Shown: positions 1-63,061 of the stretch, piece after piece
Layout: each line of letters begins with the position of its first letter
Position numbering within the stretch: the first letter of the stretch is position 1
Source: an uncultured Clostridia bacterium
Lineage (GTDB): Bacteria > Bacillota > Clostridia > TANB77 > CAG-508
Assembly (NCBI GenBank): GCA_944390695.1
Contig: CALXQP010000009.1
Span: 1-63,061, forward strand
DNA: 63,061 bases
Reading direction: 5' to 3'
Made by a program: the position numbers and the translations under genes
Notes under the pieces: generated by a model
Seen by the model: only the letters and a program-made list of their open reading frames with translations
What the model was told of the DNA's origin: nothing
Databases searched by the model: none

Positions 1-2
1 TA

Positions 3-197
3 GTATTAAAAGAAGCTGGAGATCAAAAAATAAAAGTTATCACAGCTGTTAAAAATGCATTAGGATTAGGATTAAAAGAAGCTAAAGATTTAGTTGATGG
101 AGCACCAAAAACATTAAAAGAAAATGTAGCTAAAGCTGAAGCTGAAGAATTAAAAGCTAAACTTGAAGAAGTTGGAGCTGTTATTGAATTACAATAA
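3..197 (+). CDS. rplL: 50S ribosomal protein L7/L12, C-terminal fragment (gene begins upstream of the window)
   Basis: Hand translation gives [64 protein letters not shown], the conserved L7/L12 C-terminal domain. Stop TAA is at 195-197. Confidence 0.85.
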
Positions 198-210
198 TAT
201 TATAAAATAA

Positions 211-238
211 AAAAGCACTTGAAATATAGTGCTTTTTT
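211..238 (+). terminator. Rho-independent terminator after rplL
   Basis: Hairpin AAGCACT-loop-AGTGCTT followed by a T-run. Confidence 0.7.
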
Positions 239-265
239 GATATAATTATAAAAATTGTATCATTT

Positions 266-352
266 TATATAATAGACAAGATATAGTTTTCTATTATATA
301 AAAGCTATAATGATACTCTTTTAAGATTTTCTCCTTTAGTAGACAACTCAAA
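266..352 (+). repeat. Degenerate copy of the hairpin-rich intergenic repeat (family D)
   Basis: TATATAATAG..CTATTATATAAAAGCTATAAT...TTTAAGATTTTCTCCTTTAGTAGACAACTCAAAC aligns by eye with 61928-62068 and 62791-62895. Confidence 0.55.
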
Positions 353-399
353 CATAATTTTAAATATAGTTCTAAAATTAAGAGAAAGGAATAGATTAT

Positions 400-1092
400 A
401 TGAATAGATATGGAATAATTGCTGCAATGGAAGAAGAAATGCAAGAAATAAAAAAGATAATGAATAATACCAGAGAAATGAAGATTTATGAATTGATTTT
501 TATAATAGGCAAGATAAATAATATAGAAATAGTACTTGTTAAATCTGGTGTAGGAAAAGTGAATGCAGGAAGAACAACTCAAATTTTAGTAGATAATTTT
601 GATGTAGATGGAATTATAAATGTTGGTTCTGCTGGTTCTGTAAATGATGAATTTGAAATTGGAGATATTATAATAGGGAAAAGATTAATACAACATGATT
701 TTGATATTACTGCTTTTGGTCATCCAAAAGGATTTATCAGCAATATTGGACAAGTTGTGGAAAGTGATAGTGAATTAATTGCTAAAATGGAAAAAACTAT
801 TTCTAATATTTCAAAAAATAATTTTAAGGTAAAAATTGGAACTATTGTATCTGGTGATATTTTTTGTACTGAGCTAAAAATGAAGGAAAAAATAAGAAAA
901 AAGTTTGATGCTGATGCTGTTGAAATGGAAGGAGCTGCTATTGCACAAGTATGTAAATTAGATGATGTTCCTTTTATAGTTATAAGAAGTATATCTGATA
1001 CTCCAAATGGTAATAATAATATCACATTCGACAAATTTCTTGAAAAAGCGTCAGAAAGATGTGCTTTTATAATTAAAGAATTTTTTTCGTGA
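400..1092 (+). CDS. mtnN: 5'-methylthioadenosine/S-adenosylhomocysteine nucleosidase
   Basis: 230 aa. Has the IGIIAAMEEE start, VKSGVGKVNA, GSAGS and VEMEGAAIAQV motifs typical of Pfs/MtnN. Confidence 0.9.
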   Translation: MNRYGIIAAMEEEMQEIKKIMNNTREMKIYELIFIIGKINNIEIVLVKSGVGKVNAGRTTQILVDNFDVDGIINVGSAGSVNDEFEIGDIIIGKRLIQHDFDITAFGHPKGFISNIGQVVESDSELIAKMEKTISNISKNNFKVKIGTIVSGDIFCTELKMKEKIRKKFDADAVEMEGAAIAQVCKLDDVPFIVIRSISDTPNGNNNITFDKFLEKASERCAFIIKEFFS

Positions 1093-1218
1093 AGATTCAT
1101 CAAATATTTACAAAATTTTTCTAAAATGTATTTACAATTTGCGGAAATTTGTATAAAATATAAAAGGCAGTATAGTATCTAACAAAAGAAAATTTAAACT
1201 TAAGAAAGGGGAAAATCA

Positions 1219-2511
1219 ATGAAAGTATTGATGCTAACATGGGAATATCCACCAAGAGTAGTAGGTGGAATAGCAAGAGTAGTATATGACTTATCTCATA
1301 GATTAATAAAAGATGGTCATGAAGTTACTGTAGTAACATACAGAGAAGGAGATACTCCATATTTTGAAGATGACAAAGGAGTAAAAGTTTATAGAATAGA
1401 CAATTATATGATAAACCCAAATAATTTTATAGATTGGATAATGCAGATGAATTTTAATATGGTAGCTAAAGTAAATCAGATAATTGCAGAACAAGGAGAA
1501 TTTGACGTAATTCATGCACATGATTGGCTAGTAGCATATGCTGCAAAAACAATTAAAAGCTCATATAATATCCCAATAGTAGCAACAATACATGCAACAG
1601 AGGCAGGAAGAAATAGTGGAATACATGATGAGACTCAAAGATATATAAATGATACAGAATGGATGCTTACATATGAAGCAACTGAAGTAATAGTGAATAG
1701 TAATTATATGAAAGGTGAAATTCAAAGATTATTCGGACTACCATTTGAAAAAATAAATGTAGTACCAAATGGTGTTAATTTAAATAAATTTTCTGGAATG
1801 GATAGAGATTATTCATTTAGAAGAAGATATGCTATGGATAATGAAAAAATAATATTATTCATGGGAAGATTAGTTTATGAAAAAGGAATACAAAATTTAA
1901 TTGCTGCAATGCCAAAAATTCTAGCAGGATATCATGATGCTAAATTAGTTATTGCTGGAAAAGGTGGAATGATAGATGAATTAAGAGCTCAAGCAGATAG
2001 TTTAGGTCTAGGAAGTAAGGTGTATTTTGCAGGATATATGAATGGAAAAGATGTAGAAAAAATGTATAAAGCAGCAGATATATCAGTATTTCCAAGTACT
2101 TATGAACCATTTGGAATTGTAGCATTAGAAGGAATGTTAGCAGAAAGACCAATAGTTGTTTCAGATGCTGGAGGTTTAAATGAAATAGTTGAACATAGAG
2201 AGACTGGAATGAAGAGTTATTGTGGTAATCCAAATTCAATAGCAGATTCAATTTTAGAGTTATTATATAACCCAGAATTATGTGCAAATATTGTTAAAAA
2301 GGCAAAAGCCAAGGTAAAAAATGAATATAATTGGGCTAAAATAGCACAAGATACTCATTTCACATATCAAAAAGCTATATGTGAGACAATGGCAGAAAGA
2401 CAAAGAAAACAATTAGAACAAGAAAAAGCTCAAAAAACTAAAAAAGCAAAAGGAACAGAAAAAGAGATTACAAATTTGTTGGCTTTCAGAAAACGCCAAG
2501 CATATGCATAA
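1219..2511 (+). CDS. Glycosyltransferase family 4 (GT-B, group 1) with a K/E-rich C-terminal tail
   Basis: 430 aa. Has the N-terminal MKVLMLTWEYPPRVVGGIA motif and the C-terminal EPFGIVALEGM (E-x7-E type) motif. RBS is GAAAGGGG. Confidence 0.85.
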   Translation: MKVLMLTWEYPPRVVGGIARVVYDLSHRLIKDGHEVTVVTYREGDTPYFEDDKGVKVYRIDNYMINPNNFIDWIMQMNFNMVAKVNQIIAEQGEFDVIHAHDWLVAYAAKTIKSSYNIPIVATIHATEAGRNSGIHDETQRYINDTEWMLTYEATEVIVNSNYMKGEIQRLFGLPFEKINVVPNGVNLNKFSGMDRDYSFRRRYAMDNEKIILFMGRLVYEKGIQNLIAAMPKILAGYHDAKLVIAGKGGMIDELRAQADSLGLGSKVYFAGYMNGKDVEKMYKAADISVFPSTYEPFGIVALEGMLAERPIVVSDAGGLNEIVEHRETGMKSYCGNPNSIADSILELLYNPELCANIVKKAKAKVKNEYNWAKIAQDTHFTYQKAICETMAERQRKQLEQEKAQKTKKAKGTEKEITNLLAFRKRQAYA

Positions 2512-2521
2512 TGTTAAAAAT

Positions 2522-2549
2522 CAGCTGCATGATAATATGCAGCTCTTTT
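2522..2549 (+). terminator. Rho-independent terminator
   Basis: AGCTGCAT-GATAAT-ATGCAGCT followed by CTTTT. Confidence 0.6.
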
Positions 2550-2589
2550 AGATAATAAAGTAAATATTTTTGGAAAGGAATGAGATTAA

Positions 2590-2925
2590 ATGAATGTATA
2601 TGATACAGCAAATAAATTAGCACAAGAGATAAGACAATCAGAAGAATATGTAAATTATAAATTGATAAGAGAAGAAGTAAACTCGAATTTAGAATTAAAA
2701 AACAAAATTGATGAATTTGAAAAAGCAAGATATGAAACTCAAATTATAGCTTTACAAACAGGAAAAGATGATGAGAGCAAAATGAGACATGTACAAGAAT
2801 TATATGGTGAATTGATTAAAAATGAGGAGGCAAGTAAATATTTTGATGCTGAAATGAAATTTAATATTTTAATTGCAGATGTTAATAAAATAATTGGTGA
2901 AACTGTACAAGATTTATTAAAATAA
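2590..2925 (+). CDS. YlbF/YmcA/YheA-family (UPF0342) protein
   Basis: 111 aa. The MNVYDTANKLAQEIRQSEEYVNYK start and overall helical pattern resemble the YheA/YmcA family. Confidence 0.65.
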   Translation: MNVYDTANKLAQEIRQSEEYVNYKLIREEVNSNLELKNKIDEFEKARYETQIIALQTGKDDESKMRHVQELYGELIKNEEASKYFDAEMKFNILIADVNKIIGETVQDLLK

Positions 2926-2976
2926 AAGTTGATTTGTAATGTAATTAGGGTCATTAAATGAAAGGAAATAAAAAGA

Positions 2977-3663
2977 ATGGAACTAATTATAATTATAGTA
3001 ATAGTTGTTGTTACAATTATTGTAAATTCTATTATGAAAATTAATATAAAGAAATTAAAAGAAATTGCTTTAGACACAGAGTTAAATGAAATTACTAAAA
3101 AATATCCGAATAATAAAGAAATATGTAATAAAATTTTAACTATGATTGGAAATAATAAAACAAAAATAGAAGAAAATATTAAATCAGAGGCTACTATATA
3201 TATTGCGATTCAAGATAAGATTTTAATTGGCAATACTTATGAAAGTTTTTCTAGAATTCAAACAATTGCACATGAATGTTTACATTCTATACAAGATAAA
3301 AGCCTGCTAATTTTTAATTTTATATTTTCAAATATATATTTTTTATATTTTTTTATTATTTGTTTATTATTGATTATAAAAAAATTGCCTAATGAATTAA
3401 TGTTTTTAAACATATTTTTAATTTTAAGTTTTGTGTATTATGTGGTTAGAATATTTTTGGAAAATGATGCTATGATAAAAGCTGAGTATTTAGCAAAAGA
3501 TTATATGTATAATTGTAAAATATCTACAGATGAAGAGATAGAAAAGATTAACAATGGTTTTAAAAAATTGAATAAAGAATGTATAAAAGGAACAAATTGT
3601 TTATTATTTACTAAAATAATGATAAAAGTTTTACTTTTTACTGGACTAGCATTGATTTTTTAG
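2977..3663 (+). CDS. Membrane protein with HExxH motif (putative zinc metallopeptidase-like)
   Basis: 228 aa. Has an N-terminal TM segment, an IAHECLHSIQ motif, and then several hydrophobic segments. Confidence 0.5.
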   Translation: MELIIIIVIVVVTIIVNSIMKINIKKLKEIALDTELNEITKKYPNNKEICNKILTMIGNNKTKIEENIKSEATIYIAIQDKILIGNTYESFSRIQTIAHECLHSIQDKSLLIFNFIFSNIYFLYFFIICLLLIIKKLPNELMFLNIFLILSFVYYVVRIFLENDAMIKAEYLAKDYMYNCKISTDEEIEKINNGFKKLNKECIKGTNCLLFTKIMIKVLLFTGLALIF

Positions 3664-3722
3664 GTAATATGTGGTAAAATAGCATAGTATACGAATAAAT
3701 AAATCGTTGGGAGGAATACTAA

Positions 3723-3971
3723 ATGCAAATAGCAAAGATAATATTAATAGTATTGGATTTTATAATATGTTTAGCCATAACAATTTTAGCAATGATACAA
3801 TCTAAAGATGATGCAGGTTTATCATCAACAATAACAGGTTCATCTACAAATAATTTTTTTGAGAAAAATAAAGGTAGAACTAAAGAAGGAAAATTAAAAA
3901 GATGGACAATTATTTTGGGAGTATTATTTGTAATTGTTACAATTGCACTTTCAATTATTTACATAGCATAA
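3723..3971 (+). CDS. secG: Preprotein translocase subunit SecG
   Basis: 82 aa with two TM segments flanking a Gly/Ser-rich loop (GLSSTITGSS). Sits immediately upstream of rnr, as in many Firmicutes. Confidence 0.8.
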   Translation: MQIAKIILIVLDFIICLAITILAMIQSKDDAGLSSTITGSSTNNFFEKNKGRTKEGKLKRWTIILGVLFVIVTIALSIIYIA

Positions 3972-3977
3972 TATGGC

Positions 3978-4005
3978 AAAGAGCAGTTTATGAAACTGCT
4001 CTTTT
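3978..4005 (+). terminator. Rho-independent terminator after secG
   Basis: AGAGCAGTTT-ATG-AAACTGCTCT followed by TTT. Confidence 0.6.
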
Positions 4006-4077
4006 ATGATATGAAGGTGGTAAGGTTGAAAAGTAATTATAATAGATTTGTGCCTTGAGGGAGGGATGAGATTAATA

Positions 4078-6003
4078 ATGGGAAAAATAGGAGTATATAA
4101 AAAAAATCAAAAAGGTTTTGGTTTTGTTAAATTAGAAGACCAAGAAGATGAAATATATATTGCAAAAGAACATTCTTTGAATTCTTTAAATGGAGATGTA
4201 GTAGAAGTTGAAATTATATCTCCTAAAAGGGAAAATAAAAAAGAAGAGGGTAAAATAATAAGAATTGTAAGACATGAAAAAGATACAATTGTTGGAACTT
4301 TCCAAAAAAATAGAAATTTTGGTTTTGTAGTTCCAGATGACAAAAATTTTGGGACAGATATTTTTATTTCAAAATCAAATTGGGGAAAAGCAAGAAATAA
4401 ACACAAAGTTTTAGTAAAAATAATTAAATACCCTGAAAGGGGAAGAAACGCTGAAGGTGAAATAATCGAAGTTCTAGGAGGAGTTAATGAAGCCGGTGTT
4501 GATATGTTATCATTAATAAAACAATACGAACTTCCATATAAATTCCCTGAAGAAGTAGTAAATGAGGCTAAATCATATGGAACAACTATTGATGTAAATG
4601 ATATATCTAATAGAGTTGATTTAAGAAATGATGTAGTTTTTACAATTGATGGAGAAGATGCAAAAGATTTAGATGATGCAATACATGTGGAAAAACTGTC
4701 TAATGGAAACTATAAATTAGATGTTCACATTGCAGATGTGAGTAATTATGTTAGAGAAAAAACTGAACTTGATAAAGAAGCATATTTAAGAGGGACAAGT
4801 ATCTATATGTTAGGCAGAGTAATTCCAATGCTTCCAAGAGAACTTTCAAATGGAATATGTAGTTTAAATGCTGGTGAAGATAGATTTACATTATCTTGTT
4901 CTATGGAAATTACTCCAAAAGCCAAAGTTGTAAATTCAGATATTTACAAAGCTGTAATAAGAGTTACTGAAAGAATGACTTATACTAATGTGCAAAAAAT
5001 ATTAGATAAATCAGATGATGAAGTTTTGAAAAGATATGAAAAATATATTAAAGATTTTGAATTAATGGCAGAGTTAGCAAATATTTTAAAGGAAAAAAGA
5101 AGAGAAAATGGATATTTGAATTTAGATATTCCTGAGACTAAAGTAGTTCTTGATGAAAATGGTTTTGCAATAGATATAAAAAAATATGAGACTTATTTTT
5201 CAAATGAAATAATAGAACAATTTATGCTGATTGCAAATGAGACTGTTGCAGAGAAGTTTTATTGGTTACAAGCACCTTTTATTTATAGAAATCATGAAGC
5301 TCCAGGTTTAGATAAAATTAATGAATTAAATAAGGTTTTATTTAATTTTGGTTATAAAATAAAAGTTTCTCAAGAAGATATAGTTTATCCAAATGAATTT
5401 GCAAAGATTTTGGAAGATGTAAAAGGAAAAGAAGAAGAAAAGGTAGTTTCTCATATTATTTTAAGAACTCTTAGAGTTGCTAAATATGAAGCGGAAAATA
5501 AAGGACATTTTGGTATTGCGAGTAGGTATTATTGCCATTTTACTTCTCCTATTAGAAGATATCCAGATTTATTTATACACAGAATTATTTCAAAATATTT
5601 GGAAAATGATTATTTTGTAAATGACTTTTTTATTAAAAAATATTCTAAAAGAGCAGCTAAAAGAGCTGATAATTGTTCTGAAAGAGAGAAGATTGCAACT
5701 AAAGTGGAAAGAGAGGCAATTGATATAAAAAAAGCTGAATTTATGGAAAATAAAATTGGTGAAGAATATGATGGAATTGTTTCTTCTGTTACCAGTTTTG
5801 GAATTTTTGTTGAACTTGATAATACTGTTGAAGGATTAATAAGATATGAGAATTTAGGTGATGAATATTTTATTTATGATGAAGATAAAAAACAAGCTAT
5901 TGGAGAAATCTCAAATAAAATTTATAAAATAGGTGATAAGGTTAAAATAAGGGTTTTAGATAGTAATAAACTATTAAGAAAAATAGATTTTGAAATTATT
6001 TAA
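4078..6003 (+). CDS. rnr: Ribonuclease R
   Basis: Has an N-terminal cold-shock-like GFGFV domain, the RNB catalytic region (FTIDGEDAKDLDDAI, HFTSPIRRYPD) and a C-terminal S1 domain. Start is ambiguous (4048, 4066 or 4078). Confidence 0.9.
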   Translation: MGKIGVYKKNQKGFGFVKLEDQEDEIYIAKEHSLNSLNGDVVEVEIISPKRENKKEEGKIIRIVRHEKDTIVGTFQKNRNFGFVVPDDKNFGTDIFISKSNWGKARNKHKVLVKIIKYPERGRNAEGEIIEVLGGVNEAGVDMLSLIKQYELPYKFPEEVVNEAKSYGTTIDVNDISNRVDLRNDVVFTIDGEDAKDLDDAIHVEKLSNGNYKLDVHIADVSNYVREKTELDKEAYLRGTSIYMLGRVIPMLPRELSNGICSLNAGEDRFTLSCSMEITPKAKVVNSDIYKAVIRVTERMTYTNVQKILDKSDDEVLKRYEKYIKDFELMAELANILKEKRRENGYLNLDIPETKVVLDENGFAIDIKKYETYFSNEIIEQFMLIANETVAEKFYWLQAPFIYRNHEAPGLDKINELNKVLFNFGYKIKVSQEDIVYPNEFAKILEDVKGKEEEKVVSHIILRTLRVAKYEAENKGHFGIASRYYCHFTSPIRRYPDLFIHRIISKYLENDYFVNDFFIKKYSKRAAKRADNCSEREKIATKVEREAIDIKKAEFMENKIGEEYDGIVSSVTSFGIFVELDNTVEGLIRYENLGDEYFIYDEDKKQAIGEISNKIYKIGDKVKIRVLDSNKLLRKIDFEII

Positions 6004-6102
6004 ATTTAAGTTATTGACAAAAACTTATCATATTATATAATATAATGGATAAACTAAAGATATAGTTATTTGGAAAAAATAACTAAAGAAAGGAAGAAAA
6101 GT

Positions 6103-8712
6103 ATGGAAAATCAAAATCTTGATGAAGAAACAAAAGTTAAGCAAATGATAGAAGATTTAATGGAAAAGGCTAGAATTGCATCAAAAGAGTATTTGCAATT
6201 AGACCAAGAGACAGTAAATAATGTTGTGAGGGCAATGTCAATGGCAGGGTTGGAGCATCATATGGAATTAGCTAAAATGGCTGTTGAAGAAACTGGTAGA
6301 GGTATATATGAAGATAAAATTACGAAAAATATGTTTGCTACAGAATATGTATATCATAGTATAAAATATGAAAAAACAGTAGGTATAATTAGAGAAAATG
6401 ATGAAGAAGATTTTGTTGAAATTGCTGAACCTGTAGGGATAATTGCAGGTGTTACTCCAGTAACAAATCCTACATCAACTACAATGTTTAAATCTATAAT
6501 ATCTGCTAAAACAAGAAATGTTATTGTATTTGGATTCCATCCATCTGCACAAAAATGTAGTGTGGCTGCAGCGGAAATAATGAGAGAGGCTGCTATAAAG
6601 GCAGGAGCACCTGAAAATTGTATATTATGGATAGAGGAACCATCAATTTTAGCAACAAGAATGTTAATGAATCATCCAGATGTTAATTTAATATTAGCTA
6701 CAGGTGGAACTGGAATGGTAAAATCAGCATATTCATGTGGAAAGCCAGCATTAGGTGTTGGTCCAGGTAATGTTCCATGTTATATAGATAAAACAGCGAA
6801 ATTAAAAACATCTGTAAATGATTTAGTAATGTCAAAATCATTTGATAATGGTATGATATGTGCATCTGAACAAGCTGTTTTGGTTGATAGAGAAATATAT
6901 CAAGATTTTGAAAAATTGATGAGAGAGGCTGGTTGCTATTTTGTAAGTGAAGAAGAAAAAGAAAAATTAAAAAATAGCATGTTTGATAATATAAATGGAT
7001 ATAAATTAAAATCTCATGTACCAGGCAAAAGTCCTGCACAAATTGCTAGAGAAGCGGGATTTGAAGTGCCTGAAGAAACTAAGGTATTGGTTGTATATGA
7101 AGATGGTATTGGAGAAGAATATCCATTTTCTAAAGAAAAGTTAAGCCCAGTTTTAACATATTATATTGTAAATGATTCAAATGAAGGAATTGAGAAAGCA
7201 GAAAGATTAATAGAGTTTGGAGGTTTAGGACATTCTGCTGTTATACATTCAGAAGATAAAGAAACTATATTAAAATTTTCAAAAACTATGAAAGCTGGAA
7301 GAATTATTGTAAATTCTCCTTCAACACATGGTGCAATTGGTGATATTTATAATACAAATATGCCATCTCTAACACTTGGATGTGGATCATTTGGAGGAAA
7401 TTCAACAACTGCAAATGTATCAAGTGTTAATTTAATTAATATAAAAAGAGTTGCAAAAAGGAGAGTTAATATGCAATGGTTTAAAGTACCTGAAAAAATA
7501 TATTTTGAGGCAGGTTCTATAGCATATCTTGAAAAAATGCCTGATATTGAAAGAGCTTTTATAGTTACTGATCCAGGAATGCTTAAACTTGGATATGTAG
7601 ATAAAATTTTATATCATTTAAGAAAAAGAGCAAATCATGTACATTGTGAGATATTTAGTGAGGTAGAATCAGATCCATCTTTTGAGACTGTAAATAAAGG
7701 ATTAGAGGCAATGAATATTTTTAAACCTGATGTAATAATTGCATTAGGAGGAGGAAGTGCAATAGATGCAGCCAAAGGTATGTGGTTATTTTATGAAAAT
7801 CCTGATGCAGATCCAGAAGGCTTAAAATTGAAATTTATGGATATACGTAAACGTACTTATAAGTTCCCTAAAATGGGCTCAAAAGCGAAAATGGTTGCAA
7901 TACCAACCACATCTGGAACTGGTTCAGAAGTAACATCATTTGCAGTTATAACAGATAAAGTAAAAAATAAAAAATATCCATTAGCAGATTATGAATTAAC
8001 ACCAGATGTTGCGATAATTGATCCAGATTTGGTTATGAGTTTGCCAAAAACGATTACAGCAGATACTGGTTTAGATGTTTTAACACATGCATTAGAAGCT
8101 TATGTTTCTGTAATGGCATCAGATTATACAGATGGATTGTCAGAAAAAGCAGTTGAATTAGTATTCAAATATTTAAGACAGGCATATGAACATGGAGATG
8201 ATAAAATTGCTAGAGAAAAAATGCATAATGCAAGTACAATTGCAGGTATGTCATTTACAAATGCATTTTTAGGAGTATGTCATTCAATGGCACATAAAAT
8301 AGGAGCAGAATTCCATTTACCACATGGAAGAATTAATGCAATTTTACTTCCATATGTTGTTAGATATAATTCAACAAAACCAACAAAATTTGTTTCTTGG
8401 CCTAAATATGAATATTTCATCGCTGACCAAAAATATGCTGAAATAGCTAAAAGATTAGGTCTTAAAGCAGATACAGTTGAAGAAGGAGTTAATTCTTTAA
8501 TTGAAGAAATTAAAAAATTAAATTCTGATCTAAATATTCCAAGTTCTTTCAAAGATGCTGGAATTGATGAAGGGGAATTCTTGGCAAAAGTAGATTTATT
8601 AGCAGATAGAGCTTTTGAAGATCAATGTACTACTGCAAATCCAAGAGTACCACTTGTTACAGAAATTAAACAAATACTTCTTGATAGTTATTATGGAAGA
8701 GAATTGAAGTAA
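6103..8712 (+). CDS. adhE: Bifunctional acetaldehyde-CoA/alcohol dehydrogenase
   Basis: About 870 aa. N-terminal ALDH domain (catalytic Cys context NGMICASEQ) and C-terminal Fe-ADH domain ([10 protein letters not shown], His cluster). The ATG after RBS AAAGGAAG was chosen as the start. A TTGACA-16-TATAAT promoter lies at 6014-6041. Confidence 0.95.
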
Positions 8713-8727
8713 TAGAGAGGAAATAAT

Positions 8728-9552
8728 ATGAGTGGCAAATTATATATAATAGCAACACCAATAGGAAATTTAGAAGATATAACATTAAGAGCATTAAGAA
8801 TATTAAAAGAAGTTGATTTAATTGCAGCAGAAGATACAAGACAAACATTAAAATTATTAAATCATTTTGAAATAACAAAACCACTAATTAGTTATCATAG
8901 ACATAATGAAGAAGTGAAAAGTAATTTATTAATTGATAAATTAATAAATGGAGAAAATATTGCTTTAGTTTCAGATGCAGGAACTCCAGGAATATGTGAT
9001 CCTGGGGAAGAGGTTATTAAAAAAGCGATAGAAGAAAATATTGAAGTTATACCAATTCCAGGTGCATGTGCATTAATTAATGCTTTAATTGCATCTGGGC
9101 TAGATACAAAGGAATTTGAATTTTTAGGTTTTTTGCCATTAAATAAAAAATTAAGGAAAGAAAAATTGAGAGAAATTCAGAATTCTTCTAAAACAATTAT
9201 TTTATATGAGGCGCCACACAAAATGAAAACTACTTTAGAGGATTTTAAAGATATTTTAGGTGATAGAAAAGTAGTTTTAGCAAGAGAATTAACTAAAATT
9301 CATGAAGAATTTATACGAGGAGATATCAATTATTTATTAAATAAAATAGATAATATAAAAGGTGAAATGATTTTAATTATTGAAGGAGCGGAAAAAAGTC
9401 AAAATAGAGAAGAAAATGAATTGAATTCTCTAAGTTTGGAGCAACATTATGAGTATTACGAAAAACAAGGATTAGATAAAAAAGAAATAATTAAAAAAAT
9501 TGCTAAAGATAGAAATGTAAACAAAAATGAAATTTATATGAAATTTATTTAA
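8728..9552 (+). CDS. rsmI: 16S rRNA (cytidine1402-2'-O)-methyltransferase
   Basis: 274 aa. Has the GKLYIIATPIGNLEDITLRAL start and the SDAGTPGICDPG motif of the tetrapyrrole-methylase-fold RsmI. Confidence 0.9.
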   Translation: MSGKLYIIATPIGNLEDITLRALRILKEVDLIAAEDTRQTLKLLNHFEITKPLISYHRHNEEVKSNLLIDKLINGENIALVSDAGTPGICDPGEEVIKKAIEENIEVIPIPGACALINALIASGLDTKEFEFLGFLPLNKKLRKEKLREIQNSSKTIILYEAPHKMKTTLEDFKDILGDRKVVLARELTKIHEEFIRGDINYLLNKIDNIKGEMILIIEGAEKSQNREENELNSLSLEQHYEYYEKQGLDKKEIIKKIAKDRNVNKNEIYMKFI

Positions 9553-9596
9553 AAATAATTATCTTACAGTATAATTTGAGTATCGCTCTGAAATTA

Positions 9597-9631
9597 TAAA
9601 AAACTACTGAAAATAAAATTTCAGTAGTTTT
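9597..9631. terminator. Bidirectional terminator between rsmI and the abrB-family gene
   Basis: AAAAACTACTGAAA-loop-TTTCAGTAGTTTTTT, with A/T runs on both sides. Confidence 0.65.
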
Positions 9632-9901
9632 TTATTCTTCTACACTTTCTGAATTTTCTTCCATGCTAGAAAGCTTTTGAATACATTTTGAACATACTAA
9701 TTTGTCTTTATATGTCATTAAATTTTTAGTATTACCGCAAAAAACACAATTTGGTTCATATTTTTTTAGTATTATTGAAGATCCATCAACATAAATTTCT
9801 ATAGGATCTTTTTCAGCTATGTCAAACTTATTTCTAATTTCAATTGGAATAACAACTCTTCCCAATTCATCAACTTTTCTAATAATTCCTGTAGATTTCA
9901 T
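9632..9901 (-). CDS. AbrB/SpoVT-family transition-state regulator with a C-terminal CxxC..CxxC segment
   Basis: MKSTGIIRKVDELGRVVIPIEIR is the canonical AbrB N-terminal swapped-hairpin domain. The start was moved to the MKSTG Met. Confidence 0.85.
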   Translation of the reverse strand: MKSTGIIRKVDELGRVVIPIEIRNKFDIAEKDPIEIYVDGSSIILKKYEPNCVFCGNTKNLMTYKDKLVCSKCIQKLSSMEENSESVEE

Positions 9902-10046
9902 AATTCTCCTCCTTAACAAATATAATCAATTCCATATATATAATATCATAAATATTCTTAATGGTCAATCAAAATTTCAAATAAATGTAAAAATATTTGT
10001 TATAAAGTGCTTGTTTGTAAAATATATATGTAAAAAGGTGATTATA

Positions 10047-10628
10047 ATGTTAAATATATTATGGCCAATTTTTATTATTATATCAATTATATATGCATTT
10101 ATTTCAGGTAATATAGCAAACATTAATAATTCAATATTTGAATCTACTGAAAGTGCTATTAATGTAACAATAACATTATTGGGGATGACTTGTCTTTGGA
10201 GTGGAATTATGGAAATTGCATCTAAAACAAAAATTATAGATTTTTTTGCTAAAGTTTTACATCCTGTAATAAGATTTCTCTTTCCAAATATAAATTCAGA
10301 TAGCAAATCATATGATAATATAATGATGAATATTATAGCAAATATTTTAGGATTGGGTAATGCTGCTACTCCTTTAGGTTTAAAAGCAATGAATGAATTA
10401 CAAAAAGAAAATAAAAATAAAGATGTTTTAAGTGATAATATGATGATGCTAATTGTTTTAAATACAGCATCTTTACAAATAATTCCTACAACTATAATCG
10501 CACTTAGAAGTTCTTTAGGGTCATCTAATCCAACTATGATTATATTTCCTGTATGGGTATCTACAATTTGTGCTGCAATAGTTGGAATAATTTTTACAAA
10601 AATAATTATTAAATATACTAGGAATTAA
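10047..10628 (+). CDS. spmA: Spore maturation protein A (nucleoside-recognition/Gate domain membrane protein)
   Basis: The MLNILWPIFIIISIIYA start and ANILGLGNAATPLGLKAM motif are present. The gene is paired with spmB. ATG at 10047 follows RBS AAAAGGTG. Confidence 0.85.
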   Translation: MLNILWPIFIIISIIYAFISGNIANINNSIFESTESAINVTITLLGMTCLWSGIMEIASKTKIIDFFAKVLHPVIRFLFPNINSDSKSYDNIMMNIIANILGLGNAATPLGLKAMNELQKENKNKDVLSDNMMMLIVLNTASLQIIPTTIIALRSSLGSSNPTMIIFPVWVSTICAAIVGIIFTKIIIKYTRN

Positions 10629-10654
10629 ATTATTTTAAGGAAAGGCAGACTTAT

Positions 10655-11206
10655 ATGAATATAATTAACTATATTTCAATAATAGTTATACCTTTGGTTA
10701 TTTTGATTATTGCATTTAGAGGTTTGAAAGAAAAAATTTCTGTTTTTGACATTTTTATTAAAGGTGCTACAGATGGACTAGAAATTACTTTGAAAATATT
10801 TCCTACTTTAGTAGGATTGTTTGTAGCTATTGGAATGCTTAGAAGTTCTGGTATTTTAGAATTTATTACTGAATTGATTTCTCCAATTCTTGTTATGTTA
10901 AGATTTCCAGCAGAAATTGTTCCTCTTGCACTATTAAGACCAATTTCAGGTAGTGCTTCAATGGCTATTGCTACAGAAATCATTAAACAAAGTGGAGTTG
11001 ATTCTTTTATAGGAATTTTGGCAGCTGTAATAATGGGCTCTACTGAGACTACATTATATACAATTGCAGTATATTCAAGTAGTGTAAAAATTAAAAATAC
11101 TAGAGGTGTAATTTTTGCAGCTTTGGCTGCTGACTTAACAGGTATTATAGTTTCACTTTTAATTGTTAATTTGGTGCCGGTTCTCTTTTTGCCTTTTTCG
11201 CCCTAG
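10655..11206 (+). CDS. spmB: Spore maturation protein B; last ~14 codons are encoded by a repeat element
   Basis: 183 aa polytopic membrane protein with RPISGSASMAIA and MGSTETTLYT motifs. The C-terminal ..VNLVPVLFLPFSP* lies inside repeat 11165-11263. Confidence 0.85.
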   Translation: MNIINYISIIVIPLVILIIAFRGLKEKISVFDIFIKGATDGLEITLKIFPTLVGLFVAIGMLRSSGILEFITELISPILVMLRFPAEIVPLALLRPISGSASMAIATEIIKQSGVDSFIGILAAVIMGSTETTLYTIAVYSSSVKIKNTRGVIFAALAADLTGIIVSLLIVNLVPVLFLPFSP

Positions 11207-11263
11207 CTCGCTTGGCTGGCCGGTTTTGGCCGTTTTGTTAATTTGGTGCCGGTTCTCTTTTTT
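11165..11263 (+). repeat. GC-rich composite repeat, family A (two 26-nt half-sites and a 46-nt spacer)
   Basis: GTTAATTTGGTGCCGGTTCTCTTTTT occurs at 11165-11190 and again at 11237-11263. The spacer is homologous to the spacers at 24999-25094 and 34136-34233. Confidence 0.85.
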
Positions 11264-11546
11264 CTCTTTTTGGTGGCGTCGAATTTTGTCGAACGATTTT
11301 TGTTGACAAATTGAAAAAAATGATGTAACATAATATTAGTCAAAGATAATTAAATCAAATTTTTTAAATCAAGTTTTTAATTTTGTAAAGGGAATAATTT
11401 AAATTCCCCCATTTTAAACTAATTAGATAAGTATTTTTTTAAAATTATTTTTTATAAATTAAACTTTAGGCCCCCTAAATCCTATAAATGTTCTTTAATA
11501 CATAATAAAATTAGTTCTTAAATTATTCTCTTTACAATCAAATATA

Positions 11547-12341
11547 TTATAATGTAATTAATTTACTAGGACAATCTCTATTAGCGACAGATAAGTTAAT
11601 TGAATTATCACTAGGAGAATTTAAAATTAATTCATCAACAACAGTTTGGTAAGCTAGTTCGGGAAAATTACTTTCTTTACTTAGATGACCAAGCATTGCA
11701 GTATGTAAATTACTATTTTTAGATAAATATGAAATGGTTTTTCCTGCCATAGTATTTGATAGATGACCTTTATCACATGCGATACGAGATTTTAAAGCAA
11801 ATGGATAAGAGCAACATTTTAAAACTTCTGTATCATAATTAGATTCTAGCAAAATAAATTCACTACCTTCTAAATAATTAATAATTGATTTAGTCATATG
11901 ACCAATATCTGTTGCAATACTAATTTTGTGAGAATTATCTTTAATTATATTAAAACCACAAGGATTTGCAGCATCATGTGGGATGCTAAATGGGAAAATT
12001 TCTAAGTCATCAATAAAAAATTTTTCTTGTGGATTAAAATAATTGATATTTTTGGTTGATAATTTTTCGGTTTGTGCTGGCATTGCATCAAATGTTTCTT
12101 TAGTAGCAAAAACAGGAATATCAAATTTTTTTGAAATTGTTGATATTCCCTTAATATGGTCTGAATGTTCATGAGTTACTAATATAGCATTAATTGAAGA
12201 AGGCTCTACTTCAATAGAATGCAAAGCTTCTTCAATTTTTTTACAACTCATTCCAGCATCAACCAAAATTTTAGTATTTTCTGTTTCTACAAATAAGCTA
12301 TTACCACTGCTACCACTATATAAGCTACAAAAATTTAACAT
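11547..12341 (-). CDS. MBL-fold metallo-hydrolase (YycJ/WalJ-like)
   Basis: 264 aa with the SGSSGNS start and the THEHSDH metallo-beta-lactamase motif. Confidence 0.85.
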   Translation of the reverse strand: MLNFCSLYSGSSGNSLFVETENTKILVDAGMSCKKIEEALHSIEVEPSSINAILVTHEHSDHIKGISTISKKFDIPVFATKETFDAMPAQTEKLSTKNINYFNPQEKFFIDDLEIFPFSIPHDAANPCGFNIIKDNSHKISIATDIGHMTKSIINYLEGSEFILLESNYDTEVLKCCSYPFALKSRIACDKGHLSNTMAGKTISYLSKNSNLHTAMLGHLSKESNFPELAYQTVVDELILNSPSDNSINLSVANRDCPSKLITL

Positions 12342-12362
12342 ATGTATTTCTTCTTTCTATTG

Positions 12363-13622
12363 TTATTCTTTTACTCTTTCGATTAAAGCTCCAAGGTTTT
12401 TGAATTTTTTCTCGATATTTTCATAACCTCTATCTATATGCTCTAAATTATATATTTCAGTTTTACCATCTGCAATTATTCCTGCAATTATTAAAGCTGC
12501 ACCTGCACGTAAATCTGTTGAATAAACAGGTGATCCATATAATTTTTCTACACCTTCGAAAAATGCAGATTTTCCTTGGGCTGTAATATTTGCTCCCATT
12601 TTATTTAATTCTTCTGTATATTGAAATCTAGATTCCCATATACTTTCGATTATTCTACTTGTACCATTTGCAACTGATAGTACTACACCCATTTGTGGCT
12701 GTAAGTCTGTTGGAAATCCAGGATATGGAAGTGTTTTTATCGTTGCTTTTCCAGGTCTTTTATCACACCATACTCTAATACTATCACCGAAATCTTCAAC
12801 ATGTCCACCAATTTCTATAATTTTTGCTGTAATAGACTCTAAGTGTTTTGTGATACAATTTTTTATTAAAATATCACCTTTAGAAGCTACTGCTGCAAGC
12901 ATAAAAGTACCAGCTTCAATTTGATCTGGAACTATTGAATATGTGCTATTTCCAGTAAGTTTTTTTACACCATTAATTTTTATTACATCTGTACCAGCAC
13001 CACGGATGTCTGCTCCCATTGTATTTAAAAAGTTTGCAACATCTACAATATGAGGTTCTTTAGCAGCATTATCTATAATTGTTGTACCTTCTGCTAAAAC
13101 AGATGCTAACATTACATTTATTGTTGCTCCTACAGATACAACATCCATATAAATAGATGTTCCAACTAATTTGTCAACAGATGCAGAAATCTTTCCTTGT
13201 CCAATTTCTACTTTTGCACCTAAAGCTTCGAATCCTTTTATATGTTGGTCTATAGGGCGTGCACCTAATTTGCATCCTCCTGGCATTCCAACTGAGATTT
13301 TTCCTTTACGTCCTAACATACTTCCAATTATATAATATGAAGCTCTAAATTTACTTGTTAATTCTTCAGATGCTTCAGTTTTTTCTATATTTCTTGTATC
13401 AATTGTAATTTCATTATTAGAATTCCATGTTATTTTGGCACCTAGGCCTTCTAATATTTCACATGATTTTTTTACATCACTAATATTTGGCAAATTTTCA
13501 ATTGTACAAACACCATCTATTAAAAGTGTTGCAGGTAAAATTGCTACAGCGGCATTTTTTGCACCACTTATTGTTACTTCACCGTGTAAAGGTGTTTTTC
13601 CTGTGATAACTAATTTTTCCAA
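12363..13622 (-). CDS. murA: UDP-N-acetylglucosamine 1-carboxyvinyltransferase
   Basis: 419 aa. Has the GEVTISGAKNAA start and the GGCKLGARPIDQH active-site loop. Confidence 0.95.
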   Translation of the reverse strand: MEKLVITGKTPLHGEVTISGAKNAAVAILPATLLIDGVCTIENLPNISDVKKSCEILEGLGAKITWNSNNEITIDTRNIEKTEASEELTSKFRASYYIIGSMLGRKGKISVGMPGGCKLGARPIDQHIKGFEALGAKVEIGQGKISASVDKLVGTSIYMDVVSVGATINVMLASVLAEGTTIIDNAAKEPHIVDVANFLNTMGADIRGAGTDVIKINGVKKLTGNSTYSIVPDQIEAGTFMLAAVASKGDILIKNCITKHLESITAKIIEIGGHVEDFGDSIRVWCDKRPGKATIKTLPYPGFPTDLQPQMGVVLSVANGTSRIIESIWESRFQYTEELNKMGANITAQGKSAFFEGVEKLYGSPVYSTDLRAGAALIIAGIIADGKTEIYNLEHIDRGYENIEKKFKNLGALIERVKE

Positions 13623-13722
13623 AAGTATTCCTCCTTAAATATTTCTTCTTTAGGAATATATCATAAAATACAAAAGATTACAACAGTTTTGCTTAAAATT
13701 TAAATTAGTATCTTATAGATTT

Positions 13723-14385
13723 TTATTTAGATGCAAAGAAATTATTTTCGGCGAAAAATTCAATTAATTTAAATTTAAATTTTATTGGACTTTTCTTGTT
13801 TTCAGATATTATATTATAAGATTCTTGTTCAAGATTGTCAGAAAGGTTTTCTTTTGCCTTTTCATCTACTACACCAGAAGAAATATCTATAAAACATAAT
13901 GATGGAAACATAACACACCACCAATTTTGACCTTTTGCTTCTCCAATTTCAACACGTAGAGCATCATAATTACCTGCAGGTAATGAAATATCTCCATAAT
14001 TTTTTGTAGGAAAATAAAAATTGTTAATATTTATTTTTACAGAATAATTATATCCATTATCAGAAATTACTTTTTCTGCTATTTTCTGAAAATCTTCTTT
14101 ATGATTATTTGCTATTTCCATAGCTTCTTCTTTTGTAGAACAATTTATACACATTTCATTCATATAATCAAGAAGAGCATCTCTTACTCTTAATTTTAAA
14201 GTTTGATCTTCATTACTGTCACTATTTGCAATAACATGTAATCTAAATACAGATTGAGATAAATCTTTTGCTATTGCTGTAACATAACTTTGTGCTGAAA
14301 TGAAAACATATAAAAATAATAAAGCTATTAATAAACTAAATTTTCTTAACATGGGATTTTTCATAAAATTTAAAAATTTTTTCAT
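13723..14385 (-). CDS. spoIIR: Stage II sporulation protein R
   Basis: 220 aa with a signal/TM start, then the FRLHVIANSDSNEDQTLKLRVRDALL and NWWCVMFPSLCF motifs characteristic of SpoIIR. Confidence 0.85.
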   Translation of the reverse strand: MKKFLNFMKNPMLRKFSLLIALLFLYVFISAQSYVTAIAKDLSQSVFRLHVIANSDSNEDQTLKLRVRDALLDYMNEMCINCSTKEEAMEIANNHKEDFQKIAEKVISDNGYNYSVKININNFYFPTKNYGDISLPAGNYDALRVEIGEAKGQNWWCVMFPSLCFIDISSGVVDEKAKENLSDNLEQESYNIISENKKSPIKFKFKLIEFFAENNFFASK

Positions 14386-14516
14386 ATTAATCCTCCTATA
14401 AACATTTTTGTAAAAATATATCTCTAAAATAATTATTAGCCAAAAAAAATATATTATACATTAAAAGGAAAATTTTTAGAAACTTAGAAAGAAAAGCTTG
14501 ACAAGCTAAAAATAAA

Positions 14517-14993
14517 ATGGTAAAATTTACCAAAAGAAATAAAAACAAGGGGATGGTCGTTGTGGTTGCCCAAAATAAAAAAACAGAAGAACTATGTTGC
14601 TTTTATGTAAGTGACTTTCATTTAGAAATGATATTATTACCATATATAAATAAAAAAATTGAAGAACAAGAGAATATATATATAACTACTGAAAATAATT
14701 TGAAAAGCTCATTGAAAATCTTAATAGAAAGAGTAAATTTAAAAGATGAGATTAAGGAAAAAATATTAAATTTGAATTGGGATGTGCAGAAAAACGAAGA
14801 AGAAATGAATTTAATAAAAGAAAATATATCTAATATAATAATAATTGGTTCAGAAAATTTTATTAATCAAAAAAACAAACAGATCAATAAAGAAAAATAT
14901 AAAAATATAATAAATTGTTATAGTTTTGATGAAGTAAAAGATGATATGGATAGAATAATAAAAAAACATAATGATGTACTAAATAATAAGTAA
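14517..14993 (+). CDS. Hypothetical protein (start uncertain; 14553 or 14562 possible)
   Basis: ORF only. A TTGACA-17-TAAAAT promoter at 14499-14527 overlaps the first codons, so the true start is probably internal. No family assigned. Confidence 0.45.
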   Translation: MVKFTKRNKNKGMVVVVAQNKKTEELCCFYVSDFHLEMILLPYINKKIEEQENIYITTENNLKSSLKILIERVNLKDEIKEKILNLNWDVQKNEEEMNLIKENISNIIIIGSENFINQKNKQINKEKYKNIINCYSFDEVKDDMDRIIKKHNDVLNNK

Positions 14994-15092
14994 TATTAAA
15001 AATATAATAAAATTTTAATAAAGTATTGAAAAATAAAATAAAATAGTATATAAGTAATATTATAGTATGTACCAAGAAAGGAAGTATATCAT

Positions 15093-16334
15093 ATGGAAGA
15101 AAACATAGAAAACATTAGAAAAACGCTCAAAAAATATTCTCAAGAGCATTTATTAAATGGATATGAAAAATTAGATGAAGCAAAACAAAAACAATTGGTG
15201 GAACAAATTGAAGGGATTGATTTTGAATTAATCAATAGCTTGTATAATAATACAAAAAAGGAATTTGAAAAAACAGATAGTAGTATAACACCAATTGAAT
15301 ATTTAGATAAAGAAAAATTGAATGGATATTATAAAGAATATCAAACAGTAGGAGAAAAGGCAATAAGAGCAGGAAAATTGGCAGCAGTAACAATGGCAGG
15401 TGGGCAAGGTACAAGACTAGGTCATAAAGGACCAAAAGGTACATTTGACATTGGATTAGAAACACACAAATCATTATTTGAATTATTAAGTGATTCATTA
15501 AAAGAACAAGGTAAAAAATATGGAGTTACAATTCCATGGTTTATAATGACAAGTGAGGAAAATAATGATGATACAGTAGAATTTTTTGCAAAACATAGAT
15601 TTTTTGGATATGAAAAAGATAAAAATATATTTTTCTTCAAACAAGGTGAATTACCTATGGTAGATACTGAAGGTAGAATATTAATAGGAGAAAATGGTCT
15701 TATTAAAGAAGCTGCAGATGGACATGGTGGAATATATGAAGCTCTTGTAAAAAATGGTATGACTAAGAAAATGAGAGAATTAGGAGTAGAATGGATATTT
15801 ATAGGTGGAGTAGATAATTGCTTGGTTAAAATGGTAGATCCTATACTTATGGGAATTGCCATAGAAAAAAATGTAACAGCAGCGGGTAAATCTGTTGTAA
15901 AAGCTAATCCACAAGAAAAAGTAGGAGTATTTTGCAAGAAAAATGGAAAACCATCAGTTATAGAATATACAGAAATTCCTAAGGAAATGGCAGAAGCAAA
16001 AGATGAAAGAGGAGAATTAATATATGGAGAATCTCATATATTATGCAACCTATTTAATATAGATGCAGTTGAAAGAATGGGAAAAAAGCCTTTACCATAT
16101 CACTCAGCATTTAAAAAAGCAACATATATAGATAAAGATGGAAATAAAGTAGAACCAGATGGACCTAATGCATATAAATTTGAAGCATTTTTATTTGATG
16201 CATTCGGAGAATTAGATGATATGGCTATTTTAAGAGTAAAAAGAGAAGAAGAATTTGCACCTGTAAAAAATGCAGCAGGTGTAGATAGTCCTGAAACAGC
16301 AAGAGAGCTATATAGAAAATTCTATCAATTATAA
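15093..16334 (+). CDS. UDP-sugar (UDP-N-acetylhexosamine/UDP-glucose) pyrophosphorylase, UDPGP family
   Basis: 413 aa with the MAGGQGTRLGHKGPKGTF nucleotide-binding motif of the UAP1/UDPGP family. Confidence 0.85.
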   Translation: MEENIENIRKTLKKYSQEHLLNGYEKLDEAKQKQLVEQIEGIDFELINSLYNNTKKEFEKTDSSITPIEYLDKEKLNGYYKEYQTVGEKAIRAGKLAAVTMAGGQGTRLGHKGPKGTFDIGLETHKSLFELLSDSLKEQGKKYGVTIPWFIMTSEENNDDTVEFFAKHRFFGYEKDKNIFFFKQGELPMVDTEGRILIGENGLIKEAADGHGGIYEALVKNGMTKKMRELGVEWIFIGGVDNCLVKMVDPILMGIAIEKNVTAAGKSVVKANPQEKVGVFCKKNGKPSVIEYTEIPKEMAEAKDERGELIYGESHILCNLFNIDAVERMGKKPLPYHSAFKKATYIDKDGNKVEPDGPNAYKFEAFLFDAFGELDDMAILRVKREEEFAPVKNAAGVDSPETARELYRKFYQL

Positions 16335-16347
16335 AGTATATAACATT

Positions 16348-16384
16348 AACTGCTGGTATAAAGAATGTCAGCAGTTATTTGAAT
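16348..16384 (+). terminator. Rho-independent terminator
   Basis: AACTGCTG-loop-CAGCAGTT followed by a T-rich tract. Confidence 0.5.
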
Positions 16385-16459
16385 TTTAAAATAAGAAAAG
16401 AAAAAGAAATCTGATTTTTTTCTAATTAGATTTATGCCAAAGAAAGGAATGTAGTAAAT

Positions 16460-18190
16460 ATGAATTATTTAGAAGAGTATAAAAAATGGTGTGAAGACCC
16501 TAATTTTGATGAAGAAACAAAAAAAGAATTATTAGATATAAAAGGAAATGATGAAGAAATAAAAGATAGATTCTATAAAGAATTGGAATTTGGAACAGCA
16601 GGATTACGTGGTATAATTGGAATGGGAACAAATAGAATGAACAAATATACAGTAGGTAAGGCAACACAAGGTCTAGCAAACTATATATTAGAACAAGGGA
16701 CACAAGATATGGGTGTTGCAATAAGTTATGATTCAAGGAAAATGTCAGACGAATTTAGTTTACAAACTGCATTAATTTTAAATGCAAATGGAATAAAAAC
16801 ATATTTGTTTGAAAGTTTAAGACCTGTCCCAGAATTATCTTTTGCTGTAAGAGAATTAAAATGTACAGCAGGAATAATGATAACAGCAAGTCATAATCCT
16901 CCCAAATATAATGGATATAAAGTTTATTGGGATGATGGTTCACAAATTGTTCCACCAAGAGATAAAGATATTATTGCAAAAGTTAGAGAAATTACAGATT
17001 TTAATGAAATTAAGACAATTAGTAAAGAAGAAGCTATTTCAAAAGGATTATTTAATATAGTAGGAAAAGAAATGGATGATAAATATATAAAAATATTGAA
17101 AGAACATATTTTAAATCCGGAAATAGTTAGTAAACAAGGTAAAGAACTAAAAATTGTTTATACACCATTACATGGAACAGGAAACATGATTGTAGAGAGA
17201 TTATTGAAAGAACTAGGTTTTGAAAATGTGTATGTGGTTCCTGAACAAGCAAAGCCAGATGGAAATTTTCCAACAGTAGATTATCCAAATCCTGAAGATA
17301 AAAAAGCATTTAAATTAGCTTTAGAATTAGCTAAAAAGGTTGATGCTGATGTGGTTCTAGCTACAGATCCTGATGCTGATAGATTGGGAATTTATGCAAA
17401 AGATACTGCAACAGGTGAATATATGCCATATACAGGAAATATGTCAGCATTATTAATAGCTGAATATAGAATTTCTCAAATGAAAGAAAAGGGAATTTTA
17501 CCAAGTAATGGTATGCTTATAACAACAATTGTTTCATCAGATTTAGCAAAAGCAATAGCTGCAAATTATAATTTGGAATGTATAGAAGTTTTGACAGGTT
17601 TTAAAAATATTGGAGCTGTAATGAAAAAAGCAGAAGATAATAAAGATAAAACTTATGTATTTGGTTTTGAAGAAAGCTATGGATGTTTAATTGGTGATTA
17701 TGCAAGAGATAAAGATGGAATTGCAGCAGTAATGTCTTTATGTGAAGCTGCAGCTTATTATAGATCAAAAGGTATTACTTTATGGGATCAAATGATTAAT
17801 ATTTATAAAAAATATGGATATTATAAAGAAGGCCAAGTTTCAATTGTTTTGGAAGGTGCTGAAGGTGCCGAATTAATCAAAAAAATGATGACAGACATGA
17901 GAAATAAAGAAATAAAATCTATTGGAGATTACAAAGTTTTAACTTTTAAAGATGTTGACAGAGATTATATGAAAAATATGATTACAGGTGAAGAGGGCAA
18001 AGTTGGTTTAGCAAAATCTAATGTTTTATATTATGAATTGGAAAATAATGCATGGTGTTGTGTTAGACCTTCTGGAACAGAGCCTAAAATTAAACTTTAT
18101 ATAGGGGTTAAAGGTAAAGATCCAGAAAATGCAACTGTAGAGATGGAAAAATTAAAATTAGCTATGGAAAAATTAGTAAGATCAGAATAA
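16460..18190 (+). CDS. Phosphoglucomutase/phosphomannomutase (alpha-D-phosphohexomutase)
   Basis: 576 aa with the active-site TASHNPPKYNGYK, metal loop DPDADR and GFEESYG motifs. Confidence 0.9.
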   Translation: MNYLEEYKKWCEDPNFDEETKKELLDIKGNDEEIKDRFYKELEFGTAGLRGIIGMGTNRMNKYTVGKATQGLANYILEQGTQDMGVAISYDSRKMSDEFSLQTALILNANGIKTYLFESLRPVPELSFAVRELKCTAGIMITASHNPPKYNGYKVYWDDGSQIVPPRDKDIIAKVREITDFNEIKTISKEEAISKGLFNIVGKEMDDKYIKILKEHILNPEIVSKQGKELKIVYTPLHGTGNMIVERLLKELGFENVYVVPEQAKPDGNFPTVDYPNPEDKKAFKLALELAKKVDADVVLATDPDADRLGIYAKDTATGEYMPYTGNMSALLIAEYRISQMKEKGILPSNGMLITTIVSSDLAKAIAANYNLECIEVLTGFKNIGAVMKKAEDNKDKTYVFGFEESYGCLIGDYARDKDGIAAVMSLCEAAAYYRSKGITLWDQMINIYKKYGYYKEGQVSIVLEGAEGAELIKKMMTDMRNKEIKSIGDYKVLTFKDVDRDYMKNMITGEEGKVGLAKSNVLYYELENNAWCCVRPSGTEPKIKLYIGVKGKDPENATVEMEKLKLAMEKLVRSE

Positions 18191-18345
18191 TTTATATTTA
18201 AAAATAAAGTAGTTTTAATTATAAATAAAGTGAATCCAAATTATTAGATAAAATTTTAATAATAAGGGTTCACTTTATTTATATAAAAATTCCATGTTCT
18301 AGTTATGAAATATTAATATATTCAGAATTTTTATTAATATATTAT

Positions 18346-19071
18346 TTATTTTTCGCTTTTTTCTTCTTTTTTCCATCCTTCTAAATTTCTTGAAATTGCT
18401 CCAAATAAATTTGCCCTAATCATAGGAATGTCTTTTTGCCATAAAAAGATTTGTTGTTTTATTGATTCTCTTTTTGTGTGTTCATCCATTGGGCAAACTT
18501 TTGGCATAATTGTTTTGTTATTTTTTTTGACAAAACGATTAGCATCTTTTTCACTTAATAAAATTAAAGGTCTAATTAATGTAATTTTACTTCTATCCAT
18601 ATAACTTTTAGGTGCAAATGTGTGTAAACTACCAGTATATAATAAATTTAGTAAAAATGTTTCTAATACATCATCCATATTATGCCCAAGTGCAATTTTA
18701 TTACATCCTTCGCGGATTGCTACACTATTTATTATTCCTCTACGCAAGTTGGCACATAGAGAACATGGATTTTTTTCTTGTCTTACATCAAAAACAATTT
18801 CTTTAATATTACTGTTTTCAATAAATAATGGAACACCAATCTCATCACAGTTTTTTTGTAAAATTTTTGTATCAAAAAATTCGAATCCAGGATTTATTGA
18901 TATTGCGATTAAATCAAAATGTTTTGGGTAGAATCTTTGTAATGCTTTTAAACCATTTAACATTGTGATTGAATCTTTTCCTCCTGATAAACATACTGCG
19001 ATTTTGTCTCCATCTTCTATCATATTATATTCTTCTATTGCTTTTCTCATTTTACTTAATATTTGTTGCAT
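18346..19071 (-). CDS. ttcA: PP-loop ATPase, tRNA 2-thiocytidine biosynthesis TtcA-like
   Basis: 241 aa with the SGGKDS PP-loop and the CSLCANLRRG cysteine motif. Confidence 0.8.
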   Translation of the reverse strand: MQQILSKMRKAIEEYNMIEDGDKIAVCLSGGKDSITMLNGLKALQRFYPKHFDLIAISINPGFEFFDTKILQKNCDEIGVPLFIENSNIKEIVFDVRQEKNPCSLCANLRRGIINSVAIREGCNKIALGHNMDDVLETFLLNLLYTGSLHTFAPKSYMDRSKITLIRPLILLSEKDANRFVKKNNKTIMPKVCPMDEHTKRESIKQQIFLWQKDIPMIRANLFGAISRNLEGWKKEEKSEK

Positions 19072-19088
19072 AATAAACCTCTTTCTGC

Positions 19089-19315
19089 AATTATTATAAC
19101 ATACTTGTCAAGTACATGAATTTTCAAATTTCGGTATTTTCCGTGAACATCCCTCAACTGTTTAAATAACATTTTCTATTTTTTTACTCCAATCAAACGC
19201 AAGGATTTTGGAGTTAGAATATAACTTGAGAGGGTTAAGGGGGGAGTTCGAAAAAAATACCGAAACTTAAAGCAAAATAGTACTTGAATTTACGGGAATT
19301 TATGTTATAATAATT
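19089..19315. repeat. ~227-bp imperfect palindrome filling the ttcA/tRNA-Arg intergenic region (family C module)
   Basis: Nested inverted repeats are listed in the findings. The central TACTCCAA..TTGGAGT and CTTGAGAGGG..AAAATACCGAAACTT modules recur at 28541-28640. Confidence 0.75.
19284..19311 (+). promoter_or_regulatory. Sigma-A-type promoter for tRNA-Arg
   Basis: TTGAAT-16 nt-TATAAT with a TGT extended -10, 12 nt upstream of the tRNA 5' end. Confidence 0.6.
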
Positions 19316-19323
19316 TGGAAGAT

Positions 19324-19399
<76 letters not shown>

Positions 19400-19424
19400 T
19401 TTTTTATAAAGGGATGAAATATAA

Positions 19425-19898
19425 GTGGAACAATACTTTATGGAACAAGCATTAAAAGAGGCTAAAAAAGCATATAAAAAGTTAGAGGTACCAGTTGGAG
19501 CAGTAATTGTTAAAGATGGAAAAATAATTGCAAGAGGATATAATCAAAAAGAGACCAAAACAGATACAACCAAACATGCAGAAATATTAGCTATACAAAA
19601 AGCAAGCAAAAAATTAAAATCATGGAGATTAATAGATTGTGAGATGTATGTAACATTAGAACCATGTTCTATGTGTGCTGGTGCAATAATAAATTCGAGA
19701 ATCAAAAAGGTTTATATAGGTACAATGGATGAAAAGACTGGAGCTGTTGGTTCAAAATTAAATTTATTTGAAGATTATACTTTTAACCATAAGGTGGATT
19801 TTGAAAAAGGCATATTGAAAGAAGAGTGTGAAAAATTGTTGAAACAATTTTTTAAAGAACTAAGAGTACTAAAGAACAATGGAGGAAAAAATGTATAG
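19425..19898 (+). CDS. tadA: tRNA adenosine(34) deaminase
   Basis: Has the HAEILAI and TLEPCSMCAGAI (CDA zinc-binding) motifs. GTG start at 19425 follows AAAGGGA; ATG at 19440 is an alternative. Confidence 0.9.
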   Translation: MEQYFMEQALKEAKKAYKKLEVPVGAVIVKDGKIIARGYNQKETKTDTTKHAEILAIQKASKKLKSWRLIDCEMYVTLEPCSMCAGAIINSRIKKVYIGTMDEKTGAVGSKLNLFEDYTFNHKVDFEKGILKEECEKLLKQFFKELRVLKNNGGKNV

Positions 19899-20634
19899 AA
19901 ATTTGAATAAAAAAATATTACATGTTATTATTATAATAGTAATTGTAGTTGCAATTTTAAGTGTTGCTGGAATCTTGATTTTAAGATATCAAGTTGAGGG
20001 TGAGAAAAATATGCCATTTAAGCTTACAAAAATTGCAATAGTTGGAAGTGTTGAGGGAACTGAGGCACAGGGCACAGGAGAAAAGTGGAATTTAGATATA
20101 AGTGAAAATAATGATATATATATTTATATAGAAAAAAATGCTGGATATTCAAAAACTGAAATAATAGATAATATAGAAATAAAAGATATAAATATTAATA
20201 GAAAAAGCGAATTGGGTGAAACAAAATTATATAAGCCTGTAAAAGATGAAAAAAGAATGTTTATTAATTCTGCTGAAAATGAAATAAATTCAATTATATA
20301 TACAGGTGAATTAGAGTCAAATATAAAAGAACAAAAAATTTCCAATCAAGGTGGAATTGTAGCTTTCAGATATTCAATAAATAATTTGGGCAAATATGTT
20401 TCTAATAGTGATGAACAAATCGATCATAGCAAATTATTACAATTAATAAATATAAATGAAGATGACTTAAAAACTGTACTAACATTTGATATATCTATTA
20501 AATTGACTAGTGGAAAAAGGTATGAAGCTAAAATTGATTTAGATATGCCAACTGCTGAGATAATAGAAAAAGGTACAGTAGGAATAGAATTAACAGATTT
20601 TAGTGATATTGCTTTTAAAAGAGTTGAAAATTAA
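19891..20634 (+). CDS. Hypothetical membrane-anchored protein
   Basis: ORF with a single N-terminal TM segment (ILHVIIIIVIVVAILSVAGILIL). GGAGGA RBS precedes ATG 19891. Overlaps the tadA end. Confidence 0.55.
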   Translation: MYRNLNKKILHVIIIIVIVVAILSVAGILILRYQVEGEKNMPFKLTKIAIVGSVEGTEAQGTGEKWNLDISENNDIYIYIEKNAGYSKTEIIDNIEIKDININRKSELGETKLYKPVKDEKRMFINSAENEINSIIYTGELESNIKEQKISNQGGIVAFRYSINNLGKYVSNSDEQIDHSKLLQLININEDDLKTVLTFDISIKLTSGKRYEAKIDLDMPTAEIIEKGTVGIELTDFSDIAFKRVEN

Positions 20635-20774
20635 ATCTGGAAAGAACAAATTTGTATGTAAATAGTATTTTTAATTATTTTATAAAGAAGTGTGCATTTA
20701 ATATTGCAATGCCTAAATTAGATAAAATGCTAAAAAATACTTGCAAAATTCATTATTACATTATATAATAGCAA

Positions 20775-20917
20775 TGGTATGAATGTTGACCTCTGTATGG
20801 AAAACAAACTCAATAAAAGTCTATGAATCTTGTCAGGTCCGGAAGGAAGCAGCAATAAGTAGAGCCTTTTATGTGGGAATTGTTTTCCATAGAGAGATTG
20901 ACAATCACACCATTTTT
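20775..20917 (+). ncRNA. ffs: Signal recognition particle RNA (small, 4.5S/scRNA-like)
   Basis: Conserved domain IV motif GTCAGGTCCGGAAGGAAGCAGC is at 20832-20853. A long closing helix pairs 20776-20806 with 20881-20911 and is followed by a T-run. Position upstream of dnaX is as in Bacillus. Ends are approximate. Confidence 0.8.
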
Positions 20918-20945
20918 TAAATGCAAATATAAAGGATGTGAGATT

Positions 20946-22574
20946 ATGGGGTACACAGCTCTTTATAGAAAATTTAGACCACAAACATTTGCGGAAATGG
21001 TAGGTCAGGAACATATAACAAAAACTTTAAAAAATCAAATAATGGCTAATAGAGTTGGACATGCATATTTATTTAATGGTGTAAGAGGAACAGGTAAAAC
21101 AACATCAGCAAAAGTATTAGCACGTGCAATAAATTGCTTAAATCCGCAAGATGGAGAGCCATGTAATGAGTGTGAAATTTGTAAAGCAGCGATAAATGGT
21201 TCATTAACAGATATAGTTGAAATGGATGCTGCATCAAATAATAGTGTTGAAGATATACGTTCAATTAGAGAAGAAGTGAATTTTTTGCCTACAAAGGCAA
21301 AATATAGAGTATATATAATTGATGAGGTTCATATGTTATCTCAAGGTGCTTTTAATGCACTTTTAAAAACATTAGAAGAACCACCTGAACATGTAAAATT
21401 TATTTTAGCAACAACAGAGCCACAAAAATTACCAGCAACAATACTTTCAAGATGTCAAAGATTTGATTTTAAAAGAATTTCTGACGAAGATATTATAAAA
21501 AGATTGCAAATTGTGTGTGATGAGAGTAATGTTAAAATAACTAAACAAGCTTTAAATATAATTGCAGCATTATCAGATGGAGCAATGAGAGATGCATTAT
21601 CGATTTTAGAAAGATGTGTGCAAGATGGAGTTAATGATATTGATGAAGATAAAATAAAAGAATTAGTTGGAATTCCTAAATTAACATATATTCATAGCAT
21701 TTCAAAAGCAATAATTGAATATAATATAGATGATGCAATGAATGCAATAACAGCTGTTTTAGAAGATGGAAAAGAATTAAATAATTTATTATGGGAAATT
21801 ATAAAATATATAAAAGATATATTAATGGTAAAAACAAACCAAAAATTAAATATATATAATGAAGCAGATTTTGCAGAGCTAAAGCAATTAGCTGATACAA
21901 TATCAAAAGAAAGAGCAATAAAACTTATAAATGAACTTTCAAAATTGGAAAATGATATGAAAAGTTCTACTCAAAGATCAATAGTTTTCCAAGCAGGAAT
22001 AATAAGTTTATGTGATAGAGAAATATCTTCTGAAAAATCAAATAATAATAGTAATGATGTCGAAGGAACAGGAAATAGCGAAATATTTGCAAGATTAGAA
22101 AAAATAGAGAATTATTTAAGATCAGGTGGAGGAATCCCTAAAAAGCAAAATTTAGCCACAAAAAAGGCAGATAATATTTCTACTAATAATGTAACAACTA
22201 GTAAGACTAGTGAAATTGCTGGTATTGGAAAAAATAAAAAAATTGCTCAATATTGGAATGATGTTGTCAATAATTTTAAGAAAAATGGAAAAATCATGTT
22301 ATATACAAATTTGCTTAATACAAATGCAGTTGAAATAAATGATATGACTGTAGGAATAGAATTCCCTAATGGTTTAACTCCATTTGGAAAGACTGTTTTA
22401 GAAAAACCAGAAAATAAAACAGAAATTACAAATCAGATTTCAATTGCTGCAGGAAAGACTATGAATATAAAATACATAGATTCAAAGCCAAATGAAGAAA
22501 CAGTACTTAATGAAGAACAAGAGCTTTCAAATTTTGCAAATGAGTTTGATATTCCATTTGATGTAATTGAATAA
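20946..22574 (+). CDS. dnaX: DNA polymerase III subunits gamma/tau
   Basis: Has the YRKFRPQTFAEMVGQEH start, Walker A GVRGTGKTT, zinc module CNECEIC, DEVHMLS and the SRC motif. The start was moved to ATG 20946 because the longer ORF overlaps the SRP RNA. Confidence 0.95.
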   Translation: MGYTALYRKFRPQTFAEMVGQEHITKTLKNQIMANRVGHAYLFNGVRGTGKTTSAKVLARAINCLNPQDGEPCNECEICKAAINGSLTDIVEMDAASNNSVEDIRSIREEVNFLPTKAKYRVYIIDEVHMLSQGAFNALLKTLEEPPEHVKFILATTEPQKLPATILSRCQRFDFKRISDEDIIKRLQIVCDESNVKITKQALNIIAALSDGAMRDALSILERCVQDGVNDIDEDKIKELVGIPKLTYIHSISKAIIEYNIDDAMNAITAVLEDGKELNNLLWEIIKYIKDILMVKTNQKLNIYNEADFAELKQLADTISKERAIKLINELSKLENDMKSSTQRSIVFQAGIISLCDREISSEKSNNNSNDVEGTGNSEIFARLEKIENYLRSGGGIPKKQNLATKKADNISTNNVTTSKTSEIAGIGKNKKIAQYWNDVVNNFKKNGKIMLYTNLLNTNAVEINDMTVGIEFPNGLTPFGKTVLEKPENKTEITNQISIAAGKTMNIKYIDSKPNEETVLNEEQELSNFANEFDIPFDVIE

Positions 22575-22598
22575 AATAATTTTAAGGAGGAAGTTAAA

Positions 22599-22940
22599 AT
22601 GTCAAAAAGAGGAGGATTCCCAGGAATGGGAGGATTTGGTGGAATGAACATCAATAATTTAATGAAAGAAGCTAAAAAAATGCAAGCAGATTTAGAAAAA
22701 TCTCAAACAGAACTTGCTGCAAAGGAATTTGAGGCATCAGCTGGAGGCGGAGCAGTAAATGTAAAAGTTAATGGTCAAAAACAAATACTAAATTTAGAAT
22801 TGAAAAAAGAAATAGTTGATCCAGATGATGTAGAAATGTTACAAGATTTAATTGTAACATGTTTGAATCAAGCTTTTAAACAAGTTGATGATGCACAAGC
22901 AGCATCAATGGGGAAATATAATATACCAGGATTAATGTAA
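22599..22940 (+). CDS. ybaB: Nucleoid-associated protein YbaB/EbfC
   Basis: 113 aa with the MNINNLMKEAKKMQ motif. Lies in the conserved dnaX-ybaB-recR order. Confidence 0.9.
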   Translation: MSKRGGFPGMGGFGGMNINNLMKEAKKMQADLEKSQTELAAKEFEASAGGGAVNVKVNGQKQILNLELKKEIVDPDDVEMLQDLIVTCLNQAFKQVDDAQAASMGKYNIPGLM

Positions 22941-22955
22941 TTTAAGGAGAACAAA

Positions 22956-23555
22956 ATGTCATATTATTCACCATCAATAGAAAAATTAATAGAAAGTTTT
23001 GAGAAATTACCAAGTATAGGAAATAAAACAGCTGCTAGGCTAGCATTTTATATTTTGAATTCATCAGAAGAAGAAACAAATGAATTTGTTTCTTCTATTA
23101 TAAATGCTAAAAAGAATTTAAAATATTGTAGCAAATGTTTTAATATTTCTGATACAGACCCTTGTACAATTTGCGGAAATCCAAAAAGAGATCAAACACA
23201 AATCTGTGTTGTTGAAGATGTTAGAGATATTATCGCAATGGAAAGGACACATGAATTTAAAGGTGTTTACCATGTTTTGCATGGTTCAATTTCTCCAATG
23301 AATGGAGTTGGACCTGATGATATAAAAATAAAGGAATTACTTGCTAGACTTATGGATGGGCAAGTTAAAGAGGTCATTCTTGCAACAAATCCTAGGGTTG
23401 AAGGTGAAGCGACTGCAATGTATTTATCTAAATTGATTAAGCCTTTGGGAATTAAAGTTACTAGAATTGCTCATGGTATTCCTGTCGGAGGAGATTTGGA
23501 ATATACTGATGAAATTACTCTTACTAAGGCATTGGAAGGCAGAAGAGAAATATAG
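22956..23555 (+). CDS. recR: Recombination protein RecR
   Basis: 199 aa with the [15 protein letters not shown] HhH, a C4 zinc finger (CSKC..CTIC) and a Toprim domain. Confidence 0.95.
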
Positions 23556-23557
23556 GG

Positions 23558-23766
23558 CAAATTGGTGCAAATTGGTGCCGGTTCTCTTTTTGCCTTTTGG
23601 GGTGTGGCTGGTGAGGGTAAATTGGTGTCGGTTCTCTTTTTTACATTTTGCTCTAAGCTGGCTAATCAAGCGGCATAAGGACAAAATGTAAAAAAGAGAA
23701 CCGGCACCAATTTACCCTCGCCAGCCATACCCAAAAGAGAAAAAGAAGAACCGGCACCAAATTAAC
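23558..23766. repeat. Two family-A repeat units in tail-to-tail inverted orientation (a ~210-bp palindrome)
   Basis: Half-sites AAATTGGTGCCGGTTCTCTTTTT (23569-23591, preceded by a truncated CAAATTGGTG at 23558-23567) and AAATTGGTGTCGGTTCTCTTTTTT (23619-23642) lie on the + strand. Their reverse complements are at 23690-23713 and 23741-23766. Confidence 0.9.
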
Positions 23767-23787
23767 AGAAAGGGTGATGCAACAAAA

Positions 23788-24321
23788 ATGAGAAAGAAAT
23801 TTACAAGCAAAACATATTTGCGTGGCGTTTCTGATTGGAACTTTGTTATGCAAAAGCAAAAATCAGAAAATTACTATCTAAGCATAAAAGAAATAATTGA
23901 AATTGATCAACCTTTTATTGTTAATATCTCAGGACAAAGTGTTGTATATATTGACAATGGGTACTATATAGTAGAGTTTACACCATTGGAACAGTTTTAC
24001 AATGCAAGAGTATTTCTTGATAGAAATGCAGAGGTGTTAGGATATTATTTTGATATAAGTCGTGGAAATGGTGTTGAGGAAAATATACCATATTATGATG
24101 ACTTGTATTTAGATATTATTCACTGTCCGGCAGATAATGGTTTTACAATAATTGATGATGAAGACGAATTATTGGAGGAATTAAATACTGGAAAAATAAC
24201 AAGGGAAGAATTCGATTTGGCAAACGAGGTTTGTTCTAAACTGTTTGAAGAAATTCTGGCAAATAAAAACATATTTGTTAAGATGGATAAGAAAGAATTG
24301 ATTCAAAGGTGGTTTAAATAA
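23788..24321 (+). CDS. DUF402-domain protein (nucleoside tri/diphosphatase-like)
   Basis: 177 aa. YYFDISRGNG...IPYYDDLYLDII resembles the DUF402 (YgaC/Ntdp-type) core. Confidence 0.65.
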   Translation: MRKKFTSKTYLRGVSDWNFVMQKQKSENYYLSIKEIIEIDQPFIVNISGQSVVYIDNGYYIVEFTPLEQFYNARVFLDRNAEVLGYYFDISRGNGVEENIPYYDDLYLDIIHCPADNGFTIIDDEDELLEELNTGKITREEFDLANEVCSKLFEEILANKNIFVKMDKKELIQRWFK

Positions 24322-24362
24322 AAATTCCGTTACTCCTTACAAATATGCTTTAAAAAATCAAA

Positions 24363-24776
24363 GTGAATACCGAATTTAGCGGTAAGATCATAAAGGGCTC
24401 AGAATTACATGCGATGTTTCAAAACGAGAATATTGAAATATTAGCTTACAATATAAATCCTAATATAATAAATGAATGGTGTGAAAAATATTATTCAGAT
24501 GAGATATTGAGGGAACAACAAGACATACTGTATCGAAGATTGTTAGAAAAATGTGATGAACATGGACTTGTATATGATGAAAAAAGAATAAAAAAGCCAA
24601 CAAAAGTATATGAATATGTGGAAAATCCAATTTATGAAGAGATAATTAAATATCATGAAAATCATACAATATTAGGAGAGTTCGCAAAATCATTTAATAT
24701 ATTTTTTAGAAAAGGACTATCAAATCTAGAAAGTAGTTATTTTATGAATTATTCAGAATTTATCATGGTAAAATAA
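24363..24776 (+). pseudogene. Remnant of a PHP-domain (TrpH/YciV-like) phosphoesterase gene, missing both N- and C-terminal metal-binding parts
   Basis: GSELHAMFQNENIEILAYNINPN.. matches the internal GxE(I/L)..(H)ILgY segment of PHP proteins. There is no DLHxH start, only a GTG pseudo-start, and the frame breaks at 24776. Confidence 0.45.
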
Positions 24777-24953
24777 AACCTGATATAGAGATTGGTATAG
24801 GTAGCGGAAATTTAAATATAGCAAAAGAAATAATAGAAGCCTGGTTATAAATATATTTATAATAATAATTAACATTTAATTAATAAGTTCATTGCGTCAT
24901 AAAAATATTAAAGCAAGAAAACTATTAATAAATAGAGGTTGATTTGAAATACA

Positions 24954-24992
24954 TTAAAAAAGCTGAGGAGAAAAACTTTTTAGTTTTTCTCC
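24954..24992 (-). terminator. Rho-independent terminator of the GT28 gene (distal to the repeat)
   Basis: On the - strand, GGAGAAAAAC-loop-GTTTTTCTCC is followed by TCAGCTTTTTT. Confidence 0.7.
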
Positions 24993-24998
24993 AATAGC

Positions 24999-25094
24999 AA
25001 AAAAAGAACCGGCACCAAATTAACAAAACAGCCCAAACTGAACAGCCAAGTGGCCCGGAACGAAAAAGGCGAAAAGGGAACCGGCACCAATTTG
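24999..25094 (-). repeat. Family-A composite repeat unit
   Basis: AAAAAAAGAACCGGCACCAAATTAAC is at 24999-25024 and GAAAAGGGAACCGGCACCAATTTG at 25071-25094. The spacer is homologous to the spacers at 11191-11236 and 34162-34207. Confidence 0.85.
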
Positions 25095-26219
25095 TTATTT
25101 TAAGAGAATTTTGCAAATATCTTTTGTAGAATTTTTTTTCGCGATAAGTCTAGCACGGATTTTCATTTCTTGCATTTTATCTGGATTAGAAAACAACTTA
25201 TGCAAAATTTCTTCTACATTATCATCTTTTTTTAACCAAATAGCAACTTTATTTTCTTCTAAATATGCAGCATTTTCTTCTTCTTGACCTGGTATAGGAT
25301 TAATTACTACAATTGGCAAGCCTGAAGCTAAGCTTTCAGTTGTTGTAAGACCACCTGGTTTAGTAACAACTAAATCTGATATACTCATTAATTGAGGAAT
25401 TTTATCAGTAAATTCTAGTATTTTTACATATTCTTGTTTCCCAAGCTCATTAACTAAGTTTTCAAAATTTTCTTTCATCTTTTGATTTTTCCCAGAAATA
25501 GCTACAATTTGAATATTTTCGTGACATTCAACAAAAGATTGAAAAATTCTAAGAGTTTGTGTTTTTCCTAAACCAAATTCTCCGCCTCCAAAGAAAAGTA
25601 CAGTTTTTCTATTAGGAGATAATCCGAAACTTTCTAAAATTTGTGATTTATCATATTTTAATAAAAATTTATTAGAAAGAGGAATACCTGTTGCAAAAAT
25701 TTTTTCTTTTGGAATACCTTTTTCATTCAATTTATTTTTCATTCCTTGATGAGAAACAAAATAATAATCTACATATTTGTTGAAAACAAGCCACTGGTCA
25801 TGTGGAGCATAATCTGTCATAACTGTTGCAATTTTTGCATCTAATTTTCCTAATTTTTTTAAATAGGCACACATTTGAGTTGCAAAAGGATGTGTGGAAA
25901 TTATGATATCTGGGTCAAAGTCTTTTAATAATTTGTTTAATTTAATTGATAAGACTTTGTTTGAAGTTGTACTTATTTTTGCAAGTGGCCCACTTTGTGA
26001 TTTCCAATAAACTTTTCCCCATGTTTTTGGCACTTTTTTTGCCATTTCTGAATATGCTTTTGTTGTTACTTTATTAACTAGTTTATTAACATATTCCATA
26101 CAATCAACTAATTTGACATTTACATCTTTATAATTTGTCTCAATATTTTCTTTTATAGAACGAGCAGCTGATAAGTGACCTCCACCATATGCTGCATAAA
26201 ATATCATTACTTTTTTCAT
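25095..26219 (-). CDS. Diacylglycerol glycosyltransferase (MGDG synthase/UgtP-like, GT28)
   Basis: 374 aa with the MIFYAAYGGGHLSAARSI N-terminal MGDG-synthase motif and the C-terminal GT-B motif KPGGLTTTESLASGLP. Confidence 0.85.
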   Translation of the reverse strand: MKKVMIFYAAYGGGHLSAARSIKENIETNYKDVNVKLVDCMEYVNKLVNKVTTKAYSEMAKKVPKTWGKVYWKSQSGPLAKISTTSNKVLSIKLNKLLKDFDPDIIISTHPFATQMCAYLKKLGKLDAKIATVMTDYAPHDQWLVFNKYVDYYFVSHQGMKNKLNEKGIPKEKIFATGIPLSNKFLLKYDKSQILESFGLSPNRKTVLFFGGGEFGLGKTQTLRIFQSFVECHENIQIVAISGKNQKMKENFENLVNELGKQEYVKILEFTDKIPQLMSISDLVVTKPGGLTTTESLASGLPIVVINPIPGQEEENAAYLEENKVAIWLKKDDNVEEILHKLFSNPDKMQEMKIRARLIAKKNSTKDICKILLK

Positions 26220-26238
26220 ATTGACTCCTTATTTTTTT

Positions 26239-26329
26239 AAAGCTACAATCGCTGGTCCTTTGAGATTTTCTACTTGTAGTTGAAAACTCAAGTCGGGCGA
26301 GAACAAATTAAAGAAAAACTTATTTGTCC
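26239..26329 (+). repeat. Family-D repeat, partial copy
   Basis: AAAGCTACAATCGCTGGTCCTTTGAGATTTTC..AAAACTCAAGTCGGGCGAGAACAAATTAAAG aligns with 61962-62040 and 62826-62895. Confidence 0.7.
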
Positions 26330-26473
26330 TATGGTAATAATTTTACCATAAATTAAAAGAAAATTGTATATTTTTTGCAAAAAATATGCAAAATAATAAA
26401 AAAGTAGGCAGGGTTATAAAAAATTAATTTTTTATAATCAGATTAATGCCGTGTGAAAGGAATGGAAAAAAAT

Positions 26474-27805
26474 ATGAAAAGAAGTAGAATTTGGACAATT
26501 GCTACAATAATTGCTTTAATAGTTGTAGCAATATTGGCTTATAATTTATTTAATCAAAAAAAGGTATATGCAACTACAAAGGAAAATGATTATAATATGG
26601 CATTTTATGAAGTTGTAGAATATGTTCAAAATGTGAAAACATATCTTGCAAAATCCATGGTATCAAAGTCAGCAGAACATGGTGCAGAAATGTTAACACA
26701 TGTATGGAGAGAGGCAAATCTTGCACAAGCTTATTTGGGTATGTTACCAATTGAAAGTCAGGAACTTGAAAATACAGAAAAATTTCTGAATCAGGTAAGT
26801 GAATATAGTTATACATTATCTAGAAAAAATATTGAGGGTAATTCTTTAACTGATGAAGATATTGATAAAATAAAAGAATTGTACAATTATAGTAATGATT
26901 TGGCAAATACTTTAAATGAGATGGCAGATGAATTAAATAATGGAATATTAACATGGCAAGATTTGATGAGAAATACAGAAGGGTCTGATATTGCAGAAAT
27001 CAGTACTTTTAATGTTGTTGAGGAAAATTTTCATGAATTTACAGGTTTAATTTATGATGGTGCTTTTTCAGAACATATAATAAGTAGTGAGAAAAAAGGA
27101 CTAATAGGTGATGATATAGATGAAGAGACTGCAAAAATTAAAGCAGAAGAATTTATTGGAAAAGATAAAATAAAGGAAACTAAAAATAATGGATTTGTTG
27201 AAAATGGTGATATTCCAGTTTATAGATTTGAAATGATCACACATGATGATAAAACAATAGGAATTTCAATTTCTAAAAAAGGTGGTCATGTTGTATTTTT
27301 AAATTATAATAGAGATGTTTTGGAACAAAAAATATCTGAACAAGATGCTATTCAAAAAGGTAAAGATTACTTGACGAGTAAAGGTTTTGAAAATATGCAA
27401 GAAACTTATTATTTAAAACAAGATGGTTTTATTACTATTAATTATGCATATAAGCAAAATGATGTTATTATATATTCTGATTTAATTAAAGTAAAAATTG
27501 CATTAGACGATGGCGAAATTATTGGATTGGAAAGTACTGGATATTTGAATTGCCATTATGAAAGACAAGTTCCGAAACCAAAAATTTCAATTGAAGAGGC
27601 GAGAAATAATCTAAATAGTAAAGCTCAAATTACTAGTGAAAGACTAGCAATAATTCCTACAGAATGGATGACAGAAAAGTTTTGCTATGAGTTTAAAGGA
27701 AAACTAGAAGATGTTGATTTTATTGCATATATTAATGCAGAGACTGGAGCTGAAGAAGATATTTTGATAGTAACTAATACTCCTGATGGAACTTTAACTG
27801 AATAG
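26474..27805 (+). CDS. ypeB: Germination protein YpeB (PepSY-domain)
   Basis: About 443 aa with an N-terminal TM segment. Conserved YpeB N-domain (NDYNMAFYEVVEYVQNV, EHGAEMLTHVWREANLAQ) and C-terminal PepSY-like repeats are present. Confidence 0.8.
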   Translation: MKRSRIWTIATIIALIVVAILAYNLFNQKKVYATTKENDYNMAFYEVVEYVQNVKTYLAKSMVSKSAEHGAEMLTHVWREANLAQAYLGMLPIESQELENTEKFLNQVSEYSYTLSRKNIEGNSLTDEDIDKIKELYNYSNDLANTLNEMADELNNGILTWQDLMRNTEGSDIAEISTFNVVEENFHEFTGLIYDGAFSEHIISSEKKGLIGDDIDEETAKIKAEEFIGKDKIKETKNNGFVENGDIPVYRFEMITHDDKTIGISISKKGGHVVFLNYNRDVLEQKISEQDAIQKGKDYLTSKGFENMQETYYLKQDGFITINYAYKQNDVIIYSDLIKVKIALDDGEIIGLESTGYLNCHYERQVPKPKISIEEARNNLNSKAQITSERLAIIPTEWMTEKFCYEFKGKLEDVDFIAYINAETGAEEDILIVTNTPDGTLTE

Positions 27806-27937
27806 AATTTATTAAAAAAATTGTGGCAAAAATTGAAAAAATAAAATTTCGAATTTTGTTAATAATATATTTGAAATAATTAATTAATTATTTCAAGCGG
27901 TCCGTAAAACAGATAAATTTGGAAAGGAGAGGCTATT

Positions 27938-28117
27938 ATGTCTAAAGGAAACAAATTAATATCTGAAAACTTACGAACAGAAATAGCAAAAGAATTAGGT
28001 GTTTATGATCAAGTAAAAAGAGATGGCGGAAGTTGGGAAAATGTATCATCTAAAACATGTGGAAGTATAGTTTCAAAAGCTATAGAAATTGCAAACAGAG
28101 CAGTGGAAAATCAATAG
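27938..28117 (+). CDS. Small acid-soluble spore protein, alpha/beta type (59 aa; below the ORF-track cutoff)
   Basis: Hand translation gives MSKGNKLISENLRTEIAKELGVYDQVKRDGGSWENVSSKTCGSIVSKAIEIANRAVENQ*. The EIAxELGV motif and the G-rich second helix region fit alpha/beta SASPs. A GGAAAGGAGAGG RBS and a strong downstream terminator are present. Confidence 0.75.
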   Translation: MSKGNKLISENLRTEIAKELGVYDQVKRDGGSWENVSSKTCGSIVSKAIEIANRAVENQ

Positions 28118-28148
28118 TTTTTAGATATGCAATGATAATTGATATTTT

Positions 28149-28192
28149 AATACCAGAATCTATGTATTGTAGATTTTGGTATTTTTCTTTTT
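28149..28192 (+). terminator. Rho-independent terminator after the SASP gene
   Basis: 13-bp stem ATACCAGAATCTA/TAGATTTTGGTAT followed by TTTTTCTTTTTT. Confidence 0.75.
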
Positions 28193-28231
28193 TGATTTAA
28201 ATAAAGTTTTAATATTTTTATGAAGTCAATT

Positions 28232-28608
28232 CAAACTTCCAAAGTTATAACTTTCACGCCCAAAATACTTGCTATTCATTACGTAAAAAAGAGAATTTAA
28301 TCTAAAAAACGAGTTTCTTTCGGAGTTTGCCATAATCTTTATATATTTTTGAATAAATTTCTCGGCTACCCGCCGTAACGTTAACAAATTCTAATGCAAA
28401 AGGCACAACTATACCCGAAGACAGGACCCTTTATGCCTTTTGCTTAAGAATTTGTAACACTACTCTGGTCACACTCGTAATTTATTTAAAATATATAAAG
28501 ATTATGGAAAATTGCTAAATATTCCTCTATTTTTGAGTAATATTTTCTACTTTTTACTCCAATAAAACACATGGATTTTGGAGTGAGAGTTATAGCTTGG
28601 GAAACTTG
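28232..28608. repeat. ~377-bp nested foldback palindrome containing the ~125-nt core element (core 28355-28480)
   Basis: The structure is symmetric about 28420. Arms 28232-28259 and 28581-28608 match 22/28 as inverted repeats, and arms 28330-28359 and 28478-28506 are also inverted repeats. The central hairpin is at 28380-28458. The core recurs reverse-complemented at 43657-43782. Confidence 0.8.
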
Positions 28609-28706
28609 AGAGGGTTTCAAAAAAATACCAAAATTTAAATGATTTTATTCTTGCCAAAAATAAAAAATTAGAATATAATAAGAAAAATTCATTTTGGGGG
28701 TAAAGT

Positions 28707-30095
28707 ATGCAAGTAAAAAAAATATTAGAAATAACAAAAGGCATATTAGTAACAGGTGATGAAAATTTAGAATGTGAAAATTTTTCAAAAGATACAAGAA
28801 CTATACAAAAAGGGGATATTTACATAGGGATTAAAGGAGAAAAGTTTGATGGAAGTCTATTTTGGAAACAAGCATTAGATAATGGAGCAAGTGCAGTCAT
28901 AATTGAAAATATAAAAATAACAAATGAGGAAAAGGAAAAATATTCAAATAAAACAATTATAGAAGTAAAAGATACTTTAGGGGCTTTATATGAAATTGCA
29001 AAATATAAAAGGAGCTTATATGATATTCCTGTTATTGCAATTACAGGAAGTGTAGGCAAAACAAGTACAAAAGATATAATTGCAAGTGTTGTTAGTACAA
29101 AATATAAGACTTTAAAAACAGAAGGCAATAATAATAATAATATTGGCTTGCCATTAACAATTTTAAAATTAAAAGATCATGAAGCACTTGTAATAGAAAT
29201 GGGAATGAACCATTTTGGAGAAATAAGTTTATTAACAAATATAGCAAGACCAACATTAGCTGTAATAACCAATATAGGAACATCACATATTGGAAATTTA
29301 GGTTCAAGAGAAAATATCTTAAAGGCAAAATTAGAAATATTAGAAGGAATGAAGGTTCCAAAAATAATTATAAATAATGATAATGATTTATTACATAATT
29401 GGTATGAAGAAAACAAGAAAAATATAGAGATACATACATGTGGTATAAAAAATGAAAGTGAATTAATGGCAAAACAAATACAGTTGAATGAAGAAAATAG
29501 TGAATTTATAGCTGTATCTGCTTCAGATAAAATTATGCTTAGAGTACCTGTTGGTGGAGAACATTTTGTGTATAATTCATTATGTGCAACAGAAGTTGGA
29601 AAATTATTAGGGCTTTCAAATGAACAAATAGTAGATGGAATTTCTAAATTTGAATTATCTAAAAAAAGGATGGATATTATAAAATTGGATAATGGAGCTA
29701 TTATGATAAATGATAGTTATAATGCAAGTTATGAGTCTATGAAAGCAAGTTTAGAATTTTTAAAAACTCATACAGGGAAAAGGAAAATTGCTGTATTAGG
29801 AGATATGCTAGAACTAGGAGAATATTCGAAAGAGCTACATGCGAAAGTGGGAGAAGAAGTTTCTAAAAGAGATATTGATATATTAATTTGCACAGGTGAG
29901 AATTCAAAATATATTATAAAAGAAGCGGAAAAAAATGAAAAAATAAAAATATTTTTTATGAACAGTAATGAACAAATTGTGGAAAAACTATCTCAAGAAT
30001 TAAAAGATGGAGATATTGTTTTAGTAAAAGCATCAAATGGAATGAAATTTTACGAAATTTGTAAAAAAACTATAGATTTTTTTGCTAAAAGTTGA
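28707..30095 (+). CDS. murF: UDP-N-acetylmuramoyl-tripeptide--D-alanyl-D-alanine ligase
   Basis: 462 aa with the Mur ligase P-loop ITGSVGKTSTKD and the C-terminal DSYNAS motif. Confidence 0.9.
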   Translation: MQVKKILEITKGILVTGDENLECENFSKDTRTIQKGDIYIGIKGEKFDGSLFWKQALDNGASAVIIENIKITNEEKEKYSNKTIIEVKDTLGALYEIAKYKRSLYDIPVIAITGSVGKTSTKDIIASVVSTKYKTLKTEGNNNNNIGLPLTILKLKDHEALVIEMGMNHFGEISLLTNIARPTLAVITNIGTSHIGNLGSRENILKAKLEILEGMKVPKIIINNDNDLLHNWYEENKKNIEIHTCGIKNESELMAKQIQLNEENSEFIAVSASDKIMLRVPVGGEHFVYNSLCATEVGKLLGLSNEQIVDGISKFELSKKRMDIIKLDNGAIMINDSYNASYESMKASLEFLKTHTGKRKIAVLGDMLELGEYSKELHAKVGEEVSKRDIDILICTGENSKYIIKEAEKNEKIKIFFMNSNEQIVEKLSQELKDGDIVLVKASNGMKFYEICKKTIDFFAKS

Positions 30096-30132
30096 TATAA
30101 TGCTAGTACCAATATAAATTGGAGGATGTCAG

Positions 30133-31021
30133 ATGAGAATTAAAGATTATTATAAGATACTAGAATTAGAAGATACTAGAGTAACTACAGAACAAATAAA
30201 ATCAGCATATAGGAAACAAGCAAAAAAATATCACCCAGATGTAAATGTAGGAAATAAATTAGCAGAAGAAAGAATAAAAGATGTTAATGAAGCATATAGA
30301 ATATTGTCAAATCCAGCATCAAAGAGAAGATATGATAGAACTTGGAATTATAATATAGGAAATAAACAAAAAAAAGCAAAACAAAAAACAACAGGAGAAA
30401 TTGCAGGAGAAATATTTGGAATGTTTTTTGGGAATAGTGAATTAAAAGAAGAAATTGCACAAAGTAAAATTCCTCCTGTAAAACGGTGAAGATATAGAAA
30501 CAGAAATTAATATAACAATAGAAGATGGATTTTATGGTGCTGAGAAAAAGCTAGTATTAAATAATTTGGAAGGAAAAGCAAAAACTTTAGATATAAAAAT
30601 ACCAGAAGGAATAAAAAATGGAGAAAAAATTCGTATAATAGGTCAAGGAAAAATGGGCAAACATGGAGGAAAAAATGGTGATTTATATATAAAGATAAAT
30701 ATTCAAGATGGCAAAAAATACAGATTAAATGGAAATGATTTATATACTACAATATTAATCACACCTTGGGAAGCTGCTTTAGGTGCTAAAGCAAAAGTAA
30801 ATTCTATAGATGATACTAAAACACAAATATATATACCAAGTGGAATACAATCAGGAGAAATAATTGAAATACCACAAAAAGGATACAAATCTAAAAATGG
30901 TGAAAGAGGTAATTTAATTGCTCAAATAAAAATTGTAGTTCCAGAAAAATTAACAAAAGAAGAAACAGAAATTTTTAAAAGATTAAAAGAAATATCAAAA
31001 TTTAATCCAAGAAGAGTTTAA
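30133..31021 (+). pseudogene. CbpA/DnaJ-class J-domain co-chaperone interrupted by a single-base frameshift at ~30484
   Basis: Frame 1 (30133-30489) carries a J domain (DYYKILE..KKYHPD) and a G/F region ending ..PPVKR*. From 30485, the frame shifted by +1 continues GEDIETEINITIEDGFYGAEKK.. and the DnaJ C-terminal domains to 31021. Confidence 0.8.
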
Positions 31022-31044
31022 ATGTTTAAAAAATCATATTAGTG

Positions 31045-31073
31045 TTGACAAAACTTGTAAAATAAGGTATAAT
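31045..31073 (+). promoter_or_regulatory. Consensus sigma-A promoter of the T4CP operon
   Basis: TTGACA (31045-31050), a 17-nt spacer, then TATAAT (31068-31073). Confidence 0.7.
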
Positions 31074-31141
31074 AAATAATGTGAGTTCGTAAACATAAGA
31101 TAAACTATGGATTAAATCATAGGAATGAGGTGCAAAATAAA

Positions 31142-31669
31142 ATGGATATGTTACAAGGAAAACATTTTAGTATAACAGATCCAAAAGGAGTTAACACAGT
31201 AATTTATCAAATAAATAAAACAAAAAAGGAATTTCAAAAAGAATATCCTAAATATACTGTTGAAAGATTAGATTTTACTGAAGAGATAAGAGGAGAATCT
31301 AGAAGAAAGACCTTTTATGTTGATGAGCCACAACCAAATGGAAATCAATTAGTAATACTATCATTTGGTAAAGAGAGTGTAGTAATCAATTCAGGAATAC
31401 TAATTGATGATGAAGTAAGGATATCAAAAACGCCGACACCTTTTAAGTTTAATACATTATATTCAGAAGAAGAACAGGAATTTAAAGAATTTAACTATAC
31501 ACCTAATATGAAAAGAGATATATGTGTTATAGATCCTGAAACTACAGAAGAATTAAGACCTAGACTTTATTTTGATGAAAAAGAAAATAAAGTAAAGGGT
31601 AGATGTAAATTAAAACCATATAAATCTTATTTCGCTTTTGAAGTGAGAGAAGATAAGGGAAATAGTTAA
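31142..31669 (+). CDS. Hypothetical protein, first gene of the T4CP operon
   Basis: ORF of ~175 aa (track start is GTG 31130; ATG 31142 follows AGGAATGAGG). Soluble, charged, with no recognisable motif. Confidence 0.6.
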   Translation: MDMLQGKHFSITDPKGVNTVIYQINKTKKEFQKEYPKYTVERLDFTEEIRGESRRKTFYVDEPQPNGNQLVILSFGKESVVINSGILIDDEVRISKTPTPFKFNTLYSEEEQEFKEFNYTPNMKRDICVIDPETTEELRPRLYFDEKENKVKGRCKLKPYKSYFAFEVREDKGNS

Positions 31670-31684
31670 GGAGGCAAATTTACT

Positions 31685-31936
31685 ATGGGGAGTCACACAG
31701 TAAATGAAGAGGAGAAGAAATATACTCCATCAGGAGAAGAAAATCGAGTAATAATAGCAGGAATGCAAATAATTCAAAAGCAAATTAATAAAGAATGGGA
31801 GTTAGAATCAAAAGGAAAATTACTAAGAGAAGTAAATCCAAAAGACTATATCAAAATAAAAGCTTATGATAATAAAGATATAACAAAACCTAAAGAGCCA
31901 ATCAAAGCAAATAAAAGTGAAACAAGAGGAGAATAA
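31685..31936 (+). CDS. Hypothetical small charged protein, second gene of the T4CP operon
   Basis: 83 aa. A GGAGG RBS lies 8 nt upstream and the gene starts 15 nt after the previous stop. No recognisable motif. Confidence 0.6.
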   Translation: MGSHTVNEEEKKYTPSGEENRVIIAGMQIIQKQINKEWELESKGKLLREVNPKDYIKIKAYDNKDITKPKEPIKANKSETRGE

Positions 31937-31959
31937 ACTAAAGAGAAGGTGATTTATAT

Positions 31960-34020
31960 ATGAATTACAAGGTTGAAGGTGCAATAAGAAGAAATAAGAA
32001 ATATTTTATAATTTTTGGGATACTATGGTTATTTGTAGCCATAGTCTTAATTGTTCCTATAACAACAGGTATTAATGTAACTTCAGTAGAAAAAGATATG
32101 GGAGCTGGAATCGCTGAATTTGTAAATACAATGAAAAATCCGTTTGCAGGTATAGGAGAAATAATTTCTAATAATTTGGGAGGATTATATTTTAAAAATT
32201 TGGGGATCTTCTCAATAATTTTTGCAATATTTTTCATAGTAGGAGTTGCAAGATCAGCACCTAAAAATGAATATACAGATTTTGAACATGGTTCAAGTGA
32301 TTGGAGTAAAAATGGAGAACAATATACTATCTTAAGTAATAAAAAAGGAATTATATTAGCAGAAGATAATTATTTGCCAGTAGATAAAAGAGGAAATGTC
32401 AATGTATTGGTAGTCGGAGGTTCTGGTTCTGGTAAATCAGCATCATATTCAATACCAAATGCATTTCAATTATTAGGTTCATATGTATTTACAGATCCAA
32501 AAGGTGAATTATATGATAGAACAGCTGGTTATTTAAAACAAAATGGATATGAAATAAAAGTATTAAATCTTGTAAAACCACAAAATAGTGATGGATATAA
32601 TCCTTTAATGCATATTTCATCAGAAATAGATGTAGATGTAATTGCAAATACAATAGTAAAAGGGCAAAAAACAGGAGATGGAGGTTCAGACCCATTCTGG
32701 GATGATTCTGCAGAAATGTTGTTAAAAGCATTAATATATTATCTAATGGCAACAAGACCAGAAGAAGAACAAAATTTAGCAAGTTGTGCAGAATTAGTAA
32801 GAGCAGCGAATTCTAATGGAGGAAGCAATTTACTTACAGAATTAATTAGTAAATTACCATATGATCATCCAGCAAGAATGAATTATAAATCAATCGAAAT
32901 TGCTCCAGAAAAAACATATAGTTCAATATTAAGTACATTACAATCAAAATTAGGAAAATTCGACTCAAAAGAAATTGCAGAATTAACATCAACAGATACA
33001 ATAAATTTTGAAGAAATCGGAAATAAAAAAACAGCAGTATATGTAATATCATCAGATACACATACAGCATATGACTTTTTACTTACTATATTTTTCTCTC
33101 AAATGATACAACAATTATATAATTATGCAGATGATAATGGAGGAGCCCTAAAAGTCCCTACATATTTTATACTGGATGAGTTTGCTAATATAGGAAGAAT
33201 CCCAGATTTTGATAAAAAGATTTCAACATCAAGAAGTAGAAAAATTTCATTTAGTGTAATTTTACAAAACTTAGACCAATTAGAAGCAATATATGAAAAA
33301 TCTTATGAGACTATAATAGGTAACTGTGATACACATTTATTTTTAGGAAGTAACTCATATAAAACTGTTGAGTATTTTTCAAAAGCTTTAGGTGAGAAAA
33401 CAATAGAAAGAGATAGTATTTCTGTAAATAAAGATAGACAATATTTTAGAACAGGTCAAAGTATATCTGATCAAGTAATGGCAAGAGCTTTAATGACTCC
33501 AGATGAACTTAGAAGATTAGATAATGATTTATGTATAATTTTTGAAAAAGGTATAAAACCTGTAAAAGCAAATAAATTCTATTATTTTAAACATAAAAAT
33601 ATGGCTGGAACTTTAAAAAGAGCTGAAATAAGTCATAATGACATTGGTGAAATAGAAAGAGGAAATTGGAGAAAATTCAATCCATATAATCCATGGACAG
33701 AAGACAAATCAGAAAAAGAAGCTAAAAATTTAAAAGTAGAATCTTTAGATGATTTATTTGAGGATGAACCTAAAAAAGAAGATATAAATAGCAAGTCTTC
33801 TAATAAAGAACCCGCAAATGTTATAGCCACTTCATCTAAAACTTCAAATGCAGGACAATCAATAGATGATTTCTTTGGAGATACATCAAAAAATAATGAT
33901 ATTTCTAAAAAAGAAAATGATATATCAGCTATTTCGCAAGATTCAGAAGATTCATATGATTTGCAAAAAGAGCTTGAAGCTAAATTTGATGAATTATTTG
34001 GACCTTTAGATGATAACTAA
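31960..34020 (+). CDS. Type IV secretion coupling protein-like ATPase (VirD4/TraG/TraD family), membrane-anchored
   Basis: 686 aa. Two N-terminal TM segments, Walker A VVGGSGSGKSAS, FTDPKGELY, PFWDDSAEMLLKAL, Walker B YFILDEFANIG and ILQNLDQLEAIY are present, plus an acidic/Ser-rich C-terminal tail. Confidence 0.85.
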   Translation: MNYKVEGAIRRNKKYFIIFGILWLFVAIVLIVPITTGINVTSVEKDMGAGIAEFVNTMKNPFAGIGEIISNNLGGLYFKNLGIFSIIFAIFFIVGVARSAPKNEYTDFEHGSSDWSKNGEQYTILSNKKGIILAEDNYLPVDKRGNVNVLVVGGSGSGKSASYSIPNAFQLLGSYVFTDPKGELYDRTAGYLKQNGYEIKVLNLVKPQNSDGYNPLMHISSEIDVDVIANTIVKGQKTGDGGSDPFWDDSAEMLLKALIYYLMATRPEEEQNLASCAELVRAANSNGGSNLLTELISKLPYDHPARMNYKSIEIAPEKTYSSILSTLQSKLGKFDSKEIAELTSTDTINFEEIGNKKTAVYVISSDTHTAYDFLLTIFFSQMIQQLYNYADDNGGALKVPTYFILDEFANIGRIPDFDKKISTSRSRKISFSVILQNLDQLEAIYEKSYETIIGNCDTHLFLGSNSYKTVEYFSKALGEKTIERDSISVNKDRQYFRTGQSISDQVMARALMTPDELRRLDNDLCIIFEKGIKPVKANKFYYFKHKNMAGTLKRAEISHNDIGEIERGNWRKFNPYNPWTEDKSEKEAKNLKVESLDDLFEDEPKKEDINSKSSNKEPANVIATSSKTSNAGQSIDDFFGDTSKNNDISKKENDISAISQDSEDSYDLQKELEAKFDELFGPLDDN

Positions 34021-34030
34021 AATATAAAAA

Positions 34031-34061
34031 AATATCACAATTAATTTTGTGGTATTTTTTT
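34031..34061 (+). terminator. Rho-independent terminator after the T4CP-like gene
   Basis: ATATCACAA-TTAATT-TTGTGGTAT followed by TTTTTTT. Confidence 0.7.
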
Positions 34062-34135
34062 GCGTAAAAAATTCAAAAACACGAAAAAACTTTCGCTAAA
34101 TGCTTGAAAAAAATAATAAAATATTATAAAATGGC

Positions 34136-34233
34136 AAAAAGAGAACCGGCACCAAATTGACAAAATGGCGCAAACCAGCTAGACAGGCTGGCCAGGAGGA
34201 AAAAGACAAAAAGAGAACCGGCACCAAATTAAC
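34136..34233 (-). repeat. Family-A composite repeat unit in the leader of the sbcD-like gene
   Basis: AAAAAGAGAACCGGCACCAAATTGAC is at 34136-34161 and AAAAAGAGAACCGGCACCAAATTAAC at 34208-34233. Confidence 0.9.
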
Positions 34234-34253
34234 AGAAAGGAATGTTAATAGAA

Positions 34254-35324
34254 ATGAAATTTGTACATATAGCAGATATGCATTTTGATTCTCCTTTGAC
34301 GAATTTATCAGACAAAGGAAATTTGGGAGAACAAAGAAGAATAGAACAGAGAAGAGTATTCAAAAAAGTAATAGAATATATAAAAGAAAATAAAACAGAA
34401 TTATTGTTTATATCAGGAGATTTATATGAACATAAATATATAAGAAAATCAACAATAGAATATATAAATAATTTATTTAAAGAAATAAAAGATACAAAAA
34501 TATTTATATCTCCAGGAAATCATGATCCATTTTTAAAGAAATCATATTATAATGATTTCAATTGGAGTGAAAATGTACATATATTTGGACCACAAATAGA
34601 AAGAGTTGAATTAGAAGATATAGATATATATGGATTTGGATTTGATGATTTTTATTGTACACAGTCAAATATAGAAAATGTTGAAATTAAAAATCCTGAG
34701 AAAATTAATGTTTTAATAATACATGGAACATTAGATGGAGCAAATTTAGAAGAAAGGCAATATAATTCAATGAATTCGAAAATGCTTAAAGATAAAGGAT
34801 TTGATTATATTGCATTAGGTCATATTCATAAAAATAATTTTGAAAAAAATGCAAATATTATTTATCCAGGTTCAACAATATCATTAGGTTTTGATGAATT
34901 AGGAAATCATGGAATGATAGTTGGGGAAATTAATAAAAATTCTAATAAAATAGAATTTATAAAATTAGATGAAACTGAGTTTGTTGAATTTGAAATAGAT
35001 TGTACAGAAATAAATTCAGTTGAAGATTTAATAGAAAAAATAAATGAAATAAATATGGAAGAAAATAAATTATATAAAATAATATTATTAGGTAAAAGAA
35101 ATTTTGAAATAAATATATATGATTTATATAAATATGAATTAAATGATAGAATAATTAAAATAAAAAATAAAACAAAACCAAATTATGATATTGAAAAAAT
35201 TGCAAAAGAAAATACATTAAGAGGATTATTTACAAAAGAAATTTTAGATGAAATTAAAAAGAAAAATTATGATGAAGAGATAATTGAAAAAGCTTTAGAA
35301 ATAGGAATGGAAGTATTAGAATAA
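34254..35324 (+). CDS. DNA repair exonuclease, SbcD/Mre11-family metallophosphoesterase (YhaO-like)
   Basis: Has the MKFVHIADMHFD start and the GDLYE, GNHD, IHG and GHIH phosphoesterase motifs. The track start of 34242 is also possible. Confidence 0.85.
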   Translation: MKFVHIADMHFDSPLTNLSDKGNLGEQRRIEQRRVFKKVIEYIKENKTELLFISGDLYEHKYIRKSTIEYINNLFKEIKDTKIFISPGNHDPFLKKSYYNDFNWSENVHIFGPQIERVELEDIDIYGFGFDDFYCTQSNIENVEIKNPEKINVLIIHGTLDGANLEERQYNSMNSKMLKDKGFDYIALGHIHKNNFEKNANIIYPGSTISLGFDELGNHGMIVGEINKNSNKIEFIKLDETEFVEFEIDCTEINSVEDLIEKINEINMEENKLYKIILLGKRNFEINIYDLYKYELNDRIIKIKNKTKPNYDIEKIAKENTLRGLFTKEILDEIKKKNYDEEIIEKALEIGMEVLE

Positions 35325-35349
35325 GTTTTAAAAATTTGGAGGGATTTAT

Positions 35350-37302
35350 TTGAAAATAAATAAAATAAAAATAAATTCATATGGAAAATTAAAAAATAAA
35401 GAAATAAATTTAGAAAATAATATGAATATCATTTATGGAAAAAATGAAAGTGGAAAATCAACATTATTAAAATTTATTGTAAATATTTTTTTCGGTGCAT
35501 CAAGAAATAAAAAAGGTAGAGATATTTCAGATTTTGAAAAATATAAACCATGGGATGCAGAAGAATATTCTGGAAAATTAACATATGAATTAGATGATAA
35601 AAATAAGTATGAGATTTTTAGAGAATTTAATAAAAAAAATCCAAAAATATTTAATGAAAAGGGAGAAGAGATTTCAAAAGAATTTAATATTGATAAAAAT
35701 AAAGGTAATGAATTCTTTTTTGAGCAGACTCAGATTAGCGAAGATATGTTTTTAGCAACATCTGTTTCTATGCAACAAGAAGTGAAAATTGCTAAAGATG
35801 CTCAAAATATTTTAATCCAAAAAATCTCTAATCTCTTAGGGACAGGAGAAGATAGTGTTTCATACAAAAAGGCATTAGAAAAATTATATAAAATACAATT
35901 GGAAAAAGTAGGAACTGATAGAAGTAGAGAAAAGCCAATAAATATTATAAGAAAAAATATAGAAATAAATGAGCAAAAAATTAATGAATTAAAAAAATAT
36001 GAAAATATTCAATATGATATTGAAGAACAAAAAAAAGAAATAAAAAATGAATTAGAAAAAAATAAAATAAAAAATGAATTATTAAAAGAAATAAAAATAA
36101 TTAAAGAAAAAAATAATTTAGAAAATGAGAAAATAAAAATAAAAGAAAAAATTGTAGAAGAAAATAAAAATAAAATAAATGAATTAAAAAATAAAATAGA
36201 AAAAATAAATAATAAATATTTGGAAGAAAAAAATAATGAAAAATATTCAGAAAATAATTATGAAAAAAATAAATTAAATAAAAAATTAAATTTATTTTTT
36301 ATTATTTTAATTTTATTAAATATTTTATGGATTATTTTTATTCCAAAAATAAATAATAATTTTATTTTTAAATATATTTTTCTCCTTACGGTACCAACGT
36401 TTTTAATTTTTTCTATATTTTTGAAAAATAAATTAAAAAATAAAATAAAAATATTAGAAGAAAATAAAAATAATTATTTAGAAAAAATAAATATAGAAAA
36501 AAATAATTTAGAAAAAGAGAATAAAATAATAGAAAAAAATTCAGAGGAAATATTAGAAGAAATAAATAAAATAAAAATAGAAAATAATTTAAAAAATAAT
36601 TTAGAAAAAGAAAAAATAATAAATAAATATTTAAATAAAATAAAAATAGAAGAAATAAATTATTTATTTAATTTAGAGAAAATAAATGAAGAAATAAATT
36701 ATTATGAAAATAAAATTTATAATTTAAATTTAGAAATAAATAAATTAGAAATAAAAAAAGAAAATATTGAACCAGAATTAGAAAATTTGTCAAATTTAGA
36801 AGAAGAATTATATGCTGCAAAAGAAGAATATGAGGTTTTGAAAAAAACAAAAGAAAGTATAGAATTAGCAAAAAATTTATTAGCTAAATCTTATGAAAAA
36901 ATGAAAAATAGTGTAAGTCCAATTTTTACAGAAAAATTATCAAAAAATATAGAAAAAATTACAAAAGGAAAATATAGTAATATATTTTTCAGTGATGAAC
37001 AAGGATTAACTGTGGAATTAGAAAACGGAAATTATATACCTGCTGAAAGATTAAGTATAGGAACTATTGATCAATTATATTTGTCTTTAAGATTAGCTAT
37101 GTTAGATGAGGTTTCTAAAGAAAAAATTCCAATCATTTTAGATGAATCTTTTGCTTATTATGATGATGAAAGATTGAAAAATATTTTGAGTTTTTTGGTG
37201 AATGAGTTTTCAGATAGACAGATTATTTTATTAACTTGTACAGAAAGGGAAAAGGAAATTCTTGATAGTGAGAGTGTAAATTATAATTACATAGAACTTT
37301 AA
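35350..37302 (+). CDS. SbcC/Rad50-like AAA ATPase (YhaN-like) with an internal TM hairpin
   Basis: Has an N-terminal Walker A GKNESGKST and a long K/N/E/I-rich coiled coil. The C-terminal part carries signature-like LSIGTIDQLYLSLRLA and Walker B IPIILDESF. TTG start follows GGAGGGA. Confidence 0.8.
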   Translation: MKINKIKINSYGKLKNKEINLENNMNIIYGKNESGKSTLLKFIVNIFFGASRNKKGRDISDFEKYKPWDAEEYSGKLTYELDDKNKYEIFREFNKKNPKIFNEKGEEISKEFNIDKNKGNEFFFEQTQISEDMFLATSVSMQQEVKIAKDAQNILIQKISNLLGTGEDSVSYKKALEKLYKIQLEKVGTDRSREKPINIIRKNIEINEQKINELKKYENIQYDIEEQKKEIKNELEKNKIKNELLKEIKIIKEKNNLENEKIKIKEKIVEENKNKINELKNKIEKINNKYLEEKNNEKYSENNYEKNKLNKKLNLFFIILILLNILWIIFIPKINNNFIFKYIFLLTVPTFLIFSIFLKNKLKNKIKILEENKNNYLEKINIEKNNLEKENKIIEKNSEEILEEINKIKIENNLKNNLEKEKIINKYLNKIKIEEINYLFNLEKINEEINYYENKIYNLNLEINKLEIKKENIEPELENLSNLEEELYAAKEEYEVLKKTKESIELAKNLLAKSYEKMKNSVSPIFTEKLSKNIEKITKGKYSNIFFSDEQGLTVELENGNYIPAERLSIGTIDQLYLSLRLAMLDEVSKEKIPIILDESFAYYDDERLKNILSFLVNEFSDRQIILLTCTEREKEILDSESVNYNYIEL

Positions 37303-37445
37303 GTTTTGATTATAGAAAGCATCTATTTGAATGCTACATGCTATTACATAGGGAAAATTAATTTATTTATATAAGAACAAATTGAAAAAATTAAATATTT
37401 TTTCTTATTTGTTCGAAAATACCTAAAACTTAGATATGGAAGTAC

Positions 37446-37474
37446 TTGAAAATACTGCCATTATGTAGTATAAT
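37446..37474 (+). promoter_or_regulatory. Sigma-A-type promoter for prfA
   Basis: TTGAAA-17 nt-TATAAT. It is embedded in a module homologous to the tRNA-Arg promoter region (19251-19315). Confidence 0.6.
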
Positions 37475-37507
37475 AGAAAAAGTTTAAAAGAAAAAGGAGA
37501 ATATTTT

Positions 37508-38569
37508 ATGTTTGATAAATTAGAGGCAGTAGAAATTAGATATGATGAATTAACAAAAATGATTAGTGATCCAGAAGTGATAGCAAATCAAGCAGAATGG
37601 CAAAAATTAATTAAAGAACATAGCTCAATAGAAGAAGTTGTGCAAAAATATCGAGAATACAAAAAAGAAAAACAAAGAATGGAAGATGCAAAAGAAATGA
37701 TGGAAGACAAAGAACTAAAAGAGCTTGCGGAAATAGACTTTTATGAAGCAAAAGAAAAGCTTCCACAAATTGAAGAAGAATTGAAAACATTATTAATACC
37801 AAAAGATCCAAATGATGATAAAAATATAATTTGTGAGATTCGTGCTGGTGCTGGAGGAGAAGAAGCAGCTTTATTTGCTGGTACATTATTTAGAATGTAT
37901 TCAATGTATGCAGAAAGAAAACATTGGAAAATAGAAATTTTAAATGAAAATGAAAAAAAAAAAAAAAAATATAAAGAAATTTCTTTTATGGTTACAGGAA
38001 AAGGTGCTTATAGTAGATTAAAATTTGAAAGTGGAGTTCATAGAGTACAAAGAGTACCAGACACAGAAAGTAGTGGAAGAATACACACATCAACAGCTAC
38101 AGTAGCAGTACTTCCAGTTGTAGAAGATGTAGAAATTGAAATAAATCCAGCAGATATAAAAATGGAAGTATTTAGAGCTTCTGGTGCTGGAGGACAGCAT
38201 GTTAATAAAACATCATCTGCTGTAAGACTTATACATGAACCAACCGGAATTGTTGTTGAATGCCAAACAGAGCGTTCACAATTACAAAATAGGGAATATG
38301 CTATGAAAATGTTAAGATCAAGATTATATAATATGGAAAAGGAAAAACAAGATTCTGAAATAGCAAATGCAAGAAAAACTCAAGTAGGTTCAGGTGATAG
38401 AAGTGAAAAAATCCGTACATATAATTATCCTCAAGGACGTATAACAGATCATAGAATTGGTATGAGTGTATTCCAAATGGAGAACTTTTTAAATGGAGAT
38501 ATTGATGAAATGGTAGATAATTTAATTGCTGCAGATAGAGCAGAAAGATTAAAAGGTGAAGAAGAATAA
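37508..38569 (+). CDS. prfA: Peptide chain release factor 1
   Basis: 353 aa with the PxT-type region VAVLPV, a [11 protein letters not shown] motif and the RF1-type N-terminus. Contains an in-frame A17 tract. Confidence 0.95.
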
Positions 38570-38691
38570 TAAATTAGGGGGCTAAAATAAGAGGCCTCTT
38601 ATTTGTTATAAATAAATGAAATTTTTGTTGCAAAGTGAAAAAAAATATGGTAAAATACAAACAGATTTTTGAAAGTAGAAAGGAATAAAAT

Positions 38692-41004
38692 ATGAGCAAA
38701 ATTTTAGAAGGACTAAATGATAAACAATATGAAGCAGTAATAAATACAGAAGGACCATGTTTAGTAATAGCAGGAGCCGGAAGTGGAAAAACAAAAGTAT
38801 TAACACATAAAATTGCATATATAATGGAAGAAAAAAAGGCGCTTCCATGGAATATATTAGCAATTACATTTACAAATAAAGCAGCAAATGAGATGAAAGA
38901 AAGAATAGAGAGCTTAGTAGGGGATGCAGGAAAAGATATGTGGATAGGTACATTCCACTCAATTTGTGTTAGAATACTAAGAAAATTTATTGATAGAATA
39001 GGATTTGAATCTTCATTTATAATTTTTGATTCAACAGATCAAAAAACATTAATAAAACAATGTATGAAAGAATTAGAAATAGATGATAAGTTATTAAATG
39101 ATAGGTCAATTGCATCAGAAATAAGTAATGCTAAAAATGATATGATAGAAGCAGAAGAATATATTGTAAAAGTTCATGGAGATTTTAGAAAAGAGAAAAT
39201 AGCACAAGTATATAGTTTATATCAAAAAAAATTAAAAGAAAATAATGCTATAGATTTTGATGATATAATAAATTTTACTATTAAAATCTTAATGGAAAAT
39301 CCAGATGTATTGGAATATTATTCAAATAAATTTGAATATATACTTGTTGATGAATATCAAGATACAAATAAATCACAATTTACTTTAGTAACAATGTTAG
39401 CATCAAAACATGGAAATATTACGGCTGTAGGGGATAATGACCAGGGAATTTATAGTTTTAGAGGAGCAGATATATCTAATATCTTAAATTTTGAAAAAGA
39501 TTTTCCAGGAACTAAAATTATCAAATTAGAACAAAATTATAGATGTACAGGAAATATTTTGAAAATTGCAAATGCAGTAATCAAAAATAATGAAGTAAAA
39601 TATGATAAAAAATTATGGACAGAAAATGATATTGGAAGTTTGCCAAAAGTATTTTCAGCAGATAATGAATATGATGAAGGTAGATATATTGTAGAACAAA
39701 TAGAACATTTAAAAAGGACTGAAAAATATAAGTATTCAGATTTTGCTGTACTTTACAGAATGAATACTCAATCAAGAGCTATAGAAGAAATTTTAAGAAG
39801 AGAAGCAATTCCATATAAAATTATAGGTGGATTAAAATTTTATGAGAGAAAAGAAATTAAAGATATAATATCATATTTAAGATTAGTGCAAAATACATCA
39901 GATAATTTAAGTTTAAATAGAATCATAAATGAACCTAAAAGAGGGATTGGAAAAACAAGTTTAGATAATGTAACACAAATTGCAGAGCAAAATGGAATAT
40001 CAATGTATGAAGTTATAAAAAATGCAGAACAATATGGATTAAACAGAGTATATTTAAATTCTTGTGAATTTATAAATTCAATGGAGGAAATAATTGCACA
40101 AAAAGATGAACTTTCATTATCAGAACTTATTAAAAAACTTTTAAAAGATACAGGATATATAAAAGCATTAGAAAATGAAAATACAGTTGAAGCTGAAAAT
40201 AGAATTGCGAACTTAGATGAATTTTTGACTGTTGCGATGGAATTTGAAGAAGAAAATGCAGAAAATGGTTTAAGTGATTTCTTAGAGGGAATTACTTTAG
40301 CTAGTGATTTAGATAATATGGAAGAAACAGATGAAACTGTTACATTGATGACATTACATAGTGCAAAAGGACTAGAATTTCCTGTAGTATTTTTAGTAGG
40401 AATGGAAGAAGGAATATTTCCAGGCTATAAATCAATTGGCGAACAAAAAGAATTAGAAGAAGAAAGACGTTTATGTTATGTTGGAATAACTAGAGCAAAA
40501 GAAAATTTATATTTAACTAATAGTAAGCAGCGTACAACCTTTGGGTCAACAACATATAATCCTCCATCAAGATTTTTACAAGAAATTCCAAAAGAATTAT
40601 TAGATGGTTATGAAGATGCGAATATTGGAACATCAAAAAGAGCAGAAAGATTTGAGGATAGTGATTATACTTGGAGTTATGGCAAAAAAGGTAATGAAAA
40701 TATTAAAACATATAAAGTTACAGAACCTCAGTTTGCAGCTGCGGCAGCAGGAGCTTCGAACAAAACTGGATTTGCTTTTAGAACTGCTGAGAGCTTTTTA
40801 AATAATTTGAATAAAAAAGTTGACTCAGGTGTTGTTGATTTTTCTGCATATCAATCTGGAACAAGAGTTTATCATAAGAAATTTGGAGAAGGTACTATAA
40901 ATTATGTTGAACCAGAAGGCAATGATTTAAAAGTTGATATCAATTTTGATAAAGCTGGGCATAAACGCTTGATGGCAAAATTTGCAAATTTAGAAATTAT
41001 ATAA
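38692..41004 (+). CDS. pcrA: ATP-dependent DNA helicase PcrA (UvrD family)
   Basis: 770 aa with the LNDKQYEAV start, Walker A AGAGSGKT, DEYQDTN, TLHSAKGLEF, VGITRA, and a C-terminal Tudor-like tail. Confidence 0.95.
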   Translation: MSKILEGLNDKQYEAVINTEGPCLVIAGAGSGKTKVLTHKIAYIMEEKKALPWNILAITFTNKAANEMKERIESLVGDAGKDMWIGTFHSICVRILRKFIDRIGFESSFIIFDSTDQKTLIKQCMKELEIDDKLLNDRSIASEISNAKNDMIEAEEYIVKVHGDFRKEKIAQVYSLYQKKLKENNAIDFDDIINFTIKILMENPDVLEYYSNKFEYILVDEYQDTNKSQFTLVTMLASKHGNITAVGDNDQGIYSFRGADISNILNFEKDFPGTKIIKLEQNYRCTGNILKIANAVIKNNEVKYDKKLWTENDIGSLPKVFSADNEYDEGRYIVEQIEHLKRTEKYKYSDFAVLYRMNTQSRAIEEILRREAIPYKIIGGLKFYERKEIKDIISYLRLVQNTSDNLSLNRIINEPKRGIGKTSLDNVTQIAEQNGISMYEVIKNAEQYGLNRVYLNSCEFINSMEEIIAQKDELSLSELIKKLLKDTGYIKALENENTVEAENRIANLDEFLTVAMEFEEENAENGLSDFLEGITLASDLDNMEETDETVTLMTLHSAKGLEFPVVFLVGMEEGIFPGYKSIGEQKELEEERRLCYVGITRAKENLYLTNSKQRTTFGSTTYNPPSRFLQEIPKELLDGYEDANIGTSKRAERFEDSDYTWSYGKKGNENIKTYKVTEPQFAAAAAGASNKTGFAFRTAESFLNNLNKKVDSGVVDFSAYQSGTRVYHKKFGEGTINYVEPEGNDLKVDINFDKAGHKRLMAKFANLEII

Positions 41005-41012
41005 TAAATATT

Positions 41013-41047
41013 AAAACATCTTATATTTTTGTATAAGATGTTTTTTG
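41013..41047 (+). terminator. Rho-independent terminator after pcrA
   Basis: AAAACATCTTATA-loop-TATAAGATGTTTT followed by TT. Confidence 0.75.
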
Positions 41048-41167
41048 TGTTATAGGGAATGTTGAAAACTCAAATTAGGTAAATAAATACTGGTAAAGTT
41101 ATTTTTTTGTATAAATTTTTTGAAATTGTCCAAAATAGATATATAATTTAAAGAAAGGGTGATTTTA

Positions 41168-41356
41168 ATGGCAGATTTAACTCAAGCAGAGTTACAACAT
41201 TTGAGACATTTAATTGGAGCACATGAAACTGCATATCAAAAATTAAACACATATGCATCACAAGTTCAAGATGCTCAAATTAAGCAAATGTTTACAAAGT
41301 CAGCACAAGATGCTTTGAATACAAAACAAAAATTAATGGGTTTTTTAAATAATTAG
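41168..41356 (+). CDS. Small hypothetical protein paired with the CotF-like gene (spore-coat associated?)
   Basis: 62 aa from ATG 41168, 9 nt after AAAGAAAGGG. Forms a tight pair with the next ORF. Confidence 0.5.
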   Translation: MADLTQAELQHLRHLIGAHETAYQKLNTYASQVQDAQIKQMFTKSAQDALNTKQKLMGFLNN

Positions 41357-41372
41357 TAAAGGAGAGATTTTA

Positions 41373-41621
41373 ATGGATGAAAAAACAATGGTAAATGACA
41401 TTTTAGGAAACGTAAAAGCAGATTTAACTGCATATCAAACTGCTATAACAGAATCAGAAAATATGCAATTAAGACAAACATTTCAACAAATTAGAAATAA
41501 TGATGAATGTTTTCAATATGAATTATTTAAAGTAGCAAACGCTAAAGGATATTATAAGCCAGCACAAAAGGCTACGACTACGGAAATTGAAACTTTGAAA
41601 ACAGAATTACAACAAGGATAG
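41373..41621 (+). CDS. Spore coat protein F-like (Coat_F domain)
   Basis: 82 aa. VNDILGNVKADLTAYQTAITESENMQLRQTF resembles the CotF-family motif (..YxxAxxExxNxxLR..). Confidence 0.65.
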   Translation: MDEKTMVNDILGNVKADLTAYQTAITESENMQLRQTFQQIRNNDECFQYELFKVANAKGYYKPAQKATTTEIETLKTELQQG

Positions 41622-41873
41622 AATTTAGATAGACTTTTTAGTTAATTAAGAAGTCTATCTTTTAGTTAAGATAAAGGTTTTATTAATTAAAAATTACTTT
41701 CAATTTATACTATCCCTAAGGGATTTACAAAAGTTAGAGATAAAATGAATTAAGAAAAGAAAAAAAGAGAAAATATAAGAAAAACAATAATAATCTTCCC
41801 CTGTTAAAAATTGCGAAAAATAATAAAAATATATACAATACTAGAAAAATGTACAAGGGAGAAATGTAATATA

Positions 41874-42872
41874 ATGATTAAACAAATATTAGTATTTGCA
41901 AGAAAGTCAATAAAACTTACAATACTTGTAGCTGTTTCAATATTTTTGATAATATGTGCTGTAGCATTATTTTTTAAGCCAATTTATAGTGTTTCAATTA
42001 ATGGTGTGGCAGTTGGCTATAGTAAAGATAAAAGTAAATTACAATCAAGAATTAATAAATACATAGAAACTGGAGAGGGCGGAGAAGATAGTAATATAGC
42101 TTTTGTTCAAGTAGATAATTTACCAGAATATAAGTTGTGTTTACTTAAAAGAAATATTGTTACAAATGATGATGAAATATTTGATATTATAAAACAGTCA
42201 GGAGTAGTTTATTATAAATATTATGCAATTTTAGAGGGTGAAGAGCAAAAGGCTTTTGTATCAGAATTTTCACAAGCAGAAGAGATTGTAACAAAATTAA
42301 AGGAAAAAAATAGTGATAATATAAGCAATATATCAATACAAGAGATGTATGATACAGAATTAAAAGAATTTGCAGAAGTAGATGCAACAGTAGCTTCACT
42401 ATATAAAGAAAAACCTAAAGAGGTAAAAAAGAAGGTTGTAACAACAGGAAAGGTAAATACATCAACTAATATTTCATATCAAAAAGTACCATTAAATGTT
42501 AATTTAATAAGACCTGTATCTGGAATAATAACATCAAGATTTGGTTCAGCAAGTAGTAGAAGAGTTAGTAGACATACAGGCTTAGATATTGGGGCATCAA
42601 CAGGAACTCCTATAAAAGCAGCAGCTTCTGGTAGAGTTACTTTTTCTGGAGATAAAGGTTCATATGGACTTATGGTAGTTTTGCAACATGAAAATGGTGT
42701 AGAAACATATTATGGTCATTGTAGTAAATTATATGTAAATGTTGGTGAATATGTGAATCAAGGAGATGTAATTGCTGCAGTTGGAAATACAGGTAATAGT
42801 ACAGGTCCACATTTGCATTTGGAAATTAGAGTAAATGGTGTAGCATATAATCCTCAAAATTATTTATATTAA
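41874..42872 (+). CDS. M23/LytM-family peptidoglycan metalloendopeptidase with N-terminal TM anchor
   Basis: Has HTGLDIGASTGTPIKAAASG, and GNTGNSTGPHLHLEIRVNG gives the HxxxD/HxH zinc motifs. ATG 41874 was chosen over the TTG track start. Confidence 0.85.
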   Translation: MIKQILVFARKSIKLTILVAVSIFLIICAVALFFKPIYSVSINGVAVGYSKDKSKLQSRINKYIETGEGGEDSNIAFVQVDNLPEYKLCLLKRNIVTNDDEIFDIIKQSGVVYYKYYAILEGEEQKAFVSEFSQAEEIVTKLKEKNSDNISNISIQEMYDTELKEFAEVDATVASLYKEKPKEVKKKVVTTGKVNTSTNISYQKVPLNVNLIRPVSGIITSRFGSASSRRVSRHTGLDIGASTGTPIKAAASGRVTFSGDKGSYGLMVVLQHENGVETYYGHCSKLYVNVGEYVNQGDVIAAVGNTGNSTGPHLHLEIRVNGVAYNPQNYLY

Positions 42873-42891
42873 TATAAAACTTTATTTATGC

Positions 42892-42927
42892 AAAAAATTC
42901 TAGGGAAATTACCCTAGAATTTTTTTA
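42892..42927. terminator. Bidirectional terminator shared by the M23 peptidase gene and mecA
   Basis: AAAAAATTCTAGGG-AAATTA-CCCTAGAATTTTTTT. Overlaps the mecA stop codon. Confidence 0.75.
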
Positions 42928-43495
42928 AACATTTAATAATTGCATCTTTTGCAAAAATTTCTTTACCATATTCATTTAGAATCCCATCAATTTCAATTGA
43001 ATTTGAAAGATCTTGACCGAATTCTGCAAAAAATGGTTTCATATAATCTAGTATTATAGAAAATATTTTTACATCTAATGCTTTTAAATAATATGTATTT
43101 TTATAAATAATTAGAGAAAAAATTTTGGAAAAATCTTTTAAGTCTAAATGTGGAAAGTTTTTTAAAAATGCACATAAATATACGAAATTATCAAAACTAT
43201 CAAATTTAAAAATAAAAGAATTATAATTATTATTTATATCTGTTTTTTGTGTGTAGACTTTTGTTATTGTAAATTCACATTCTGCTGGTGTTGGCATAAT
43301 TGCTTCTACAAGTAAATTTGAATCTCCAGGTTTAAATCCTAATTCAGATTCTGCTTTTTCTATAATTGACTCAATTAATTCTTGAGCTTCTTCAGAATTT
43401 GATATTATGCTTTCTGCTGATATATGGTTTGATTCCATATCTTTTAATGTAAGTATAACTTTTATTTTTACATCATTTAATTTTTCAAATTTCAT
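42914..43495 (-). CDS. mecA: Adapter protein MecA
   Basis: 193 aa. The MKFEKLNDVKIKVILTLKDM start and overall layout match the MecA adaptor family. Confidence 0.75.
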   Translation of the reverse strand: MKFEKLNDVKIKVILTLKDMESNHISAESIISNSEEAQELIESIIEKAESELGFKPGDSNLLVEAIMPTPAECEFTITKVYTQKTDINNNYNSFIFKFDSFDNFVYLCAFLKNFPHLDLKDFSKIFSLIIYKNTYYLKALDVKIFSIILDYMKPFFAEFGQDLSNSIEIDGILNEYGKEIFAKDAIIKCLKKF

Positions 43496-43580
43496 TTGTA
43501 AACCTCCACGACTTTTATAAATATATTATACTATGATTATTGATATATTTAAAGACACAATTTTTGGTAAAAAAGATTTG

Positions 43581-43856
43581 TTTAATTAATAATATTATAT
43601 TTATCCTTACCCATGTCCCATTTGATTTCCATCAATCATTACATATTTTGAACAAGTTACGAGTGTGACCGGAGTAGTGTTACAAATTCTTAAACAAAAG
43701 GCATAAAGGGTCCTGTCTTCGGGTATAGTTGTGCCTTTTGTGTTAGAATTTGTTAACGTGACATAGGGTAGCCGAGAAATTTGTGAAAAATATGTAATGA
43801 TTGATGGAAATCAAATGAGGCATGGGTAAGGATAAATATAACATTATTAATTAAAT
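43581..43856. repeat. ~276-bp foldback palindrome containing the second copy of the ~125-nt core (43657-43782, reverse orientation)
   Basis: The arms at 43581-43650 and 43786-43856 are near-perfect inverted repeats. The structure is symmetric about ~43718, which is the same 28-nt loop as the 28.4-kb copy. Confidence 0.85.
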
Positions 43857-43951
43857 AAAAAAGTTTGGATAATACTTGAAAAAAACACAAAATCAATATA
43901 TAATAATGACACGGTATAGGGGGCATTCAAAATTAGAAAGGAATGAATCGA

Positions 43952-44653
43952 ATGCCTATAAAAATGAAAGAATTACCAGAATCTGAAAGACCATATGAAA
44001 AATTAGAGCAATATGGTGAAAAAGTATTAACAAATGCAGAATTACTTGCAATAATAATAAAAACAGGTACTAAAGAAGAAACCGCTGTTGGGTTAGCACA
44101 TCAGATACTAAAATTGAATAATAAAAAAGAAGATAACTTAAGTTTTTTAAGAGAATTGACAGTAGAAGAATTTATGAAAATAAAGGGAATAGGAAAAGTA
44201 AAAGCAATTCAATTAAAAGCAGTATGTGAGCTAGCAACGAGGATGAATGTAATAACAAATTATAAAGATAAACAAATATTAAAACCAAAAGATATAGCAG
44301 AAATACTAATTGAAAAAATGAGATTTGAAAAACAAGAGATATTAAAAGTTGCTATGTTAAACAATAATAATAAATTGCTAAAAATAAAAGATATTGCTAG
44401 AGGAGGCTCTAATTTTGTAAAGGCAACAGTTAAGTCAGTATTAAATGAGGCTGTAAAAATAGAAGCTTCAAAAATAATATTAATACATAATCATCCAGGA
44501 GGAGATCCAACTCCGAGTAGGCAAGATATAGAATTTACTCGAAATATTGAACAAGCTGCAAAAATATTAGAGATACAGTTATTAGATCACATAGTAATTG
44601 GAAATACAAATTATGTAAGTATTTTTTCAGAAAGAGAAAAAATATTAAAATAG
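43952..44653 (+). CDS. radC: RadC-family JAB-domain protein
   Basis: Has the PRERL-like start ELPESERPYEKL, an HhH segment, and the JAMM motif ILIHNHPGGDPTPSRQD. Confidence 0.9.
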   Translation: MPIKMKELPESERPYEKLEQYGEKVLTNAELLAIIIKTGTKEETAVGLAHQILKLNNKKEDNLSFLRELTVEEFMKIKGIGKVKAIQLKAVCELATRMNVITNYKDKQILKPKDIAEILIEKMRFEKQEILKVAMLNNNNKLLKIKDIARGGSNFVKATVKSVLNEAVKIEASKIILIHNHPGGDPTPSRQDIEFTRNIEQAAKILEIQLLDHIVIGNTNYVSIFSEREKILK

Positions 44654-44679
44654 TTTTTTAATTGAAAGGGAGAAATAAA

Positions 44680-45711
44680 ATGAGTTTTTTGTCATTCAAA
44701 TCTAAAGACATAGGGATAGATTTAGGAACAGCAAATATATTAGTAACAATAAAAGGAAAGGGAATAATATTAAGAGAACCATCAGCGATATCAATTGATG
44801 TAAAAACAGAGAGAGTACTTGCAACAGGATTTGAAGCAAAAGAGATGGTAGGGAGAACTCCAAAAGAAATAAAAGCAATTAAACCATTAAAAGATGGAGT
44901 AATAGCAGATTTTACTGCTACAAAATTAATGCTTAAAAATTTATTAGAAAGACTATGTAAAAGATATAATGCAATAAGACCAAGAGTTTTAGTAGGAGTG
45001 CCATCTGGTATAACAGAAGTAGAAGAAAGAGCTGTAGAAGAATCAATTATGCGTGCTGGAGCAAGAGAAGTATATTTAATAGAAGAACCAATGGCTGCAG
45101 CAATTGGAGCAGGAATTGAAATTGAAGAACCAAGTGGAAATATTGTTGTAGATATTGGAGGAGGAACTACAGAAGTTGCTGTAATTTCTCTTGGAGGTAT
45201 TGTAATTAGCAATTCTATTAGAGTTGCAGGTGATGAATTAGATGAAGATATAATTAATTATGTAAAAAGAGAATTAAATTTAGCAATAGGTGTAACAACT
45301 GCAGAACAGATAAAAAAAGAGATTGGTTGTGCAATGCCTTTAATGACACAAATGTCGATGGAGATAAAAGGAAGAGATTTGAATGATGGATTACCAAGAA
45401 CAGAAATAATTACATCAGATCAAATTGAAAATGCAATGAAAGAATCAATAGATAAAATAGTAGAAGCTGTAAAAGTTACATTAGAAAAAACACCACCAGA
45501 GCTTGCATCAGATATTATGGAAAAAGGTATAGTTTTAGTTGGTGGAGGAGCATTAATTAGAAATTTAGATAAATTAATAAGTGCAGAAACAGGAATGCCT
45601 GTATATATTGCAGAAGATCCATTAGATTGTGTAGTAAAGGGAACAGAAAAAACTTTACAAGATCTAGAAAAATTAAAAACTATTTTATTAAATTCAAGAA
45701 AGAGAAGATAG
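44680..45711 (+). CDS. mreB: Rod shape-determining protein MreB
   Basis: Has DIGIDLGTANILV, DIGGGTTEVAVISLGG and an actin-like fold. ATG follows AAGGGAGA. Confidence 0.95.
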   Translation: MSFLSFKSKDIGIDLGTANILVTIKGKGIILREPSAISIDVKTERVLATGFEAKEMVGRTPKEIKAIKPLKDGVIADFTATKLMLKNLLERLCKRYNAIRPRVLVGVPSGITEVEERAVEESIMRAGAREVYLIEEPMAAAIGAGIEIEEPSGNIVVDIGGGTTEVAVISLGGIVISNSIRVAGDELDEDIINYVKRELNLAIGVTTAEQIKKEIGCAMPLMTQMSMEIKGRDLNDGLPRTEIITSDQIENAMKESIDKIVEAVKVTLEKTPPELASDIMEKGIVLVGGGALIRNLDKLISAETGMPVYIAEDPLDCVVKGTEKTLQDLEKLKTILLNSRKRR

Positions 45712-45714
45712 TGT

Positions 45715-46533
45715 ATGGAAAAAGATAAAAAAGGTGGAATTGTAGGTGTTGTAGTCACAATAATATTATTAATAATATTAGTTGTGTTTACAAATACTGG
45801 TTCAGAAAATGTTTCTATAATTGAAAATATTGCGAGCAATATAGTAATGCCAATAGAAAATGGTCTAACATATTTGAAAAATAAATTAAATAATAATGAT
45901 AAATTTTTTGAAAATATAGATGAATTAAAAAATGAAAATGAAACTTTAAAACAAAAGAATAGTGAATTAGAACAACAATTGAGAGAATTTGAAATAATCA
46001 AAAATGAAAATGACCAATTAAAACAAGAACTTAATTTAGCTGAAAAATATGGGGAATTTACTACAGTTCCTGGAATGGTTATTTCAAGAGATATAAGTAA
46101 TTATTCAAAAACTATTGTAATAAATATTGGAAGTGATAATGGAGTAAAAGAGAAAATGAATGTAATTGCTGAAGAGGGGCTTGTAGGATATGTTGTTTCA
46201 ACTACTCCAACTACTGCAAAAGTTCAAACAATAGTAGATAGTGCTAGTAATACAAGTTGTTTAGCAAGTAGTACAAGAGATACAATGATTTGTAAAGGTA
46301 CAATAGAAAATAAATCAATATTAAGTGCTTCAAATATTGCTACAGATGCAAGAATTATCCAAGGTGATAGTGTTGAAACATCTGGGCTTGGAGGAATTTA
46401 TATAAAAGGAATTCATGTTGGAAAAATAAAGAAAGTTAATGAAGGCGCTAATAAAACTGATTCTTATGCTACTATTGAAACTGCTGTAGATTTTGAAAAA
46501 TTAGAAACAGTACTTGTAATAACAAATCAATAG
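45715..46533 (+). CDS. mreC: Rod shape-determining protein MreC
   Basis: 272 aa with an N-terminal TM segment, a coiled coil (ENETLKQKNSELEQQL), and a beta-barrel part ending in a GGIYIKGIHVGKI-type motif. Lies in mreBCD order. Confidence 0.9.
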   Translation: MEKDKKGGIVGVVVTIILLIILVVFTNTGSENVSIIENIASNIVMPIENGLTYLKNKLNNNDKFFENIDELKNENETLKQKNSELEQQLREFEIIKNENDQLKQELNLAEKYGEFTTVPGMVISRDISNYSKTIVINIGSDNGVKEKMNVIAEEGLVGYVVSTTPTTAKVQTIVDSASNTSCLASSTRDTMICKGTIENKSILSASNIATDARIIQGDSVETSGLGGIYIKGIHVGKIKKVNEGANKTDSYATIETAVDFEKLETVLVITNQ

Positions 46534-46570
46534 CAAAATAGTAGTTTTGAGTTATGAAAGGAAAACATAA

Positions 46571-47104
46571 ATGAAAAAAATATTAATACATGTAATATTA
46601 ATACTTACATTTATATTTATATATTTACTTCAAACTATATTTTTTAGTAATTTTACAATAGCAGGAATAATGCCAAATTTATTTGTAATTTTAATGCTAT
46701 ATATAGGTTTATATATGGGGACAAGAATAGGAATAATTTATGGAATAATATTTGGGATATTTATAGATATATGGATAGGAAAAACATTAGGATTAACATC
46801 AATTGCATTAGCAATTATAGGAATTTTAGGAGGGCTTTTTGATAAAACTTTTTCAAAAGATAGTAGAATAACAGTATTATTAATGGGTGTAGTAAGCACA
46901 ATAGTTTATGAAGTTATATTGTGTTTCATGCAATATATTGTAATAGGGGTAAATATAGATGTATTGCAATTTATACAAGTATTATCAATAGAAGTAATAT
47001 ATAATATATTATTAATAATAATATTATATCCTTTGATGAAATTAACAGGATATGAGATAGAAAGTGAAATAAAAGGAGATAGAATATTAACAAGATACTT
47101 TTAA
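46571..47104 (+). CDS. mreD: Rod shape-determining protein MreD
   Basis: 177 aa polytopic membrane protein directly after mreC. Confidence 0.8.
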   Translation: MKKILIHVILILTFIFIYLLQTIFFSNFTIAGIMPNLFVILMLYIGLYMGTRIGIIYGIIFGIFIDIWIGKTLGLTSIALAIIGILGGLFDKTFSKDSRITVLLMGVVSTIVYEVILCFMQYIVIGVNIDVLQFIQVLSIEVIYNILLIIILYPLMKLTGYEIESEIKGDRILTRYF

Positions 47105-47121
47105 AGAAGGTTGGTGCTAAA

Positions 47122-49263
47122 TTGAATAATAGAATAAGTTTAAATAAAGAAACACCATGGGAAAAAGAAATTGGAGATGACAAAACAAATTTTAGATTTA
47201 ATATAATAACAATTTTTACATATATTATTGGAATTGTATTGATTGCTCAATTATTCAATTTGCAAGTTGTAAATGGAGAAAGCTATAGGGAACAGTCAAA
47301 TACAAGACTATCAAGAGTATCTACAATAAAAGCTGCTAGAGGATCTATTGTTGATAGATCAGGTAATGAACTTGCTGGGGTAAAAACTGAAAATAATATA
47401 GAAATTTATAAAACAAATATATCAAATGATGAGTTAAATAAATCTCTTTTAAATTTAGTTAATTTATTAGATAAATATCAAATACCATATGAGGACAAAT
47501 TTCCAATAAAAATAAATCCATTTGAATTCACAATAGAAGGAGAAGAATTATCTGATTGGAAAGAAAAATATAAAATTGATGAAAACGCAACTCCTGAAGA
47601 AGCTTTTTATGAGTTTAAAGATAAATATAAAATATCAAGTGAAAATGTTGAAGATATGAGAAAAATAATGGTACTTAGATATTTAATTGCAACAACTGGT
47701 TATAGTGCGACAAAATCAATAACAATAGCACAAAATGTTAATGAAGAAGTAGTTGCACAAATAAGTGAAAGAAATAGTGACTTCCCTGGAATAAGTATAT
47801 CAACAAAAGCAGGGAGAACTTATTTGCAAGGCAGTTTAGCTGCACATGTATTAGGATATACAGGAAAAATAACTGATGAAGAATATAAAGAGAAAAAAGA
47901 TGAATATGATATAGATGATATAATTGGAAAAACAGGAATAGAATATTTATTTGAAAAATATTTAAAAGGACAAGATGGAGAAAAACAAGTAGAGATGTCA
48001 GTTGATGGAACTATAACAGGAGAATATGTTTCAGAAAATGCTATTGCAGGAAGTGATGTTGTACTTACAATAGATTCAAATTTACAAAAAGTAACAGAAA
48101 CAGCATTAGAAAATTGTATAAACAAAATTAAAAGTGGAGGTTTTGCAGAAACTTATGATGCTAAAGGTGGTGCAGCTGTTGTTATGGATGTAAATACAGG
48201 AGAGGTTATGGCAACTGCAAGTTATCCAACATATGAACCACAATGGTTTGTTGGTGGAATATCACAAGAACATTGGGCATATCTAAGAGATAATGAGGCA
48301 CATCCACAAATAAATAAAGCTATTCAAGCAACATATGAGCCTGGATCAATATTTAAAATGATAACAGCAATTGCTGGCTTAGAAACAGGCACAATTACTA
48401 CAAAAGAAAAAATAAATGATACAGGTGTATATAGAAAATATAAAGATTATCAACCAAAATGTTGGTATTATACAAGTTATCATAGAGGTCATGGATATTT
48501 AAATGTAACACAAGCATTACAACATTCATGTAATTACTTCTTTTATGAAACAAGTGATAGAATGGGAATAGAACCAATAACAAAATATGCTTTACATTTT
48601 GGATTAGGTAAAAAAACAGGTATAGAATTACCTAGCGAATCAGCTGGAATAGTAGCTTCAAAAGAAGGACAACAATTATGGACACCTGGTAGAACTCTTC
48701 AATCTGCAATAGGACAAGGTGATAATAATTTTACACCTATGCAAATTGCAAAATATATTTCATCAATTGCAAATGGAGGAACTGTTGTAAATCCAACTAT
48801 TATAAAATCAGTATTAAAATCAGATGGTACAGAAATACCAAAAGATGAAATAAGAGCATATACTAATGAAAAACTAGGAGTAGATACATCAGATGATGGA
48901 TTAGTTATAAGTCCAGAAAGTATAGCAGTTGCTAAAGAAGGAATGAGAATGGCAGCAAGTGAAGCAGGAGGAACAGCATATAGAGTTTTTAAGAACTTTA
49001 ATATTGAAGTTGCTGGTAAAACAGGTTCTGCAGAAGCGGGAACTGATAAAAATGGAAAAGATATTGTAAATGCTTGGTTCGTATGTTTTGCACCATTTGA
49101 AAAACCAGAAGTTGCTGTTGTTGTAATGATAGAAAATGGAGGACATGGTAATTATGCTGCTGAAGTTGCAAGAGATGTACTTGCTCAATATTTTGGAATG
49201 AATGAATCAACTGAAGTTAATGAAAGTATAACAGCAATACCTTTTGTTGAACAAATGAGGTAG
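47122..49263 (+). CDS. mrdA: Penicillin-binding protein 2 (elongation transpeptidase)
   Basis: 713 aa with a TM anchor, PBP dimerisation domain, SxxK (the residues following EPGSIFK), SxN-type region and KTGSAE motifs. TTG start. Confidence 0.9.
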   Translation: MNNRISLNKETPWEKEIGDDKTNFRFNIITIFTYIIGIVLIAQLFNLQVVNGESYREQSNTRLSRVSTIKAARGSIVDRSGNELAGVKTENNIEIYKTNISNDELNKSLLNLVNLLDKYQIPYEDKFPIKINPFEFTIEGEELSDWKEKYKIDENATPEEAFYEFKDKYKISSENVEDMRKIMVLRYLIATTGYSATKSITIAQNVNEEVVAQISERNSDFPGISISTKAGRTYLQGSLAAHVLGYTGKITDEEYKEKKDEYDIDDIIGKTGIEYLFEKYLKGQDGEKQVEMSVDGTITGEYVSENAIAGSDVVLTIDSNLQKVTETALENCINKIKSGGFAETYDAKGGAAVVMDVNTGEVMATASYPTYEPQWFVGGISQEHWAYLRDNEAHPQINKAIQATYEPGSIFKMITAIAGLETGTITTKEKINDTGVYRKYKDYQPKCWYYTSYHRGHGYLNVTQALQHSCNYFFYETSDRMGIEPITKYALHFGLGKKTGIELPSESAGIVASKEGQQLWTPGRTLQSAIGQGDNNFTPMQIAKYISSIANGGTVVNPTIIKSVLKSDGTEIPKDEIRAYTNEKLGVDTSDDGLVISPESIAVAKEGMRMAASEAGGTAYRVFKNFNIEVAGKTGSAEAGTDKNGKDIVNAWFVCFAPFEKPEVAVVVMIENGGHGNYAAEVARDVLAQYFGMNESTEVNESITAIPFVEQMR

Positions 49264-49285
49264 ATAAAAGAAAGGATGTTTAATA

Positions 49286-49900
49286 ATGAATGGTGTTAGT
49301 GTGAACTTAAGAACTGATGAAGTAGTAATAAAAATTGAAGATAATGTAACACAAGAAAAAATATTATTGGAATTAGTAAAAAAAGTAAGAGCTTTAAAAA
49401 AGATGTATCAAGAAGAAAAAACACCTATAAGAGTTACTGGTAAAATATTAAAAAATAAAGAAATAGAAGAAATAAGGCAGATTATAAAAAAAGAGATAGA
49501 TGTAGAAGTAAGATTTGATAGCCCTACAACGTTAGGGCTACATAGTATAACACGAAGTTATAAAAGAAATGTTTGCACATCTGAGACAACTTTTCATAAA
49601 GGTTCTTTGCGTTCTGGGCAAAAAATTGAAGTTGATGGAAGTATTGTTGTAATTGGAGATGTAAATTCTGGTGCTGAAGTTATTGCAACAGATAATATTA
49701 TTGTTGTTGGTAATCTTAGAGGTCTTGCACATGCAGGAGCTAAGGGAAATAAAGAAGCCATTATTAGTGCTAGTACATTAGATGTCGTCCAATTACGTAT
49801 TTCTAATATTGTTAGAGAAATCAATAAAGATGAAGAAGATATGATTAAACATGCTTATGTGTTTGTTGTTGGAGAAGAAATTGTAATTGATACTTTTTAA
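49286..49900 (+). CDS. minC: Septum site-determining protein MinC
   Basis: 204 aa. The C-terminal beta-helix repeats GSLRSGQKIEVDGSIVVIGDVNSGAEVIATDNIIVVGNLRGLAHAG are present. Confidence 0.85.
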   Translation: MNGVSVNLRTDEVVIKIEDNVTQEKILLELVKKVRALKKMYQEEKTPIRVTGKILKNKEIEEIRQIIKKEIDVEVRFDSPTTLGLHSITRSYKRNVCTSETTFHKGSLRSGQKIEVDGSIVVIGDVNSGAEVIATDNIIVVGNLRGLAHAGAKGNKEAIISASTLDVVQLRISNIVREINKDEEDMIKHAYVFVVGEEIVIDTF

Positions 49901-49901
49901 T

Positions 49902-50258
49902 TTAACTTATAAGCAACATAATTAGAGCTAAAAATAATCCTTCATCTTTAACTTCTTCATTATATAAAAAATATAAAAGACCAAGAATAAGAACATCATC
50001 AAAATATAATTTAATACCAAATAAATCAAGCCAAACAACATCATTAGGTTTCTTATGTTTTTGATTATTAGTTTGTTGAACTTGATTATATTGAACAGGC
50101 TCAGTTACTTGATGTGGTTGACAAATATTTGATTGTGGCTGAGAATGTGAATTTTGATAATTTTGAGTATTATAATATTGATTCATTTTAGCTTTAGAAT
50201 AATAGTAAGGATGGTAATATTGAAAAGGGAAGCCATATCCACTAGGGAATCTAGTCAT
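49902..50258 (-). CDS. Hypothetical protein, Q/N/Y-rich N-terminus with a hydrophobic C-terminal segment
   Basis: 118 aa. A GGAGGA RBS is present and the gene is co-directional with, and 14 nt downstream of, the preceding ORF. Confidence 0.55.
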   Translation of the reverse strand: MTRFPSGYGFPFQYYHPYYYSKAKMNQYYNTQNYQNSHSQPQSNICQPHQVTEPVQYNQVQQTNNQKHKKPNDVVWLDLFGIKLYFDDVLILGLLYFLYNEEVKDEGLFLALIMLLIS

Positions 50259-50272
50259 TTATAATTCCTCCA

Positions 50273-50758
50273 TTATTTATTCTTATCATTATTATTGTTA
50301 TTATGATTCATAATATCAGTAATTTTTGATATATTAAGTAAATTTACATATTGATCAACTTTATCTTTTTTACTATCTCTTAAATATGGTTTTAAAGAAT
50401 AAAGAAGATTAGATCTAGGGTCATTTTTATTATTCATTTGATCCATTATTGATTTCATTTTCATAATAGTATTCATATCAAGATTGAAATTATTTCCATT
50501 ACTTGAATTAGAAGAATTTTGATTGCTGGAATTAAGCATATTACTTAAATTACTAATCATTTCAGGAGATACTTGATTTAATAAATTACTTAAATCTTGG
50601 CTAGAATTTGAGTTGTTTGTGTTTTTATTATAATTATTATTTGAACCATTAGAAGAATTTTGTAAATTATTCATCATTTGTTGGATGTCATTTGGTATAG
50701 TGCCATTATCAACCATTTTTTTAACATTTGCAAGTAAGTCATCCATATTATTTGACAT
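50273..50758 (-). CDS. Hypothetical Asn/Ser-rich protein
   Basis: About 161 aa from ATG 50758, after AGAGGTGA. Low-complexity N/S core with a conserved-looking C-terminal LLYSLKPYLRDSKKDKVDQYV. Confidence 0.55.
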   Translation of the reverse strand: MSNNMDDLLANVKKMVDNGTIPNDIQQMMNNLQNSSNGSNNNYNKNTNNSNSSQDLSNLLNQVSPEMISNLSNMLNSSNQNSSNSSNGNNFNLDMNTIMKMKSIMDQMNNKNDPRSNLLYSLKPYLRDSKKDKVDQYVNLLNISKITDIMNHNNNNNDKNK

Positions 50759-51018
50759 ATTATCACCTCTAAACAATTTATGCTTTTTATTTTATTATAT
50801 GTTTAAAATGAGATATGGTGAATAAATATTTTTAGAAATCTATAAAAAAACTTGTAATTTTCGACAATCTATAATAAAATAGAAAACACAAAACATAGAA
50901 AAATAAGAGGATAAAAAAACAAATATCACATAATGTAAAAAACTTTTTTGAGACAGAATACCAAAAAAGACAAAAAATACGGAAGAAAAGGATTAAAATA
51001 TTACATGAGGTGGTAAGG

Positions 51019-53421
51019 ATGTCAAAAAATAACAAAGGAACAGAAATACTTAAAAATTTGGTAAATTTTAAAAATATAATTATATATATAATATCATTTA
51101 TGATATCAACAATTGATATGGGACAAGAAGTTTCACCTTTTAGTATTGCAATAGTTGGAGCTTCTTTATCAGGTGGTGTTCCTGCAGTAGTTGTTGTATT
51201 AACAGGACTTTTAGGTAATATTATAGGTGTAGGAACAGTAGGAGGATTAAATTATATATTAATAATATTAATGTTATTAATATTAATATGTATAAAACCT
51301 CCAAAAGAGAATGACCAATATAAAAATGAACAAATACAAATAGCTGGACATATATTTGTAAGTGTATTATTAGTAATGATAGCAAAATTATTATTAACTA
51401 AATTTACAATTGGAGATATGTTATTACATATAACATTAGCAATATTTTCAGTAGTATTTTATAAAATATTTGTAAATTCTTTAGTAGTTATACAAGAAAT
51501 TGCAGAAAAAAGAGTATTTTCTATAGAAGAAGTAATTGGAGCAAGTTTATTAATATCTGTCGCTATATCTGCTTTAGGAGATTTTACAATATTAGGCTTA
51601 TCAGTAAGAAATATTTTAAGTATATTAATTGTATTAATATTGGGCTGGAAAAATGGAATATTAGTTGGTGCAACAACAGGTGTAACAATAGGTGCTACAC
51701 TTGGGATAATTGCTCAAAATAATCCTATTATAGTTGCAGTATATGCTATTTCAGGAATGATAGCAGGTGTTTTAAATAAATTTGGAAGACCTGGTGTAAT
51801 AATAGGTTTTTTAATTGGAAATCTGTTATTAATTTATGCAGCAAATGGAGATACATCAAATGTAATCATATTTAAAGAAATTTTAATTGCTTCACTAGGG
51901 CTACTTGCAATTCCAAAAAGTGCTGGAATAAATGTTGAAGAATTAGTTAAAAGTGATAATATGCTTCCTGAATATAGTAAAAAAGGATTGGAACAGAGTA
52001 AAGAAGCAATAAATCAATTAAATGTGGTTTCAGAAACAATTAAAGATATGGCAGAAACATATCAAGAAAAAAATGAGACAAACTTATATTTTAAAAATAG
52101 AGATTCTTTTATAACAGAATTATTAAATAATTTAGACGGATTAGAAGAAAATATTCTTTATGAAGATATGTCAAAACCAGATAATAAAATTGTATATGAC
52201 TTATTTGACATTTTATTAGATAAACAAGAAATTGATAAAAATGATTTATTAAAAACATTTGCTAAATTTAATAATTATATTGTTCAATATGATAATAAAA
52301 ATATTAGTAAAAAAATGAATGAAAATATAGAGCAAATTGTTAAAGCTGTAAATTATGCATATAAAACAAGTAAATCGAATTTCATTTGGGAAGAAAAGGT
52401 TAAATCAAGCAAGAAAAATGTACAAGCACAATTAGATGGTGTTTCAAAAGCTATTTCAAGTATTGCTGTTAAAATAAAAGAAGATATTGAACAAGATGAA
52501 AATTTTACTGAAGAAAAAAAGAAAATTATTTCAGCACTTGAAATAAAAGAAATTTTAGTTGAAGGAATTGAAATTAATAAAAAAGATAATAGATATTTTA
52601 TAGATGTATATTTAAGAGAAGATAGTAAAATAAGTGAAAATACAGATGCTGATAAAATACAAAAAGTATTAGAAAAAAGTTTGAATGAAAAATTAATGAA
52701 AAATGATGCAAAAACTAAAAAACTTAATAAAACAGGAAAAAGGATATTTAGTTATTTATCAGAAGATAAGTATATAATTCAAATAGGACAAGCTTCAAAA
52801 ATTAAAAATGATAGCCCTGTTTCTGGTGATAGTATGTTGCAAATAAGATTAAATGATGGAAAATATCTACTAGCTTTAAGTGATGGAATGGGCTCAGGAC
52901 CTGAAGCGAGAAAAAGTAGTCAAATTGCTATTAAAATGCTTGAAAGATTACTCATGTCTGGTTTTGATAAAGATACTTCAATTGATTTGATAAATACTAC
53001 TATTATGAATGCAAATGAGGAAATTTTTGCAACTTTAGATATTGCAATTATAGATTTATATAATGGAAAAATAGAGTTTATAAAAAATGGAGCATGCCCA
53101 ACATATATTAAAAATAATAAAAAAGTTCAAATAGTTAAATCTTTGAGCCTTCCGGCAGGAATCTTAAATAATATTAATTTAACTACATATGATAAAGATA
53201 TTCAAGATCAAGATATTTTGGCTATGTGTAGTGATGGAATAATAGATTCTAATGTGGAATATAAAAATAAAGAACTTTGGGTTAAATATATGTTAGAAGA
53301 TATAGAAACTGAAAATTGTCAAAAAATTGCAGATATTATTTTAAATGAATCAATTGATAATAATTACGGAATTGCTAAAGATGATATGAGTATAATTATA
53401 TGTAAGTTAACAAGAAAATAA
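51019..53421 (+). CDS. spoIIE: Stage II sporulation protein E (PP2C phosphatase)
   Basis: About 800 aa with ~10 N-terminal TM segments, a central regulatory region and a C-terminal PP2C domain (SGDSMLQ..LALSDGMGSGPEA..). Confidence 0.9.
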   Translation: MSKNNKGTEILKNLVNFKNIIIYIISFMISTIDMGQEVSPFSIAIVGASLSGGVPAVVVVLTGLLGNIIGVGTVGGLNYILIILMLLILICIKPPKENDQYKNEQIQIAGHIFVSVLLVMIAKLLLTKFTIGDMLLHITLAIFSVVFYKIFVNSLVVIQEIAEKRVFSIEEVIGASLLISVAISALGDFTILGLSVRNILSILIVLILGWKNGILVGATTGVTIGATLGIIAQNNPIIVAVYAISGMIAGVLNKFGRPGVIIGFLIGNLLLIYAANGDTSNVIIFKEILIASLGLLAIPKSAGINVEELVKSDNMLPEYSKKGLEQSKEAINQLNVVSETIKDMAETYQEKNETNLYFKNRDSFITELLNNLDGLEENILYEDMSKPDNKIVYDLFDILLDKQEIDKNDLLKTFAKFNNYIVQYDNKNISKKMNENIEQIVKAVNYAYKTSKSNFIWEEKVKSSKKNVQAQLDGVSKAISSIAVKIKEDIEQDENFTEEKKKIISALEIKEILVEGIEINKKDNRYFIDVYLREDSKISENTDADKIQKVLEKSLNEKLMKNDAKTKKLNKTGKRIFSYLSEDKYIIQIGQASKIKNDSPVSGDSMLQIRLNDGKYLLALSDGMGSGPEARKSSQIAIKMLERLLMSGFDKDTSIDLINTTIMNANEEIFATLDIAIIDLYNGKIEFIKNGACPTYIKNNKKVQIVKSLSLPAGILNNINLTTYDKDIQDQDILAMCSDGIIDSNVEYKNKELWVKYMLEDIETENCQKIADIILNESIDNNYGIAKDDMSIIICKLTRK

Positions 53422-53700
53422 GAATATTATAGATAAAGTCCATTTGTAGAGGCTATAGTTATTCAAACTTATATAGAACGTTACAAATAGATGAAAATTT
53501 TGAAAATTTAAAACAGAAAAAGCTTTAGATTTAGAAATAAGTCTAAGGCTTATTTTAATGGGAATTTTTTATCTACATTATCAATTGTACTTTTTTCTTT
53601 AAAATTAACAAAAAAAGAATATTTGAATTAAAAATTGCTTGTAAGTTATAATAATTTGTGATATAGTGTATATGTGAAAAAATATAATTTGGAGGTACAT

Positions 53701-55209
53701 ATGGCAAGGGGAAAAAGATATGAAACAGAAGGAAAGCTGAACTATAAAAAAGTATTTGCAGTAATAATTGCAATAGCAGTTTTTGTAATGATCATATTTA
53801 TGGTAAGAAATGTATTAAATGAAAGAGAAAAAATAAATAGAGATAATAAATATTTTGCATTATATGCAAATAAAAAATGGGGAGTAATAAATCAAGAAGG
53901 AGAAGAAATAATAGAGCCAGCATATCAAGAAATGATAGTTATTCCCAATAATACAAGAGATGTATTTATATGTACATATGATATAAATGAAGAAACAGGT
54001 GAATATAAAACAAAAGCAATAAATAGTAAAAATGAAGAAATATTAACAGGATATGAACAAATAGAAGTATTACAAAATATAGATAAAAATGGTAATACAT
54101 GGTATGAAGAAAATATATTAAGAATAAAAAAAGACGGAAAATATGGATTAATAGATCTAAATGGAAAAGAATTAATACCTACAGAATATGATGAAATTAC
54201 TGTTTTAAGTGAAATGGAAAATAGTATATTAATCAAAAAAGAAGAAAAAGTTGGTTTAGTTAATGATAATGGAAGTATAATAATTGAGCCAAATTATAAA
54301 GATATAAAAAGCTTAGGAACAACATATAAAGATGGGTATATCACAATAGATGAAAATGATAAATATGGAGTAATAAGTGCAACTAAAAAACAAATATTAG
54401 AAAATGAATATGAAGAAATTTCTCAAAAATATTTAGGAGAATATTATTTGGTAAAAGAAGAGGGAAAACTAAAACTAATTAATTCTTCTGGAGAAACAAT
54501 ATTAGAAGAAGGATTTGATGATATAAAATCTGTTACATCAAAAGGTGTTATATTTGTAAAAGATAATATATGTGGAGAAATGGATAAAGAAGGAAATATA
54601 TTAATAGATGCTGAATATCAAGATTTAAGAGAAGTAAGAGATGGAATTTATGTTGCAAAACAAAATGATTCATATGGAATAATAGATTCAGACCAAAATA
54701 TTAAATTAAATTTTGATTATACAGGAATAACTTATAATGAAGACTCAAATTTATTTTTAGCAGAAGATCTTGAATATAAAACATCAATAATTGATGAAAA
54801 CTTTGATGTAAAAGTAATGGGAATACTTACAGAAATGAATACTGATAAATCATATATAAGAATGAGAATAGGTGATGAATATAAATATTATGATTTAAAA
54901 GGTGAAGAAAAGCAAAATACAGAGATATTAAAAGATAATAAAATATTTTTAAGTAAAAAAGACGGAAAATATGGATATGTAGACTCAAAGGGTAATGAAA
55001 TAACAGAATTCATATATGATGATGCAACAGAACAAAATGAATATGGATTTGTAGCAGTTAAAAAAGATGGATTATGGGGCTCATTAGATGAAAATGGAAA
55101 AGAAGTAATTTCACCTAAATATAATTTGGAAGAAAATTTGCAAATTGACTTTATAGGTAAATGGCATTTAGGTGAAGATTTAAATATGAATTATTATTGT
55201 GATAAATAA
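53701..55209 (+). CDS. WG/KWG-repeat protein with N-terminal TM anchor
   Basis: Repeated ..KYGLIDLNGKELIPTEYDEI.. / ..KYGVI.. / ..KYGYVDSKGNEI.. modules are typical of WG-containing repeats. ATG follows GGAGG. Confidence 0.75.
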   Translation: MARGKRYETEGKLNYKKVFAVIIAIAVFVMIIFMVRNVLNEREKINRDNKYFALYANKKWGVINQEGEEIIEPAYQEMIVIPNNTRDVFICTYDINEETGEYKTKAINSKNEEILTGYEQIEVLQNIDKNGNTWYEENILRIKKDGKYGLIDLNGKELIPTEYDEITVLSEMENSILIKKEEKVGLVNDNGSIIIEPNYKDIKSLGTTYKDGYITIDENDKYGVISATKKQILENEYEEISQKYLGEYYLVKEEGKLKLINSSGETILEEGFDDIKSVTSKGVIFVKDNICGEMDKEGNILIDAEYQDLREVRDGIYVAKQNDSYGIIDSDQNIKLNFDYTGITYNEDSNLFLAEDLEYKTSIIDENFDVKVMGILTEMNTDKSYIRMRIGDEYKYYDLKGEEKQNTEILKDNKIFLSKKDGKYGYVDSKGNEITEFIYDDATEQNEYGFVAVKKDGLWGSLDENGKEVISPKYNLEENLQIDFIGKWHLGEDLNMNYYCDK

Positions 55210-55265
55210 TATAACAAATAATAAAAAATAAAATTTAATATACCTTGAGAAAGGATGAACTAAAA

Positions 55266-56495
55266 ATGGAGCTAAAGACAAAATATCAATATACATACTT
55301 TATATATCCTTATGTTATAAAGGAAAGTAAATATATAAAATATTTATTAAGATTATTAAAAGATAAAAATTGTAAATTAAGAATATTTAGAAAAGATAAA
55401 GATTTAGGAATATATTCATATTTTACACATAGAGCAAGAGATTATATGTTTAATAGTTTTAATTATAATAAAACTAAATTAACTAGATTAGATGAATTAC
55501 CATTAGATACAAAAGCAGCTATATTAGCTAAAAATCCTTGCACAATTTTTGAATATGAAATAAAAAAAGATATTCAAGGGAAAACAGAAGATAGAAATGG
55601 TATATTTTTTAAAATTCCTAAAGTAGAGATAATTTGTTTTAATACAGGAATCTGTTTTTTGTGTATAAAAACAAATATAGAAGAAAGTGACAAATTCGCA
55701 GATGTATTAAATTTTAATTATAAATTCAGAGATATAAATCAAGAATTTGCAAGTTTGAATAATTATGACAATATAAGAGTACAAACAGATCTTTTTGATG
55801 ATGTAAAATATTTTAGAGAATTTATAGAAGGTCTAACAGGTCCAACAACTGAATCAATGAAACTTGAAATTGATACAGAAAGATTTTTAACATATTCATA
55901 TGTATGTATAGATCAAGAAGCTTGGAATAATACAAATGAATTTGATAAAATATATGGAAATTATATGAAATTTTTAAATATTTTGCCAAGTGATAATAGT
56001 GTAAATTATTCAAAAGATGATATGAAAATAATTTCGAAATGGAAATATGCAAAACTTGGAGTAACTAAACAAGGTGTTACATTATTTGCCTCAAGTTGTG
56101 ATATAAATAATTATACAGTATTTCCACAAGAATTCCAAGAACAATATTTATATTCATATATATTGGCAATTTATACAAAACTATATTTAAAAAAGATAAA
56201 TTTAGATTTTAAACAAGGGACAAAAATAAATAAAACTAGAAAAGAATTTATAGAATTTACCCAAAATTTATGGATAAATGAAATAACAATAGAAGATACA
56301 GGTTCTATGTTTTATCAATATTTAAAAGATGTATTAGAACTTAATACAATCTATTTTGATACAAAAAATAAATATGATATTTTATATAAAGAAATGAATA
56401 TTGAAAAAAGTGCTAAAAATAATACTATAATAACATTAATTCTTATAATTACACTTATAATTAATGCAATAAATATTTTGTTTTTAGCCAAATAA
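55266..56495 (+). CDS. Hypothetical protein with a single C-terminal TM helix (CorA/DUF155-like layout?)
   Basis: About 409 aa. A soluble N-terminal region is followed by a helical region and the terminal hydrophobic segment TIITLILIITLIINAINILFL. Family not assigned. Confidence 0.55.
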   Translation: MELKTKYQYTYFIYPYVIKESKYIKYLLRLLKDKNCKLRIFRKDKDLGIYSYFTHRARDYMFNSFNYNKTKLTRLDELPLDTKAAILAKNPCTIFEYEIKKDIQGKTEDRNGIFFKIPKVEIICFNTGICFLCIKTNIEESDKFADVLNFNYKFRDINQEFASLNNYDNIRVQTDLFDDVKYFREFIEGLTGPTTESMKLEIDTERFLTYSYVCIDQEAWNNTNEFDKIYGNYMKFLNILPSDNSVNYSKDDMKIISKWKYAKLGVTKQGVTLFASSCDINNYTVFPQEFQEQYLYSYILAIYTKLYLKKINLDFKQGTKINKTRKEFIEFTQNLWINEITIEDTGSMFYQYLKDVLELNTIYFDTKNKYDILYKEMNIEKSAKNNTIITLILIITLIINAINILFLAK

Positions 56496-56545
56496 CAACA
56501 AAATTATAAAATAAAAATAATTGCAGTCTGAAAGGTTAAAAAAAC

Positions 56546-56923
56546 ATGAAAATATGCACAGGAGTAGATATAATTGAAATAAGTAGAATAAAAGAAAGTA
56601 TAGAAAGTACAGAAGGAAAATTTTGCGAAAAAGTATATACTGAAAATGAAATAAAATATTGTGAAAGCAAAAAGGCTCAAAAATATCAGCATTATGCAGC
56701 AAGATTTGCTGCGAAAGAAGCTACATTTAAAGCAATATCATCAAATTTACAAAATAAATATAATATTGGTTGGAAAGATATAGAAATTTTAAATGATGAA
56801 AATGGAAGACCATTTGTGAAAATATTGAATGAAAAATTTAATAAATTATCCAATTTAATAGATATTAGTATTTCACATTGCAAAGAATATGCAGTTGCAA
56901 GTGTTATTATGGTTCAAATGTAA
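56546..56923 (+). CDS. acpS: Holo-[acyl-carrier-protein] synthase
   Basis: 125 aa with GVDIIEISRI, FAAKEATFKA and ISISHCKEYAVA motifs. Confidence 0.9.
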   Translation: MKICTGVDIIEISRIKESIESTEGKFCEKVYTENEIKYCESKKAQKYQHYAARFAAKEATFKAISSNLQNKYNIGWKDIEILNDENGRPFVKILNEKFNKLSNLIDISISHCKEYAVASVIMVQM

Positions 56924-56976
56924 AATGTAAGAGGGTTGAACAGATTTGTGTTTTGAGGAAGGAATGAATATTAATT

Positions 56977-57759
56977 ATGGAATTTTTTGATTCACATTCA
57001 CATTATAATGATGAAAAATTTGATGAAGATAGAGATAAAATTATAGAAGAAACATATAAATCTGGAATAACCAAAATTGTATGTGCAGGTTATAATATAA
57101 AATCATCTTTAATGTCATTAGAATTATCTAAAAAAAATGAATTTATTTATTCAATTTGTGGAATATCACCAAATGATATTCCACAATCTGAGCAAGAATT
57201 GTGGAAAGATATAGCTGAAATCACCAAAATAGTGACTCAAAATAAAAATAAAAAATTGGTTGCAATAGGAGAAATAGGATTAGATTATTATTGGAATAAA
57301 GAAAACAAGGAATTACAAAAACAAGCATTTATAAAACAAATAGGATTAGCAAATAAATTAAATTTGCCAATAGTAATACATTCTAGAGATGCATCTATAG
57401 ATACAATTGATATAATAAAAAATTATAAAGTTAATAAAACTGGAATTTTTCATTGCTGTCAACCAAACCAAGAAATGGTAAGACAAGCATTAGAATTAGG
57501 ATATTATATTTCTTTTGCAGGACCAATTACTTTTAAAAATGCAAAAAATTCAATAGATGTAGTAAAAATGGTTCCAATTGAAAAAATATTGATAGAAACA
57601 GATAGCCCTTATTTAAGCCCAGAGCCTAACAGAGGAAAAAGAAATGATTGTAGAAATGTAAAATTTGTTGCTCAGAAAATAGCAGATTTAAAAGAAATTT
57701 CTATAGAAGAAGTTGCTAAAATTACATATGAAAATACAATGAAGATATTTGGAATATAG
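56977..57759 (+). CDS. tatD: TatD-family metal-dependent DNase/hydrolase
   Basis: 260 aa with the FDSHSH start, GEIGLDYYW, HSRDA and ETDSPYL motifs. Confidence 0.9.
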   Translation: MEFFDSHSHYNDEKFDEDRDKIIEETYKSGITKIVCAGYNIKSSLMSLELSKKNEFIYSICGISPNDIPQSEQELWKDIAEITKIVTQNKNKKLVAIGEIGLDYYWNKENKELQKQAFIKQIGLANKLNLPIVIHSRDASIDTIDIIKNYKVNKTGIFHCCQPNQEMVRQALELGYYISFAGPITFKNAKNSIDVVKMVPIEKILIETDSPYLSPEPNRGKRNDCRNVKFVAQKIADLKEISIEEVAKITYENTMKIFGI

Positions 57760-57783
57760 TATAAACATATAAGGAGAGCAGCT

Positions 57784-58338
57784 ATGTATGATAATTGGGA
57801 AGAATTAGAAAAAGAAAGTAGTCAATGTAGAAAATGTAAATTATGCAAAACAAGAAATAATGTAGTATTTGGAACAGGAAATAAAAATGCAGATTTAATG
57901 TTTATAGGAGAAGGACCTGGGGCTGATGAAGATATACAAGGAATTCCTTTTGTTGGAAAAGCAGGTAAATTAATGAATATGGCATTTGAGGCAATAGGAT
58001 TAAATAGAGAAAATGTGTATATTGCAAATGTTGTAAAATGTAGGCCACCATCTAATAGAAATCCAGAAGAAGATGAAGCTATGGCTTGTTTAGATTATTT
58101 AAGAAATCAAGTTATTTTAGTAAAACCAAAAGTTATTGTTTTACTTGGTAGTATAGCTTTAAAAAATATATTAGGTAAAGAATATGGAATTACAACAAGT
58201 AGAGGAAAATGGGTAGAAAAAAGAGGAATTTTATATATGCCAACTTGGCACCCTGCTGCACTTTTAAGAGATGAGACTAAGAAAATTGATTTTATAAAAG
58301 ATTTAAAATTAGTAATGGAAAAAATGAAAAATATCTAA
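57784..58338 (+). CDS. Uracil-DNA glycosylase, family 4
   Basis: Has C-x2-C-x..C at the N-terminus (CRKCKLC), GEGPGADED and HPAALLR motifs. Confidence 0.85.
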   Translation: MYDNWEELEKESSQCRKCKLCKTRNNVVFGTGNKNADLMFIGEGPGADEDIQGIPFVGKAGKLMNMAFEAIGLNRENVYIANVVKCRPPSNRNPEEDEAMACLDYLRNQVILVKPKVIVLLGSIALKNILGKEYGITTSRGKWVEKRGILYMPTWHPAALLRDETKKIDFIKDLKLVMEKMKNI

Positions 58339-58436
58339 TAATTTTATATAAATGATTTAATGGTCTAACTGGTCGGAATAATTGACTAAATAGAGAAAAA
58401 CATATAAAATGAAGAAAAATATTATTGGAGAGGAAA

Positions 58437-59699
58437 ATGGAAAACATAAAAGAAATAGAAGAAAAATCAAAATATTGTTTAAATTGCCCAGTAAAACCAT
58501 GTTCGAATAAAGGATGTCCATTAGGAAATAATATACCAGCATTTATAAAAGCTGTAAAAGAAAAAGATTATAAAAAAGCATATGAAATATTATCAGAAAC
58601 TACAGTATTAGAAGCAGTTTGTGGAAGAATATGTCCACATACAAAACAATGCGAAGGTTCATGTGTAAGAGGAATAAAATCAAGTCCAGTAAGTATAGGT
58701 GAACTTGAAGCATTTATAGGAGATATAGCTATAAAAGAAAATTATAAAATAGCAGAAAAAAATACTAAAAATCAAGACAAAAAAATAGCTATAATTGGTG
58801 GAGGACCTGCAGGTCTTACTGCAAGTGCTTTTTTATTGAAAAAAGGATATTCAGTTACAATATATGAAAAATATGATTATTTAGGTGGATTATTAATACA
58901 TGGAATACCAGAATTCAGATTACCAAAGGAAATTGTAAAACAAACAATACAAAAAATCATAGATTTAGGTTTAAATGTAAATTATAATAAAGAACTTGGC
59001 AAAAATTTATTTTTAGATGAATTAGAGAAAGAATATGATGCAATTTTTCTAGCATTTGGAGCTAATATTACTACTAAAATGGGAATTGATGGAGAAGATT
59101 TAGAAGGTGTATATGGAGGAAACCAATTATTAGAACATCAAAATCATCCAGACTATACAAATAAAAAAGTTGCAATAATAGGTGGAGGAAATGTTGCAAT
59201 GGATTGTGCTAGAACTATTAAAAGATTAGGGGCACAAGAGGTAAGAGTAATTTATAGAAGAGCAGAAGAACAAATGCCAGCAGAAGTGAAAGAAATCCAG
59301 GAAGCTAAAACAGAAGGGATTCAATTTTTATTTCAAAATAATATTGTAAAAATAATTGGAAATAAAAAAGTTGAAAAACTAGAACTAATAAAAACAGAAC
59401 TTATGCAAAAAGAAGGAGAAACCAGAAAAGTTCCTGTAAATATACCAGATAGTAATTATATATTAGATATGGATTATGTTATTATGGCTTTAGGTTCAAT
59501 GCCAGAAGAATTTGTTAAATCATTAGGTATAGATTTAAATAGATGGGGTTATATACAAATAGATGATAAAAATAGAACTTCAAATCCTAAAATTTTTGCA
59601 GGAGGAGATATTGCAGGCTCAAAAGGAACTGTTGCATGGGCAGCTCGTTCTGGAAGAGATGCAGCAAATTCGATAGATGATTATTTAAATAAAAAATAA
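58437..59699 (+). CDS. NAD(P)H-dependent oxidoreductase, glutamate synthase small-subunit (GltD)-like
   Basis: Has N-terminal Fe-S cysteine clusters (CLNCPVKPC.., CGRICPH..CEGSC) and two Rossmann GxGxxG motifs (IIGGGPAGL, IIGGGNVAMD). Confidence 0.85.
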   Translation: MENIKEIEEKSKYCLNCPVKPCSNKGCPLGNNIPAFIKAVKEKDYKKAYEILSETTVLEAVCGRICPHTKQCEGSCVRGIKSSPVSIGELEAFIGDIAIKENYKIAEKNTKNQDKKIAIIGGGPAGLTASAFLLKKGYSVTIYEKYDYLGGLLIHGIPEFRLPKEIVKQTIQKIIDLGLNVNYNKELGKNLFLDELEKEYDAIFLAFGANITTKMGIDGEDLEGVYGGNQLLEHQNHPDYTNKKVAIIGGGNVAMDCARTIKRLGAQEVRVIYRRAEEQMPAEVKEIQEAKTEGIQFLFQNNIVKIIGNKKVEKLELIKTELMQKEGETRKVPVNIPDSNYILDMDYVIMALGSMPEEFVKSLGIDLNRWGYIQIDDKNRTSNPKIFAGGDIAGSKGTVAWAARSGRDAANSIDDYLNKK

Positions 59700-59756
59700 A
59701 AACTAAAATAGGAAGAAAATTTTCAAGTTTTCTTCCTATTAATATATTATAATTTC

Positions 59757-59826
59757 TTTAGTATGATATCTTTAGTATGTTATCTTAAGTATGATATCAT
59801 TAGTATAATATCTTTTGTATAAATAA
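59757..59826. repeat. Tandem 14-bp repeat, 4-5 units
   Basis: Units are TTTAGTATGATATC, TTTAGTATGTTATC, TTAAGTATGATATC, ATTAGTATAATATC and a degenerate TTTTGTATAAATAA. Confidence 0.75.
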
Positions 59827-59931
59827 ATTTTTAAAATTCTTTTGTAAAACCATCATTTGTAAAATCTTTTGTATATATAACTTGCAAAATATCATATGTA
59901 AAATTGTCATTTGTATTTTACAAATCATTTG

Positions 59932-61014
59932 TTAATTATGTATTTTATCTCCGGTAACGAAGTTTTTGATTGCTCTTAGCCAAGAAACAAATTTATTAGT
60001 TTTCTTGCGTTCAAGAGCAGTTTCGATGCCTCCATTTTCAAGCACGTTAGATTTATGTTCTAATTCAGACATCTTTTCTGTATAGTAATTATCAAAGAAA
60101 GTGTAATTTTCAGTATATCCAATTAACTTTCTATAATAATCTAGATTTCTTCTATAATTATCAAGTTCTTCAAGATTAGTAATTTTTCTAAAAGCTTTAT
60201 CAAAATAGTTTTTGAAAATAGAGTTTTGAGCTTTTTCGAAATATTCAGCAATTTTAGATTTGTAGTTATCAGTTTTTGAAACTATTTTATCAACTTTTTT
60301 ATTTCTTTCATCATAAGCTGAAGATTTATTTCCTAATCTAATAATATTTTCTTCTAGTTCAAGAATTTGATCAATATAATATTCTACATCATCATATGTT
60401 TTTTCAGAAGTAAGTTCAATAAACTTATTTTTGAATTTATCATTACTTGTAAAAGTACTGTCATATAAAACAGAGTCACCTGTTATAAATGCCATTTGTT
60501 CAATTAAATTACATTCTAATGGATAATATGATGGACTAATTGTACTAAAAGAAACACCAAAATATTTAACATAGTCTTTTTTTATTCCTATTAATTTAGA
60601 TGTAATATATTGAACTGCAGCTTCATTTAAACCCATACCTACAATTTTGAAATTGTCAAAATTACATAAGCCCATTCTAATAAGATTATTTTTTTTATCT
60701 TTGACCTCTTGAATATAATGTATACATTCATGGATTGCAAATTCTTCTAGATCCTCAAGAGCAATTTTTTCATTAAAATATATTGATGTATTTTTATAAA
60801 AGTAGTTTGCTTCCGCCATACCTTCAGGCATTACAGCTCTATACATATTTAGCCTAGAAAGTTTTGTAAATAAATCAGTTTCATTAAAACAAAGCTCAGG
60901 GAATGTATCACATAACTTTTTGGCAATATTATGAGCAATTCGGTTTATAGTCATTGTGTCAAGGATATCAACTACTCTAATTCCATCTTTTCGTAAATCA
61001 GATTCGATGCTCAT
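59932..61014 (-). CDS. Hypothetical protein with HExxH motif (zincin-like)
   Basis: Has AIHECIHYIQ and a downstream GLNEAAVQY (possible third ligand). Start was placed at MSIES after GGAGGA. Confidence 0.55.
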   Translation of the reverse strand: MSIESDLRKDGIRVVDILDTMTINRIAHNIAKKLCDTFPELCFNETDLFTKLSRLNMYRAVMPEGMAEANYFYKNTSIYFNEKIALEDLEEFAIHECIHYIQEVKDKKNNLIRMGLCNFDNFKIVGMGLNEAAVQYITSKLIGIKKDYVKYFGVSFSTISPSYYPLECNLIEQMAFITGDSVLYDSTFTSNDKFKNKFIELTSEKTYDDVEYYIDQILELEENIIRLGNKSSAYDERNKKVDKIVSKTDNYKSKIAEYFEKAQNSIFKNYFDKAFRKITNLEELDNYRRNLDYYRKLIGYTENYTFFDNYYTEKMSELEHKSNVLENGGIETALERKKTNKFVSWLRAIKNFVTGDKIHN

Positions 61015-61221
61015 TTGTTCCTCCATTTTTCTGCATATTGTATAAAAATTCGTCAAATATATTATACAATATTTTGTTATAAAAGTGTATTACAATAATA
61101 TTACATTTATGTTACAAAAATATTACAGAAAATAAAATGTTTGTATAGTTTAAAAATGAAATAAAATATGATATAATTTTGTAAGAAAATTAAGTGATAT
61201 TGAGGTTGAAAGGGATTAAAT

Positions 61222-61899
61222 ATGGATAAGGTTAGAGAAGAATTATTTAAGAAACAAGATTTGGAGTACAAAAAATTTCATAGTAGTTTATGTCCAAATG
61301 TAGATAATATAATAGGAGTAAGGATACCTGAATTAAGGAAAATGGCACAAAAGATTGCAAAGGAAAATTATGAACAATTTTTTAAAGATGTAAATAGTGA
61401 ATATTATGAAGAGATATTATTACAAGGTTTAGTTATAGGTTATGCAAAAATTTCGATTGAAGAAACTTTTAAATATTTAAAAAGTTTTATACCTAAAATT
61501 GATAATTGGGCAGTTTGTGATACAACATGTAGTAATTTAAAAATAACTAAAAAATACATGAAAGAAATGTGGGAATTTTTAGAACAATATATTAATTCAG
61601 ATAAAGAATATGAAATAAGATTTGCATTAGTAATGTATTTAGATTATTTTTTAAATGAAGAATATATTGATGACATATTGAAAAATATTGATAAAATAAA
61701 AAATAAAGAATATTATGTGCAAATGGCAATTGCTTGGCTAATTTCTGTAGCATATGTTAAGCAAAAGGAAAAAACAGAAAAATATTTATTAAAAAATAAT
61801 TTAGACAGGTTTAGTCAAAATAAATCTATTCAAAAAATATGCGAATCTTCTAGAGTAAGTGAAGATGATAAAAATAAGTTGAGAAAATATAAAAAATAG
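61222..61899 (+). CDS. DNA alkylation repair protein (AlkC/AlkD-like HEAT-repeat family)
   Basis: 225 aa. GVRIPELRKMAQ, DNWAVCD and the helical-repeat pattern are typical of the DNA_alkylation family. Confidence 0.75.
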   Translation: MDKVREELFKKQDLEYKKFHSSLCPNVDNIIGVRIPELRKMAQKIAKENYEQFFKDVNSEYYEEILLQGLVIGYAKISIEETFKYLKSFIPKIDNWAVCDTTCSNLKITKKYMKEMWEFLEQYINSDKEYEIRFALVMYLDYFLNEEYIDDILKNIDKIKNKEYYVQMAIAWLISVAYVKQKEKTEKYLLKNNLDRFSQNKSIQKICESSRVSEDDKNKLRKYKK

Positions 61900-61927
61900 T
61901 TCCAATATAGTACCGGAACTATTTTTT

Positions 61928-62068
61928 CATATAATAGGAAAATTATATTTTCCTATTATATGAAAGGCTACAACCACTAGCTCTTTGAGATTTTCTCCTT
62001 ATAGTCAAAAACTCAAATCGGGCTAGAACAAATTAAAGAAAAATTGAAAATTTTTCTTATTTGTTCTT
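61928..62068 (+). repeat. Family-D hairpin-rich intergenic repeat, most complete copy
   Basis: Contains hairpin CATATAATAGGAAA..TTTCCTATTATATG, then GCTACAACC..CTTTGAGATTTTCTCCTTATAGTCAAAAACTCAAATCGGGCT, then hairpin AGAACAAAT..ATTTGTTCT. Confidence 0.8.
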
Positions 62069-62073
62069 ATAAA

Positions 62074-62310
62074 TTAATCTTGTTCGACTTCTTTAAATAC
62101 ATCTTCTTGGAAAAAGTCTGTTAGAGTAATACCAAAACCTTCACAAATATGAAGTAATGTATCTAATTTGATTAATTCAGTTCTTTTGCTCATAAATGCT
62201 GCAAGTGTTGACATAGGTACACCAGAGGCTTTAAACAAGGCCCAAAGACTCATATTTTTTTGATTCTGATAATATCTAATTCTATCTCTAACTGCATCAG
62301 ATAAATACAT
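62074..62310 (-). CDS. XRE-family helix-turn-helix transcriptional regulator
   Basis: About 78 aa from ATG 62310, after AGGTGA. MSLWALFKASGVPMSTLAAFMS.. is an HTH_3-type motif. Confidence 0.75.
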   Translation of the reverse strand: MYLSDAVRDRIRYYQNQKNMSLWALFKASGVPMSTLAAFMSKRTELIKLDTLLHICEGFGITLTDFFQEDVFKEVEQD

Positions 62311-62484
62311 AAAATCACCTCGTTTTACTTGATATAAGAGAAGTATAGCAAGAATTTTTTTAAATATAGTATATCCAAATAGACTATACATATTCAAAAA
62401 GGAAAATTATGTAACTAATAGAAAATTGTAAATTAATTAATCATACAAAATAAAAATAAGCATATAGTTAAAAAGGTGATGTAA

Positions 62485-62679
62485 ATGTTTTTAGTGTTTA
62501 ATAAAGAAAAAATACAAACTTATATTGTGTCAATATTAACTGTGGCAATATTGGTTGGAATAGCAAGTATAAATTCTATAAATGTATTGCAAACTTCTGC
62601 AACTCAGAAATTACTACCAATTTATAGTGTAGAAACAGATCAAAAGAAAATTGCTTTTACAATGAATTGTGCATGGTAA
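62485..62679 (+). pseudogene. N-terminal fragment of a PdaB-type polysaccharide deacetylase gene
   Basis: A TM anchor is followed by KLLPIYSVETDQKKIAFTMNCAW*. This is the start of the NodB domain (..PIY.V.T..K.iAlTfD.aWG..) cut off by a stop, and repeat DNA follows. Confidence 0.55.
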
Positions 62680-62790
62680 CAATTACTTTTATGATAGAAA
62701 TTTAAAACAAGTTATTTTAGGATTTTTTTAATATTTAAAACAATGATATTGTTAAGATTTATATGAATTTTAAATATCATTGTTTTATTT

Positions 62791-62895
62791 TATATAATAG
62801 GAAAGTTAAACTTTCCTATTATATAAAAAGCTACAATCGCAGCCCTTTGAGATTTTCTCCTTATAGTCGAAAACTCAAATCGGGCAAGAACAAAT
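62791..62895 (+). repeat. Family-D repeat copy
   Basis: TATATAATAGGAAAGTTAAACTTTCCTATTATATAAAAAGCTACAATCGCAGCCCTTTGAGATTTTCTCCTTATAGTCGAAAACTCAAATCGGGCAAGAACAAAT. Confidence 0.8.
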
Positions 62896-63061
62896 CTTGA
62901 AATTTTATGATTGGCATTTTTTATGATGCATTTGAAAAAATATAAAAACTTAGAATTTAACGAGTTTGACAATTATTTTTTTATAAGTTATAATGCAAAT
63001 TGAAAATAAATTATGTAAAAGGTTGAAAAATAATTACAATTTTGGTTGTGCGCAGTGGCGA

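Follow-up and report, generated by a model that had tools for sequence, protein, structure and literature searches.

A dispersed foldback repeat with a conserved structured core and locus-specific arms in uncultured gut Clostridia

Two foldback copies and a solo arm module in one contig

The space between a SASP gene and murF in the window, namely the whole stretch of 63,061 nucleotides analysed here (uncultured Clostridia bacterium, GenBank assembly GCA_944390695.1, contig CALXQP010000009.1), is occupied by an imperfect palindrome. It spans positions 28232-28608, is centred near 28420 and comprises three tiers of arms, present and nested as the original prediction had described them. The element starts directly after the terminator of the SASP gene, and the promoter of murF is located between the element and murF. 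The features of this first copy are listed below, with a strand where one is assigned.

28149..28193, plus strand: intrinsic SASP terminator, at which the inserted block has its left limit; homology to strain L131 and relatives stops here
28187..28306: left outer arm, corresponding to the arm module in inverted and degenerate form, with a weak inverted match to the 19.1-kb module
28297..28349: left middle arm, pairing with 28488-28540 (53 nt, 75% complementary)
28339..28503, minus strand: core of copy 1 (covariance model R1, 174.2 bits on minus, 55 on plus)
28361..28371, minus strand: 3' internal-loop motif GGGUAGCCGAG, of which one pair with the 5' motif covaries
28407..28432, minus strand: apical loop AAAGGGUCCUGUCUUCGGGUAUAGUU, identical in both window copies
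28414-28425, minus strand: mini-hairpin CCUG-UCUU-CGGG in the apical loop
28467..28477, minus strand: 5' internal-loop motif CGAGUGUGACC (family consensus CGAAUGYGACY), conserved in subfamilies A1 to A3
28488..28540: right middle arm, partner of 28297-28349
28518..28639, plus strand: right outer arm, module 'B', TACTCCAA..TTGGAGT / CTTGAGAGGG / AAAATACC, aligning with 19146-19272
28651..28679, plus strand: murF promoter TTGCCA-17-TATAAT (11/12), right boundary, conserved in relatives without the element

The outer arms (28232-28259 and 28581-28608) are inverted repeats that match at 22 of 28 positions, in agreement with the prediction, and their extended alignment scores 23 as compared with 10.1 ± 1.5 for 500 dinucleotide shuffles, none of which reaches that value. 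Middle arms also exist where they had been proposed, the start given for the right one being one base off, and the central hairpin with its 28-nt loop is as described. Relative to shuffles, the 181 nt of 28330-28510 fold with z = -10 on the plus strand and z = -12 on the minus strand. The core is indeed richer in GC than its surroundings (0.33-0.35 versus 0.264 for the whole window). The left middle arm is unlike the arms found at the same site in strain L131.

The core was expected to recur in reverse complement, with an identical loop, at 43657-43782. This holds for 118 of the 126 positions of 28355-28480, including an identical stretch of 34 nt through the loop, a degree of identity that no shuffle matched; the proposed limits were nonetheless too narrow, homology between both copies reaching ~28330-28510. 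Copy 2 consists of the following features, its arms showing no sequence relationship to the outer arms of copy 1.

43577..43658: left arm, 82 nt, 91% complementary to 43778-43859; the same arms are found in L134/L135
43582..43595: left arm, extra stretch TTAATTAATAATAT at its outer end, where L134/L135 have TAC; the window is ~11 nt longer
43634..43797, plus strand: core of copy 2 (R1, 173.8 bits on plus), with the plus strand as the constrained one
43778..43859: right arm, complement of 43577-43658

The extra stretch TTAATTAATAATAT is an inverted copy of ATTATTAATTAA in the right flank, and it would reflect either growth of the palindrome in situ or a deletion in the other strain.

A third location carries arm-type sequence, as had been proposed for the right-arm module of copy 1, whose ~120 nt (28518-28639) align with 19146-19272.

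19125..19264, plus strand: solo foldback of arm type ('B'), preceding a tRNA gene and without the A core, homologous to an arm of the element at locus L097
19123-19153 and 19241-19271: arms of this foldback

Its alignment with the L097 arm scores 41 (10.9 ± 1.7 for shuffles, reached by 0 of 500), and it shows a weak full-length match to R1 (16 bits, E 0.007 within 401 nt). The DNA depth of module 'B', measured on the right outer arm, is 3-4x that of single-copy sequence.

The core family, its fold and its RNA signal

Searching with a 20-mer of the apical loop retrieved 49 loci in ~22 MAGs from human, rabbit, mouse, sheep, goat and other guts, so that the further copies anticipated for the core are in fact many. 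A covariance model built from 41 distinct copies added more diverged copies without the 20-mer, together with two more subfamilies that have another apical mini-hairpin and the same basal loops and helices. Altogether, the core family amounts to >55 copies in ~22 MAGs of uncultured gut Clostridia. The invariance of the apical loop is partly imposed, because the ascertainment 20-mer was taken from it. In chicken-gut DNA, the habitat of the window organism, the core is ~30-40x deeper than single-copy flanks. An assembly artefact is excluded, since independent assemblies from many studies carry the element with unique genes on both sides.

The view of a structured non-coding element without a family name agrees with the Rfam gathering scan, which returned only tRNA and SRP RNA for the whole window and left the core unmatched. 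An E-value scan of 28100-28720 gave only miRNA-hairpin matches far below threshold (29.5 bits versus a gathering value of 87). The core had no BLASTN match in the phage and plasmid collections searched, and scans of viral contigs gave either none or two chance matches that the covariance model rejected. The literature searched, for the loop sequence included, contained no description of the family. It is an undescribed, dispersed repeat of AT-rich gut Clostridia.

The core comprises ~165 nt and a consensus of 40 pairs, 30 of which are changed on both sides. Paired cells represent 94.9% of the alignment, as compared with 77.1% after column shuffles and 36-50% when partners are slid. On the minus strand of copy 1, the consensus structure runs from P1, with its tandem UGAA/UGAA mismatch, through a conserved irregular internal loop to P2, P3 and the apical loop. 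Covariation alone proves little here, because the arms stay complementary through a DNA-level process; the palindrome correction at DNA level by which arms remain paired might in principle have produced the covariation of the stems as well, which leaves the G·U bias and the conserved asymmetric loops as the sole arguments for selection.

When read on one strand, hereafter the constrained one, the inner stems contain 45 G·U versus 7 A·C combinations (not counting an invariant U·G pair located within the search word). Helix P1 has 3 G·U versus 5 A·C, and the long arms have 71 G·U versus 98 A·C, without RNA-type wobble bias. The tandem mismatch in P1 and the Y34-G145 pair fit the constrained strand only, as do the asymmetric motifs CGAAUGYGACY and RGGUAGCCGAG, for which 'correction' to a palindrome never occurs. 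A pair between these two internal-loop motifs is found as C-G (23), U-A (15) or U-G (2). The constrained strand corresponds to the minus strand of the window at copy 1 and to the plus strand at copy 2, and it is the complement of the strand on which the original prediction had described the core.

The core thus combines pair-preserving covariation with one-strand wobble, as generally expected from structured RNAs. Considering (i) the strand bias, (ii) the tandem mismatch and (iii) the loop motifs that escape correction, the core is probably under selection to fold as a single strand. Its consensus fold is an irregular three-helix rod with conserved internal loops, on one strand.

Contigs from five metatranscriptomic or RNA-Seq libraries (pig, bovine, chicken, unspecified gut and wastewater) cover the core, with zero coverage of flanking genes, and the whole locus appears in no RNA run searched. 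Core-sized inserts were found in two libraries, of ~134 nt with adapters on both sides in chicken X43 and of ~139 nt in X29. Carry-over of DNA was controlled for with the unrelated 'GGTGCCGGTTC' repeat, whose depth in DNA is one to three times that of the core and which has zero coverage in X43. These data, consisting of a few low-depth contigs that are possibly PCR duplicates, support real transcription of the core. As judged from adapter orientation in two libraries of unspecified chemistry, read 1 corresponds to the constrained strand in X43 and to the other strand in X29.

Gene context, polymorphism and remodelling of the palindromes

The element lies outside the neighbouring transcription units. 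Copy 2 is found between the divergent promoters of mecA and radC, and in neither window copy was a convincing internal promoter or terminator detected; the only sigma-70-like match (9/12) falls in a private arm of copy 1 and is not conserved, and the core itself holds no promoter-like site. Among 52 copies, the orientation relative to neighbouring genes is random, with all four arrangements about equally represented. Housekeeping genes without relation to one another adjoin the copies, and a given gene family recurs only at orthologous loci. The same strand of the core had been expected to face the downstream gene (murF or mecA), which is contradicted both by this random orientation and by a near-identical strain in which the core is inverted. 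Regarding murF, 78 of 80 metagenomic loci are without a family member and only L097 and L098 have one; relatives at the SASP|murF site display just ~125 nt, corresponding to terminator and promoter. The closest murF relative in these metagenomes is 77% identical, so none of them offers a close empty site for copy 1.

The family, being small, ORF-less and multi-copy, shows presence/absence polymorphism, inverted duplication, flipping and nesting. Almost all copies form the tip of an inverted repeat reaching 86-264 nt from the centre. Farther than ~25 nt from the core the arm sequences differ among copies, even at the same site in close strains, and arms are common to sub-lineages only. As an example, L010 and L016 have flanks ~95% identical and arms ~65% identical, each arm pair being perfectly self-complementary. 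Likewise, L131 and the window have, at the SASP|murF site, near-identical flanks, a ~95% identical core and only loosely related arms. One MAG contains three 99%-identical copies of 480 nt, each flanked by sequence of its own, which once more forms inverted repeats (25-50 nt).

Insertion-site polymorphism between strains, which had been suggested as worth comparing, was observed in one clean filled/empty pair (L097/L099). In L099 the site is an intrinsic terminator with the 24-nt loop TTTTAAAAGCACAATGTCTAAAAA, while L097 and L098 present 432 nt between the same stem halves; the right flanks are identical at 600 of 600 positions. From left to right, the 432-nt block comprises the loop in reverse complement, a foldback of 384 nt and the loop itself. 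In L097 its left 24 nt are the exact reverse complement of its right 24 nt, and the target is thus duplicated in inverted orientation. The sole direct repeat in this pair is TTTT (4 nt), intrinsic to the target loop. Its presence at both ends permits a precise deletion, so we infer the direction of the change, insertion being suggested by the empty allele having the form of a normal terminator.

Flipping is seen at the mecA/radC locus. In L134/L135, with RadC 99% identical, the arms of copy 2 are kept while a 118-nt core is exactly inverted, matching the reverse complement at 117 of 119 positions versus 77 of 128 on the same strand. A contig from chicken-gut run X2 (Logan) has the same flipped junction, and the orthologous loci L022 and L031 also differ in core orientation. 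An invertible segment between inverted repeats therefore exists in both orientations. In L026 and L043, an inner copy occupies the apical loop of an older, oppositely oriented family member.

Clear homology (scores 22-41 versus ~11 ± 2) links both the outer arms of copy 1 and the 19.1-kb module to arms of the L097 element, which belongs to a distant species. Specifically, the right outer arm scores 29 against an arm of that element (11.0 ± 1.7 for shuffles), and the left outer arm scores 22 against the reverse complement of its right arm (11.4 ± 1.9), values reached in both cases by 0 of 500 shuffles. The outer tier of copy 1 is therefore an inherited layer and not a local accident. Relative to these homologous arms, the core of copy 1 is flipped with regard to that of L097. 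Homology of the window outer arms to the outer shell of L026 is marginal, 8-40 of 500 shuffles reaching the score.

Regarding a possible parent transposon, 138 loci were inspected, without finding a transposase-like neighbour or a split copy enclosing an ORF. The sole split copy (L026) encloses another copy of the element, which led to its rejection as an autonomous form, and the gene located between two inverted copies at L014 was rejected as a transposase, since it encodes a zinc-ribbon protein. No transposase, recombinase or reverse transcriptase was linked to the element and no autonomous copy was present among the loci examined, no HUH or tyrosine recombinase gene adjoins any of 52 copies, and no RAYT gene was seen in the window upon inspection of ORF starts.

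Nature of the element and its relation to known systems

The explanation that we favour, with confidence slightly above even, is that of a foldback mobile element that is non-autonomous and has an apex active as a single strand, probably of RNA. The element would land in or beside existing hairpins, as suggested by the terminator loop occupied at L097, by the window site immediately following the terminator of the SASP gene, and by L026, where an older copy hosts it in its apical loop. Unpaired sequence between the element and the host stem would then be copied, inverted, to the other side, most likely by template switching during replication of the quasi-palindrome. Each locus would thereby gain private self-complementary arms, with old arms travelling as inner layers, and the outcome would be the nested, onion-like structure found upstream of murF. 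Recombination between arms would flip the core, ordinary recombination being sufficient to explain it. The core, acting as a single strand, may be the module recognised by a factor encoded elsewhere, and we lean modestly towards RNA over extruded single-stranded DNA as its active form. A conserved centre together with private ends suggests a mobile unit defined by its structure. The ends, a caveat for any mobile reading, are not conserved; we know of no characterised bacterial transposon with this property.

A bolder possibility, which we regard as unlikely, is that the family represents a new class of mobile element, namely a unit defined by its structure (the extruded hairpin as a whole) and not by terminal sequences, which homes to hairpin loops and grows through inverted target duplication, the apex being a new structured RNA needed for spread and possibly catalytic or a handle for an enzyme. 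Its distribution would be wide, covering uncultured gut Clostridia from humans as well as livestock.

Two alternatives differ from the mobile-element explanation mainly in the active molecule. There is some chance, albeit a small one, that the copies are stand-alone genes for a trans-acting structured small RNA, for instance a protein-binding one, the arms being by-products or processing signals. Cutting of the arms by a double-strand-specific RNase would release the core, and multi-copy spread would be secondary. A structure specific to one strand, in which loops are conserved and both G·U pairs and tandem G·A mismatches occur, a position outside neighbouring transcription units, the short core-sized inserts of X43 and X29, and the negative control for DNA contamination are all consistent with such genes. 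They would nevertheless be expected to have a conserved promoter or terminator, which was not found, and their arms are without RNA-type wobble bias. Moreover, orthologous sites are empty in most relatives, a copy at a given site may be present, absent or inverted between close strains, and copies nest, which is the behaviour of mobile DNA and not of a housekeeping RNA gene.

It is less probable that the core is a single-stranded DNA hairpin recognised by an enzyme encoded elsewhere, in the manner of REP/REPIN-RAYT, attC-IntI or IS200/IS605 ends, with transcripts being incidental. The strand bias would fit, as G·T pairs are tolerated in DNA hairpins too, long arms would aid hairpin extrusion, and all the dynamics (hairpin-loop targets, flipping and inverted duplication) occur at the DNA level; the GTAG of the 3' loop motif, present also in REP heads, is possibly a coincidence. 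On the other hand, a conserved 165-nt multi-helix module with irregular internal loops is far larger than the single-stranded DNA recognition hairpins known to us, and its mini-hairpin of 4 bp, invariant and including a T·G pair, would be marginal in DNA form. Further points against this proposal are that the constrained strands of the two window copies lie on opposite chromosome strands, so that there is no replication-strand bias, that RNA was detected for the core and not for an equally abundant repeat, and that the 52 copies adjoin no HUH or tyrosine recombinase gene.

We consider it very improbable that the element is an inverton, with the arms as inverted repeats and the core as a phase-variable promoter or regulatory segment. 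Exact inversion of the core between near-identical strains and between orthologous loci is what such a switch would produce; nonetheless, the core is free of promoter-like sites, the promoters of the neighbours lie outside the element, and these neighbours are unrelated housekeeping genes in all four orientations. In addition, inspection of flanks revealed no adjacent invertase gene, and arm length and sequence vary from copy to copy. Finally, a cis-regulatory leader or riboswitch of murF (and mecA), suggested by the upstream position at murF and by the family member upstream of murF at the distant locus L097, has a negligible probability and is refuted, because orientation is random with no downstream gene common to 52 copies, the promoter of murF lies downstream of an element that follows the SASP terminator, the core flips, and only 2 of 80 murF loci carry it.

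Returning to the mobile foldback element, both parts of the earlier suggestion of a foldback MITE or a structured RNA capture something of it, although the usual marks of a MITE are missing. Terminal inverted repeats are not conserved among copies, and instead of a direct target duplication of fixed length there is a 24-nt inverted one, from the single pair L097/L099. It does not conform to the short hairpins of 20-40 nt of REP/REPIN either, the module having 165 nt and three helices, nor to a PATE derived from IS200/IS605, since it is a single symmetric foldback with private ends and does not have different sub-terminal hairpins plus a fixed tetra- or pentanucleotide target.

The element is best placed with the bacterial intergenic palindromic repeats. 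RNA-level constraint has been argued for some families of the ERIC/IRU, Correia (NEMIS) and bcr1 type. The likeness to these lies in being 100-200 nt long, multi-copy, intergenic, hairpin-forming, variably present and (co-)transcribed. They have conserved termini and direct target duplications, while here the centre is conserved, the ends are private and one duplication is inverted; the core described here, unlike them, flips and displays conserved asymmetric internal loops and a one-strand wobble bias. Stem-loop sequence families of bacteria have been catalogued (PMC2267715).

REP/REPIN sequences are similarly hairpin repeats thought to act single-stranded, with a GTAG motif beside a helix, and are mobilised by RAYT, an enzyme encoded once elsewhere in the genome. 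REPs differ in being 20-40 nt long and in occurring in hundreds of copies, whereas a 165-nt multi-helix module with long locus-specific arms is found here. Class C group II introns insert after terminators. Insertion into or next to pre-existing stem-loops is thus common to these introns, to the present element and to IS1397/ISKpn1. The introns and IS1397/ISKpn1 are, however, protein-coding or ribozymes with defined ends, and our element has neither an ORF nor group II features. IS1397/ISKpn1 insert in the loops of palindromic units. IS elements that target REPs are covered in PMC1525189.

For the origin of the arms, the closest parallel is quasi-palindrome correction, in which an imperfect palindrome becomes perfect by copying one arm from the other. 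Template switching at quasi-palindromes is an established mutational route; the model, based on replication, is reportedly due to Ripley, and hotspots in E. coli are said to have been studied by Lovett and colleagues. Such correction would account for three observations made here, namely the 24-nt duplication in inverted orientation, the lengthening of an arm by ~11 nt and the changes mirrored between arms. To our knowledge, it has been described for point or short-patch mutations and not for nested palindromes of 300-500 nt around a mobile core. In the flip/flop termini of parvoviruses and poxviruses, an asymmetric hairpin tip occurs in two inverted-complement orientations. The present family resembles them in having two tip orientations between otherwise identical arms, with the difference that those are the ends of linear replicons, generated by hairpin-primed replication, while here the hairpin is internal to the chromosome.

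The finding is real and goes beyond one odd hairpin, and the interpretation that had linked it to murF and mecA is wrong. In practical terms, short-read assemblies break at the core of this family, and its members will be mis-called as invertons or gene leaders. Covariation within a palindrome is not proof of RNA structure without a test of strand bias. Should the mobile-element explanation fail, a well-defined new repeat family, useful for strain typing, would still be left. If it holds, a widespread and unnamed structured element would be added to the repertoire of gut Clostridia, together with a route to build and remodel long palindromes through hairpin-loop homing, inverted target duplication and flipping, and with a tractable case of a mobile unit defined by its conserved centre and not by its ends.

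Variability at the two insertion sites

In metagenomes of chicken gut and air, Logan contigs carry the spacer between the SASP gene and murF in alleles or relatives lacking either the left outer arm or the entire inserted block (foldback element copy 1 with its outer arms), with the following junctions in metagenome DNA runs.

Logan junctions at the SASP-murF site (window positions)
28183/28355, run X5
28099/28661, run X3
28125/28707, runs X1-X3

The spacer between mecA and radC, which holds copy 2, is also occupied in loci L136-L138, from a species whose RadC is 88% identical, by an element of a third subfamily, both its apical loop, GGGGAACCCAAAUUUAUUUGGGGAGUGA, and its arms differing from those of the window element. 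The presence of this third subfamily at the same site indicates that the spacer is either an insertion hotspot or a place of old occupancy with fast turnover.

Nested and paired copies in other genomes

At L026:7000-7440 and in L043, loci from other genomes, the apical loop of an older family member holds a second member in the opposite orientation, the distance from the outer CTCGGCTACC to GTCRCATTCG being 294 nt versus the usual ~120. Another locus, L014:6605-7604, carries two copies inverted relative to each other and spaced by 790 nt, a layout resembling that of a composite transposon; nonetheless, the enclosed gene was rejected as a transposase, its product being a 176-aa zinc-ribbon protein. 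A typical member was also detected on an 8.8-kb contig (L027, NZ_JAZUMY010000039.1) of a MAG binned as Methanobrevibacter, probably reflecting a binning error rather than an archaeal copy.

Other repeats and a putative hairpin nuclease

The module AATTGGTGCCGGTTCTCTTTTT is the building unit of a second repeat family, unrelated to the foldback element family. A 93-nt repeat is present in three copies, which are 67-81% identical.

Further repeats in the window
23569-23763, AATTGGTGCCGGTTCTCTTTTT-module repeat, four modules, 195-nt foldback (82-nt arms, 88% complementarity)
11167-11284, 24991-25093 and 34128-34240, further AATTGGTGCCGGTTCTCTTTTT-module sites
26226-26318, 61951-62043 and 62813-62905, 93-nt repeat

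In chicken-gut runs the AATTGGTGCCGGTTCTCTTTTT repeat reached DNA depths of 370-1930x versus ~14x for single-copy sequence, and it had zero coverage in the chicken RNA library X43. The first 93-nt copy adjoins the 5' side of a glycosyltransferase-like gene (25095-26219, minus strand); the repeat matched nothing in Rfam at E <= 1, and could be an unnamed leader motif.

Finally, positions 34242-37302 contain a gene pair resembling, as judged from motifs only, SbcD (FVHIADMHFD at the N-terminus) and an SbcC/YhaN-type ATPase (long, K/E/N-rich coiled coil). On the basis of this pair, a hairpin nuclease would seem to be present in the organism, although its long palindromes are many.

Follow-up and report, generated by a model that had tools for sequence, protein, structure and literature searches.

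A conserved chromosomal operon pairs a VirD4/TraG-type coupling-protein ATPase with two previously undescribed small proteins in uncultured gut Clostridia

What is the role of a mating-machine DNA motor that occurs as a conserved chromosomal gene, with no other mating gene found within 10 kb? This question is raised by a three-gene operon located in a 63,061-nt stretch of DNA from an uncultured Clostridia bacterium (hereafter the window), the last gene of which encodes a VirD4/TraG-type coupling-protein ATPase (T4CP). The first-pass annotation of this DNA had offered two readings, namely that the operon is the one module to have survived from a conjugative element that has otherwise decayed, or that it represents a domesticated T4CP with two novel small partners. 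Re-reading of the sequence confirmed all sequence features on which these readings were based, each at its reported position.

The operon lies on the + strand and starts with a sigma-70/sigma-A-type promoter at 31045–31073 (TTGACA at 31045–31050, a 17-nt spacer, and TATAAT at 31068–31073), which matches the consensus at 12 of 12 positions and is the sole perfect match between positions 30000 and 34400. Comparison of related loci identified a conserved 5' leader at 31074–31141, in which CTATG (31105–31109) can pair with CATAG (31118–31122) to form a small hairpin, closely followed by the ribosome-binding site GAGGTG of ORF1 (31127–31132). ORF1 (31142–31669) encodes 175 amino acids when translated from the ATG at 31142; an alternative GTG at 31130 would give 179 amino acids, but the ATG was chosen because the homologues begin with MDML. 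ORF2 (31685–31936; 83 amino acids) and ORF3 (31960–34020; 686 amino acids) follow after gaps of 15 and 23 nt, and are preceded by the ribosome-binding sites GGAGG and GAAGGTG, respectively. An intrinsic terminator, consisting of a hairpin and a T-run, is present at 34025–34062 (ΔG −14.9 kcal/mol, z-score −6.19, none of 200 shuffled sequences folding equally well); it was missed by a consensus scanner because its stem is AT-rich.

The promoter is retained in related genomes, since TTGACA-16..18-TAnAAT was found upstream of ORF1 in 45 of 51 related loci, in 44 of these at −92 to −100 relative to the ORF1 ATG. The leader is almost unchanged over about 30 species of which the MurF proteins are about 25% different. 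Its hairpin shows one double compensatory change (CTATT/AATAG, locus L024) and a variable loop length; as an Rfam search of the leader gave no match and RNAalifold predicted no consensus structure for it, this hairpin is an assignment by inspection. ORF1, ORF2 and the T4CP gene are all driven by this consensus vegetative promoter and its leader, both of them conserved, and the sigma-A type of this promoter, as read from the sequence, argues against a purely sporulation-specific expression of the operon.

The assignment of ORF3 to the coupling proteins was borne out by profile searches, in which it matched Pfam T4SS-DNA_transf (3.5e-86), TraG-D_C (3.7e-37) and TrwB_AAD_bind (1.8e-25), and scored 451.8 bits against a cutoff of 250 on NCBIfam NF045973 (VirD4-like, CD1115 family). 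Among proteins of known structure, its sequence matched Cag5/Cag-beta (8dol, 1e-15) and TrwB (1e9r, 7e-4). All reported hallmarks are present: two N-terminal hydrophobic segments (at about residues 15–36 and 78–98), Walker A GGSGSGKS (residues 153–160; 32416–32439), FTDPKGELY, the Walker B region YFILDEFAN (residues 402–410; 33163–33189), ILQNLDQLEAIY, and an acidic C-terminal tail (residues 556–686; 33625–34017). The protein has a two-helix membrane anchor at its N-terminus, an all-alpha domain together with the nucleotide-binding domain, and a tail of 131 residues. GGSGSGKS and YFILDEFAN are invariant in a three-species alignment, and Walker A and B are intact in this clade. In two distant clades (L057 and L060) Walker A reads GGAGSRKS, an Arg replacing the Gly that precedes the Lys, so that ATP hydrolysis may not be required everywhere and a role independent of the ATPase is possible in some clades, as judged from these sequences.

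The same architecture, with two-helix anchor, Walker A/B nucleotide-binding domain, all-alpha domain and acidic tail, is found in the CD1115-family T4CPs of Firmicutes ICEs and plasmids (e.g. C. perfringens pSXP-169_2 and Monoglobus elements), with which ORF3 shares 35–40% identity over the core and at most 40%. However, those proteins are encoded in MobC-relaxase-PcfB/DUF3801-VirD4-PrgI-VirB4 clusters, whereas ORF3 is inherited vertically in a syntenic chromosomal slot. ORF1 and ORF2 take the place of PcfB or DUF3801 as its partners, and its tail has about 90 extra residues and a terminal motif, neither of which occurs in the ICE and plasmid proteins.

The scan of the 30 other large ORFs of the window upheld the view that these 63 kb hold no conjugation genes: they are housekeeping genes or have no Pfam match, and no relaxase, VirB4 or integrase was present among them. 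The window genes include those for RNase R, AdhE, a MurA-like protein, DnaX, YbaB, RecR, YpeB, MurF, SbcCD-like proteins, PrfA and PcrA, as well as MreBC, PBP2, MinC, SpoIIE, SpoIIR, MecA, RadC and others. The GC content is flat at about 26–29% across the locus, in line with the reported likeness to its surroundings. Searches by tblastn with Firmicutes VirB4, relaxase, MobC, PcfB, DUF3801, PrgI, VirB6-like, CHAP and SLT queries gave no match in the window, and zero matches in 1.25 Mb from 85 related loci. The trio recurs on chromosomes, all 85 loci being in housekeeping contexts, and ORF1 was not matched by anything in the collections of plasmids (72,556), phages (50,697) and viral contigs.

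The ORF1-T4CP pair occupies one syntenic slot (murF-cbpA-ORF1-ORF2-T4CP-(variable)-sbcDC-prfA) in 45 species-representative genomes, including the closed 1.55-Mb chromosome OV788638.1. The locus is present in all 45 genomes found; among those with contigs spanning the whole gene, the T4CP is split by a frame change in 2 of the 45, which may be a MAG assembly error. Pairwise distances of T4CP correlate with those of MurF (r = 0.83) and YpeB (0.87) as well as MurF and YpeB correlate with each other (0.83). At the same time the mean pairwise distances are lower for T4CP (0.20) and ORF1 (0.16) than for MurF (0.28) and YpeB (0.30), and T4CP is 83–86% identical in genomes where MurF is 75–78% identical. 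Clades in which ORF1 is only 26–35% identical retain ORF1-(ORF2)-T4CP in other housekeeping contexts. The operon might in principle serve to mobilise an integrative mobilisable element that provides the coupling protein itself and exploits the channel of an ICE in the same cell, since such elements with both a relaxase and a coupling protein of their own have been described (PMC5704250). However, the flanks are the same in 45 species, divergence follows the housekeeping neighbours, and no relaxase, integrase, oriT-type accessory gene or insertion polymorphism was found, which brings this reading close to refutation.

The idea of a decayed conjugative element fared no better. What could suggest a last intact remnant without a function today is a lone conjugation-family gene without partners, located next to a cbpA-like DnaJ gene (30133–31021, + strand) that is indeed broken in the window, into ORFs of 118 and 151 amino acids with Pfam DnaJ and DnaJ_C on separate ORFs. 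This cbpA-like gene is whole in relatives (about 293–295 amino acids) and lies within 7 kb of the ORF1-T4CP pair in 8 of 15 clade representatives. Yet across 38 genomes purifying selection on the operon is stronger than on MurF, YpeB or SbcCD, the consensus promoter and leader are kept, the 16-residue C-terminal motif of T4CP is conserved, the pair persists where ORF1 identity is 26%, and the genomes that show all this are about 1.5 Mb in size. Synteny, co-divergence and constraint thus speak against such a remnant, and the evidence from selection, promoter, motif and deep clades effectively refutes it. The conserved slot, the co-divergence and the lack of nearby conjugation genes support the other of the two original readings, a domesticated T4CP with two novel small partners. 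The operon is domesticated and vertically inherited in a lineage of gut Clostridia that are uncultured and have small genomes of low GC content, and is not part of a mobile element.

A domesticated T4CP could still receive the substrates for a chromosomal type IV secretion system (T4SS) that has no relaxase (MOBless), with channel genes elsewhere, ORF1 and ORF2 acting as effector adaptors, and protein secretion or DNA release or uptake as its function. Exaptation of whole T4SSs is frequent and well documented, for instance in H. pylori ComB and Bartonella/Brucella VirB, where conjugation components serve host functions (PMC3548315). Recruitment of adaptors by T4CP tails is common (PMC3441705), and the flanks inspected here extend 10 kb to either side of the trio per genome, which fits channel genes at a distance. 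However, the Firmicutes CD1115-family T4CP is normally found inside the Mpf cluster, whereas the present operon has its own promoter and terminator; no Mpf gene occurs in the 1.25 Mb of flanks of the 85 loci, and the genomes are small (1.55 Mb for the closed chromosome). The known MOBless T4SSs are whole secretion systems that often have no T4CP; in the literature searched, no other stand-alone exapted T4CP was found. We regard a hidden channel of this kind as unlikely.

As to the partners of the T4CP, the earlier failure to place ORF1 in any family was reproduced with Pfam, NCBIfam, PADLOC and PHROG profiles, none of which matched, and neither ORF1 nor ORF2 corresponds to a known relaxosome or accessory conjugation protein. 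The two are previously undescribed small proteins paired with a conserved chromosomal T4CP. A set of 5.8 billion proteins contains 3813 ORF1 homologues (336 clusters at 50% identity), and a T4CP is located downstream of ORF1 in every related locus with a long enough contig. According to its AlphaFold2 model (pLDDT 87.3, pTM 0.83, 14 strands), ORF1 is a soluble all-beta protein with two tandem beta-sandwich domains, for which Foldseek returned generic Ig-like matches only (TM about 0.25). ORF1 is the founding member of an undescribed domain family.

A possible link between ORF1 and the T4CP was found in the acidic tail (pI 4.33). Besides the repeats LDDLFE and IDDFFG and a hypervariable linker, this tail contains a terminal short linear motif, YDLQKELEAKFDELFG (residues 666–681; 33955–34002). 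Over about 45 species the linker is unconserved and the flanking motifs are kept. The terminal motif, YDLQxELExKFDELFG in consensus, has at most one substitution among all of the about 50 main-clade T4CPs, and it is kept in all distant clades, in the form (Y/F/L)D(L/I)QxxLExKFD(E/K)LFG, 2–10 residues before the C-terminus. It is absent from the ICE and plasmid CD1115-family T4CPs, and a regular-expression search in the six-frame translation of about 65 loci (about 1 Mb) gave no extra match except one kinase-ORF1 domain-Sel1 protein. Among 39 long Sel1 proteins of the TIR, kinase or other types, at least 17, and upon relaxed inspection most, also have the motif, about 60–85 residues ahead of an ORF1-like domain. 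In the AlphaFold2 model of one of these, the motif forms a helix with a pLDDT of about 91 between linkers with values below 50. The presence of motif and ORF1-like domain in one chain implies that ORF1 binds the T4CP tail, and together with this pLDDT pattern it suggests that ORF1 would dock on the terminal motif.

The same long proteins raise the possibility of a conflict or defence module, in which ORF1, like its counterparts in TIR and kinase effectors, would serve as the sensor domain and the membrane T4CP as an effector that expels or blocks invading DNA or forms an abortive-infection pore. Of the 39 long homologues, 18 join the ORF1-like domain and the motif ahead of it to TIR and 2 to a Ser/Thr kinase, in the order effector-motif-ORF1-like domain-Sel1 repeats. 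This recalls bacterial effectors with repeat sensors (Thoeris ThsB-like TIR, PD-T4-6/Stk2-type kinases), and in the T4CP, too, the motif comes after the enzymatic domain, at the equivalent position. In addition, the nearest PADLOC models of the long proteins are ThsB/TIR, PD-T4-6 and mad6, the T4CP is weakly matched by mad8 (25 bits), and restriction-modification methylases occur in the variable region beside the T4CP in some genomes. Nevertheless, the PADLOC matches of the long proteins do not extend beyond the TIR and kinase parts, the score for mad8 falls far short of a meaningful threshold, and ORF1 itself has no PADLOC match. The trio has no TIR, kinase or Sel1 repeats, and, unlike the island-type TIR and kinase genes, it is a core syntenic locus; its fixed slot in every genome found, conservation above that of MurF and lack of patchiness are the opposite of what is typical of defence genes. 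A defence role is accordingly rather improbable.

We favour the reading that the domesticated operon encodes an adaptor-loaded membrane translocase, with ORF1 on the tail motif and DNA as its probable cargo, and assign it a probability of roughly 0.6. The T4CP would assemble at the membrane in the usual manner of T4CPs, and its long disordered tail would dock via the terminal motif onto ORF1. ORF1, the proposed tail-binding adaptor on the strength of sequence and models, would together with ORF2 act as an adaptor or regulator that either offers substrate to the ATPase or gates its activity. Such a mechanism would resemble that of the F TraD and Legionella DotL tails, which recruit TraM or IcmSW-type adaptors. 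The C-terminus of F-plasmid TraD binds TraM, and in TraD-TraM as in DotL-IcmSW a flexible T4CP tail recruits small soluble adaptors that select or present substrates, which is the principle proposed for ORF3. The DotL tail recruits IcmS and IcmW (PMC3441705) as well as LvgA. ORF1 and ORF2 have no sequence or fold relationship with TraM or IcmSW, tail binding is here inferred, and unlike the TraD and DotL systems the operon has no known relaxosome or effector set.

The favoured translocase may work without a classical mating channel, or with another channel. DNA would be its most likely substrate, the weakest step of the proposal, because of the T4CP ancestry and because a membrane-anchored SbcC/SbcD-like nuclease pair repeatedly neighbours the operon, in two deep clades. 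In the window, the SbcD-like (Metallophos) and SbcC/YhaN-like (AAA_23/AAA_27) genes lie at 34242–37302 on the + strand, and the distant L060 clade, with an ORF1 identity of 26%, likewise has them directly 3' of its trio. A transmembrane hairpin in the centre of the SbcC-like protein is kept in the window and in loci L001, L010, L038 and L060. There is a precedent in archaeal Ced/Ted DNA import, where chromosomal, vertically inherited conjugation derivatives move cellular DNA and Ted loci contain Rad50 and HerA-like genes (PMC9905601). The SbcC (Rad50-like)/SbcD pair adjoining the trio recalls this arrangement, but a DNA role here is speculative, and Ced/Ted keep VirB4, VirB6 and VirB2 homologues without a T4CP, whereas the present locus has only the T4CP and no channel or pilin. 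Furthermore, the sbcDC adjacency is missing in several clades, and given the terminator after the T4CP and the variable cargo region that often separates the two, it may reflect inherited synteny rather than function, so that a functional link is weak. ORF1 points in another direction as well: it lacks a DNA-binding signature, and paralogues of it occur within TIR and kinase proteins, which suggests protein sensing or signalling. By sequence it looks like a protein-binding module, and this counts against a DNA-handling role.

ORF2 is basic, hydrophilic, fast-evolving and probably disordered, and its best match in Pfam, NCBIfam, PADLOC and PHROG was sub-threshold (15.7 bits). An ORF of 49–118 amino acids is found at its position in nearly all loci, with an identity of merely 28–37% in loci where ORF1 identity is 85–88%. 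The N-terminus is conserved, and relatives carry an IKAYPGGNPNK-type block and an acidic-hydrophobic C-terminus. The L054/L066 clade has no ORF2, and its ORF1 has a C-terminal extension of 45 amino acids. Extensions of this type end in DG[PL]IV (ADELI in L082), the same type of motif as that at the ORF2 end of sister clades (DELII, DDLII), and ORF2 thus appears to have been replaced by a C-terminal extension of ORF1 in some lineages.

Profile searches place the 686-aa product of ORF3 (window 31960-34020, forward strand) in the VirD4/TraG-type coupling protein (T4CP) family. It scores above the curated cutoffs of the Pfam profiles T4SS-DNA_transf (290.4 bits against 20.1), TrwB_AAD_bind (90.1 against 20.5) and TraG-D_C (127.5 against 22), and above that of the NCBIfam model NF045973 for VirD4-like proteins of the CD1115 family (451.8 against 250). 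Its sequence matches in the PDB include Cag5 (1e-15) and TrwB (7e-4). The protein has two N-terminal hydrophobic helices (approximately residues 15-36 and 78-98), the canonical Walker A and Walker B motifs GGSGSGKS and ILDEF, and an acidic tail of 131 aa with a pI of 4.3. The first-pass annotation had recognised these hallmarks by eye, and the profile searches that it proposed agree with it for all three Pfam domains. Judged by the curated cutoffs, the membrane anchor and the two Walker motifs, ORF3 is shown at the sequence level to be a membrane-anchored P-loop protein of the T4CP family, with Walker A and B intact in the window's clade. Two distant clades, represented by L057 (2006-3889) and L060 (10879-12753), have GGAGSRKS at Walker A, with Arg in place of the conserved Gly before the Lys and with Walker B and the C-terminal motif described below retained; ATPase activity may be altered or lost there. 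The T4CP gene is split over two frames in only two genomes (L022 10857-12852 and L053 10916-12988), the frame change falling after the membrane anchor and before the nucleotide-binding domain, which may reflect either an error in a metagenome-assembled genome (MAG) or real pseudogenisation.

ORF3 is preceded on the same strand by ORF1 (31142-31669) and ORF2 (31685-31936, 83 aa), with gaps of 15 and 23 nt and with Shine-Dalgarno sequences present. The most likely start of ORF1 is the ATG at 31142, giving 175 aa, since all homologues begin with MDML. The trio's region (31045-34062) opens with the promoter TTGACA-17-TATAAT, which is the sole 12/12 match in 30000-34400, and closes with a T-tailed terminator hairpin (34025-34062; dG −14.9 kcal/mol, z −6.2), while the base composition is flat across the locus. 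The perfect promoter, the tight gene spacing with ribosome-binding sites, the hairpin terminator and the unchanged composition had all been noticed from the sequence alone and are upheld here. The consensus promoter was found in 45 of 51 related loci, and its distance to the start codon is about the same in 44 of those 45. At the sequence level, a conserved promoter of the vegetative type is shown to drive the trio. A sporulation-specific role was set aside because of this vegetative consensus, despite the presence of SpoIIE, SpoIIR and YpeB in the organism. The 5' leader GTGAGTTCGTAAACATAAGATAAACTATGGATTAAATCATAGGAATGAGGTG (window 31074-31141, and the equivalent position in L001-L053) is almost invariant over about 60 nt among species whose proteins differ by 15-30%, and could serve as an operator or as a regulatory RNA element. 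A small hairpin, CTATG/CATAG, lies immediately 5' of the ribosome-binding site and shows a compensatory double change in L024. An Rfam search of the locus gave no match and RNAalifold predicted no pairs in the conserved leader, so the hairpin rests on inspection and on this one compensatory change.

Coupling proteins are defined by their role in conjugation and type IV secretion, and we therefore looked for the genes with which they normally work. The other large ORFs of the 63-kb window are housekeeping or sporulation genes or have no Pfam match, and none encodes an integrase, a relaxase or VirB4. A tblastn search with queries from two canonical Firmicutes elements (VirB4, relaxase, MobC, PcfB, DUF3801, PrgI, VirB6-like, CHAP and SLT) found nothing in 1.25 Mb of flanking sequence (±10 kb at 85 related loci). 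The absence of relaxase, VirB4 and integrase genes reported earlier for the window is thus confirmed by ORF scans and, for relaxase and VirB4, by tblastn, and linkage of the T4CP to VirB4, mating-pair formation (Mpf) or relaxase genes was found neither in the window nor within ±10 kb at the 85 loci. The nearest plasmid and ICE T4CPs are at most 40% identical to the window's T4CP over the core and sit in MobC-relaxase-PcfB/DUF3801-VirD4-PrgI-VirB4-hydrolase clusters, whereas the T4CP of the trio does not. Since the view around the trio spans ±10 kb per genome, these results would also fit a dispersed chromosomal type IV secretion system with its channel genes elsewhere in the genome, which we regard as unlikely.

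To what extent the trio behaves as a resident of the chromosome was assessed with one genome per species (45 genomes, all uncultured Clostridia MAGs, including one closed 1.55-Mb chromosome, OV788638.1). They were recovered from the guts of humans (Hadza, Nepal, Brazil), rabbits and deer, and their profile of about 27% GC and about 1.5 Mb would fit family CAG-508 of the GTDB order TANB77. Where contigs reach, 44 of the 45 share the gene order dnaX-ybaB-recR-...-ypeB-murF-cbpA-ORF1-ORF2-T4CP-variable stretch-sbcD-sbcC-prfA-pcrA; the one exception, L054, belongs to the distant clades. Identity to the window is 83-86% for the T4CP and 85-88% for ORF1, compared to 75-78% for MurF, 79% for SbcD and 94-96% for RecR and PrfA. 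Among 38 genomes the pairwise distances of the T4CP correlate with those of MurF (r = 0.83) and YpeB (r = 0.87) as do those of MurF with YpeB (r = 0.83), and the mean pairwise distances are lower for the T4CP (0.20) and ORF1 (0.16) than for MurF (0.28) and YpeB (0.30). These comparisons show that the T4CP, as judged from its divergence pattern, is co-inherited with two soluble proteins and is under strong purifying selection. An ICE or IME would be marked by a relaxase, by an integrase or recombinase, and by presence in some relatives and absence from others; no integrase or relaxase was found in the window, and the flanks are alike in the 45 species. Collections of 72,556 plasmids, 50,697 phages and viral contigs contained no relative of ORF1. 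The two mobile-element readings, an IME and the decayed conjugative element that the first-pass annotation had offered as one option, are effectively refuted by the synteny in 45 species, the co-divergence with MurF and YpeB, the constraint and the conserved promoter and leader, the decayed remnant being the least probable reading that we weighed. The other option, a domesticated T4CP, gains support from the same synteny, co-divergence and constraint and from the lack of conjugation genes nearby.

The association of ORF1 with the T4CP extends well beyond these species. ORF1 homologues of 26-35% identity lie in other housekeeping contexts, with the arrangement ORF1-small ORF-T4CP retained. In distant clades the pair is found beside a cbpA-like gene (L057, L059), after rpmB and followed by sbcD-sbcC as in the window (L060), or between a VanW/G5 gene and dnaX-ybaB-recR (L058, L067). 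A metagenome scan with a sub-alignment of distant-clade ORF1 sequences added 23 loci of 25-35% GC, in which every sufficiently long contig has a T4CP after ORF1. In a set of 15 clade representatives, ORF1 and the T4CP are the only two genes that always occur together, and the pair is, from its distribution, much older than the window's clade. The neighbourhood comparison suggested earlier thus finds the pair recurring in chromosomal contexts, with no Mpf or relaxase gene within ±10 kb at 85 related loci.

As the first reading of the sequence had implied, ORF1 and ORF2 could not be placed in any family: searches of Pfam, NCBIfam, PADLOC and PHROG gave no family match for either, profile searches did not identify them as PcfB, DUF3801, MobC or TraM-like proteins, and tblastn with PcfB, DUF3801 and MobC queries gave no match in the window or at the 85 related loci. 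For ORF2 there was a sub-threshold Pfam match to Phage_ssDNA_bind (15.7 bits against 27) and otherwise no match with E≤1 in Pfam, NCBIfam or PHROG. ORF1 has 3813 homologues in a large protein collection, mostly from gut metagenomes, and an exhaustive search of representatives defined it as a domain family of 336 clusters. Its structure is predicted confidently (pLDDT 87) as two tandem beta-sandwiches, for which searches of the PDB and BFVD yielded no specific structural relative, the matches being generic Ig-like chains with a TM-score of about 0.25. A word-based homologue search with ORF2 returned only ORF2 itself, and its counterparts were recovered by position: an ORF of 49-118 aa lies between ORF1 and the T4CP almost everywhere. 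ORF2 evolves fast (28-37% identity), its conserved parts being the N-terminus MxNxTVNGKKIGxAAG, an IKAYPGGNPNK-type block and an acidic-hydrophobic C-terminus. In the clade of L054 and L066, ORF2 is missing and ORF1 has a C-terminal extension ending in a similar kind of motif, so ORF2 behaves as a detachable tail of ORF1.

A candidate docking site for ORF1 lies at the very end of the T4CP. In about 45 species its last residues are YDLQKELEAKFDELFG(P/S), preceded by 60 residues that cannot be aligned, and in distant clades (Y/F/L)D(L/I)QxxLExKFD(E/K)LFG is retained 2-10 residues before the end. The T4CPs of ICEs and plasmids have different ends, and among the coupling proteins compared the motif was seen only in those associated with ORF1. 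A search of plasmids with the motif, a weak query of 32 aa, gave no match, and a pattern search of the six-frame translation of about 65 loci (about 1 Mb) gave no further match except in one kinase protein. Two more acidic-aromatic repeats in the T4CP tail (window 33625-33900, residues 556-650), VESLDDLFEDE and QSIDDFFGD, show conservation in most species and are similar to the motif core FDELFG, which suggests multivalent binding.

Among the 150 clusters listed of the 336 in the ORF1 family, we identified 39 long proteins (377-1138 aa) with an embedded ORF1-like domain, 18 of them with a TIR domain and 2 with a Ser/Thr kinase domain. Among the 20 scanned, P0242 alone was without C-terminal Sel1 repeats. 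With a strict pattern, at least 17 of the 39 carry a PhiDxELxxxFxELFG motif 60-85 residues upstream of the ORF1-like domain, and inspection extends this to most of them. The architecture of this undescribed family (proteins P0162-P0270; example locus L055 3791-6685) is a TIR, Ser/Thr kinase or unknown domain, then the motif, the ORF1-like domain and Sel1 repeats; one kinase member adjoins an FHA-ABC transporter gene. No direct fusion of a T4CP with ORF1 was found among the 39. In the AlphaFold2 model of one TIR-motif-ORF1 domain-Sel1 protein (m3c03eebb1543), the motif helix has a pLDDT of about 91 and the flanking linkers are below 50, a pattern consistent with docking. In the paralogues the motif and the domain share one chain, and in the trio they fall on the products of two neighbouring genes. 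This pattern speaks for ORF1 as a likely binder of the T4CP tail, and the tail motif probably tethers ORF1, together with ORF2, to the T4CP.

By analogy with TraM for TraD or IcmSW for DotL, ORF1 probably acts as an adaptor or regulator on the T4CP. A bolder interpretation, to which we assign a probability of about 0.25, is that the T4CP, loaded through its tail motif by an ORF1/ORF2 adaptor, would be a self-sufficient translocase that needs no mating channel and serves a core function of the lineage, and that the motif and the ORF1-like domain would form a general, so far unrecognised coupling module through which TIR and kinase effectors of other gut Firmicutes are controlled as well. In such a channel-free translocase, one possibility is that chromosomal or environmental DNA would be moved across the membrane to or from the adjacent, membrane-anchored SbcCD-like nuclease, which would make the system a bacterial counterpart of archaeal Ced/Ted. 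DNA is favoured as the substrate because of the T4CP ancestry and the neighbouring SbcC-like protein, which has a conserved central transmembrane hairpin and follows the trio in two deep clades; the trio with this neighbour has a parallel in the archaeal Ted loci, which are domesticated and include Rad50 (PMC9905601). Nevertheless, a DNA substrate is speculative. Against it stand the terminator and variable cargo that lie between the T4CP and sbcD, as well as the TIR and kinase paralogues, which point to protein sensing by the ORF1 module. These paralogues, and a weak match of the T4CP to mad8 in PADLOC-DB 2.0 (25.4 bits, E 2.3e-6; ORF1 and ORF2 gave none), could also point to a defence role for the trio; the mad8 match is generic P-loop similarity and the trio's core-gene behaviour contradicts such a role, which we consider improbable.

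The T4CP family itself is known, and whole secretion systems are already described as exapted (PMC3548315). For an orphan or stand-alone T4CP, or exaptation of the coupling protein alone, the literature searched contained nothing relevant. Likewise, the searchable literature yielded no account of a vertically inherited T4CP operon standing alone, of the ORF1 domain family, of the tail motif or of their link to TIR-Sel1 and kinase-Sel1 proteins. In these small-genome gut bacteria the T4CP belongs to the core genes, with conservation above that of MurF, and gut metagenome assemblies contain very many homologues of it. If it proves to work without a channel, such a translocase module would be of high interest and would bear on the old question of whether a T4CP hexamer can carry a substrate over the cytoplasmic membrane on its own. 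Through the motif and the ORF1-like domain that they share, the T4CP system is connected with a large group of unannotated TIR-Sel1 and kinase-Sel1 proteins; these two elements also offer a concrete peptide-domain interaction that can be tested and a new domain family for annotation.

Several features of the neighbouring genes deserve mention. The cbpA-like DnaJ gene upstream (window 30133-31021) is split into ORFs of 118 and 151 aa in the window and in the identical contig L009, in line with the frameshift originally remarked upon; it is intact (293-295 aa) in relatives, and the split is either a pseudogene or a sequencing error. Eight of the 15 clade representatives have a cbpA-like gene no more than 7 kb away from the ORF1-T4CP pair, in some cases on the other strand. 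In L054 the product of the gene upstream of ORF1 (480-1601) has 373 aa and starts with a hydrophobic segment like a prepilin or pseudopilin leader. The junction between the T4CP terminator and sbcD is a hot spot for variable cargo (L005-L008, L012, L019-L023, L028, L032, L034, L043, L051 and L053), including an Eco57I-like methylase, an N6_N4 DNA methylase, a TetR-MMPL transporter pair, an HTH/M78 regulator, SMC, and Cna_B/MucBP adhesins of 2300-2500 aa. This mixture of restriction-modification methylases, TetR-MMPL, adhesins and SMC does not amount to a clear defence island. The SbcC/YhaN-like protein (AAA_23/AAA_27), whose gene includes a stretch of 12% GC (window 36001-37000), has a conserved central pair of transmembrane helices (window 35350-37302, L001 15512-17443, L060 14141-15778), which suggests that it is a membrane-anchored Rad50-like ATPase.

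Follow-up and report, generated by a model that had tools for sequence, protein, structure and literature searches.

The foldback between mecA and radC in a 63,061-nt stretch of an uncultured Clostridia bacterium (GCA_944390695.1 CALXQP010000009.1:1-63061; hereafter, the window) is probably a structure of two layers. The inner layer is a dispersed, mobile and transcribed hairpin unit, and the outer layer would be a DNA palindrome that is made locally by template switching and flips. The original prediction offered a choice between selection for the hairpin and homogenisation of its arms by templated repair. Both hold, but for different parts of the element: the core appears to be selected, and the arms appear to arise by templated DNA copying. 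What goes beyond that prediction is a dispersed, mobile and transcribed family with locus-specific arms, the flip of the whole foldback and a probable presence/absence polymorphism. Only two copies had been at hand, so that the family, the variation of the arms and the flipping could not have been seen.

The mecA/radC foldback is 283 bp long. Its two inverted arms, 82 nt each, are complementary at 75 of 82 positions (91%) and are spaced by 119 nt (Table 1). The near-perfect inverted repeats first reported at 43581-43650 and 43786-43856 are therefore real, with arms that reach slightly further. The inner stem comprises 25 nt (43682-43706/43729-43753). Folding z-scores relative to shuffles are −19.6 on the plus strand and −19.4 on the minus strand, with fold energies of −144 versus −122 kcal/mol, the plus strand being more stable because of G-U pairs. 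The gene names given earlier are also right, since the ORF at 42914-43495(−) matches PF05389 MecA and that at 43943-44653(+) matches RadC. Other neighbours are a Peptidase_M23 protein and Coat_F. The foldback occupies the gap between divergent, outward-facing promoter-like sites of the two genes and sets these promoters ~300 bp apart. The site between them is presumably near-neutral.

Table 1. Features of the two foldbacks in the window (positions counted from the first letter of the window)
Feature	Position	Strand	Basis and remarks
Left arm	43577..43658	.	Inverted-repeat search, 75/82
Left arm, outer ~54 nt	43577-43630		Single-copy, specific to the mecA/radC locus; depth profile 13.8 in outer arm and flanks
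Left arm, inner ~28 nt			Part of the dispersed unit; depth climbs to 650 in the core
Core hairpin	43659..43777	+ (sense here)	Covariance-model match 43652-43783, 145 bits; covariation; strand asymmetry; landmarks: conserved asymmetric loops CGAGUGUGAC ... GGUAGCCGAG, apex AAAGGGUCCUGUCUUCGGGUAUAGUU
Right arm	43778..43859	.	Outer end resembles 23 nt of the probable empty allele
High-copy dispersed unit (core and own short stem ATATTTTGAA.../...GAAAAATAT)	43631..43800	+	Depth bounds
mecA promoter-like site	43525..43553	−	TTTAAA-17-TATAAT, just beyond left arm
radC promoter-like site	43876..43904	+	TTGAAA-17-TATAAT, just beyond right arm
Copy 1, core	28354..28485	− (sense)	Covariance-model match, 149.7 bits
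Copy 1, decayed outer arm	28202..28359	.	Pairs with 28479-28637
Copy 1, other decayed outer arm	28479..28637	.	

The ~125-nt core of this foldback (copy 2) recurs on the opposite strand as copy 1, in agreement with the core noted earlier near 28.4 kb, and the covariance model finds only these two copies in the window. They have an identical 42-mer in common (0 expected by chance). All the compensatory differences that had been quoted between the copies are found on alignment. A central-stem pair is A-U in one and G-C in the other, and the inner arms differ in a compensatory way (ATCAATCATTACATAT/ATATGTAATGATTGAT versus ATAATCTTTATATAT/ATATATAAAGATTAT). Similarity between the copies stops at the bounds of the dispersed unit given in Table 1. 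The arms of copy 1, 159 nt long, pair at 120/163 (74%) and are perfect only over the inner ~20 nt. Together with these decayed arms, copy 1 makes up most of a 900-nt intergenic region (27806-28706), downstream of which lies a 462-aa ORF, probably murF. Thus, an old foldback can explain this unusually long spacer.

Covariation in the core was examined with more copies and is confirmed. The covariance model was built on 24 distinct cores, which score 97-159 bits. RNAalifold folds 17 copies into a single long hairpin, and 94.9% of the cells of the core alignment (17-24 copies) are paired. Double changes are found in 29-30 of the 49 core pairs, compared to 15.5±2.3 in column shuffles (0/500 reach this number) and at most 16 in slid controls. 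Over the 25 inner pairs in 24 copies there are 48 G-U pairs versus one A-C, and all 24 copies fold better as the sense strand (mean −42.7 versus −28.4 kcal/mol). Such an asymmetry is impossible from a process acting on double-stranded DNA, suggesting selection on one single strand. Most likely, the core and its own short stem are selected as a single-stranded RNA hairpin; DNA-level homogenisation could in principle also inflate the covariation counts of the core. Conservation is highest in the apex and in the asymmetric internal loops, where 5′ CGAAUGYGAC lies opposite 3′ GGUAGCCGAG and UUUGAAU opposite AUGAAAA. Covariation beyond the controls, strand-specific wobble and a transcript are thus found in the same element, as in structured non-coding RNAs generally.

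The core belongs to a dispersed ~160-nt unit present at 30+ loci in uncultured gut Clostridia. Scanning with a 20-mer from the apex, a query that skews the sample to one subfamily, yielded 18 loci among the GTDB species genomes, all belonging to MAGs of uncultured gut Clostridia (hosts: mouse, goat, sheep and human), each MAG having 2-4 copies, and 10 further loci in metagenomes. MAG and short-read contigs break at the element; hence these per-genome copy numbers are lower bounds. The covariance model also detects a diverged subfamily copy in L023 and L025. The organism of the window lives in the chicken gut. The region 43657-43786 has a contig depth of 400-750 in chicken-gut runs, versus 7-14 for the flanks and outer arms, and in runs X1 and X6 the depth climbs from ~14 to 100-750 inside ~43631 to ~43800. 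According to this profile, the ~160-nt unit is a high-copy repeat of the community, over-represented 40-50-fold in chicken-gut metagenomes, and each arm is single-copy over its outer ~54 nt. One contig with the element (L011, NZ_JAZUMY010000039.1) is labelled as a Methanobrevibacter MAG. It is 73% identical to a clostridial gene of the window (18360-18809) and is probably mis-binned.

The hairpin repeat has apparently not been described so far. At the gathering thresholds of Rfam 15, the only matches in the window are tRNA and SRP RNA, neither of them at the element, and permissive E-value scans of the element and six other loci returned only sub-threshold matches to miRNA precursors, that is, to generic hairpins. 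The 15-mers of the core are absent from the literature searched, and no described hairpin repeat of Clostridia matches. Around the copies examined there is no mobilising gene. The neighbours are housekeeping genes, and at the loci scanned with Pfam the only recurrent neighbouring protein families are those of orthologous housekeeping genes. The term mobile therefore rests on presence/absence and copy number. We conclude that this is an interspersed element of low-GC gut Clostridia that is, or recently was, mobile.

Some copies are composite. Three elements of one genome (L007, L009, L018) have ~360 nt in common, old arms included, and the 306-nt unit of L025 has a second copy with different outer arms. 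In these and the other composites (L007/L009/L018, L010/L027, L024, L025), older arm layers and conserved asymmetric modules have been copied along. The internal loop of module 2 is asymmetric and conserved, with GAGCCUCUUUCAC on one side and GUGAACAUUCCUC on the opposite side. Module 2 is carried by L007, L009, L010, L018, L021, L024, L025 and L027 and is absent from the window copies; its CCUC motifs are similar to the anti-Shine-Dalgarno sequence at the 16S rRNA 3′ end. L013:2884-3152 and L009:3933-4413 represent an orthologous site, whose flanks have 83-89% identity in the blocks that align. The core at L013 belongs to a subfamily; at L009, the base of that core surrounds a newer, oppositely oriented core, indicating that one element is nested in the apex of another. 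Another composite copy, of 533 bp, lies upstream of the SRP RNA gene in a mouse-gut relative (L010:6764-7548) that is syntenic with the window at 19.4-21.2 kb, where the window has a plain 160-nt spacer (20635-20795) upstream of its SRP RNA (20796-20894). L010 and L011 were considered as filled counterparts of empty sites in the window at 20.6 kb and 18.2 kb, respectively, and were set aside, being too diverged for exact junctions.

A search for transcripts, proposed along with the original prediction, was positive: the core is covered by metatranscriptome and RNA-seq contigs, which, as assembled contigs, are strand-blind as to the transcript. Contigs on the L025 element (4634-4958) come from pig gut (X25-X27), cattle (X29) and another gut study (X31). 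The element has a depth of 51 in a 34-Mb run, versus 0 for the flanking genes. The contigs extend into the arms, so that the arms are transcribed too. Some of them run on into a different, also palindromic, outer arm, so that a second copy is expressed as well. In the chicken-gut RNA-seq run X40, one contig consists of a 134-nt insert between two adapters, the insert being the core plus 10 nt. It is closer to copy 1 of the window (28360-28483), with 2 mismatches, than to copy 2 (43652-43777), with 9. Among the RNA runs indexed, none represents copy 2 itself. RNA would be the form in which the core is selected.

The outer arms behave differently from the core. Inverted arms flank every copy, and their sequence and length (30-116 nt) depend on the locus; they are nearly perfect in L002 (74/74), L017 (79/80) and L014 (111/116). 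Their mismatches show no preference for the sense strand (G-U 43, A-C 78), and there is no consistent terminal sequence, target motif or direct target duplication at 27 copies. The long outer arms appear to be the result of templated copying at the DNA level and not of selection on RNA pairing. C-rich motifs recur in the arms of different species, and variable stem segments lie between the conserved modules of composite elements, so that in many arms some of the sequence is carried along by the element and does not arise at the site. We also considered whether the arms are captured foreign, spacer-like DNA. This idea was rejected, as neither the arms nor the unit match viral contigs or the phage and plasmid collections, the databases being limited. 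Hypermutation of the arms was rejected as well. At the orthologous site of L003 and L006, the locus is 92% identical and the arms are ~71% identical between the species, versus 86-92% within each element, where changes in one arm are mirrored in the other. The arm divergence of ~29% is close to the silent-site expectation at 92% overall identity and corresponds roughly to a neutral rate combined with homogenisation, without the need for hypermutation.

The whole foldback also occurs in both orientations. In four other assemblies of the window species (L029-L032), with MecA 99% identical, the mecA/radC foldback is inverted. There, the core reads as its reverse complement, the mismatches of the arms are found on the opposite sides (GTCCC/GAGGC becomes GCCTC/GGGAC), 11 nt are missing from the left outer arm, and the flanks are identical to those of the window. 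Since the mismatches that changed sides are not within the longest perfect stretch of the arms (31 nt), the flip is not a graph mis-join. Flipped contigs of this site are found in runs X6, X10, X11 and X13, and the window form in X1. The strains also differ in the left outer arm (window 43582-43596) by an indel of 11 nt (TTAATTAATAA) and by substitutions close to it, which together look like a single templated conversion. The arms of the window are more alike than those of L029-L032, L031 included.

A check for strain-to-strain variation in the presence of the element had been proposed for this site. The orientation flip is clear, but an empty allele is only probable, represented by one contig in one run: an 80-nt contig of X7 (depth 9.8) joins 43570 to 43871 via 23 other letters, which match the right arm only loosely. 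Two further joints, 43536->43869 (X4) and 43496->43952 (X1), were distrusted as empty alleles, since their short sides have a likeness of 85%. In a second species, a single locus has three forms in six samples (L025:4570-5003, L008, L022, L023, L026, L028). Form S is the full 435-nt foldback, and forms R and L are one-arm deletions in which the same 117-nt arm is missing and the core has opposite orientations. TTAA is found at both ends of form S. The deletion junctions of the two one-arm forms are nearly identical (TTAAT/TCAATCTG and TTAAC/TCAATCTG), for which the template-switch model gives no explanation.

The origin of the arms can be traced at a filled/empty pair. Filled L025 and L023 and empty L008, L026 and L028 belong to one species, with flanks 97-99.7% identical. 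The filled allele has a 171-nt insertion with a diverged subfamily copy, and its left flank is intact. The order in the empty allele is ..TTAATTATTTT / TTGGGCTTCTTGGTAT / TATTTTAAAA / TATTATAC.. and that in the filled allele is ..TTAATTATTTT / TT-CAAGAAGCCCAA-GAAATATAAGG..unit..CTTATATTTC / TTGGGTTTCTTGATAT / TATTATAC... On the right, native TTGGGCTTCTTG is retained; on the left, the filled allele alone has the reverse complement of this sequence, CAAGAAGCCCAA. The flank duplication is thus inverted, not direct, at this one clean pair, which involves a diverged subfamily copy and 13 nt that are demonstrably native. Insertion into a pre-existing palindrome was rejected, since the empty allele of L028/L008 has no palindrome at the site. 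An exception is the nesting into the apex of an older element, which does occur (the L013/L009 site).

Three other sites fit arms made from native flank. The arms of L017 hold the last 36 nt of a CorC/CNNM-type coding sequence, whose C-terminus aligns with a homologue, and the arm sequence has its mirror image in the final 17 nt of the convergent gene. At this locus (L017:7094-7382) the arms overlap both convergent 3′ ends, such that mirror copies are formed by the final 12 codons of the CorC/CNNM-type gene and the final 5 codons of its convergent partner; one of the two gene ends has probably been rewritten by arm growth. The arms of L014 fill exactly the gap between two convergent stop codons, and those of L003/L006 include the tail of the upstream terminator.

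A snap-back of the replicating strand is proposed to account for these arrangements. The nascent strand, having copied the hairpin, would snap back on itself, copy the neighbouring flank in reverse and then rejoin the template. The product would consist of flank L, T as an inverted copy, the unit, T in its native form and flank R, and this order, L/rc(T)/U/T/R, is what foldback of the nascent strand, back-copying and return to the template would yield. Later template switching (or recombination) between the arms would homogenise them, could lengthen them and would invert everything enclosed, so that the element would be found in either orientation across strains. Arms that escape switching would decay, as those of copy 1 may have done, or lose one side. 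Clustered arm-matching changes (window versus L031), inversion, the copied flank and the mirrored divergence of L003/L006 are all traces that template switching is expected to leave.

Other explanations have to be weighed against this two-layer reading. It is unlikely that the element is a chromosomal family of non-coding RNA genes, in which the whole rod-like hairpin is functional, pairing of the arms is selected and inversions are neutral side effects. Discrete RNA contigs do reach into the arms of L025 while the flanks are silent, and strong covariation and conserved asymmetric loops extend to modules 2 and 3 of the composites. However, wobble in the arms lacks the bias seen in the core (43 G-U versus 78 A-C, as against 48 versus 1), decay has brought the arms of copy 1 down to 74%, forms with one arm deleted survive in populations, presence/absence is polymorphic within a species, and the chicken-gut RNA insert contains the core only. 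Slightly less probable still is a conventional MITE, that is, a palindrome transposing as a whole, in which the arms are terminal inverted repeats that a transposase from another locus would bind, appearing unique owing to low per-genome copy number and fast evolution. The ~360 nt common to L007, L009 and L018 with old arms included, the second copy of the 306-nt L025 unit with other outer arms, the C-rich motifs recurring across species and the TTAA at either end of form S would all fit a MITE. On the other hand, conservation is lowest at the termini and highest at the apex, opposite to that of a MITE, and the 27 copies have neither a consistent terminal sequence nor a direct target duplication. 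Moreover, the outer arms are single-copy by depth, the filled/empty pair places pre-existing flank DNA in an arm, and there is no transposase in 29 loci.

An inverton, in which mecA and/or radC would be regulated by flipping of the segment through a site-specific recombinase, is very unlikely. Both orientations are indeed present in natural populations, at the mecA/radC site and at a second locus in another species, and the element sits between two divergent promoters. Nevertheless, the inverted repeats differ at each locus, arguing against a common recombinase site, and no recombinase gene adjoins any locus examined. The invertible part holds no promoter-like site, both flanking promoters point away from it, and a flip alters little, given that the segment within is close to a palindrome. 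Chimeras are known to arise from palindromes, and contigs assembled from short reads end at the element. Even so, there is hardly any chance that the foldback is an assembly artefact, be it a foldback chimera or an inverted repeat misoriented by the assembler: the same structure, with imperfect arms, is present in at least five independent assemblies from different pipelines (the four others of this species included) and in at least eight public runs, mismatches beyond the 31-nt perfect stretch swap sides with the core in the flipped alleles, and the family is conserved over many MAGs. We see a small chance that the unit is a SINE-like retro-element or another RNA-templated mobile hairpin and/or has a cellular RNA role via its conserved loops. 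In that case, the abundant structured RNA would serve as the intermediate of transposition. Copying of this RNA would be primed by a DNA 3′ end, located at a fork or nick, and the hairpin-shaped product would snap back and copy the attached flank, giving an inverted target duplication.

The two-layer reading finds a close parallel in quasipalindromes. It is known that template switching makes the arms of inverted repeats alike, turns their spacers round, extends the repeats and gives rise to changes that look compensatory (PMC8604942, PMC8794818, PMC13100816, PMC5941160). Multi-nucleotide arm homogenisation, spacer inversion, inverted-repeat expansion and unselected, compensatory-looking substitutions (see also PMC7202029) have their likeness here, and an intra-strand switch and return predicts the order L/rc(T)/U/T/R, as found. 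Unlike in quasipalindromes, the seed here is a conserved, dispersed and transcribed 160-nt unit and not a short inverted repeat arising by chance, the arms reach 80-116 nt, and both orientations are common population variants in bacteria.

In lifestyle, the element resembles REP/REPIN, ERIC, Correia/NEMIS, BOX, RUP and stem-loop families (PMC2267715, PMC3733652), which are likewise short, non-coding, intergenic and multi-copy, form long hairpins, are transcribed together with adjacent genes or close to them and are present in some strains but not in others. The architecture is different. Conservation peaks at the apex and internal loops instead of the termini, there is no direct target duplication, the boundaries have no GTAG/CGTC tags, no RAYT or IS partner was seen, and each copy has its own palindromic arms. 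REP/REPIN elements are defined by a REP of 20-40 bp with a GTAG or CGTC tag, an inverted doublet and a single-copy RAYT gene flanked by REPs. In the loci scanned there is no RAYT-like ORF, and the unit is a single hairpin of 125-160 nt rather than a doublet of short REPs. The inverted repeats of a classical MITE would be conserved at the termini; here, the conserved part is central and a direct target duplication of fixed length is absent. A search of 29 loci (up to 14 kb each) and of the Pfam-scanned neighbourhoods revealed no related autonomous IS whose ends match. PATEs derived from IS200/IS605 have distinct subterminal hairpins on the left and right and insert 3′ of a fixed tetra- or pentanucleotide without duplication, whereas the present element is a single continuous hairpin and has no common boundary motif. 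We therefore file it as a bacterial interspersed hairpin repeat with a REP/ERIC/Correia-like lifestyle and a different architecture, coupled to template-switch dynamics.

The cwpV switch of C. difficile (PMC2784873), an inverton, is also a segment bounded by inverted repeats and found in both orientations. Here, both orientations are observed as well, but there is no conserved recombinase site common to the loci, no cognate recombinase adjacent to them and no internal promoter or coding switch, and the segment is near-palindromic. The hairpin termini of parvoviruses and poxviruses have flip and flop forms, their imperfect palindromes existing as two inverted-complement forms. In foldback priming and inverted duplication at DNA ends (PMC10622511), a hairpin primes back-synthesis on its own strand and yields an inverted duplication, as proposed for the present element. 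Those DNA-end systems involve chromosome breaks or linear ends and large duplications or telomeres, whereas the element here is internal and small and would return to the template. A structured RNA template and inverted junction sequence, made by back-copying at the 5′ end of the template, are also known from the snap-back of R2 in target-primed insertion (PMC11331408, PMC11371274) and from retron ncRNAs. In contrast to R2 and retrons, no reverse transcriptase is linked to the copies examined, with no such ORF beside either window copy or in the loci scanned, and RNA-templated insertion is purely hypothetical here. What seems new is that the seed is a conserved, dispersed and expressed element, that insertion is accompanied by an inverted and not a direct flank duplication, and that both orientations, and probably an empty state too, coexist in natural populations.

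If the two-layer reading is true, uncultured gut Clostridia of chicken, pig, cattle, sheep, goat, mouse and human harbour an abundant, uncatalogued repeat/RNA family. It would be a natural bacterial case in which the seeding of palindrome growth by a hairpin, concerted arms and flipping can be followed allele by allele. It would also be direct evidence at the population level that template switching makes apparently compensatory change, which calls for caution in covariation-based RNA discovery. Inverted target duplication would be unusual among bacterial repeats and may indicate replicative or RNA-templated spread. In practical terms, such elements break short-read assemblies, create orientation and length polymorphism between housekeeping promoters and can rewrite the 3′ ends of genes, as in L017.

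Nearly all large ORFs of the window are on the plus strand, which fits a core chromosomal region. A tRNA-Arg(CCT) is located at 19324-19399, and the SRP RNA mentioned above is of the small type and is followed by a 567-aa ORF, presumably dnaX. Two small ORFs of 65 and 82 aa lie at 41159-41621, upstream of the Peptidase_M23 gene. The second of these has a match to Coat_F, a spore-coat protein family, in contigs of the same species, suggesting that the organism of the window is probably a spore former.
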